Below are positions 1 to 30,352 of a stretch of DNA of 30,352 bases, one piece after another. Under the pieces are notes generated by a model. It did not search any database, was not told the DNA's origin, and saw nothing but the letters and a program-made list of their open reading frames with translations. Origin of the DNA: Betaproteobacteria bacterium (GTDB taxonomy: Bacteria; Pseudomonadota; Gammaproteobacteria; Burkholderiales; SG8-39). The DNA is taken from the NCBI GenBank assembly GCA_004298295.1, contig SCUH01000269.1, positions 1-30,352 of the forward strand. The letters run 5' to 3'. Each line of letters starts with the position of its first letter. Position 1 is the stretch's first letter. Made by a program: the position numbers and the translations under genes.

Positions 1-1275
1 GCGGTTGCGCAGCCGCTGCTCGCCGAGGTCCTCGACCGAGGCGTCGACGCCGCTCGCCAGCTGATCGCGCACCGGCGCGGAAACCACCGTCTCGCCGGGA
101 TTCGCCAGTTCGGCCAGGCCGGCCGCGACGTTCACCCCGTCGCCCAGCAGGTTGAAGGTTTCGACGATGACGTCGGCGAGGTGAATTCCGACGCGCAGCG
201 CGAGGGGCGGCGCGGTGGTCTCCGAGTTGAATCGCGCGAGGCTGCGTTGCAGCTCGAAGGCGCACTCGAGCGCATGAACGCCATCCGGAAAATCGGCGAC
301 CAGTTCGCCGCTCTGCAGCTTCGACAGGCTGCGGCCGGCGTTGGACGGAATCGCCTGCGCGTTGGCGTGCGCGAAAAACGCCCGCCAGCGCTGGATGGTG
401 CGTTCCTCGTCGCGCTCCATCATGGCCACGGCATCGAAGGCGACGGCGACGAGAATCGCGCGCCGCTCGCGCCGGGAGCGCACGCCCGTGCATCCAGTCG
501 GTTCGACTGAGGCGATCTCCTGAAACGGCAGTCGTTCGGGACGAGATTCCGCCGCCAGCTGCTCCAGTGCGGCCACGTCGCGCAGCACGAGGGCGCGGCC
601 GGCGCGCTCGAGCAAACCGTTGCGGACCAGACGGGAGAGTTCGCGCGTCACCTCCTCGCGGGACGTGCCCACATGGCTGGCGATCTCCCGATGCGTCGGC
701 GCGCGTTCGATGCGGGACATATTGGCCTGCACGCCCGCAAGCCGGGCGAGGCGCAGCAGCTCGAGCCAGACCCTGGCCTGCACGCGCTGGGCGCCGAGGT
801 CGATCAGGCGATCGGCCAGCTCGCGCACACTACCGCTCAGGCGGCGGAGCACGTGCTCGCGCACCGAGGCGTGATTCGCGAGGATGGCCCGAAACGCCTC
901 CGGCGGCAGCGACGCGAGCAGCGACTCGCGTGCCGCGACAACGTCGGCCATGTGGGTGCGGCCGTCGATGGCGGAATGTTCGCCGAACAATTCCCCAGCC
1001 GGCAGGTCCCGCAATATGATCTGGCGCCCGCGCCCGGCCGCAGCCGAAACGCGCACCATGCCGGCGATCACGAAATGAACGTCGCGATCCTCGCCGTCGC
1101 GCCGGATGACGTACTGGTTGCGCTTATAGCGCGTCCATTTGCACTGATCCGCGATCTCCCTGAGGGTGCGCGCGTCCAGCCCCTTCAGGATAGTGACCCT
1201 TTGCAGGCCGAGCACCGCCGAGGCGCGGATGGCGCGATTCTTGGTTGCGCCGCGGCGCTGCCGTGCGGTTGCCAT
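1..1275 (-). CDS. Crp/Fnr-family regulator (cNMP-binding domain + HTH) fused to a degenerate class III adenylate/guanylate cyclase-like domain; 3'-partial, runs off the left edge
   Basis: Manual translation gives a stop-free minus-strand frame from ATG 1275 to position 1 (425 codons), not listed in the ORF track. It contains a cNMP-binding region (VHFVIAGMVRV...GELFGEHSAIDG), a Crp HTH (PTHREIASHVGTSREEVTRELSRL) and cyclase-like motifs (LRVGIHLADV, LLGDGVNVAA, PGETVVS, EDLGEQRLRN). Confidence 0.88.
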   Translation of the reverse strand, partial: MATARQRRGATKNRAIRASAVLGLQRVTILKGLDARTLREIADQCKWTRYKRNQYVIRRDGEDRDVHFVIAGMVRVSAAAGRGRQIILRDLPAGELFGEHSAIDGRTHMADVVAARESLLASLPPEAFRAILANHASVREHVLRRLSGSVRELADRLIDLGAQRVQARVWLELLRLARLAGVQANMSRIERAPTHREIASHVGTSREEVTRELSRLVRNGLLERAGRALVLRDVAALEQLAAESRPERLPFQEIASVEPTGCTGVRSRRERRAILVAVAFDAVAMMERDEERTIQRWRAFFAHANAQAIPSNAGRSLSKLQSGELVADFPDGVHALECAFELQRSLARFNSETTAPPLALRVGIHLADVIVETFNLLGDGVNVAAGLAELANPGETVVSAPVRDQLASGVDASVEDLGEQRLRNR

Positions 1276-1576
1276 CAATTCGCCTTCGGCCGCTTCAATT
1301 CTGGAGGGTGTTGCGCACAGTCATGTCGTTCAGGTAGCCATGGGAAAGCGACCTGCCGATTCTAGACCGCTGCGACGGCCGCAATCGCCGCCACCTCGCA
1401 CGCGCGCACGCACTCCAGTATCAGACGCGCCACGCCCGCCAGCACCCATGCCGTCGCCGCCGTCTCCACAGTATCCGTCTCCCCGGAACGTGAGCGCTTG
1501 CGCTGCCGCGGGCATAGAATACCCCAATGGATCTGGGTTTCTGATCAGCGGCGCCGGATCGGATCGGGGGGTCACG

Positions 1577-2671
1577 ATGGCACAAGCGGTTTCGCATGAA
1601 CTTCTGCAGCGAATCCGGGACATCATCGCTGCGGAAACGGGCGTCGACCCTTCGCCCGAGGTCCTTGAGCGGCTGCAGGCCACCCTCGCCACCGCCCCGG
1701 ATCAGGCCGCAGCGACGCCGCCCGCCGCAGAGACCTCGAGCCGCGAAGTCACCGTCCTGCTCGCCGACCTGCGCGGCTTCAGCTCGATCTCCGAAGCCTA
1801 TCCGGTGGCGAAGGTGCTCGAGCTGCTCAACCGCTACCTCGGGCGCATGTGCGAGATCGCGGTGCGCAACGGCGGCACCATCGACAAGTTCATGGGCGAT
1901 TCGATCATGGTGCTGTTCGGCGCCCCGCAGCAGGGCGACGACGACGCACGGCGCGCCGTGACCTGCGCGGCGCAGATGCAGATCGCGATGGACGAGGTCA
2001 ACCGCGAGCACGCCGCGCTCAAGCTGCCGGAGCTCTTCATGGGCATCGGCATCAACACCGGCCGCGTCATGGCGGGGCTCCTCGGCTCCGAGCTGCATTC
2101 GGAGTACACGGTCATCGGCGACGAGGTGAACTTCGCCTCGCGCATCGAGACCTTCAGCCTGCGCGGCCAGGTGCTGGTGAGCGAGAGCACCTTCGAGCTC
2201 TGCCGCGGCTACGTCGCCACGGCCGCGCCGATGGACGTGCACGTCAAGGGCAAGTCCAAACCGGTGCGCCTGCACGAAGTGCTGGCGATCCCGTCCCTCG
2301 GCCTGCAGCTGCCGCGGCAGGAAGTGCGCAAGAGCCCGCGCGTCGAGGTGAGGATCCCGTTCACCTACCAGCCGGTGATCGACAAGATCGTGATGCCGCA
2401 GGTGCGCACCGGCGTGATCCTCGACCTGGGCTATCACGGCATCTTCGCCGAGGTCGAGCCGGGCCTGACGACCCATTCCGACATCCGCCTGGGCCTGGAT
2501 CTTTCGCTCGTCGGCGGCCGCGCCGACGATGTCTACGCCAAGGTGCTCGGCACGCACGCCAACAAGGGCCGCCACATGGCGAGCATGGAATTCACTTCGG
2601 TCAGCGTGCCGGGCAACGCCGCCATCCGGCAGTTCGTGCAGACGCTGATCCAGGGCAGCCCGACGAAGTAG
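1577..2671 (+). CDS. Class III adenylate cyclase with C-terminal PilZ domain
   Basis: Cyclase motifs are TVLLADLRGFS, IDKFMGDSIM, IGINTG and EYTVIGDEVNFASRIE. PilZ motifs are RKSPR (RxxxR) and DLGYHG 27 residues later. ATG 1577 is preferred over the track start at 1166, whose extension overlaps the divergent Crp gene. Confidence 0.88.
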   Translation: MAQAVSHELLQRIRDIIAAETGVDPSPEVLERLQATLATAPDQAAATPPAAETSSREVTVLLADLRGFSSISEAYPVAKVLELLNRYLGRMCEIAVRNGGTIDKFMGDSIMVLFGAPQQGDDDARRAVTCAAQMQIAMDEVNREHAALKLPELFMGIGINTGRVMAGLLGSELHSEYTVIGDEVNFASRIETFSLRGQVLVSESTFELCRGYVATAAPMDVHVKGKSKPVRLHEVLAIPSLGLQLPRQEVRKSPRVEVRIPFTYQPVIDKIVMPQVRTGVILDLGYHGIFAEVEPGLTTHSDIRLGLDLSLVGGRADDVYAKVLGTHANKGRHMASMEFTSVSVPGNAAIRQFVQTLIQGSPTK

Positions 2672-2701
2672 CGCGACACCGGGATTTGCGCGGCCGCGAT
2701 C

Positions 2702-2899
2702 TCAGTCCCGCTCGCGCGGCTGCGGGATCACGGTCTCCACCGGCTTGCCGTCGCGGTAGTAGGTGCGTTCCGCCTGGCGTGCCATCATGGTGAAGCGCCA
2801 CGCGTCATCCAGCCAGCGCAGCTTGGCGACCGCAGGCAGCGCGCTGTAATAAAGGATCTGCTCGTCGGTGCGCTCGTAACTGTAGTCGTAGCTGTCCAT
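2702..2899 (-). CDS. Small hypothetical protein (65 aa; alternative TTG start 2908), putative partner or antitoxin of the adjacent nucleotidyltransferase
   Basis: Starts at or overlapping the NTase stop codon. It has a plausible amphipathic helix (DEQILYYSALPAVAKLRWLDDAWRF). Confidence 0.6.
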   Translation of the reverse strand: MDSYDYSYERTDEQILYYSALPAVAKLRWLDDAWRFTMMARQAERTYYRDGKPVETVIPQPRERD

Positions 2900-2904
2900 T
2901 TCGC

Positions 2905-3414
2905 TCAATCGTCCCGTCGCCGGCTGCGCAACATCTCAAGCCGGTGGAGCGTCTCGATGTCGGAGCGGTCGATCTGCCGGCCGGTGCCGGATTTTAGCGC
3001 GATCAGATCCGGTACCGAGATCGCGGAAACATCGAAATCTTCCACCTTGAACGTCACCCGCCGCTCGTAGGCCGGCTCGAATGGCACTGCGGGCTTGACC
3101 AGCACATCGAGCGAGGGTCCATGGCCCTCGGCAGGTCGAAGCTGGAATGCAAGCATGTGCTTGTCCCGGATCCAGCTCTCCACTGTCGCCGCATCACAAA
3201 ATTGCTCCATCGTCACAAGCGGATTCGCCGGCTTGAGCTTCAATGGCCGGATTGCCGCGAGGAAGCGCTGCAGATTCTCCGCGTCCAGAGCGAGCATGAT
3301 GTCCACGTCCATGGTCATGCGCTCCGCGCCATGCAGATTGGCTGCGACGCCACCTACGACAAGGTAGCGCACCCGCTCCTGTGCCAGTAGCCGAAAAAGA
3401 TCGACGAAGAACAT
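2905..3414 (-). CDS. Nucleotidyltransferase-fold protein (DUF6036 / AbiEii-like)
   Basis: Has the GGVAANLHGAERMTMDVD motif (GG-x-A...R-x-T-x-D-x-D) and C-terminal LIALK...GR-x-x-D-x-x-D. An SD-like GGGAGG lies inside the rmuC 3' end. Confidence 0.8.
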   Translation of the reverse strand: MFFVDLFRLLAQERVRYLVVGGVAANLHGAERMTMDVDIMLALDAENLQRFLAAIRPLKLKPANPLVTMEQFCDAATVESWIRDKHMLAFQLRPAEGHGPSLDVLVKPAVPFEPAYERRVTFKVEDFDVSAISVPDLIALKSGTGRQIDRSDIETLHRLEMLRSRRRDD

Positions 3415-3417
3415 CCG

Positions 3418-4542
3418 CTAACCTCCCGGCTTGCGCTCGGCCTCCAGCCGCGCCACGTGCGGCGCGGCGGTCGGCTCCTCGATCTCGGCCGCCTCGATCC
3501 TCTGGAACTGCTGGCTGATCTTGTCGCCGGTGATCTGGATCTTTTCGGCGTCCTCGTGCGCCTGGCGGATGTGGTCGGCGAGCTTGCGGAGGCGCTCGTC
3601 GAAACGGCCGAACTCCACCGCGAGCCGCGCCAGCGCCTCCTTGATGACGTGGATCTGCTTGCGCGTCTCGACGTCCTTCAGCACGGCGCGCGCGGTGTTG
3701 AGCACCGCCATCAGCGTCGTCGGCGAGACGATCCAGACGCGCCGCGCCATCGCGTAGTCGACCACCTCGTAGTGGTAGGCGTGGATTTCGGCAAACACCG
3801 CTTCCGCCGGGACGAACATCACCGCGCCGTCCGAGGTTTCGTTGGCGATGATGTATTTCTTCGCGATGTCGTCGACGTGTTTCCTCACGTCCAGCCGGAA
3901 CTGCTTCTGCGCCAGCGAGCGATCGGCGTCGTTCGCCTCGCGCTCGAACATGCGGTTGTAGTTCTCCAGCGGAAATTTCGAATCGACGCAGACCAGGCCC
4001 GTGGGCGCGGGAAGCTTCAGCACGCAGTCGGCGCGCATGCCGTTGGACAGCGTGTACTGCATCTCGAAGGCGGCGGTGGGCAGGGTGTTGCGCACCAGCG
4101 CCTCGAGCTGCACTTCGCCGAAGGTGCCGCGCGTCTTCTTGTCGCCGAGCAGCTCCTGCAGCGACACCACGCTGCCGGTGAGGATCTCGATCTTCTTCTG
4201 CGCCTCGTCGATGGTCGCCAGCCGCTGCATGACGTTGACGAACGTGTCGTTGGTCTTGCGGAAACCCTCGTCGAGGCGCTCGTTGACGCGATGCGAGATC
4301 TGGTCGAGGCGGCTCGCCAGGCTCTCGCCGATCGAGAGCTCCAGCCGGTGCAGCGTGTCACGGGTGCGGTTCAATTCGTCCGACAGGCGCGCGGCCAGGC
4401 GGTCCGACTGCTGCGCGAGACCGCCGTGCAGGTCGAGCAGCATGTGGCGGTGCTTGTCTTCGAGGCTGCGGTGCGTGCGCAGCACCAGCCAGATCGCGAG
4501 ACCCAGGACGACCAGAGCGATGACGATCGCGGATTCAGCCAT
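3418..4542 (-). CDS. rmuC: DNA recombination protein RmuC
   Basis: N-terminal TM segment, coiled coil, and motifs KTRGTFGEVQLE, VDSKFPLENY and AVMFVPAEAVFAEI. Confidence 0.93.
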   Translation of the reverse strand: MAESAIVIALVVLGLAIWLVLRTHRSLEDKHRHMLLDLHGGLAQQSDRLAARLSDELNRTRDTLHRLELSIGESLASRLDQISHRVNERLDEGFRKTNDTFVNVMQRLATIDEAQKKIEILTGSVVSLQELLGDKKTRGTFGEVQLEALVRNTLPTAAFEMQYTLSNGMRADCVLKLPAPTGLVCVDSKFPLENYNRMFEREANDADRSLAQKQFRLDVRKHVDDIAKKYIIANETSDGAVMFVPAEAVFAEIHAYHYEVVDYAMARRVWIVSPTTLMAVLNTARAVLKDVETRKQIHVIKEALARLAVEFGRFDERLRKLADHIRQAHEDAEKIQITGDKISQQFQRIEAAEIEEPTAAPHVARLEAERKPGG

Positions 4543-4547
4543 GCCCG

Positions 4548-4553
4548 ATTCTA
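4548..4553 (-). promoter_or_regulatory. Putative sigma70 -10 box (TAGAAT) 5 nt before the rmuC ATG; probable leaderless transcript
   Basis: Minus strand reads TAGAAT-CGGGC-ATG, with no SD sequence. Confidence 0.55.
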
Positions 4554-4601
4554 TCGAGCGCGGCGCGCCACCGCTCCCGCGCGGCGTCCGGCCGCGGCGA
4601 A

Positions 4602-4615
4602 TTGACGCATATCAA
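4602..4615 (+). promoter_or_regulatory. FNR-type box upstream of the nap operon
   Basis: TTGAC-GCAT-ATCAA has one mismatch to TTGAT-N4-ATCAA. A -10-like TAGCAT at 4637-4642 puts the box centre near -41, which is class II geometry. Confidence 0.75.
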
Positions 4616-4662
4616 GAGGCCGATTTGCCGATGATCTAGCATTGGTGCGAAGCAACAACCTC

Positions 4663-4971
4663 ATGCGGGTCGCAGTGAAGCAATCCAGAAGAAGGTTCCT
4701 GATGCTCGGGGAGCCGGCCTCTGCGCAACTGCCCGCCACGGGATTCGCCCGCAGGGCGCGCATCAGCGAGCAATGCCTTGCCGCGCGCGGCATCGTGTGC
4801 CGCACCTGCGGCGGGCACTGCGAGCCACACGCGATCGGCTTCCGGCTGCTGCCGGCCGGGCGATCCTTTCCCCTCATCGACGACACGCGCTGCAACGCCT
4901 GCGGCGAGTGCGTGCGCGTCTGCCCGGCGCAAGCCGTTTCGCTGCACCTGATCGAGACCGCGCCGGCATGA
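4663..4971 (+). CDS. napF: Ferredoxin-type protein NapF, shortened (start uncertain: 4663 ATG or 4675 GTG)
   Basis: SRRRFL N-terminus and Cys motifs CLAARGIVCRTCGGHC and CNACGECVRVCP. It is the first gene of the nap operon. Confidence 0.75.
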   Translation: MRVAVKQSRRRFLMLGEPASAQLPATGFARRARISEQCLAARGIVCRTCGGHCEPHAIGFRLLPAGRSFPLIDDTRCNACGECVRVCPAQAVSLHLIETAPA

Positions 4972-5216
4972 ACATCTCCGGCATCGTGTTGCGCGCAAGT
5001 CCGGAGAACGCCGCCGGAGTGCGCGCCTCGGTCGCCGCGCTGCCCGGGGTCGAAGTGCATGCCGCGACCCATGACGGCCGGCTGGTGCTCACCCTCGAGG
5101 ACGCCGGCACCGCGAGCGCGGCGGACACCTTCGTGAAACTGCACGACATCCAGGGCGTGATGTCGGTGTCGATGATCTACCAGTATTCGGATGATTCGGG
5201 AATCCAGGAGGCTTGA
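4968..5216 (+). CDS. napD: NapD chaperone
   Basis: 82 aa (MNISGIVL...LPGVEVHA...GRLVLTLE...[10 protein letters not shown]), ATGA overlap with napF, directly before napA. Confidence 0.9.
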
Positions 5217-5218
5217 CC

Positions 5219-7708
5219 ATGAATCTCAGCAGACGCGATTTCATCAAGGCCAACGCCGCCACCGCGGCAGCCGCGGCAGCCGGCGTGACGCTGCCGGGCA
5301 CCGGGGTGCTCGCGCAGCCCAAGGATGACATCCGCTGGGACAAGGCGCCGTGCCGTTTCTGCGGCACCGGCTGCAGCGTGCTGGTAGGCACCAAGGACGG
5401 CCGCGTGGTCGCGACGCAGGGCGATCCGGATGCACCGGTCAACAAGGGTCTCAACTGCATCAAGGGCTACTTTCTCTCCAAGATCATGTACGGCGAGGAC
5501 CGCCTCAAGCAGCCGCTCCTGCGCATGAAGAACGGCAAATACGACAAGGCGGGCGAATTCACGCCGGTCAGCTGGAAGCAGGCCTTTGACCTCATGGCCG
5601 AGAAGTGGAAGGTGGCGCTCAAGGCCGACGGTCCTGCGGCGGTCGGCATGTTCGGCTCGGGCCAGTGGACCATCTGGGAGGGCTACGCCGCGGCGAAGCT
5701 CTACAAGGCGGGCTTCCGCTCCAACAACCTCGACCCGAACGCGCGCCACTGCATGGCGAGCGCGGTGGCGGGCTTCATGCGCACGTTCGGCATCGACGAA
5801 CCGATGGGCTGCTACGACGATCTCGAGCACGCCGACGCCTTCGTGCTCTGGGGCTCGAACATGGCCGAGATGCATCCCGTGCTGTGGTCGCGGCTGACCG
5901 ACCGCCGCCTCACCAACCCGAAGGTGAGAGTCGTCGTGCTCTCGACCTTCGAGCATCGCTCGTTCGAGCTGGCCGACCTGCCGATCATCTTCACGCCGCA
6001 GACCGACCTCGCGATCCTCAACTACATCGCGAACCACATCATCCAGTCGGGCAAGGTGAACCAGGACTTCGTCAAGAAGCACGTCAATTTCGCCGCCGGC
6101 GCGACGGACATCGGCTACGGCCTGCGGCCGGCGCACGCACTGGAGAAAGACGCCAAGGACCTCAAGGACACCAACGCCTCGAAACCGATCAGCTTCGACG
6201 AATACAGGAAGTTCGTCTCCGAGTACACCGCCGAAAAGGTTGCCAAGCTTTCGGGCGTTTCGGTCAAGGACTTGAAAACACTGGCAGAAATTTACGCTGA
6301 CCCCAAATTGAAGGTGGTGTCGTACTGGACGATGGGCTTCAACCAGCACACGCGCGGCACGTGGGTGAACAACCTCGTCTACAACGTGCACCTGCTGACC
6401 GGGAAGATTTCGGAGCCGGGCAACGGCCCGTTCTCGCTCACCGGGCAGCCTTCGGCCTGCGGCACGGCGCGCGAAGTGGGAACCTTTTCGCACCGCCTGC
6501 CCGCCGACATGGTGGTCACGAATCCGAAACACCGCGAGCTCACCGAAAAGCTGTGGCAGCTGCCCGAGGGCACGCTGCCCGACAAGATCGGTCTGCACGC
6601 GGTGGCGCAATCGCGCGCGCTGAAGGACGGCAAGCTCAAGTGCTACTGGACTTCGACCACCAACAACATGCAGGCCGGGCCGAACATCAACGGCGAGATC
6701 CTGCCGGGATGGCGCAACCCGGCGACCTTCGTGGTCGTGTCGGATGCCTATCCGACGGTGAGCGCGCTCGCCGCCGACCTGATCCTGCCCTCGGCCATGT
6801 GGGTGGAAAAGGAAGGCGCCTACGGCAACGCCGAGCGGCGCACCCAGTTCTGGCGCCAGATGGTCAAGGCGCCCGGCGAGTCGAAGTCCGACCTCTGGCA
6901 GTACCTCGAGTTCGCCAAGCGCTTCAAGGTCGAGGAGGTCTGGCCCGCCGAGCTGATCGCGAAGAAGCCCGCGTACAAGGGCAAGACGCTGTACGACGTC
7001 CTCTTTGCCAACGGCGTCGTCGACAGATTCAAGCTCAAGGAGCTGCCGAAAGATGGCTACATCAGCGAGGAGACGAAGGACTTCGGCTTCTATCCGCAGA
7101 AGGGCCTCTGGGAAGAGTACCGGCAGTTCGGCAGCGGCAAGGCGCATGACCTGGCCGAGTTCGATACGTATCACAAGGTGCGCGGTCTGCGCTGGCCGGT
7201 GGTCGACGGCAAGGAAACGCTCTGGCGCTTCAGGGAAGGCTACGACCCGTACGTGAAGAAGGGCGAGGGCTTGCGTTTCTACGGCAAGCCCGACGGCAAG
7301 GCCGTGATCTTCGCCTTGCCCTACCAGCCCGCGGCCGAGTCGCCCGACAAGGAGTACGACCTGTGGCTGTGCACCGGGCGCGTGCTGGAGCACTGGCACA
7401 CGGGTTCGATGACGCGACGCGTACCCGAGCTGTACCGCGCCTTCCCCGACGCGGTCGTGTTCATGCATCCCAACGACGCCCAGAAGCGCGGACTGCAGCG
7501 CGGTGTGGAAGCCAAGCTCGTTTCGCGGCGCGGCGAGATGATCGCGCGCATCGAGACGCGCGGCCGCAACAAGGTGCCCGAGGGCCTCGTGTTCGTGCCG
7601 TTCTTCGATGCCGGGCGGCTGGTCAACAAGCTCACGCTGGATGCCACCTGCCCGATCTCCCGTGAAACCGATTTCAAGAAATGCGCGGTGAGAATCACGA
7701 GGGTGTAG
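5219..7708 (+). CDS. napA: Periplasmic nitrate reductase catalytic subunit
   Basis: Tat signal SRRDFIK, [4Fe-4S] motif CRFCGTGC...C, Mo ligand [21 protein letters not shown] and C-terminal DFKKCAV. SD AGGAG precedes ATG 5219. Confidence 0.98.
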
Positions 7709-8437
7709 ATGGCCGCTCGCCGACAGATCCTGCAGGGGATGGCAGGCGCCGCGGGCTGCGCGGCACTCGCCGGCCTCGGCCTGGGACTGTATGCGCAGCA
7801 GACGCGCGCCTTGCCCGTGCGGGCGCTGCGCCCGCCGGGCGCGCAGCCCGAGGAAAAGTTTCTCGGCGCCTGCCTGCGCTGCGGCCTGTGCGTGCGCGCC
7901 TGTCCCTACAAGACGCTGCGCCTGGCGGAACTGGGCGACGGCGTGGTGAGCGGCACACCGTGGTTCACGGCGCGCAGGATCCCCTGCGAAATGTGCCCCG
8001 ACATTCCCTGCGTCAAGGCCTGTCCGAGCGGCGCGCTCGAGCCGTCGCTGCAAGACATCGACCGCGCGCGCATGGGGCTCGCCGTGATCGTCGACCAGGA
8101 AAACTGCCTCAATTACCAGGGGCTGCGCTGCGACGTCTGCTACCGGGTCTGCCCGCTGATCGGCAAGGCGATCACGCTCGAGCTGCGCCACAACGAGCGA
8201 ACCGGCAAGCACGCGATGTTCATCCCGACGGTGAATTCGAATCACTGCACCGGCTGCGGCAAGTGCGAGCGCGCCTGTGTGCTCGAGGAAGCCGCGATCA
8301 AGGTGCTGCCGCTGAAGCAGGCCAAGGGCGAACTGGGCCGGCACTACCGCCTCGGCTGGAAGGAAAAGGAAAAGGCCGGCCGGGCGCTCGGACCCGAAGC
8401 GCTCGAATTTCCGATCCGCAGGCCTGAACAGCGATGA
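7709..8437 (+). CDS. napG: Ferredoxin-type protein NapG
   Basis: LRPPGA motif and four Cys cluster motifs ([27 protein letters not shown]...[19 protein letters not shown]). Confidence 0.95.
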
Positions 8438-9309
8438 GCCGCGCCGAAGCCGCGCTGCACCCGCCGCACGCGCCCGCCGCCGCCGCAGTCGCCGCCAAGG
8501 GCCTGTTGCGCGCGCACCGGTGGCTCCTGCTGCGGCGCACGTCGCAGTTCGCGGCGCTCGCGCTGTTCCTCGCCGGGCCGCTCGCCGGGATCTGGATCGT
8601 GAAGGGCAATCTCGCCTCGAGCCTCACGCTCGAAGTGCTCCCCTTGAGCGATCCCTACGCGGTGCTGCAGGGCCTCGCGGCAGGCCACCTCATGGCGGCG
8701 AGCGCGCTCACCGGGGCCGCGATCATGGCGGTGTTCTACGCCATCGCCGGCGGCCGCGCGTACTGCGCGTGGGTCTGCCCTGTGAATGTCGTCACCGACA
8801 CCGCAGCGTGGCTGCGCCGCAGGCTCGGACTGCGTCCGGACATTTCGCTGCCGCGCGCCACGCGCCAGTGGCTGCTCGGCGCGACCCTTGCGCTGGCCGC
8901 CGCCACCGGCGCGATCGTCTGGGAATGGGTCAATCCGGTCTCGATGCTGCATCGCGGGCTGATCTTCGGCTTCGGCCTCGCCTGGGCGGTGGTGCTCGCG
9001 GTTTTCGTCCTCGACCTGCTCGTGTCGGCGCGCGCCTGGTGCGGGCATCTCTGCCCGATGGGCGCGTTCTATGCGCTCCTCGGCAGCGGCGCCCTGCTGC
9101 GCGTGTCGGCGCGCTCGTCCTCGCGCTGCGACGATTGCCTCGACTGCTATCGCGCCTGCCCCGAACCGCAGGTGATCCAGCCCGCGCTCAAGGGCTTGGC
9201 GAGCCCCGTCATCGGCTCGGCCGCGTGCACCAACTGCGGCCGCTGCATCGACGTCTGCAGCCAGGACGTGTTCCGCTTCGCCATCCGCTTCGACCAGAGA
9301 AGGGACTGA
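8434..9309 (+). CDS. napH: Quinol dehydrogenase membrane subunit NapH
   Basis: TM helices, CAWVCP and CGHLCP motifs, and two C-terminal CxxCxxCxxxC motifs. Confidence 0.95.
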
Positions 9310-9311
9310 TC

Positions 9312-9788
9312 ATGAACGCTTTCCGCATTGTGCTTTGTCTCGCCGCCGCGGTTGTGCTCGCCGCCGCAGGCGCCGTGCGCGCGCAGACGCAGCCGGCGGT
9401 CGGCAAGGTCGACCTCAAGACCGGCGACGTGGTGCCGATCGAGGCCACCTCGCGCGCCGACTCGTTTCGCAACGCGCGCGACCGCGAGCCCTATGCGCGC
9501 GATTTCGTGCAGCAGCCGCCGCTGATCCCGCACACCGTCAAGGGCTACAACATCACGGCCAACTTCAACAAGTGCATGGATTGCCACGCCTGGTCGCGCA
9601 CGCCGGAGTCCGGCGCCACCAAGGTGAGCCAGTCGCACTTCAAGGACCGCGATGGCCGCGAGCTCTCCAACATTTCGCCGCGGCGCTACTTCTGCCTGCA
9701 GTGCCACGTCTCTCAGGTCGAGGCCCCGCCGCTGGTCAACAACACCTTCAAGCCGCTGCCGTCGATGAAGCAGGCGCCCGCGAAGTAG
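9312..9788 (+). CDS. napB: Diheme cytochrome c NapB
   Basis: Signal peptide from ATG 9312, QQPPLIPH, and heme motifs CMDCH and CLQCH. Confidence 0.95.
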
Positions 9789-9798
9789 GGACCGCACC

Positions 9799-10389
9799 AT
9801 GCAAACACCACGCAGCGGCCTCGCCGCGCGCATCCGCAGCCTCGGGCCCTGGACCGCGCTCCTGATCTTCGCCGCGGGAATCGTCTTCTGGGGCGGCTTC
9901 AACTGGACGCTCGAGCTCACCAATACCGAGGCCTTCTGCACCGCGTGCCACGAGATGAAGGTGAACGTCTTCAAGGAGTACCAGAACACGATGCACTACT
10001 CCAACCGCACCGGCGTGCGCGCCACCTGCCCGGACTGCCACGTGCCGCGCGAGTGGGTGCACAAGGTGGCGCGCAAGATCCGCGCCAGCAACGAAGTGTT
10101 CCACTGGGCGCTCGGCTCGATCGACACGCCGGAGAAGTTCAACGCCGTGCGCCGCAGGCTGGCGCAACTCGAATGGGCGCGCATGAAGGCGAACGATTCG
10201 CACGAGTGCCGCAACTGCCACGCCTACGACTACATGGACTACTCGGAGCAGGGACGGCGCGCCGTGGCCCAGCATACGAAGGGCTTTGCCGAGAAGAAAA
10301 CCTGCATCGACTGCCACAAGGGCGTGGCGCACTCGCTGCCGCCCATGGAGCAGAACATCGGCGCGCCCAGGGTGGCGCAGGCCGACTGA
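9799..10389 (+). CDS. napC: Tetraheme membrane cytochrome c NapC (NapC/NirT family)
   Basis: N-terminal TM segment and four CxxCH motifs (CTACH, CPDCH, CRNCH, CIDCH). Confidence 0.95.
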
Positions 10390-10395
10390 GGAAAT

Positions 10396-10469
10396 GGGGT
10401 CAGAGCAACTTCAAGGGGATGGCGAAGCAGGGGAACGGGGTCGTGGAAGTTACTCTGACCCCGTTCCCC
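10396..10469. repeat. REP-like palindromic element with overlapping inverted repeats between convergent napC and amtB; possible bidirectional terminator
   Basis: The 17-nt arms 10396-10412 (GGGGTCAGAGCAACTTC) and 10446-10462 (GAAGTTACTCTGACCCC) pair with 1 mismatch. The 13-nt arms 10430-10442 and 10457-10469 pair perfectly. Confidence 0.75.
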
Positions 10470-10476
10470 GGTTCGC

Positions 10477-11988
10477 TCACATGCGATACGCCGCCTCGCC
10501 GTGCGAAGTGACGTCGAGCCCTTCGCGCTCGGCTTCCTCGGTCACGCGCAGGCCGATGGTCCAGTCGACCAGCTTGAAGGCGACGAAGGCCACCACGCCC
10601 GACCACAACACCGTCACGCCCACGGCCTTGGCCTGAGTCAGCACCTGCGCTGCGATGCTCTCGAAGCCGGGCTTCATCTCGAACCAGTTGTTGGGGAAGC
10701 CCGGCCCGCCGAGCGACGGGTCGTTGAATACGCCGGTGAGCAGCGCGCCCAGAATTCCGCCGATGGCGTGCACGCCGAACACGTCGAGCGAGTCATCCAC
10801 CTTGAGCAGGTGCTTCAGGCCGTTCACGCCCCAGAGGCATACCAGACCCGCGGCGGTTCCGATCACGAACGCACCCGGTATGCCCACGTTGCCCGCGGCG
10901 GGAGTGATCGCCACCAGCCCCGCGACGGCGCCCGAGGCTGCACCGAGCATCGAAGGCTTGCCCTTGAAGACCGCCTCGCCCAGTATCCAGGAGAGAACCG
11001 CGCAGGCCGTCGCGAGGTAGGTGTTCATGAACGCGAGCCCGGCGGTGCCGTTCGCTTCCAGGGCGGAACCGGCGTTGAATCCGAACCAGCCGGTCCAGAG
11101 CAAGGCGGCGCCGATCATCGTCATGGTCAGGTTGTGCGGCATCAGCGCTTCCTTGCCGTAGCCGATGCGCTTGCCGACGACGTAGGCGCCCACGAGTCCG
11201 GCGATGCCGGCGTTGATGTGCACCACCGTGCCGCCCGCAAAGTCGAGCGCCCCCCATTGCCAGAGCAGGCCCGCCTTGCCGTTCATCTCGTCCACCACCT
11301 TGGCGCTCGTATAGGCGTCGGGACCCATCCAGAACCACACCATGTGCGCGATCGGCGCGTAGCTGAAGGTGAACCACAGCACGATGAACGCGATCACTGC
11401 CGAGAACTTGATCCGCTCGGCGAACGCGCCCAGGATCAGGCAGCAGGTGATCGCGGCGAAGGTTGCCTGGAACGCGACGAACACCAGCTCGTACAACGGC
11501 GTGTTCCTGCTGAAGGTCGCGGCCATGGAGAATTCGCCTTTGGCGGAATCGAACGTTCCCTTGAGGAAGAGGCGATCGAAGCCGCCGAAGTAGGCGTTGC
11601 CCTCGGTGAAGGCGAGGCTGTAGCCGTAGATGCACCACAGCACCGTCACCAGCGAGAACACGACGAAGACCTGCATCAGCATGGAAAGCGCGTTCTTCGA
11701 GCGCACCATGCCGCCGTAGAACAGCGCCAGCGCGGGCACGCTCATCATGAGCACGAGCGCGGTCGAGGTGAGCATCCAGGCAACGTCGCCCTTGTTCGGC
11801 GTCGGCGCAGGTTTCGCTTCCGCAGGCTTGGGCGCTTCGGCAGGCGCCGCAGCGGTTGCTGGTGCAGCGGCCGCCGGCGCTGCCGCGGCCGGCTTGTCGC
11901 CGGCCGCCGGCGCCTTGCCCTGCGCCCAGCCGGTCCCCGCGAGCGCCACTGCCGTCGCGAGCAGGATCAATGCAAGGAATCGCTTCAT
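10477..11988 (-). CDS. amtB: Ammonium transporter AmtB
   Basis: Signal peptide, Ala/Pro-rich linker, and motifs DFAGGTVVHINAG, WTGWFGFNAGS and DDSLDVFGVH (twin His present). Confidence 0.97.
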   Translation of the reverse strand: MKRFLALILLATAVALAGTGWAQGKAPAAGDKPAAAAPAAAAPATAAAPAEAPKPAEAKPAPTPNKGDVAWMLTSTALVLMMSVPALALFYGGMVRSKNALSMLMQVFVVFSLVTVLWCIYGYSLAFTEGNAYFGGFDRLFLKGTFDSAKGEFSMAATFSRNTPLYELVFVAFQATFAAITCCLILGAFAERIKFSAVIAFIVLWFTFSYAPIAHMVWFWMGPDAYTSAKVVDEMNGKAGLLWQWGALDFAGGTVVHINAGIAGLVGAYVVGKRIGYGKEALMPHNLTMTMIGAALLWTGWFGFNAGSALEANGTAGLAFMNTYLATACAVLSWILGEAVFKGKPSMLGAASGAVAGLVAITPAAGNVGIPGAFVIGTAAGLVCLWGVNGLKHLLKVDDSLDVFGVHAIGGILGALLTGVFNDPSLGGPGFPNNWFEMKPGFESIAAQVLTQAKAVGVTVLWSGVVAFVAFKLVDWTIGLRVTEEAEREGLDVTSHGEAAYRM

Positions 11989-11997
11989 TTCGTTCTC

Positions 11998-13192
<1,195 letters not shown>

Positions 13193-13233
13193 GGTCGGGT
13201 CTCCGATGAGTGGTTGAAGGTCAGTCCACCCAA

Positions 13234-13249
13234 AGCAGCAACCGTGCCA
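13234..13249 (-). promoter_or_regulatory. sigma54 (-24/-12) promoter of the TorF-glnK-amtB operon
   Basis: Minus strand reads TGGCAC-GGTTG-CTGCT, i.e. GG-N10-GC. Confidence 0.8.
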
Positions 13250-13266
13250 CGCAGCATTTACCGATG

Positions 13267-13279
13267 AATCAATGAGTTG
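13267..13279 (+). promoter_or_regulatory. IHF binding site
   Basis: AATCAA-TGAG-TTG is an exact match to WATCAA-N4-TTR, located between the sigma54 promoter and the NtrC sites. Confidence 0.65.
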
Positions 13280-13303
13280 CAGCGGCTCCTGGAACTTCGC
13301 CCC

Positions 13304-13351
13304 TGCACCAATCCGGGGCACGCCGCAAGGCGCGCGCCCGTTGCTGGTGCA
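13304..13351. promoter_or_regulatory. Tandem NtrC-type enhancer sites
   Basis: TGCACC-AATCC-GGGGCA (13304-13320) has 1 mismatch to TGCACC-N5-GGTGCA. CGCCCG-TTGCT-GGTGCA (13335-13351) has one perfect half. The centres are 31 bp apart. Confidence 0.7.
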
Positions 13352-13357
13352 GCCGCG

Positions 13358-15868
13358 TCAGACCGTTTCGCGCAAGGTCAGCGCCGGGGAAGCCGTCAGC
13401 ACCTTGCGCGCCGAGAGCCAGGCGTTGAGCGAAAGCAGCAGCACACCGGCGAGCGGTCCCGCGATCCACAGCTCGGGACTCGGCGGCAGATCGAGCTCGA
13501 ACACGCGCCGCGCGAGCAGCTGTCCGATCGCGGCCGCGCCGATCGTGGCGAGGAGCCCCGCGAGCAGGCCCATGGCGAGGAACTCGACGCGCTGGCTGCC
13601 CGTCACCTGGCGGCGCGAGGCACCGTGCACGCGCATCACCGCCGCCTCGCGCCGGCGCTCGTCCTCGGTGGCGACGAGCGCCGAATAAAGCACCAGCAGG
13701 CCGGCGCCCAGCGCGAACAGGAACACGTACTGCACCGCGGTGATCACCTGGTCGATCACGCCCTGCGCCTGCTTCACCGCGGCACCGACATCGACAATCG
13801 TGAGGTTGGGAAAGCGCGCCGTCAGCTCGTTCATCGCCTTCTCGGCGCCCGGCTCGAGGCGAAAGGCGCTGATGTAGCTCGCGGGAAAGCCTTGCAGCAG
13901 GCGCGGCGGCGCGATGACGAAGAAATTCACCTTCATCGAATCCCAGCGCAGCTTCCTGAGCGAACCCAGGCGCGCGCTGAACGACTCCGAGCCCACCGTG
14001 AACGTCAGCTCGTCGCCGAGTTTCCAGCCCAGCGTGTGCGCGATGCCCTCCTCGACCGAAATCTCGCGCGCCCCGGGTGAAAACCAGCGCCCCGCGCTCA
14101 CCACGTTGTGCGCCGGCGGCTGCTCGCTGAAGGACAGGTTGAATTCGCGCTCCACCAGGCGGCGCGCGCGTTCCTCGCCGAAATCGCCTTCCTGCACCTG
14201 GCGGCCGTTCAGCGCGGCGAACCGCCCGCGCACCATGGGATAAAGGTCCGGCACGTCGATGCGGTGCGCGCCGAAGAATTCGCGCACCGGCGCGAGCTGC
14301 TCCGGCTGCACGCCGAGCAGGAACCGGTTGGCAGCATCGGGCGGCGCGCTGCGGCGCCACGCGTCCACCAGGTCGTTGCGCGTGAAGCTGAGCAGCAGCA
14401 TCGCCGTGAGTCCGAGCGCGAGGCTCGCCACCTGGACCGCGTTGCCGCGCGCATGCCGGCGCAGGTTCGCCAGGCCGTAGCGCAGCGCGATGCTGCCGCC
14501 GGAGAGGCGCCGCGCAACCGGCGCGCTGGCGGCGAGCCGCAGCGCGCCCCAGGCAATCACGGCGAAACCGAGCACCGCCGCAGCGAATCCGCCGACGACG
14601 AACGCGCCCATGCGCACATCGCCCGCCTGCCACACCAGCAGCCCGGCGAGTACCGCGAGGCCCGCCGCGTACGCCGCGATCGCGCCGCCCTTGGGCGCGC
14701 CGGACTCGCGCCGGATGACGCGCACCGCGGGCACGTTCTTCAGCTGCGCGAGCGGCGGCAGCGCGAATCCGAGCAGCAGCACCAGCCCTACCAGGAAGCC
14801 CTGCAGCGCGGGCAGCACGGTGGGCGCGGGCAGATCGGCGCGCAGGACTTCGCCCAGCGCCGCTGCGATCGCCGTCTGCGCGCCGATGCCGGCGAGGCAG
14901 CCGAGCGCGCAGGCCGCGGCGCCGAGATAAGAAAATTCCAGTCCGTGGAGCGCGAGCAGTCTTGCCTGCGTTGCGCCGAGGCAGCGCATCACCGCGCAGC
15001 CATCGAGGTGGCGCTCGACGTAGCGCCGCGTGGCGAGCGCGATCGCCACGCCGGCGAGAATCGCGGCCAGCAGCGCCGTCAGTCCGAGGAAGCGCTCGGC
15101 GCGGTCGATCGCCGCGCGCACTTCGGGCCGGCCGCTTTCGAGGTTATCCACGCGCTGACCGCGCGCGAGCCGTGAGAGCGCCCAGGATTCGAGCGCCGCG
15201 ACGCCATCGCGCGCGCCGGCGGCGTAGAGGTAGTACCAGACCCGGCTGCCCGGCTGCACCAGGCGCGTGGCTGCGACGTCATCGGCGTGCATGATCAGGC
15301 GCGGCGCGATGTTGAAGAAATTCGCCCCGCGCTCGGGCTCGAGCGTGATCACGGCGGCGACCTGGAAGCGGCTCGCCCCGAGCTGCAGGTTCGACCCGAC
15401 CGGCGCATCGAGCGAAGTCACGAGCCGTTCCTCGATCCACACCGTGCCGCGTGCCGGCCCAGAGGCCGCCGGCGCGTCGGGCGCGTTCGGCGCCGGCGCG
15501 ACGCGCAGCTTGCCGCGCAGCGGGTAATTCTCGCTCACGGCCTTGACGCCCGCGAGCTGGCCGCGCGCGGTCTCGCCCGCCCCGGTCTGCGCCATGCTGA
15601 TGAAGGTGACCGCCGTGGCGCGCTCGAGTCCCAGGCGCGCGATTTCCTGCGCCATCGCCGGCTGCCAGGGATGGTCCGAGACCAGCACCAGGTCGGCGCC
15701 GAGCAACTGGTGCGCATCGCGCACCAGCGCGCGGCTGACGCGGTCGGCAAAGAAACCGACGCTGGTCACGCTCGCCACCGCGACCACGAGCGCCGCGGCG
15801 AGCACGCGCAGCTCGCCCGCGCGCCAGTCGCGCGCGAGCATGCGCCAGGCGAGCGCGAAGGTCTTCAT
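13358..15868 (-). CDS. ABC transporter permease, YbbP-like (FtsX/MacB-type)
   Basis: 836 aa with two TM clusters, RDAHQLLGADLVL, and PMVRGR / WDSMKVNFFV motifs. Confidence 0.88.
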   Translation of the reverse strand: MKTFALAWRMLARDWRAGELRVLAAALVVAVASVTSVGFFADRVSRALVRDAHQLLGADLVLVSDHPWQPAMAQEIARLGLERATAVTFISMAQTGAGETARGQLAGVKAVSENYPLRGKLRVAPAPNAPDAPAASGPARGTVWIEERLVTSLDAPVGSNLQLGASRFQVAAVITLEPERGANFFNIAPRLIMHADDVAATRLVQPGSRVWYYLYAAGARDGVAALESWALSRLARGQRVDNLESGRPEVRAAIDRAERFLGLTALLAAILAGVAIALATRRYVERHLDGCAVMRCLGATQARLLALHGLEFSYLGAAACALGCLAGIGAQTAIAAALGEVLRADLPAPTVLPALQGFLVGLVLLLGFALPPLAQLKNVPAVRVIRRESGAPKGGAIAAYAAGLAVLAGLLVWQAGDVRMGAFVVGGFAAAVLGFAVIAWGALRLAASAPVARRLSGGSIALRYGLANLRRHARGNAVQVASLALGLTAMLLLSFTRNDLVDAWRRSAPPDAANRFLLGVQPEQLAPVREFFGAHRIDVPDLYPMVRGRFAALNGRQVQEGDFGEERARRLVEREFNLSFSEQPPAHNVVSAGRWFSPGAREISVEEGIAHTLGWKLGDELTFTVGSESFSARLGSLRKLRWDSMKVNFFVIAPPRLLQGFPASYISAFRLEPGAEKAMNELTARFPNLTIVDVGAAVKQAQGVIDQVITAVQYVFLFALGAGLLVLYSALVATEDERRREAAVMRVHGASRRQVTGSQRVEFLAMGLLAGLLATIGAAAIGQLLARRVFELDLPPSPELWIAGPLAGVLLLSLNAWLSARKVLTASPALTLRETV

Positions 15869-16566
15869 TTCGTTTGCGCGATGCGCCCGGCGGCGAGGCG
15901 CACCACGCGTGCGCAGCGCTGCGCCAGCGGCTCGTCGTGCGTCACCATCACGAGCGTGGTGCCATAGCTGCGGTTCAGCTCGAAGATCAGCTCGATCACG
16001 CTTTCGCCGGAGGCGGCATCGAGGCTGCCCGTGGGCTCGTCCGCGAGCAGCAGCGTCGGACGCACCACGAAGGCGCGCGCCAGCGCCACGCGCTGCTGCT
16101 CGCCGCCCGAAAGATGCTTGGGGTAATGCCCGAGGCGCTCGGCGAGGCCGACGCGCGCCAGGATCGCGCGCGCCGCGTCTTCGGCATCGGCGCGGCCCGC
16201 CAGCTCGAGGGGCAGCATGACATTCTCCAGCGCGGTGAGCGCCGGCAGCAGCTGAAACGACTGGAACACGAACCCGACCGTGCGCCCGCGCAGCGCCGCG
16301 CGCGCATCCTCATCCAGCGCGAACAGGTCGGTGCCATCCAGCGTCACGCTGCCGCGGGTGGGTGTATCGAGACCGGCCAGGATCGCGAGCAGGGTGGATT
16401 TTCCGGAGCCCGAGGCGCCGACGATGGCGAGCGCCTCGCCCGCCCTGACTTCGAGGTCGATATCGCGCAAAATGACGAGATCGCTCGAGCCGCTCCGGAC
16501 CGTCTTGCCGATGCCCTTGGCCTGCAGAACCGTGCTTGCGTCAACGCTGCTGTGGATGGCGTCCAT
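15865..16566 (-). CDS. ABC transporter ATP-binding protein, YbbA-like
   Basis: Walker [10 protein letters not shown], signature LSGGEQQRV, Walker B LLADEPTG, and ATGA overlap with the permease. Confidence 0.92.
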
Positions 16567-17164
16567 ATTCCTGTCGGGAGCGGCGCACGCGGCGCCCGGG
16601 ATCCTCGTCTTTGGCGATAGCCTCTCGGCGGCCTACGGCCTCGCCGAGCGGCGCGGCTGGGTGGCGCTCCTCGGAGAGCGCCTTCGGCAGGAGCAGCTGG
16701 ATTATAGCGTCGTCAATGCCAGCATCTCCGGCGAGACCACGGCCGGCGGGCGCGCGCGCCTGGGCAAACTCCTCGCGCAGCACCGCCCCGCGGTGCTGAT
16801 TCTCGAACTCGGCGGCAACGACGGCTTGCGCGGGCTGCCGGTCGCCGAGATGAAGAAGCATCTTGCGGCGATGATCGGCGCGGCACGGAAGGCCGGCGCA
16901 CGCGTGCTGCTGGTAGGCATGCGAATGCCGCCCAATTACGGCGAAGGGTACGCGCACGCCTTCGAAGCGGTGTTCAGCGAGCTGGCGAACGAGCACCGCA
17001 CCGCCTTCGCGCCGGAACTGACCGCCGGGATCGGCGCGCGGCTGGAGTATTTCCAGGCTGACCGCATCCATCCGAACGAGGCGGCACAGCCGCTGCTGCT
17101 GGAAAACGTCTGGAAAGCGCTGCGGCCGCTGCTGAAAGCGGGCGCTGCCGCTAAACGACGCTGA
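16511..17164 (+). CDS. tesA: Arylesterase / acyl-CoA thioesterase I (TesA-like SGNH/GDSL hydrolase); start uncertain (16511 or 16556)
   Basis: FGDSLSAAYG, NASISGETT, LELGGNDGLRG and DRIHPN motifs, with a signal-peptide-like N-terminus. Confidence 0.88.
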   Translation: MPLACRTVLASTLLWMASIFLSGAAHAAPGILVFGDSLSAAYGLAERRGWVALLGERLRQEQLDYSVVNASISGETTAGGRARLGKLLAQHRPAVLILELGGNDGLRGLPVAEMKKHLAAMIGAARKAGARVLLVGMRMPPNYGEGYAHAFEAVFSELANEHRTAFAPELTAGIGARLEYFQADRIHPNEAAQPLLLENVWKALRPLLKAGAAAKRR

Positions 17165-18200
17165 GCCGCGCCGCTGCGGCCACCAGCCGGCCGATGACGC
17201 GCGCCTCGGCGAAGCCGCGGCGGCGAAATTCCTCCAGTACCGCAGCTTGCGCCTCGGGCGCGCAGGCCACCAGCAGCCCGCCGCTGGTCTGGGGATCGGT
17301 GAGCAGCACGCGCTGCCAATCCGGCGCGCCCGGCGCGAGCCGCACATCCTGCCCGTAGCTCTTCCAGTTGCGGTCGGTGGCGCCGGTACTGGTGCCCTGC
17401 TGCGCCCGCTGCACCGCCTCGGCGATCAGCGGCACGTCGGCGAAACGGATTTCTCCGCCCAGCTTCGAGCCGCGCAGGATTTCGAGCAGGTGCCCCGCGA
17501 GGCCGAATCCGGTGACGTCGGTGAGCGCATGCACGGCCGGCATCTCGGACAGCGCAGTGCCCGGCGTGTTGAGCCTGGTCGTGCACTCGATCATCTTCGC
17601 GTAACCCTCTGCTGAGAGTTGACCCTTCTTCAGTGCCGCGGAGAGGATGCCGACGCCGAGCGGCTTGCCGAGGATGAGCACGTCGCCCGCGCGCGCCGAA
17701 CTGTTGCGCTTGACCTTGTCGGGATGCACCAGACCGAGCGCCACCAGGCCGTAGATCGGCTCCAGCACGTCGATCGAATGGCCGCCGGCCACGGGGATGC
17801 CTGCCGCATGGCAAACCGACTCGCCGCCCGCAAGGATTTGCTGGATCACTGTGAGCGGCAGCTTGTCGAGGGGCATGCCGACGACCGCCAGCGCGAAGAT
17901 CGGTTTCGCGCCCATGGCATAGATGTCGGAGATCGCGTTGGTCGCCGCGATGCGGCCGAAATCGTAGGGATCGTCGACGATCGGGGTGAAGAAATCGGTC
18001 GTGGCGACGAGCGCCTGCGAATCGTTCAGCTTGTACACCGCCGCGTCGTCCGCCGTTTCCGTGCCCACCATCAGGGCCTCGGGCAGCCCGCGCACCGGCG
18101 TCGAGGCGAGCAGCTCGGTGAGCACCGCGGGGGCGATCTTGCAGCCGCAGCCGCCGCCGTGGCTGAACTCGGTCAGCCGGATCTTTTCGGGAGCGTTCAT
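17151..18200 (-). CDS. selD: Selenide, water dikinase (selenophosphate synthetase), Cys form
   Basis: HGGGCGCKI, TADDAAVY, DFFTPIVDDP, TDVTGFGLAGH and DPQTSGGLL motifs. Confidence 0.96.
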   Translation of the reverse strand: MNAPEKIRLTEFSHGGGCGCKIAPAVLTELLASTPVRGLPEALMVGTETADDAAVYKLNDSQALVATTDFFTPIVDDPYDFGRIAATNAISDIYAMGAKPIFALAVVGMPLDKLPLTVIQQILAGGESVCHAAGIPVAGGHSIDVLEPIYGLVALGLVHPDKVKRNSSARAGDVLILGKPLGVGILSAALKKGQLSAEGYAKMIECTTRLNTPGTALSEMPAVHALTDVTGFGLAGHLLEILRGSKLGGEIRFADVPLIAEAVQRAQQGTSTGATDRNWKSYGQDVRLAPGAPDWQRVLLTDPQTSGGLLVACAPEAQAAVLEEFRRRGFAEARVIGRLVAAAARLSVV

Positions 18201-18205
18201 AGGCG

Positions 18206-18215
18206 TAGAATTTTA
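18206..18215. promoter_or_regulatory. Overlapping divergent -10 boxes for selU (TAGAAT, +) and selD (TAAAAT, -)
   Basis: The intergenic region is 19 nt. TAGAAT lies at 18206-18211, 8 nt before ATG 18220. Minus-strand TAAAAT lies at 18215-18210, 9 nt before ATG 18200. Confidence 0.5.
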
Positions 18216-18219
18216 GCGG

Positions 18220-19272
18220 ATGAAACCGGCACTGAAATCCTCGGTCGCGATGAGCGCAGCGGCGCTCGGGCAATTCGACGCGGTGCTGGATGCGCGCTCG
18301 CCGGCCGAATACGCCGAAGACCACGTTCCCGGCGCAGTCTCGTGCCCGGTGCTCGATGATGCCGAGCGCGCGCGCGTGGGGACGATTTACAGGCAGGAAT
18401 CGCCCTTCGCGGCCAAGCGCATCGGCGCGGCGCTGGTCGCGCGCAACATCGCGCGCCATCTCGAGACCACGCTGGCGGACAAGCCGCGAACCTGGCGGGC
18501 GCTGGTCTACTGCTGGCGCGGCGGCAAGCGCTCGGGCGCGCTCGTGCACGTGCTGCGCGAGATCGGCTGGGAGGCGAAGACCCTGGAAGGCGGCTACAAG
18601 GCCTACCGCCGCCACGTCGTCGAGCAACTGGCCGAGCTGCCGGGCCGCTTCACCTTTCGCGTCATCCACGGCGTCACGGGCAGCGGCAAGAGCCGGCTGC
18701 TGCGGGCGCTGGGGCGCACCGGCGCCCAGGTGCTCGACCTCGAAGAGCTTGCGGCGCACCGCGGCTCGGTGCTCGGCAACCTGCCCGAGCGGCCGCAGCC
18801 CTCGCAGAAACTGTTCGAGAGCCGGCTGCTCGCCGCGCTCGTGCGGCTCGATCGCGTGCGTCCCGTCTACGTCGAGGGCGAAAGCCGCAAGATCGGCCAG
18901 TTGCAGGTTCCCGGCGCGCTCATCGAAACCATGCGCGCCAGCGACTGCGTGCTGCTGGAAGCCGATCTCGAGACGCGCGTCGCCCTGCTGATGGACGAAT
19001 ACCGCCATTTCTTCGCCGATCCCGCGTTGCTTTCGGCCCAGCTCGATTGCCTGACCGAGCTGCATGGGCGCGAACGTATCGAAGCCTGGAAGCAGCTCGC
19101 CGCGCGCGGCGACTGGCGCGGCTTTGTCGCGCGCTTGCTCGAAGAGCACTACGACCCGGCGTACCGGCGCTCGGCGGCGCGCAATTTCGCCCGCCTGCCG
19201 CAGGCCACGATCCTGCACCTGCCTTGCGCCGAAGACATGGCCTTCGCGCAGCTGGCGGAGACGATCGCATGA
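18220..19272 (+). CDS. selU: tRNA 2-selenouridine synthase
   Basis: Rhodanese domain (DARSPAEY, YCWRGGKRS), P-loop GVTGSGKS and LAAHRGSVLG; adjacent to selD. Confidence 0.95.
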   Translation: MKPALKSSVAMSAAALGQFDAVLDARSPAEYAEDHVPGAVSCPVLDDAERARVGTIYRQESPFAAKRIGAALVARNIARHLETTLADKPRTWRALVYCWRGGKRSGALVHVLREIGWEAKTLEGGYKAYRRHVVEQLAELPGRFTFRVIHGVTGSGKSRLLRALGRTGAQVLDLEELAAHRGSVLGNLPERPQPSQKLFESRLLAALVRLDRVRPVYVEGESRKIGQLQVPGALIETMRASDCVLLEADLETRVALLMDEYRHFFADPALLSAQLDCLTELHGRERIEAWKQLAARGDWRGFVARLLEEHYDPAYRRSAARNFARLPQATILHLPCAEDMAFAQLAETIA

Positions 19273-19751
19273 AGCGGCTTGCCGCGATCGTGCTCGCGCT
19301 CGCTGCGGCGCCCGCCATCGCGCAGGAAGTGCGCGACGCGCTGGAGGTGGGCGACCTGATCTGCGAGATCCGCCACGGCTACCGGCGCGATCTGTTCGCC
19401 GCGCTTTCGCCAACCCGCCCGGCGACGGATCTGATGCTCGTCTACGAAGCGCCCGGCGCGCAGGCGCCGCGCGTGGTTTCCAGCCAGCGCCCCGGCCGGC
19501 ACGCGATCGAGGTGCGGGTGACGGCAAACGCCGTGCACCTGATCGAGCCGGTGGGCCCGAGCATCCGCCACACCGCGCTCACGCGCTGCCTGCAGACGAA
19601 ATCGAAGGACGGCTACGAGATCTGCACGCGCTTCGCGGCGCGGCATGCCTGGCATTTCGACACCGGTGCGTATGCAGATCCCGACGCGGCGCTGGCGCGC
19701 CTGTCGGACAGCGTCTCGCGCGGCGTGTGCGAGCCCTGGAGCGTGGATTAG
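19269..19751 (+). CDS. Hypothetical secreted protein (160 aa, 4 Cys)
   Basis: ATGA overlap with the selU stop and a typical signal peptide MKRLAAIVLALAAAPAIA. Confidence 0.75.
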   Translation: MKRLAAIVLALAAAPAIAQEVRDALEVGDLICEIRHGYRRDLFAALSPTRPATDLMLVYEAPGAQAPRVVSSQRPGRHAIEVRVTANAVHLIEPVGPSIRHTALTRCLQTKSKDGYEICTRFAARHAWHFDTGAYADPDAALARLSDSVSRGVCEPWSVD

Positions 19752-19785
19752 TGTTGCAGAATTGCGAATGTCGCCGGCGCACGAC

Positions 19786-19799
19786 GTGATCTGAATCAA
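19786..19799 (+). promoter_or_regulatory. Possible FNR/CRP-type site
   Basis: GTGAT-CTGA-ATCAA has 1 mismatch to the FNR consensus and lies in an AT-richer intergenic gap. Confidence 0.4.
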
Positions 19800-19851
19800 T
19801 TTTTGCAGGCAGGCGCTTTTCGCGTCTTGCCGGGTTCGGTACGTTCTGGCC

Positions 19852-20262
19852 ATGCGTACTTGTTCCCATACGGTTGTGCTGCGCAGTCTGACTGCGTTTT
19901 TTTTCGCCCTTGCCCTAGCGACTTTGCCCTCGCTCGCGAACGCGGAGCCCGATACGTGCCGCGTCGGCAATACGACGTTCGAAGGCCTGCAAGCCTGTGC
20001 GCTCACGCACCGGATCCGTCAAGGCGAAGAGGTTCCCTTCAGGCCGTTCGAGGTCATGGGACTCATCAATGAGATCTGCGAGGCGCTCGAAGGCAGGATG
20101 GACGAGCGGCTGAGGAACGACCCGCGCAAGACGCTGTTCAGGACGAAAGACGGGTTCGACTGCTACCGCAAAGGCGAACCGATCCGCTTGCCGCCCATGC
20201 GAGCGGCCAATTTCATCCGGCAGCCCCTGATTCTCGTGCAGTCCCTGCGGCGTCGCCGATAA
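19852..20262 (+). CDS. Hypothetical secreted protein (136 aa)
   Basis: Hydrophobic N-terminus ending ANA (signal peptide-like) and four Cys in the mature part; it fills the gap between known genes. Confidence 0.6.
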   Translation: MRTCSHTVVLRSLTAFFFALALATLPSLANAEPDTCRVGNTTFEGLQACALTHRIRQGEEVPFRPFEVMGLINEICEALEGRMDERLRNDPRKTLFRTKDGFDCYRKGEPIRLPPMRAANFIRQPLILVQSLRRRR

Positions 20263-20286
20263 GGTCGCAGCGACTGCCGCGACGCG

Positions 20287-20311
20287 CTGCCGCCTTCGCG
20301 ATCGGCGGCGG
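20287..20311. terminator. GC-rich hairpin between convergent genes
   Basis: CTGCCGCC pairs with GGCGGCGG (one G-U) around a 9-nt loop. There is no U-tract, so terminator function is uncertain. Confidence 0.3.
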
Positions 20312-21241
20312 CTAGGCGTTCAATCCCGCCAGCACGCGCACGTGCTGCACCACGCTGCGGCCGAGCGCGGCCAGCGCGTAGCCGCCCTCCAGCATCGACA
20401 CCATGCGCCCCTGGGCGTGGCGCAGCGCGACCTCCCTGATCCTCTCGGTCACCCAGCCGTAATCGGCATCGTGCAGCCGCAGCATCGCCATGTCGTCTTC
20501 CATGTGCGCGTCGAAACCGGCTGAAAAAACCACCAGCCCGGGCCTGAACGCTTCCAGCGCGGGCAGCCACTGCTGCGTCACCGCCTCGCGGAACTGCTTC
20601 GAGCCCGCGCCCGCCGGCAGCGGCACGTTGACCATGTTGGAGGCCGGGTCCTCGGTGCCGCAGTAGGGGTAAAAGGGGTGCTGGAAGATCGAAACCATCA
20701 GCACGCCCGCGTCGCCGGCGAAGATGTCCTCGGTGCCGTTGCCGTGGTGGACGTCGAAATCGACGATCGCGACGCGCTCGACGCCGTGCGCCTGGATCGC
20801 GTGGCGCGCAGCGACGGCGACGTTGTTGAAGATGCAAAAGCCCATCGGCCGCGCGCGGCAGGCGTGGTGCCCGGGCGGGCGCACGGCGCAGAACGCGCTG
20901 TCGGCCTCGCCGCGCATGACCAGATCGGTCGCGAGCACCGCGGCTCCCGCGGCGCGCAGCGCCGCGTTGAGGCTGTGCGGATTCATCGCCGTGTCGGGAT
21001 CGAGGTGCACCGTGCCCTCTTCGGGCGAGGCTTGCCGGATGGCCTGCACGTAGCCGATCGGGTGCACGCGCGCGAGCTGCTCGTCGCTCGCGAGCGGCGC
21101 CTCGTGGCGCGCGAGGAACGGCTCGATGCCGGAGGCGATCAGCTGGTCTTCGATCGCGCCCAGCCGTTCAGGACACTCGGGGTGCCCCGCGCCCATGTCG
21201 TGCTTCAGGCAATCGGGATGGGTGATGAAGGCCGTCGCCAT
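20312..21241 (-). CDS. Histone deacetylase-family protein (Zn-dependent amidohydrolase)
   Basis: HPECPERL, RPPGHHA, GFCIFNN, DFDVHHGNGT, SAGFDAH and LEGGY motifs; start at MATAFITHP. Confidence 0.93.
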   Translation of the reverse strand: MATAFITHPDCLKHDMGAGHPECPERLGAIEDQLIASGIEPFLARHEAPLASDEQLARVHPIGYVQAIRQASPEEGTVHLDPDTAMNPHSLNAALRAAGAAVLATDLVMRGEADSAFCAVRPPGHHACRARPMGFCIFNNVAVAARHAIQAHGVERVAIVDFDVHHGNGTEDIFAGDAGVLMVSIFQHPFYPYCGTEDPASNMVNVPLPAGAGSKQFREAVTQQWLPALEAFRPGLVVFSAGFDAHMEDDMAMLRLHDADYGWVTERIREVALRHAQGRMVSMLEGGYALAALGRSVVQHVRVLAGLNA

Positions 21242-21250
21242 GCCGATGCG

Positions 21251-21272
21251 ATGATAGCCCATCCAGTACAAT
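21251..21272. promoter_or_regulatory. Divergent -10 boxes for the MoxR gene (TACAAT, +) and the HDAC gene (TATCAT, -)
   Basis: TACAAT at 21267-21272 is 6 nt before ATG 21279. Minus-strand TATCAT at 21256-21251 is 9 nt before ATG 21241. Neither gene has an SD. Confidence 0.5.
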
Positions 21273-21278
21273 CGCCGC

Positions 21279-22220
21279 ATGCTCCTCAGGCGCCAGGTCC
21301 AGCCCCTATCGCCATCGCCCGTGGCGCGCCTGATCGAGGCGGCGAGCGGCATCATCCTCGGCAAGGAAGTCCAGATCCGCCTCTCGCTCGCCTGCCTGCT
21401 GGCACGCGGCCACCTGCTGATCGAGGACGTGCCGGGTGTCGGCAAGACCACGCTCGCGCACGTGCTCGCGAAATCCCTCGGGCTGCAGTTCCAGCGCATC
21501 CAGTTCACCAGCGACATGCTGCCGGCCGACATCCTCGGCGTTGCGGTGTACGAGCGCGACGGCGGCGGCTTCAAGTTCCACCCCGGGCCGATCTTCGCGC
21601 AGGTGATTCTCGCCGACGAAGTCAACCGCGCCACGCCCAAGACGCAGAGCGCGCTGCTCGAGGCGATGGAGGAGCACCAGGTCACCGCCGAAGGCGAAAC
21701 CCGCAAGCTGCCGGAACCGTTCTTCGTCATCGCGACGCAGAATCCGTCGGAGTCGGTGGGCACCTTCCCGCTGCCGGAATCGCAGCTCGACCGTTTCCTG
21801 ATGCGCATCGAGCTGGGCTATCCCGACCGCGACGCCGAGCGCGCGCTGCTCGCGGGCGTCGACCGGCGCGACCTGCTGGCGACGCTCGAGCCGTGCATGA
21901 CGCCCGCCGAACTGGTCGAGTTGCAGGAGAACGTCCAGGCGGTGCACGTCGCGCCGGCGCTGCTCGATTACGTGCAGGCGATCGTCGAGCATACGCGGCG
22001 CGCACCGGATTTCGCCGCGGGCCTGAGCCCGCGCGCGGCGCTCGCGCTGGTGCATTCGGCGCGCGCCTGGGCGCTGATCGAGGGCCGCGACAAGGTGATT
22101 CCTGAGGACGTGCAGGCGGTACTGCCCGGAGTCGCCACGCACCGCCTGCGCCCGGCGCAGGACGGCACGCGCCGCGTCGACACGGGCGCCCTGCTGCTCG
22201 CGGCGGTGCCGATTCCCTGA
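21279..22220 (+). CDS. MoxR-family AAA+ ATPase
   Basis: EDVPGVGKT, RIQFTSDMLPADI, ADEVNRATPKTQSALLEAM, ATQNP and LDRF motifs. Confidence 0.94.
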   Translation: MLLRRQVQPLSPSPVARLIEAASGIILGKEVQIRLSLACLLARGHLLIEDVPGVGKTTLAHVLAKSLGLQFQRIQFTSDMLPADILGVAVYERDGGGFKFHPGPIFAQVILADEVNRATPKTQSALLEAMEEHQVTAEGETRKLPEPFFVIATQNPSESVGTFPLPESQLDRFLMRIELGYPDRDAERALLAGVDRRDLLATLEPCMTPAELVELQENVQAVHVAPALLDYVQAIVEHTRRAPDFAAGLSPRAALALVHSARAWALIEGRDKVIPEDVQAVLPGVATHRLRPAQDGTRRVDTGALLLAAVPIP

Positions 22221-22311
22221 GCGGGGCTCGCGCCCCGCGCGCCGTGCCGGGCAGCCAAGACACCCTTCACCCGGCGGACGATGCGCCGCTCGCACGGCCG
22301 CAGGCGGCGCG

Positions 22312-22902
22312 GTGCCGGTGCCGCGCGCGCTGCACATCCTGCGCCAGCTGTGCGCCGGTCTGGCGGAAGCGCATGCGCGCGGCCTGGTGCACCGCGACGT
22401 CAAACCCGAGAACATCATGATCTGCCGGCGCGGCGGCGAGTACGACGTGGTGAAGATCCTCGACTTCGGCCTGGTGAAAAGCATCGCCGAGCCGCACAGC
22501 CGCGACATCACGCGCAGCCTGAGAATTCTCGGCACGCCGCTCTACATGGCGCCCGAGCGCCTGCGCAATCCGGCCGACGTCGATGCGCGCGCCGACATCT
22601 ACGCGGTGGGCGCCGTGGCGTTCCTCCTGCTCACGGGACGCCGCATGTTCGATGCGCCGGACGACCTCGCCCTCACGACCAAGGTGCTCAACGACGAACC
22701 GCCGCGCGTCGCCGCGGCCGCCGCGCAACCGGTGCCGCTCGAACTCGACCTGCTGGTGCAGTCGTGCCTGGAAAAGAAGCGCGAGGACCGCCCGCAGCGC
22801 GTCACCGATCTGGTGGAGGCGTTCGAGGCGCTGACGCAGGAACACCGCTGGACCCAGCGCGAGGCCGAAATCTGCTGGCGCGCGATGCCGCCGCCCCGCT
22901 GA
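22312..22902 (+). pseudogene. Hanks-type Ser/Thr protein kinase C-lobe only (5'-truncated remnant)
   Basis: HRDVKPEN, DFG, GTPLYMAPE, DIYAVG and DRP motifs are present. No Gly-rich loop, VAIK lysine or alphaC helix was found upstream in any frame before the MoxR stop. Confidence 0.7.
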
Positions 22903-23640
22903 TCAGCGCCCGCGCGGCCGCAGGTCGGCCGCTTCGCGCCGCCCGTCGTACCAGAATTCGAGCCCCTCGCGGCGCCGCAGCGCAGGCCAGCCGCGCACCG
23001 CGAAGCGCAGCCCGTGGCGCAGCAACTGCCATCCCGAGAACAGTCGCAGCTTGCGGCCGGAGGACATCACCGGCGCCGCGACCAGCGTGAAGCGTCCGAT
23101 TCGCTTCAGTGCCTGGCCGAAATGAATCTCCTCGCTCGCGAAGTAGCGCTCGTCGAAGCCCCCCGCGGCGTCGAACGCTTCGCGCCTGGCGAAGATGAAG
23201 CAGCCGCCCGCAATGCGCAGGCGGTACACGAGCCAGCAGCTGAAGGCCGACAGCGCACGCGCCCAGCGCGACAGCCCATGCGAGTCGAGCTGCACGCGCG
23301 CGCCGCCGCCGACCGCGCCGCGCCTCACCGCGGCGAGCATCTGGGCGAGCGTTGCCGGCGGCACCAGGGTGTCGGCGTCGACGAACACGAGCAGCTCGCC
23401 TTTCGCCGCGCGCGCGCCCGCGTTGCGCACCGCCGAGATGCGGTGCAGGTCCACGCGCAGCACGCTCGCGCCGTGAGCACGCGCAATCTGCGCTGTCGCA
23501 TCGGCGGACGCATCGTCCACCACGATGATTTCGAAGGCTTCGCCGACGCTGCGCGCGGATGCGGCGAGCACGCGCAGCGTCTCGCCGAGCATGACTTCCT
23601 CGTTGTACGCGGGAACGATGAACGACAGCGCCGGCTGCAC
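22903..23640 (-). CDS. Glycosyltransferase family 2
   Basis: SFIVPAYNEE, IIVVDDASAD, RNAGA, FVDAD and GGFDE motifs; GTG start just after the DapA-like stop. Confidence 0.9.
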   Translation of the reverse strand: MQPALSFIVPAYNEEVMLGETLRVLAASARSVGEAFEIIVVDDASADATAQIARAHGASVLRVDLHRISAVRNAGARAAKGELLVFVDADTLVPPATLAQMLAAVRRGAVGGGARVQLDSHGLSRWARALSAFSCWLVYRLRIAGGCFIFARREAFDAAGGFDERYFASEEIHFGQALKRIGRFTLVAAPVMSSGRKLRLFSGWQLLRHGLRFAVRGWPALRRREGLEFWYDGRREAADLRPRGR

Positions 23641-23641
23641 G

Positions 23642-24529
23642 TCAAAGCGCTCCGAGCGCTTGCAGGGCGCGCCTGACTTCCTCCAGGCCCTCGCGCGACA
23701 GCGGCGCCTGCGGCGCGAGCGGCGCGCCGACCGCATAGCCCTGCAATTCCAATCCCCCCTTGATGCACGCGGCGAGGTTGTACTTGGCGAACGCCTGGTT
23801 GAGCGCCCACAACAGGCGTTGCCGCTCCATCGCCGCAGCCCAGTCGCCAGCCCGGCACAGTTCGTACAGCTCCACGCTCTGCCGCGGCACGACGCAGGCC
23901 GGCCCCGCCATCCAGCCGACGCCACCGATCAGCATCACGCAGGCCGGGATGTGCGCCGACGCGGCGAACACTTTCATGCGCCCTTCCACGCGATTGATGA
24001 TCGAGAGCAGGCGCCCCGTGTTGAACGAGGCATCCTTCAGGTAGCGGATGTTCGGCACGCGGCTCAGCCGCTCGATCACCGGCAGGCTCAGGTCGGAGCG
24101 CTGGAAATTCGGATTGGTGTACAGAACGACGGGCAGCGATACCGCGTCGGCGATCGCCTTGAAGTAGTCATGCACGCCGTCGTCGGCAATCGGGAAATAG
24201 GCTTCCAGAATCGCGAGGATGCCGCTGCAGCCCATGCGCTCGTACTCGCGCGCCTGCGCCACGGCATCGGCGGTGGCGGTCGAGGCGACGCCCGCGACGA
24301 CCGGCACGCGGCCCTTCGTGGCGGCGACCACCACTTCGACGACGCGCCGGCGCTGCTCGCGCGACAGATACGCGAACTCGCCCGTCGAGCCGAGCGGCGT
24401 CAGGCCGTGCACGCCCGCCGCGATCAGGTCGTCGCAGAGGCGCGCCAACACGCCGGCCTTCACTTCGCCCGCGGCATCCAGCGGCGAAACGAGGTACGGG
24501 AAAACGCCGTGAAATCCGGTATCGGTCAT
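23642..24529 (-). CDS. Dihydrodipicolinate synthase (DapA)-family class I aldolase/lyase
   Basis: GSTGEF, LYTNP (Tyr) and YLKDAS (Schiff-base Lys) motifs; substrate unknown. Confidence 0.9.
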
Positions 24530-24569
24530 CAGTTGCCGCGTTCCGCGTTCAACAGCTGCGCATCGCGAA

Positions 24570-25382
24570 TCAGACGACCGGCGCCCGGATGCCGAGCGCC
24601 TGCAGCCCGGGGAGCGCAGCCGCCACTGCGCGCCGGCCGGCCTCGATCGCCTCGCCCGCACGGTGGAAATCGAGCAGCCCGAGATGCGCCAGCCGCGGCG
24701 CCACGATCGCGTCGGGCGGGTCGCCCGCCATGCGGCTGCGCGCGATGCGCACCTGCATGATGTTGAGGCTCGCGGCCACGACGTTGAGCAAGGATGGGGT
24801 GTCGTCATCCCGCTTGCGGCCCACGAGAACCGAGCTCAGATCGACCGCGATCACGATTTCGGCGCCCATGGCCCGCGCGAGCGACACCGGCACCGGATTG
24901 ACGAGCGCGCCATCGACGAGCAACTCGCCCTCGCGCAGCACCGGGGCGAACAGCGCCGGCAACGCGATGGAGGCGCGCACCGCCTCCACCGTCGAGCCGG
25001 TGCGCAGCCACACCTCCCGGCCGGTGTGGAGAGCGGTCGCCACGGCGCCGAAGGGCATGGCCAGGTCCTCGATCGGGCGGTCGACGAAATTGCGCCGGAA
25101 GTACTGCATCACGCGCTCGCCCTTCAGCACACCGCCGTTCAGGCGCAGATCCATGAACGAGACCACGTCCCGGAGGCCCATCCCGAGCACCCATTGCCGG
25201 AAGCGGTCCAGTTCCCCCGCGGCGTAGGCCGCGCCCACCAGCGCGCCGACCGAGGTCCCGCACACCAGGTCCGGGTGGATGCCGGCCTGCTCGAGCGCCT
25301 CGATGACGCCGATGTGCGCCCAGCCGCGCGCCGAGCCGCCGCCCAGCGCCAGCCCGATGCGCGGCTCGCGCGGCGCGATCAC
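24570..25382 (-). CDS. Patatin-like phospholipase (RssA-like)
   Basis: [21 protein letters not shown] (GxSxG) and [10 protein letters not shown] motifs; GTGA overlap with the GST stop. Confidence 0.9.
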
Positions 25383-26188
25383 GCGAGGAGTCCAAGTTCC
25401 CGGTCGTTCGCGCGCCGGCCGTACTTGTCCTGCGGCGGCCAGGGCCGGTCGCGCCAATGCGGCTCGAAGACGAACGAGGATCGGCTGCGACCGGGAAGCA
25501 GCGCCCCGTTGCCTGCGCCCTGCGCGTAATCGTAGTAGAGCTTGATGATCTGCTCGCGCGTCACCTGGCGCGCCGCCGGATGCGCGAGGCAGGCCTCGCG
25601 CCAGGCGCGCACGCGCGCAAAGCCGGGATCCTCCGGCAGCTCGAAGGCCTCGTAGTAATCGAGAAACCAGAAACGCATGAATAACGGCGTGAACACGATT
25701 TCGGCCCAGCCGAAACGCTCGAACAGGAACGGGCTTGCCGAGGCGCCGTGCTGCACCAGGAATCCGTCAAGCTGTGCGTACTGGCGCAGCATGTCCTGCC
25801 GCAGCAGATCGCGCCTGGCGGTGTCCTGATTCATCACGAAAACGTAGCCGTGGCTGCAGAACTCGCGCTCCAGCGCTACCAGCATGCCCTCCACCGCGCG
25901 CCGATAGGGGTCGCGCTGCGCGACCGGCGGCTCCTGGAAGCGATCTTCCAGGTACTGCAGAATCACCAGGCTCTCGCGGAGAATCCCGCCGCTTTCGGTT
26001 TCCAGCACCGGCAGCGCCGTTGATCCGCCAGTCTTGCGCAGCAGCCCCTCCGCTCGCGGCACGGTGATGTCGATGACTCGGAATTCGACCGCGTCATGGC
26101 AGCCCTTCAAGGCGAGCAGGATCTCCAGCCGCTGGCAGAAGGGGCAGACCGGGAGGTGGTACACGATGGGCTTGCGCGCCGGGGTCAC
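25379..26188 (-). CDS. Glutathione S-transferase family protein (CPFC active-site motif)
   Basis: YHLPVCPFCQRL, LPVLET and ESLVILQYLED motifs; GTG 26188 with SD GGAG. Confidence 0.88.
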   Translation of the reverse strand: MTPARKPIVYHLPVCPFCQRLEILLALKGCHDAVEFRVIDITVPRAEGLLRKTGGSTALPVLETESGGILRESLVILQYLEDRFQEPPVAQRDPYRRAVEGMLVALEREFCSHGYVFVMNQDTARRDLLRQDMLRQYAQLDGFLVQHGASASPFLFERFGWAEIVFTPLFMRFWFLDYYEAFELPEDPGFARVRAWREACLAHPAARQVTREQIIKLYYDYAQGAGNGALLPGRSRSSFVFEPHWRDRPWPPQDKYGRRANDRELGLLA

Positions 26189-26205
26189 TCGCCGGTACTC
26201 CGGAT

Positions 26206-26697
26206 TCAGCGCAATTTCGCCAGCAGCGCGCGCCGCCGCTCGAGACTTTCCGGCGGCCAGTACTGCTTCAGATCGTAGAACTCCGGCACCGCCGGCTGCT
26301 CCGGCGGCAGCACCACCCAAGGCAGCTTGGTGGAGGTGAAGATGTGGATGTCGGGCGGCAGCCGGTCGGGCTCCTGCAGCGTTCCCACGCGCACGAAGCG
26401 CACCGCGTCGCCGGCCCCGGCGTAGTTGCTCCACAGCGCAATGCGGCAGCTCGGGCAGCGCGCGATTCTCTGCCCCTTGCCGCTGTTCGACGGCGTGTTG
26501 ATCACCTCGGGATCGCCCTGCAGCAGCACCACGCGATCGGATTCGATCATGGCGTTGAGCGCGAACGCCGACCCGGTCTCGCGCTGGCACCAGCTGCAGT
26601 GGCAGCAATGCACGAACAGGGGCCTGCTGGTCATGCGGTAGCGCACGGCGCCGCAGGTGCAGGCGCCGTCCAACGAGACGGCGTTGCCGGAATCCAT
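26206..26697 (-). CDS. GFA (glutathione-dependent formaldehyde-activating / CENP-V) family protein
   Basis: GACTCGAVRY, CHCSWCQR, CPSCRIALW and PPDIHIFT motifs. Confidence 0.92.
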   Translation of the reverse strand: MDSGNAVSLDGACTCGAVRYRMTSRPLFVHCCHCSWCQRETGSAFALNAMIESDRVVLLQGDPEVINTPSNSGKGQRIARCPSCRIALWSNYAGAGDAVRFVRVGTLQEPDRLPPDIHIFTSTKLPWVVLPPEQPAVPEFYDLKQYWPPESLERRRALLAKLR

Positions 26698-26699
26698 CG

Positions 26700-26726
26700 T
26701 CAGTGACAGCCGCCGTCGATGCGCAT
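26700..26726 (-). pseudogene. 8-codon N-terminal remnant of a second GFA-family gene (MRIDGGCH*)
   Basis: SD AAGGA 7 nt upstream. The peptide matches the typical GFA N-terminus M-x-I-x-GGCH(CG), then stops 2 nt before the intact GFA ATG. Confidence 0.55.
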
Positions 26727-26752
26727 GATCATTTCCTTCCGGGATCGATCGG

Positions 26753-27286
26753 TTACTTCATCCTCGATGGCAACCGGATCGTCCGCCCCGCCACCATGAA
26801 GTTGCCCCTGCCCTGGTGGTGGATCGTCTGCGGTCGCTTGCGAGACGGATCGATCCACGCCTTGAGCACTTGCAGGATGAAGAAGTTGTACTTCGCCACC
26901 AGCCTCGTGTCGATCACCCGGCATTCGAGATTGGCGTAGCACTGCGCGATGAGCGGCGCGGCGACGCACGCAGCAGGCACCGGCGTGAGGCGAAACGCCT
27001 TGAACTTGTCCGTGCGCCGCCCCGAAGTGTTGCCGCAGCCGACCACCTTCGCCGCCAGGTCCGCGGTCGGGATGTTGAGCACGCATTCTTGCGTCGCCTT
27101 CAGCAGGCCGAAGCTGTAGTTGCGGTTGCTGACGATGCAGCCCACGAGCGGCGGCTCGAATTCCATCATCGTGTGCCACGACATCGTCATGACGTTCGGG
27201 CGCCCGTTGCGCGAGGTCGTCAGCAGGACGACCGGGCCGGGCTCGAGCAGGCGGTAGACGCGGGACAGCGCGAGATTTCTCTTCAT
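26753..27286 (-). CDS. Flavin reductase-like FMN-binding protein
   Basis: YRLLEPGPVVLLT, NVMTMSWH, ECVLNIP and ANLECRV motifs. Confidence 0.9.
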   Translation of the reverse strand: MKRNLALSRVYRLLEPGPVVLLTTSRNGRPNVMTMSWHTMMEFEPPLVGCIVSNRNYSFGLLKATQECVLNIPTADLAAKVVGCGNTSGRRTDKFKAFRLTPVPAACVAAPLIAQCYANLECRVIDTRLVAKYNFFILQVLKAWIDPSRKRPQTIHHQGRGNFMVAGRTIRLPSRMK

Positions 27287-27361
27287 CGTTTCACATCCAT
27301 TGGCAGCGTTGTATCAACGGAGCGTGATCAGGGCAACGCCCGGACGGGCACGGAGCACGAC

Positions 27362-28051
27362 TCAGGCTGCGACCCCGAACAGGGCGCCGATGGCAGCGGT
27401 CGCGGCCATGGCCAGGGCACCCCAAAACGTGACCCGCACGATGGACGTCACCGACGAAGCCCCGCCGGCGCGCGCAGCCAGTGTGCCGAGGACCGCGAGA
27501 AACAGCAACGAGCCCCCGGATACAGCCCACATGAGCGCATTGGCCGGCATCGCAAGGACAATCAGGAGAGGCAGGGCGGCGCCGACGGCAAACGTGCCGC
27601 CCGACGCCAATGCCGCCTGAACCGGCCGTGCGGCCAGCGTGTCGGAGATGCCCAGCTCGTCACGCGCATGCGCGCCGAGCGCATCGTGCGCCATCAGTTG
27701 CGTGGCGACCTTGGACGCGAGCCCCGCATCCAGCCCGCGCCCGGCGTAGATCGCCGTCATTTCCGCGTGCTCGTGCTCGGGATGGGCGGCGAGTTCCCTG
27801 CGCTCCCGGTCCAGGTCGGCGCTCTCGGTGTCGGCCTGCGAGCTCACCGAGACATATTCGCCTGCAGCCATCGACATGGCGCCTGCCACAAGGCCGGCAA
27901 CGCCCGCGATCAGGATCGTCTTCGAACCGGCACCGGCTGCCGCCACGCCCAGGACGAGGCTGGCGGTGGAAACGATGCCGTCGTTCGCGCCGAGCACGGC
28001 CGCACGCAGCCACCCGGTGCGGTGCGTTCGGTGCCTTTCAACGTGTCTCAT
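27362..28051 (-). CDS. VIT1/CCC1 family Fe/Mn transporter
   Basis: WLRAAVLGANDGIVS and AMSMAAGEYVSVSSQAD motifs. Confidence 0.93.
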   Translation of the reverse strand: MRHVERHRTHRTGWLRAAVLGANDGIVSTASLVLGVAAAGAGSKTILIAGVAGLVAGAMSMAAGEYVSVSSQADTESADLDRERRELAAHPEHEHAEMTAIYAGRGLDAGLASKVATQLMAHDALGAHARDELGISDTLAARPVQAALASGGTFAVGAALPLLIVLAMPANALMWAVSGGSLLFLAVLGTLAARAGGASSVTSIVRVTFWGALAMAATAAIGALFGVAA

Positions 28052-28069
28052 GGGCAGGCCGGCAACTGC

Positions 28070-29059
28070 CTAACGGCGCCGGTGCGCCGATTCCAGCACC
28101 TTCGGATTCACGACGTTGGCCGGCTTGCCGGCCGCGTAGGCGACGATCTGGTCGAAGATGTCGGCAAACTGCATTTCATACTCGTCGCGGGTGACGTATC
28201 CGATGTGCGGCGTGCACACGACGTTGTCCAGGTTGAGCAGGGGATCGGCGGTATCGCGCAGCGGCTCGACTTCGAACACGTCGACCGCGGCCATGCCCGG
28301 GCGCCCGGCTTTCAGCGCCGCGACCAGCGCGCCGGGCGCAATCAGTCCGGCGCGGCTGGTGTTGACGAGCAGCGCCGTCGGCTTCATGCCCGCAAGGTCG
28401 TCCGCGGTGACGATGCCGCGCGTGGCTTCAACCAGGCGCAGGTGCAGCGAGAGCACGTCGCACGCGGCGAAAAACTCCGCCTTGCTGGCGGCCGCCGCGT
28501 GACCGTCGGCGCGGGCCTGCGCGAGCGAGCCTTCGCGCGCCCACACCATCACCTCCATGCCGAACGCCTTGCCGTAGCCCGCGACGACGCTCCCGATCCT
28601 GCCGTAGCCGTAGATCCCGAGCCGCTTGCCGCGCAGGCTGTGACCGACCCCGATTTGCCACCTTCCCGAGCGCAGCGCGGCCATCTGCTGCGGCACCTGG
28701 CGCATCGCCGCCAGCACCAGCGCCCATGTCAGTTCCGCGGCGGCGTACGAAGGCGTGCCGGCATGCATGTTCGACGAAACGATGACGCCGCGCCGCGTGC
28801 AGGCGTCGATATCGATGTGCGGATAGACGCTGCGCTGGCTGATGAGCCGGAGCTGGTCCAGCCGCTCGAGGAGCGGCGCGCGGATCTGGGTGCGCTCGCG
28901 GATCAGCACCAGCGCCTCGGTGTCGCGCAGGCGCTCAGCCAGTGCATCGACCTCCTGCACGTGGTCGTTCCAGATCGTGACCTCGTGCCCCGCCAGTTTC
29001 GCGAAGCACCCGAGCGTGCGAAGGGTGTCATGGTAATCGTCAAGGATGGTGATCTTCAT
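28070..29059 (-). CDS. D-isomer-specific 2-hydroxyacid dehydrogenase family protein
   Basis: MKITILDDY start, GYGRIG, NTSRAG, DVFEVEP and TPHIGY motifs. Confidence 0.92.
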
Positions 29060-29087
29060 GTCCGGGATTTCCTCAATGACTGCGCCG

Positions 29088-29414
29088 CTACGCCTCCGGC
29101 GCCCCGGCCAGCCGTGCATAGCGCGGCCAGCTCCGCAGCCAGGTCTTCTGCAGCAGCGGCAAGGCGAGCGCGCCCGCCATCGCGGCACCGAGCGCGGCGA
29201 GCACTAGGCCCTGGCTCCGGTACCCGTATGCCAGTGCGGCGAGCGCGATGACAATCGCGAAGTCGCACAGCGCGATGACGACCTCCGCCGGGTGAACATT
29301 GAGGCGGATGCGCTGCATGCAGTGGGGACAATCGATCTCCATGCGCGCCACGATGGCCTGGCTCAGCTTTCGCTGCCTCAGATCCATCCTGCAGAACGGG
29401 CACCGGAAGTCCAC
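29088..29414 (-). CDS. Small membrane protein with N-terminal Cys4 Zn-ribbon-like motif
   Basis: CPFC-x20-CPHC followed by two hydrophobic helices; tightly packed in the operon. Confidence 0.7.
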
Positions 29415-29427
29415 CGTGTCGCCCCGT

Positions 29428-30174
29428 TCACTTCCCGCCCGTCACATCGATGAAGCTGCCCGTGGTGTAGGAAGCCTCCGCCGAGAGCAGCCACAGGATG
29501 GCCCGCGCGACTTCGTCGGCCGTCCCGCCACGCTTCATCGGCACGGACTCCCCGAGACGATCGACGCGCCGCGGCTCGCCGCCGCTGGCGTGGATCTCGG
29601 TGTCGATGAACCCCGGGCGCACCGCATTCACGCGGATGCCCTCTGCCGCGACCTCTCTCGCCAGGCCGAGCGTCAGCGTGTCGATCGCGCCCTTGGACGC
29701 CGCATAGTCGACGTATTCCCCCGGCGAGCCGAGCCGCGAAGCCCCCGACGACACGTTGACGATCGCCCCGCCGCTGCCGCCGCGCCCGCGCGACATGCGG
29801 CGAACGGCCTCGCGCGCGCACACGAAGGCGCCGATGACATTGGTCGCGAAAATGCGCTGCAGGCGCGCGGCATCCATCGTCTCGACCCGCATCTGGGTTT
29901 CCAGAATGCCGGCGTTGTTGACCAGCGCCGTCAGCGGACCCAGGGCGCGATCGCAGGTCTCGAACAGCCGCACGACGTCCGCTTCGACGGCAACGTCCGC
30001 GGCCACTGCGATGGCCCGCCCACCCGCGGCTGCGATGTCTGCCGCGACACGTTCGGCTGCGGCCCGGTCGCGCCGGTAGTTGACGCAGACGGCGTAGCCG
30101 CTCGCCGCGGCCATTCGCGCCGTGGCGGCGCCGATGCCGCGGCTTGCGCCCGTGATGAGGGCAACCGGCGTCAT
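29428..30174 (-). CDS. Short-chain dehydrogenase/reductase
   Basis: TGASRGIG, NNAG, catalytic YAASK and IRVNAVRPG motifs. Confidence 0.95.
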   Translation of the reverse strand: MTPVALITGASRGIGAATARMAAASGYAVCVNYRRDRAAAERVAADIAAAGGRAIAVAADVAVEADVVRLFETCDRALGPLTALVNNAGILETQMRVETMDAARLQRIFATNVIGAFVCAREAVRRMSRGRGGSGGAIVNVSSGASRLGSPGEYVDYAASKGAIDTLTLGLAREVAAEGIRVNAVRPGFIDTEIHASGGEPRRVDRLGESVPMKRGGTADEVARAILWLLSAEASYTTGSFIDVTGGK

Positions 30175-30352
30175 CGCCGGACGCCGGATGTGCCCGGCTG
30201 CGCGAAGTGCGTGAGCGGCTGCCGCGCGCCGTCCTTTTCGGCATAGACGAGCGTCGGAAAGCCGGAAGGCGCTACCGTGGCCGTGACGACGAACTGGTGC
30301 GTGGGGCCGTGGCCCGCCTCGTTCCAGCCCCGGTTGTCGGTGAAGCGCTCGA
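30171..30352 (-). CDS. C-terminal fragment of an unidentified protein (5'-partial)
   Basis: The open frame ...ERFTDNRGWNEAGHGPTHQFVVTATVAPSGFPTLVYAEKDG...VRR* ends in an ATGA overlap with the SDR start. Confidence 0.6.
   Translation of the reverse strand, partial: ERFTDNRGWNEAGHGPTHQFVVTATVAPSGFPTLVYAEKDGARQPLTHFAQPGTSGVRR

Follow-up and report, generated by a model that had tools for sequence, protein, structure and literature searches.

Class III cyclases act as dimers. Cross-talk between c-di-GMP and cAMP is physiologically well documented; in Pseudomonas aeruginosa, high c-di-GMP reportedly lowers cAMP-Vfr signaling. The direct links found in the literature run from a cyclic mononucleotide to c-di-GMP turnover. 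In Xanthomonas (XC_0250/XC_0249), the gene of a cGMP cyclase lies beside that of a cNMP-binding GGDEF protein (PMC3770947), and Bd1971 of Bdellovibrio is a cAMP-sensing EAL protein (PMC6717892). A review of PilZ domains names fusions to REC, GGDEF, EAL, HD-GYP, MCP, CheC, BcsA and Alg44 (10.1101/814665); class III cyclases are not among these partners. A search of open-access papers and bioRxiv yielded none that describes a fusion of this cyclase class to PilZ or of Crp to a cyclase; the original prediction had likewise named no characterized system with this architecture. The stretch of DNA analyzed here (the window, G000:C354:1-30352, 30,352 nucleotides) carries both: gene A, a Crp fusion, and gene B, a cyclase-PilZ gene.

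Layout of the Locus

The divergent pair that had been noticed in the sequence, two genes about 300 bp apart with a cyclase homology domain each, is present (Table 1). With 12 cyclase-domain matches in 2.3 Mb, the chance of neighboring cyclase-domain genes is estimated at ~1% per gene, so that two such genes side by side are not expected by chance. Gene A is truncated by the start of the contig at codon 425, and a search of the rest of this assembly did not recover its missing 3' part. In the related genome G008, the rest of the gene A counterpart lies on contig C424.

Table 1. Coordinates of the features of the divergent locus in the window.
Feature	Position	Strand	Basis and remarks
Gene A	1..1275	-	First 425 codons; ATG at 1273-1275; Crp/Fnr-type regulator with predicted degenerate cyclase homology domain
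Gene A, cNMP-binding-like domain	871..1131	-	Pfam 2.2e-16; alignment to GlxR and Mtb CRP; family alignment
Gene A, Crp-type helix-turn-helix	556..774	-	Pfam HTH_Crp_2 3.5e-13; family alignment
Gene A, predicted degenerate class III cyclase homology domain, cut near its end	1..492	-	Profile and residue alignments
Divergent spacer, 301 bp	1276..1576		Between gene A and gene B
GGCATAGAATA element	1511..1521	+	TAGAAT -10-like hexamer at 1515-1520; spacer alignment
Gene B, cyclase-PilZ	1577..2671	+	ATG at 1577, GGGGGG just before
Gene B, catalytic cyclase domain	1736..2260	+	D64, K104, D108, D182, N185, R189, K224
Gene B, PilZ domain	2324..2638	+	R251-K-S-P-R255 at 2327-2341; D283-L-G-Y-H-G288 at 2423-2440

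A spacer alignment of the window, G008, L089 and L006 shows that the TAGAAT hexamer, 56 nt ahead of the gene B start codon, is kept whatever gene stands further upstream. A sigma-70 scan of the spacer gave nothing useful, and no CRP box (TGTGA-N6-TCACA, up to 3 mismatches) was found in 1276-1576, the whole window holding fewer matches than its shuffles. Inverted repeats are absent from 1250-1600. An Rfam scan of positions 1-3500, c-di-GMP riboswitches included, returned no match at E<=1, and no GGDEF remnant was detected in the spacer by tblastn or HMM scan.

Gene B: A Predicted Adenylate Cyclase with a PilZ Tail

Gene B matches the Pfam family Guanylate_cyc with an E-value of 3.8e-25. Its catalytic domain aligns end to end with those of Cya2 (2w01, E 1.7e-46) and CyaB (3r5g, E 8.5e-36), and the nearest solved domains are those of the cyclases Cya2, CyaB and CyaC. 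The predicted fold is matched by Foldseek to 2w01, 1wc1 and 3r5g (probability 1.00), the model confidence being moderate in this part of the protein. All six catalytic positions (D64, K104, D108, D182, N185 and R189) are occupied in the residue alignment. The metal aspartates D64 and D108 are invariant (27/27, and 80/80 species loci), and the transition-state residues N185 and R189 are found in 79 and 78 of the 80 species loci. With these residues and a PilZ match above the gathering score, gene B is predicted to be a catalytically complete enzyme with a PilZ tail, as had been proposed.

The combination of Lys and Asp is the adenylate-type specificity pair of class III cyclases. Gene B carries this pair, and ATP is its probable substrate: K104 is present in 80/80 species loci, and position 182 has Asp in 49, Glu in 23 and Asn in 7 of them (79/80 together). 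That the product would instead be cGMP or another cyclic nucleotide is highly improbable. The best solved match of gene B is indeed a guanylate cyclase, Cya2, but this enzyme, which makes cGMP, has Glu at the position of K104, and the engineered Cya2 in 6fht, titled adenylate/guanylate cyclase, has Lys there. The invariant K104, with Asp, Glu or Asn at position 182, corresponds to the adenylate-type pair.

The PilZ domain has a modest Pfam score (E 1.8e-5, 25.5 bits). The two arginines of its RxxxR motif (R251, R255) occur without exception in all 80 species loci, and the motif is located in the linker that directly follows the final strand of the cyclase domain. The second motif, D-L-G-Y-H-G in gene B, has the family form [D/N]-h-[G/S]-Y-x-G, with Asp/Asn in 74/80 species loci (Val in 6/80) and the Tyr and the final Gly in 79/80 each. 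The refined PilZ consensus for this motif is [D/N]hSxxG (10.1101/814665). At its Ser position, gene B and 52/80 species loci have Gly, and 27/80 have Ser; binding of c-di-GMP could be weakened or changed by this Gly. In the AF2 model, residues 260-350 (pLDDT 84-94) form a beta-barrel with a C-terminal helix, the strands lying at 255-341 and the helix at 344-359, in agreement with the six-stranded barrel of canonical PilZ domains. Foldseek matches this part to the PilZ domain of BcsA (4i86, TM 0.74) and to the c-di-GMP-bound structure 4xrn (TM 0.73), with further fold matches to 4p00 and 5y6f.

Some PilZ proteins act in protein interaction or as structural domains. The same role for the tail of gene B, with no binding of c-di-GMP, would be compatible with the Gly at the consensus Ser, the occasional Val at the Asp/Asn position and the modest profile score. 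It is nevertheless quite unlikely, given the invariant RxxxR, the Tyr and final Gly of motif 2, both kept in nearly every species locus, and the fold shared with c-di-GMP-bound PilZ structures. Moreover, Ser and Gly replace each other across the tree, with nothing else altered. From the invariant RxxxR, the PilZ fold and the Lys/Asp pair together, gene B is best read as an enzyme whose cAMP synthesis would be under c-di-GMP control; this reading draws on conservation, from which c-di-GMP binding and allostery are proposed.

Gene A: A Crp Head on a Cyclase-TolB-Like-TPR Body

The Crp/Fnr architecture of gene A, a cNMP-type barrel with an HTH C-terminal to it, was confirmed by the Pfam matches (Table 1), and residues 24-238 of the fusion align with PDB entries of GlxR and Mtb CRP at E ~2e-20. 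The phosphate-binding cassette reads FGEHSAIDGRTHMAD and keeps G98-E99. The canonical Arg-Ser/Thr of the cAMP-binding CRP subgroup is absent from it in the alignment: H108-M109 stand at these positions, which in the Crp-fusion family are occupied by R/H/S/G and then F/M/I/L, with R-F in the majority. The original prediction had the cAMP signal read by this neighboring regulator; with H108-M109 and a variable family position, this reading of cAMP is uncertain. The recognition-helix residues R206, E207 and R211 of the HTH are invariant in the fusion family.

The third domain of gene A gives a sub-threshold Pfam match to Guanylate_cyc (E 0.013). When a full-length relative was used as the query, it was identified by the NCBIfam LipJ-cyclase profile (2.5e-11) and by PDB 3mr7 (1.6e-20), Ma1120 and Rv1900c. 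V278 and G323 occupy the sites of the first and second metal Asp, and G386 that of the catalytic Arg; K319, D379 and N382 are retained. With the two metal aspartates and the arginine gone, the domain is predicted to be degenerate, which bears out the earlier description of a degenerate cyclase fused behind a cNMP-binding domain and a Crp HTH. It is probably a dimerization or nucleotide-sensing scaffold.

Full-length relatives of gene A are ~850 aa long, the cyclase domain being followed by a TolB-like region and then TPR repeats. Among 1.84 billion representatives, the Crp fusion forms essentially one 50%-identity cluster. Its body (residues 262-849 of the full-length protein) matches more than 6,000 cyclase-TolB-like-TPR proteins at E<=1e-30, a family with many copies per genome, of which some members bear a BTAD head instead of Crp.

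Spread and Neighbors of the Cyclase-PilZ Family

The cyclase-PilZ family is large, with 3209 word-index matches and at least 594 species-level genome matches. It is present in the cultured strains Acidovorax delafieldii DSM 64, Acidovorax sp. Leaf191 and Curvibacter gracilis ATCC BAA-807. Clustering of three genes per side at 80 species loci revealed no fixed signaling partner; besides an aminotransferase, the commonest at 14/80, the top neighbor clusters comprised TctC, a hybrid kinase and an amidohydrolase. In 6/11 distinct close or same-genus loci, GGDEF/EAL genes stand within 2 kb of the cyclase-PilZ gene, in keeping with control by c-di-GMP. Across the wider family, they occur within 8 kb in 8/80 species loci and are adjacent in 2/80, which a rough estimate places at about background, so that only the close clade is enriched in them. 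The window's own genome has at least 14 GGDEF and at least 10 EAL domains.

A local circuit could be imagined in this lineage, in which a nearby membrane diguanylate cyclase would act through PilZ on cAMP synthesis, and the Crp-pseudocyclase-TPR regulator would both read the nucleotide and hold the enzyme by a cyclase-cyclase contact. If true, it would be a hard-wired relay from c-di-GMP to cAMP to transcription, of an undescribed kind. We consider this complete circuit very unlikely.

Conservation of the Pairing

The window, G008 and the loci L107 and L089 keep the divergent arrangement, as does L006, where a GGDEF gene is inserted. These paired loci belong to one small clade (5/8 tree rows), and their cyclases are down to 74% identical to gene B. 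Half of the close-clade loci (5/10: L091, L093, L108, L109 and L110) lack the fusion, and the fusion loci L094 and L096 and the genomes G010 and G011 have no cyclase-PilZ gene nearby. In the same-genus genomes G010, G011 and G005, both genes are present on different contigs with unrelated neighbors, housekeeping genes standing beside the cyclase. At the 80 species loci, the Crp fusion was not found within 8 kb of the cyclase-PilZ gene (0/80). The pairing is therefore a lineage-specific arrangement of a handful of close relatives and not a conserved two-gene module: the two architectures are not conserved neighbors beyond this clade. Of the self-contained second-messenger module that had been suggested, the putative c-di-GMP-controlled cAMP synthesis by gene B stands, on the strength of conservation, and the pairing as a general feature does not. 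The back-to-back position arose in one small lineage and is not obligatory; common control of the genes or some loose functional connection may lie behind it.

The pattern within the genus leaves room for a real link: five genomes have both genes, neither was detected in six, one incomplete genome has the cyclase only, and the pairing survives at the cyclase divergence given above. A relay without physical contact would account for this if c-di-GMP set the activity of gene B and gene A read the cAMP and passed it on to transcription, one pathway keeping the genes together. The divergent arrangement, kept at five loci of one clade, and the invariant recognition helix are consistent with it. Kin are not independent, however, so that the co-occurrence may be shared descent. 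The relay is also opposed by the close loci without the fusion, the fusions without a cyclase nearby and the absence of the fusion from the 80 wider cyclase-PilZ loci, as well as by the H-M in the cAMP pocket and the lack of a CRP box in the spacer. Furthermore, at least three other Crp/Fnr-type proteins of the genome could read cAMP. Overall, the relay appears unlikely.

Direct docking is very improbable. Here, gene A's dead cyclase domain would pair with the catalytic domain of gene B in the manner of C2 and C1 in mammalian cyclases, and would inhibit the enzyme, tether it or complete one active site. The adjacency of the genes and the dimeric action of class III domains would suit this, and gene A keeps the C2-type K319, D379 and N382 without the C1-type metal aspartates. 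However, the window, L089, L107, G010 and G011 have lost the C2-type arginine as well (G386), and gene B, its residue set being complete, does not require a partner. The subgroups of the domains differ too: that of gene B resembles Cya2 and CyaB, with a long arm, and that of gene A resembles 3mr7, Ma1120 and Rv1900c, with a short arm. Distant fusions (P0125-P0131) keep both metal aspartates and the catalytic arginine, which argues that the gene A domain began as an ordinary homodimeric one. Crp heads dimerize, and this too favors homodimers of gene A; nor is the pairing of the genes conserved. A complex prediction set up as a 2+2 competition, between the cyclase domain at L089 and the cyclase-like domain of the neighboring fusion, returned "no answer" (score 0.00), which speaks neither for nor against binding.

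Proposed Roles of the Two Proteins

Taken as a whole, the explanation that we favor, with modest confidence, is that gene B is an autonomous converter of c-di-GMP into cAMP and gene A a separate transcription factor; from the domains, residues, folds and neighborhoods, we infer that the two are independent. For gene B, an autonomous c-di-GMP-controlled adenylate cyclase is the most likely reading of its sequence. The protein would be a cytoplasmic, homodimeric class III adenylate cyclase, made from its own promoter, with the C-terminal PilZ domain as its sole recognizable regulatory element. Binding of c-di-GMP at the RxxxR and the PilZ barrel would alter the packing of the two catalytic domains and thereby switch cAMP synthesis, by activation or by inhibition. 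Gene A would act as a separate regulator whose Crp/Fnr-type head, with an uncertain ligand and an intact DNA-binding helix, was grafted onto the widespread cyclase-TolB-like-TPR body, catalysis having been lost there in this clade. Because the cyclase-PilZ family is large, conserved and present in cultured strains, the idea can be tested by ordinary biochemistry.

Comparison with Known Systems

Cya2 of Synechocystis (2w01) and CyaB of Pseudomonas aeruginosa (3r5g) share the metal, transition-state and arm elements of gene B. Unlike gene B, neither has a PilZ domain, and CyaB is membrane-bound, whereas gene B is proposed to be cytoplasmic. BcsA, Alg44, YcgR and MapZ resemble gene B in the PilZ barrel with its C-terminal helix and in the RxxxR of the preceding linker. 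The logic is also alike, as c-di-GMP bound to PilZ changes an attached or bound activity. In comparison with these proteins, gene B has Gly for Ser in motif 2, and its output would be another second messenger, cAMP.

The head of the fusion shares the barrel, the C-helix and the R-E-x-x-x-R HTH with GlxR of Corynebacterium and CRP of Mycobacterium tuberculosis (3r6s, 3h3u, 3i54). These regulators have Arg-Thr where the fusion has H-M (window) or R-F (family majority), and they lack the ~600 extra residues (cyclase-like, TolB-like and TPR) past the HTH. The body is that of the cyclase-TolB-like-TPR proteins (~590-610 aa), on which a Crp/Fnr head was found in a single 50%-identity cluster, with the cyclase domain predicted dead in the window's clade. 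The Crp-headed protein is thus a rare variant of a common, unstudied regulator body, and it illustrates that such bodies acquire differing DNA-binding heads, Crp or BTAD. Rv0386 of M. tuberculosis consists of a cyclase, an ATPase, TPR and a LuxR HTH. Like gene A, it is a transcription regulator with a cyclase domain (see also PMC3466318).

Mammalian C1/C2 adenylyl cyclase and soluble guanylyl cyclase are pseudo-heterodimers: in one partner, the metal aspartates are missing and residues on the base and transition-state sides are retained, in part like the gene A domain. In contrast to these enzymes, gene B is complete without a complement, gene A has also lost the arginine, and the two proteins, each separate, fall into different cyclase subgroups, any contact between them being hypothetical.

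Parallels to the proposed role of gene B are XC_0250/XC_0249 and Bd1971, in which cyclic mononucleotides and c-di-GMP are directly wired; the Xanthomonas pair also links a class III cyclase gene to a cNMP-domain gene, as at gene A and gene B. In those systems, the mononucleotide controls c-di-GMP turnover, whereas gene B, a cyclase with PilZ as its only regulatory domain, would make the connection the other way round and within a single protein.

Gene Organization and Surroundings

Gene B, a class III cyclase carrying a PilZ domain at its C terminus, is best read as an autonomous c-di-GMP-controlled adenylate cyclase, a reading that we consider somewhat probable. Gene A is a lineage-specific Crp-headed pseudo-cyclase regulator adjoining it. 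The arrangement of two divergent genes about 300 bp apart, each with a cyclase homology domain, was confirmed, with the gap now fixed (see table). A longer open reading frame for gene B, starting at 1166, was rejected: it overlaps gene A, and the relatives measure 360-366 aa. The source assembly (2.3 Mb in 361 contigs, 81% complete) has the window as the opening 30,352 bases of contig C354; the G+C content is 63-73%, and close homologues are labeled as Burkholderiales or Betaproteobacteria MAGs.

Features of the window and of related loci (G, genome; C, contig; L, locus of a relative)
Feature	Sequence	Position	Strand	Remark
Gene A	window	1-1275	-	ATG 1273-1275; 425 codons present, then contig start
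Spacer, gene A/gene B	window			301 bp
Gene B	window	1577-2671	+	364 aa
Nucleotidyltransferase and small upstream ORF	window	2702-3414		between gene B and rmuC
Extra rmuC-amt segment	window	~4550-10470		~6 kb more than in G008
Molybdopterin oxidoreductase	window	5213-7708	+	within extra segment
Fusion, break	G008:C378	1		same codon as gene A
Fusion, remainder	G008:C424	1-1389		residues 388-849; opens contig
Stand-alone Crp-family gene	L094	6297-7004		235 aa
Fusion	L094	7001-9124		707 aa
Fusion	L097 (G010)	4909-7257		
Small membrane GGDEF	L006	5005-5850		
Small membrane GGDEF	L089	8109-8951		
Small membrane GGDEF	L093	5967-6845		
GGDEF counterpart	G000:C35	4274-5098		60% identical
Cyclase and GGDEF (or GGDEF-EAL) domains	G000:C98	3249-5232		1-2 kb apart
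Cyclase and GGDEF (or GGDEF-EAL) domains	G000:C290	4180-7616		1-2 kb apart

No CRP-type box, inverted repeat or Rfam element was found in the spacer. A GGCATAGAATA box lies 56 nt before the gene B ATG, and since it is kept whichever gene is upstream, fusion or GGDEF, it indicates a putative promoter belonging to gene B itself.

Downstream, the nucleotidyltransferase (169 aa, Pfam DUF6036, AbiEii-like) and its small companion have a matching pair (65 aa and 169 aa) in L107. The 93%-identical sister locus in G008 is without them, its rmuC starting 10 nt after the cyclase gene, and the pair resembles a mobile insertion of small size. In G008, rmuC leads directly into the genes for the ammonium transporter and P-II.

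The Crp-Headed Fusion

Pfam matches (cNMP_binding, 2.2e-16; HTH_Crp_2, 3.5e-13; Guanylate_cyc sub-threshold, E = 0.013) and a residue alignment upheld the proposed degenerate cyclase domain behind a cNMP-binding domain and a Crp HTH in gene A, which also matches the cyclase part of LipJ (NCBIfam, 2.5e-11). The nearest structures to the cyclase-like domain are 3mr7 (1.6e-20), Ma1120 and Rv1900c. Both metal aspartates (now V278 and G323) and the catalytic arginine (G386) are replaced, so that the domain is predicted to be dead on its own; the specificity lysine K319, D379 and N382 are retained. Fusions at a greater distance (P0125-P0131, 67-72% identity) still have D, D and R at the three replaced positions, so this putative loss is placed as recent and specific to gene A's clade.

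The cNMP-type pocket reads FGEHSAIDGRTHMAD. Its H108-M109 align with the cyclic-phosphate Arg-Thr of GlxR and M. tuberculosis CRP, positions that vary in the fusion family (R/H/S/G, then F/M/I/L); hence, cAMP binding by gene A is uncertain. In the recognition helix, R206, E207 and R211 are invariant in the family; their counterparts in E. coli CRP are R180, E181 and R185.

Full-length relatives (848-850 aa) extend C-terminally into a region named "TolB-like" by JGI and TPR repeats. The fusion is rare: a single full-length match, P0243 (848 aa), was found among 1.84 billion 50%-identity representatives, the remaining top matches being cyclase-TolB-like-TPR proteins of ~590-610 aa, within 6570 matches at E <= 1e-30. 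Up to six such bodies occur per genome in this family. As the same body occurs with a Crp head or, in a few matches, with an N-terminal BTAD head (SARP-type activator; P0307, P0304 and P0358), it is a regulator chassis accepting different DNA-binding modules. In L094, a stand-alone Crp-family gene overlaps the fusion start by 4 nt; it may have arisen by tandem duplication of the fusion head.

The fusion gene is broken in three independent assemblies (window position 1, G008 and the end of G005:C216), two of them exactly at codon 425. The two G008 pieces overlap by 38 codons, and in L107, the sequence runs uninterrupted across the break point. Such breaks inside one gene suggest that a strain-variable or repeat-like stretch splits the assembly graph.

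Conservation of the Pair

The original prediction saw a candidate self-contained module, in which c-di-GMP would gate cAMP synthesis and the adjoining regulator would read the signal. The same divergent pair is found in the window, G008, L107 (cyclase 82% identical to gene B) and L089 (76%), and in L006 (74%), where a gene for a 281-aa membrane GGDEF protein separates the two. The fusion is missing from L093 (76%; GGDEF upstream, GGDEF-EAL downstream), L091 and L108 (70-73%; CysG upstream), L109 (69%) and L110 (68%; a dCache-PAS-GGDEF-EAL gene upstream). It was not found within 8 kb of the cyclase-PilZ gene in any of 80 species-level loci (43-62% identity). When 91 cyclase-PilZ sequences were placed in a maximum-likelihood tree, the five paired cases fell in one 8-row clade together with three unpaired ones. 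The two architectures are not conserved neighbors beyond this small clade. Docking of the gene A cyclase domain on that of gene B, also part of the original prediction, is very improbable.

The same-genus genomes G010, G011 and G005 carry both genes on different contigs; their cyclase-PilZ copies sit in another clade of the same tree and are surrounded by housekeeping genes. In G010, the fusion lies divergently to the gene of a 782-aa protein that has family 4 glycosyltransferase domains, and that of G011 adjoins a cytidylate-kinase-like gene. In the fusion loci L094 and L096, the upstream genes are different ones, and EamA and DUF6065 are the conserved downstream neighbors. Across the genus, both genes are present in five genomes, one incomplete genome has the cyclase alone, and neither was detected in six. 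This co-occurrence is compatible with a functional link and equally with shared descent; a cAMP relay from gene B to the gene A regulator appears unlikely.

Cyclic di-GMP Context

The cyclase-PilZ family is large: searching a word index gave 3209 matches, and species genomes gave at least 594, in hosts including cultured Acidovorax and Curvibacter, Usitatibacter, Thiodiazotropha, Porticoccaceae, Desulfobacterales and Planctomycetota. No literature on either architecture was found in the searched open-access papers and bioRxiv. The source assembly encodes at least 14 GGDEF, 10 EAL, 12 class III cyclase and three PilZ domains. Of 11 distinct close and same-genus loci, six have a GGDEF or EAL gene no more than 2 kb from the cyclase-PilZ gene; among the wider 80, such a gene is adjacent in two and within 8 kb in eight, by estimate about background.

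The small membrane GGDEF proteins of L006, L089 and L093 (280-292 aa) carry GGEEF and an RxxD site; they recur beside the cyclase-PilZ gene, but in a different position in each locus. The source genome (G000) has its counterpart on another contig than gene B, flanked by transglutaminase-like and glycerate-kinase-like genes. Two more sites in the source genome, on C98 and C290, bring a class III cyclase domain within 1-2 kb of a GGDEF or GGDEF-EAL domain.

The Cyclase-PilZ Protein and Known Cyclases

The predicted PilZ-tailed, catalytically complete cyclase was recovered in gene B by its Pfam matches (Guanylate_cyc, E = 3.8e-25; PilZ, E = 1.8e-5, 25.5 bits for a cut-off of 22.5) and its catalytic residues. 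The AlphaFold2 model is of moderate confidence overall (mean pLDDT 70.8) and confident in the PilZ part (84-94), which is a beta-barrel with a helix at its C-terminal end. There are two helices in residues 1-50, and no sensor domain other than PilZ is present. Foldseek matched the PilZ part to the cellulose synthase domain 4i86 (TM 0.74), the c-di-GMP-bound Pseudomonas PilZ 4xrn (TM 0.73), YcgR, MrkH and VCA0042.

The RxxxR motif (R251-K-S-P-R255), in the linker directly after the catalytic domain, is invariant in all 80 species-level loci. The second motif, D-L-G-Y-H-G, departs from the consensus [D/N]hSxxG (10.1101/814665) by a glycine at the serine position, shared by 52 of the 80 loci (serine in 27). 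This is the main caveat for the predicted c-di-GMP binding; as the two forms alternate across the tree, the glycine seems to be tolerated.

The catalytic domain aligns over its full length with Cya2 (2w01, 1.7e-46), CyaB (3r5g) and CyaC (1wc0). Across 27 relatives (56-90% identity), both metal aspartates (D64 and D108), the specificity residue K104, N185 and R189 are invariant, and D182 nearly so. In the 80 loci, D64, K104 and D108 are present in all, N185 in 79 and R189 in 78; position 182 holds D, E or N in 79. By the established specificity rule, gene B is most likely an adenylate cyclase, because Cya2 has a glutamate where gene B has K104, whereas the engineered Cya2 6fht, titled adenylate/guanylate cyclase, has a lysine there, as in gene B.

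Follow-up and report, generated by a model that had tools for sequence, protein, structure and literature searches.

A Crp-type regulator fused to a degenerate class III cyclase domain in uncultured soil Burkholderiales

Crp regulators and class III cyclases normally are separate proteins with a diffusible messenger between them. The gene analysed here lies at the edge of a 30,352-nt stretch of betaproteobacterial DNA (referred to as the window throughout) and encodes parts of both in one chain. Several described systems come close to it. With the cAMP-responsive CRPs (M. tuberculosis CRP Rv3676, C. glutamicum GlxR, S. meliloti Clr and E. coli CRP) the window protein shares the cNMP-binding (CNB) domain, the long dimerisation helix and the R-E-x-x-x-R HTH. 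However, it differs from them by approximately 600 extra C-terminal residues comprising a cyclase homology domain (CHD), a TolB-like domain and TPRs, by His-Met and Leu/Ala in the pocket, and in that CRP-type DNA sites were not found. The CHD-TolB-like-TPR cyclases (approximately 590–600 aa, with 3mr7 of Silicibacter pomeroyi as the solved CHD relative) share domain order and CHD fold with the C-terminal part. In these cyclases D, K-x-x-G-D, D, N and R are all in place and a DNA-binding part is absent, whereas the window protein lacks the three D and the R and has an N-terminal Crp module.

Two further systems resemble the fusion in how they are built rather than in which parts they use. The Rv0386-type proteins of M. 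tuberculosis are CHD-ATPase-TPR-LuxR proteins, and Rv0386 itself is an active cyclase. Rv0386-type and HilA/EilA-type regulators likewise join a DNA-binding domain to a large TPR-containing regulatory region, but the DNA-binding folds are of the LuxR or OmpR kind, the domain order is another one and a CNB domain is absent. The mammalian C1/C2 cyclases likewise use the cyclase fold for dimerisation and regulation after partial catalytic loss. While C1/C2 keep one active site, no site can form in a fusion homodimer that lacks both residue sets.

Pseudo-cyclase domains are known in principle, and every part of the fusion comes from a known family. We found no description of a Crp-class III cyclase fusion, or of this family, in full-text literature searches. 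Automatic annotation had already noticed the domains; the main interest is that split, fused-intact and fused-dead forms exist together. That is, one bacterial family comprises adjacent genes, genes fused with an intact cyclase and genes fused with a dead cyclase. It offers a graded natural series in which to study how pseudoenzymes arise and why a dead cyclase fold should be retained, and the database label 'adenylate cyclase' is wrong for its dead members.

The fusion gene and its Crp module

The original prediction had described a 425-codon open frame on the minus strand. We confirmed this frame at 1..1275 of the window, where it is free of stop codons, opens at an ATG (a TTG is found one codon upstream) and exits at base 1. 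Since window base 1 coincides with the first base of contig C354, the gene is cut by the assembly (361 contigs, 81% complete) and not by mutation. GC contents of 0.75/0.49/0.85 at codon positions 1/2/3 are as in real genes of the window. The missing 3' half was not found in the same assembly with the C-terminal 450 aa of an orthologue as query; the matches obtained were paralogues only, with 27–41% identity. The frame comprises the following features:

1..1275, minus strand: fusion gene, 5' half (425 of approximately 850 codons); open frame, 3' part beyond the contig end
871..1131, minus strand: CNB domain, aa 49-135 (Pfam PF00027, 2.2e-16)
nt 940-987, minus strand: phosphate-binding cassette F97-G-E-H-S-A-I-D-G-R106-T-H108-M-A-D-V, within the CNB domain
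556..774, minus strand: Crp-type winged HTH, aa 168-240 (Pfam PF13545 (HTH_Crp_2), 3.5e-13, and PF00325)
nt 643-663, minus strand: recognition helix S-R-E-E-V-T-R, aligning with CSRETVGR of CRP-type proteins
472..555, minus strand: linker at the old gene boundary, aa 241-268, poorly conserved
1..471, minus strand: class III CHD, aa 269-425, final strand missing (3mr7 match of orthologue P0003)

Full-length orthologues measure 849–858 aa, among them those of the same-genus genomes G010 and G011 with 72% identity. They comprise, in this order, a cNMP-binding domain, a Crp-type HTH, a CHD, a TolB-like alpha/beta domain and a TPR array. A TolB-like/TPR C-terminus had been guessed from the truncated frame, and it is present in these orthologues, while the window's own tail would lie beyond the contig end. 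The window protein covers the first three modules and is 91% identical to P0160, its closest full-length relative; the last two modules would lie past the contig end.

A cluster search covering approximately 5.8 billion proteins returned more than 120 clusters of the same length and architecture, and their identity to P0003, the orthologue used as query, ranged from 69 to 100%. The named sources among these clusters are MAGs with the label Betaproteobacteria or Burkholderiales, and the species genomes that carry the fusion are soil MAGs. Within the window's family, matches running from the HTH through the cyclase occurred in approximately 30 of the 317 species genomes and in 6 of the 34 genera. 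The hosts are uncultured soil Burkholderiales. Existing annotations read 'cyclic nucleotide-binding domain-containing protein', 'adenylate cyclase' or 'TolB-like protein/class 3 adenylate cyclase/CRP-like cAMP-binding protein'. As the Guanylate_cyc match falls below the Pfam threshold, the fusion is usually labelled as cNMP-binding only. Residues 464-820 of an orthologue align to HilA/EilA (NCBIfam, 2e-10), far under the curated cut-off. The gene of one relative (G265) is apparently frameshifted, and contig L025 has a decayed tandem copy.

The N-terminal part is a Crp-type module, as had been predicted: both PF00027 and PF13545 were detected, and its top solved relatives are M. tuberculosis CRP, GlxR and Clr (E ~1e-18). 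Its recognition motif, SREEVTR, was verified codon by codon, and the R-E-x-x-x-R pattern is kept across orthologues.

The effector pocket is less canonical. We compared 121 sequences, namely 120 full-length orthologues and the window. FGE is present in 113 of them, window included, and R106, two residues upstream of position 108, is almost invariant. Position 108 is the canonical Arg position in a gap-free alignment to M. tuberculosis CRP. It is occupied by Arg in 95 of the 121 sequences and by His in eight, all eight being forms with a dead cyclase domain (see below). In the window, the canonical phosphate-binding Arg-Ser/Thr pair is His108-Met, and the equivalents of the C-helix Thr/Asn that contact adenine are, by alignment, Leu/Ala. 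The split-form Crp has the cassette E-R-S-A, as in E. coli CRP. We considered a cassette two residues short and rejected it, since the spacing proved canonical in comparison with this Crp and also with M. tuberculosis CRP, to which the cassette aligns without gaps.

As the canonical phosphate-binding Arg is His, cNMP binding by the Crp module of the window is uncertain. The sequence nevertheless argues that this module may still bind a ligand, since FGE and R106 are kept and the CNB domain is conserved at 80%. In an AlphaFold model the CNB part reached a pLDDT of 27-47, the CNB alignment holding close orthologues only. Because of this low pLDDT, we did not take pocket geometry from the model.

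The cyclase homology domain

A class III active site spans the dimer, with two Asp contributed by one chain and Lys, Asp, Asn and Arg by the other. Residues were mapped by aligning orthologue P0003 with HMMER to 3mr7, a solved CHD (no gaps, E 5e-17), together with query-anchored alignments to 176 homologous domains. On the minus strand of the window, the catalytic positions read as follows (frequencies refer to 177 sequences):

Metal Asp 1: usually D (149/177); V278 in the window, nt 442-444
Metal Asp 2: usual motif K-x-x-G-D; K319-L-Q-S-G323-E324 in the window, G323 at nt 307-309
Substrate-specifying Asp: usually D (128/177); N375 in the window, nt 151-153
Transition-state Asn: usually N (158/177); N382 in the window, kept
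Transition-state Arg: usually R (164/177); G386 in the window, nt 118-120

The original prediction had read Val for the first metal Asp, Asn for the substrate-specifying residue and Gly for the transition-state Arg, and the codons for V278, N375 and G386 bear this out. It had also proposed that the Asp of the motif KLQSGE was either lost or represented by a shifted Glu. We found that the position of metal Asp 2 is G323, with E324 adjacent to it. Since close relatives have either E or Q at position 324, E324 is not a conserved substitute. Both metal Asp and the Arg are thus lost in the alignment to 3mr7 and the 176 domains, while the substrate-specifying Lys, K319, is kept. In HMM domain assignment, cNMP_binding and HTH_Crp_2 were detected and Guanylate_cyc remained sub-threshold (Pfam, aa 336-419, E 0.013).

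Because members of both residue sets are lost, the CHD of the window completes no site, neither as a homodimer nor as one half of a heterodimer. Judged by these replacements of its catalytic residues, the CHD of the window's lineage can no longer make cNMP.

The fold itself is retained in the structural model despite the catalytic loss. The CHD of P0160 was modelled by AlphaFold with a pLDDT of approximately 85–96, and its top Foldseek matches were the active cyclases Ma1120, Rv1900c and 3mr7 (TM 0.84–0.91). For the CHD homodimer, the model scored 0.71 versus 0.00 for the best control, although the model may simply have memorised solved CHD dimers. Among proteins solved as one-chain pairs, 20 of 30 reached this mark, compared with 1 of 23 among those solved as single chains. 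The predicted interface comprises residues 289-302, 325-334, 378-390 and 431-435, which are the canonical CHD segments at the rim of the former active site. Thus, the CHD is predicted to homodimerise via its canonical interface, and the dimerisation role originally suggested for it gains support from the model, with the reservation about memory made above.

Origin and family history of the fusion

Relatives with two separate genes point to the origin of the fusion. At the G091 locus, a crp-like gene of 269 aa ends at an in-frame TGA and is followed by an intact CHD-TolB-TPR cyclase gene of 607 aa; past the TGA, the reading frame continues straight into the cyclase. A convergent EamA gene comes next. 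On contig L042, a Crp-type HTH gene ends 36 nt before the gene for P0007, again followed by EamA. Fused genes have convergent EamA and DUF6065 genes downstream, and EamA is thus shared with both split loci.

A stand-alone Crp of 245 aa from a sister genus shares 63% identity with the Crp part, and the stand-alone cyclase P0007 (592 aa) matches the last 581 aa of P0160 with 58% identity. P0007 is the closest stand-alone paralogue and keeps D, KSLGD, D, N and R. The linker between the halves matches the stop codon and the intergenic stretch of the split forms. Its mean pairwise identity is 27%, compared with 70–80% in the domains, and its pLDDT in the model stays below 50. On the evidence of these sequences, the fusion arose by joining adjacent crp-like and sensor cyclase genes. 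A single lost stop codon would be enough for this, at least from an arrangement like that of G091. The split forms are, in addition, strong genomic evidence that the Crp-like regulator and the sensor cyclase function together.

Not all fused proteins share the catalytic losses of the window. Among the 121 sequences, 32 are intact (D, G-D, N, R), 29 are half-changed (E and A-D-G with R) and 60 are dead, with one or more essential residues missing. Nearly all fused orthologues have Asn in place of the substrate Asp. The window falls into a clade of 19 rows made up entirely of dead forms (SH-aLRT 99), and well-supported branches force at least six changes of the dead state on the orthologue tree. 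With approximately a quarter of the orthologues intact, the sequences place the pseudo-cyclase state as a property of the window's lineage and not of the whole family. Rooting with stand-alone paralogues put the dead clades at the base; we distrusted this root, the outgroup branches being long (0.8–2.2). As the root is unreliable, we claim no order of catalytic losses.

The mean pairwise identity of the CHD is 74% over the 120 orthologues and 82% inside the dead clade of the window. The other domains have comparable values (70–88%), and the CNB domain is the best conserved with 80%. The catalytic columns, in contrast, are among the most variable, and the residues that replace the metal ligands and the Arg differ freely among close relatives (SG, GR, GQ, EH, QQ). 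As a whole, the CHD is not decaying but under purifying selection, and the pattern is the signature of a pseudoenzyme retained for some function other than catalysis.

Possible roles of the degenerate cyclase domain

The neighbour of the fusion gene is itself a cyclase gene:

1577..2671, plus strand: cyclase-PilZ gene, divergent neighbour (Pfam Guanylate_cyc 1.8e-25, PilZ 9.4e-6)

Its product is a canonical class III adenylyl cyclase in which D, K-F-M-G-D, T, N and R are present, with PilZ at the C-terminus. The 34-kb contig of P0160 has the same upstream order as the window, namely cyclase-PilZ, a small ORF, a nucleotidyltransferase-like gene and rmuC. Judged from its residues, the cyclase-PilZ gene could provide cNMP in trans. 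However, it adjoins the fusion gene only in the window, in G008 and on contig L024, and adjacency confined to three very close loci makes this a weak argument. In G010, G011 and G005 the gene lies on other contigs. A conserved partnership of the two genes was considered and rejected, as cyclase-PilZ is absent from the flanks of 13 other orthologous loci.

DNA sites for the Crp module were sought in two ways. The window contains three TGTGA-N6-TCACA sites with up to two mismatches, versus 5.8 expected, and none lies near the fusion gene. In the 300 nt upstream of 17 orthologous genes no palindromes were conserved. Shared palindromes were confined to near-identical loci and provide no evidence of autoregulation.

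Taken together, we favour the following reading and consider it probable. The protein would be a cytoplasmic one-component regulator of approximately 850 residues that arose by stop-loss fusion and in which the dead CHD dimer couples the TPR sensor to the Crp module. The stop codon between a crp-like gene and the neighbouring CHD-TolB-like-TPR cyclase gene would have been lost. The state of the TolB-like/TPR sensor would then pass through the CHD dimer, acting as a module for dimerisation and structural coupling, to the DNA-binding Crp part, likewise a dimer. In the ancestral two-gene relay cNMP was the diffusible step, which may now be dispensable or be provided by another cyclase, for example the adjacent cyclase-PilZ. 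What we infer for the fusion protein is DNA binding, in vivo dimerisation, the route of the signal and any continued cNMP binding.

A more far-reaching proposal is that the fusion short-circuited the messenger relay altogether. The TPR sensor would act directly on the DNA-binding module through the CHD dimer, cNMP would have become redundant, and the synthesis site as well as the canonical cNMP-binding Arg would have decayed, the former repeatedly across lineages and the latter also in the lineage of the window. If this were true, the family would represent a natural series of an enzyme turning into an allosteric linker. We regard the proposal as tentative. Cyclase death and loss of the canonical pocket Arg showed no coupling (six independent contrasts, sign test not significant), and conservation of the CNB domain points to a ligand that is still bound, so that the messenger step is perhaps not obsolete.

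Alternatively, the dead pocket in the CHD dimer might serve as a ligand sensor that binds ATP, GTP, cNMP or another compound without turnover and tunes DNA binding, in the manner of the forskolin site. Degenerate sites of heterodimeric class III cyclases, such as mammalian AC C1/C2, are known regulatory sites, which speaks for this idea, as do the retention of K319 and N382, the almost universal N375 of the fused family and a conserved pocket rim at the predicted dimer interface. But both metal ligands and the triphosphate-holding Arg are gone, and free variation at these positions resembles relaxed selection and not a newly selected binding site. Nucleotide sensing, which the original prediction had offered next to dimerisation, is therefore less likely in its canonical mode, to go by the residues left in the pocket, and we consider a sensing pocket of any kind unlikely.

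Somewhat less probable still is a dead CHD that heterodimerises with active CHD-TolB-TPR paralogues and either poisons them or tethers them to DNA. CHDs are functional as dimers, and conservation includes the interface segments. Potential partners would be at hand, since these genomes have many CHD paralogues, the CHD-TolB-TPR type included, one of them at C333 in the same assembly. However, no partner gene is conserved beside the fusion gene, the same-genome paralogue is merely 34–41% identical, and the model confidently predicts a homodimer.

We give little credence to a CHD that is still active, be it through E324 and other non-canonical residues or as a C2-like half, and that feeds its own Crp module. 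The approximately one quarter of orthologues with the full catalytic set may work so, and in the window E324 adjoins the lost Asp while K319 and N382 are kept. Yet V278 is unable to bind metal, position 324 with its E or Q offers no conserved acid, and G386 removes the transition-state Arg, so that key residues are missing from both halves of the site.

Finally, an artefact (frameshift or chimeric assembly) or a decaying pseudogene is very hard to reconcile with the data and can practically be dismissed: truncation of the gene here, the apparent frameshift in G265 and the decayed copy on L025 would fit, but the frameshift or sequencing error that the original prediction had allowed for is contradicted by the same 849-aa frame, which recurs in over 120 clusters drawn from independent metagenomes as well as in approximately 30 species genomes, codon-position GC is normal, and all domains are under purifying selection.

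The divergent cyclase–PilZ neighbour

The gene divergent from the Crp–cyclase fusion gene encodes a cyclase that could couple c-di-GMP to cAMP. Its PilZ domain keeps the RxxxR motif (R-K-S-P-R). However, c-di-GMP binding by this protein is uncertain, because the D-x-S-x-x-G position reads D-L-G-Y-H-G. Next to this gene lies a pair of small overlapping genes, possibly a toxin-antitoxin-like two-gene unit, which is also kept beside the cyclase–PilZ gene in L024, the orthologous contig closest in synteny to the window.

1577-2671, plus: class III adenylyl cyclase with C-terminal PilZ domain
2702-2908, minus: 68-aa ORF, overlapping the DUF6036 gene
2905-3414, minus: DUF6036 nucleotidyltransferase-like gene

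The nap operon

A periplasmic nitrate reductase operon occupies 4773-10389 on the plus strand, flanked by rmuC on one side and amtB/glnK on the other.

3418-4542, minus: rmuC
4773-5216, plus: napD
5213-7708, plus: napA, with TAT signal
7709-8437, plus: napG-like
8434-9309, plus: napH-like
9799-10389, plus: napC
10477-12336, minus: amtB/glnK

In L024, rmuC adjoins amtB directly, and the nap block of about 6 kb is therefore an insertion or deletion difference among close relatives. The long minus-strand ORFs across the region, such as 5177-8344, are shadow frames; their GC3 is 0.61.

Downstream signalling genes and a stand-alone Crp

Three orthologous contigs share a conserved signalling cluster, located downstream of the fusion gene at a distance of a few kb. 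It encodes dCache/GAF histidine kinases together with a single-domain response regulator and a protein of response regulator-PAS-GAF-GGDEF-EAL architecture; the window's contig ends before reaching this position.

L024 13033-18574: signalling cluster
L026 12795-18155: signalling cluster
L025 12790-15069: signalling cluster

In a sister genus, the genes that come after a stand-alone Crp relative of 245 aa are those for a single-domain response regulator and hemA (L009 1219-3513, G017:C114). The downstream cluster of L026 likewise finishes with hemA, which suggests that the stand-alone protein corresponds in position to the Crp part of the fused gene.

Apparently altered copies of the fusion gene

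Directly upstream of the L025 fusion gene (P0175), at 5333-7904, is a group of short ORFs, four in number, that match cNMP-binding and TPR domains. tblastn matched residues 583-842 of the fusion protein there at 62% identity, and the segment looks like a decayed tandem duplicate. The copy in the related genome G265 (L044, G265:C14:42800-46800) spans only about 2.25 kb and changes frame near 1597, inside the cyclase domain; it is either a frameshifted gene, a shortened gene or an assembly error.
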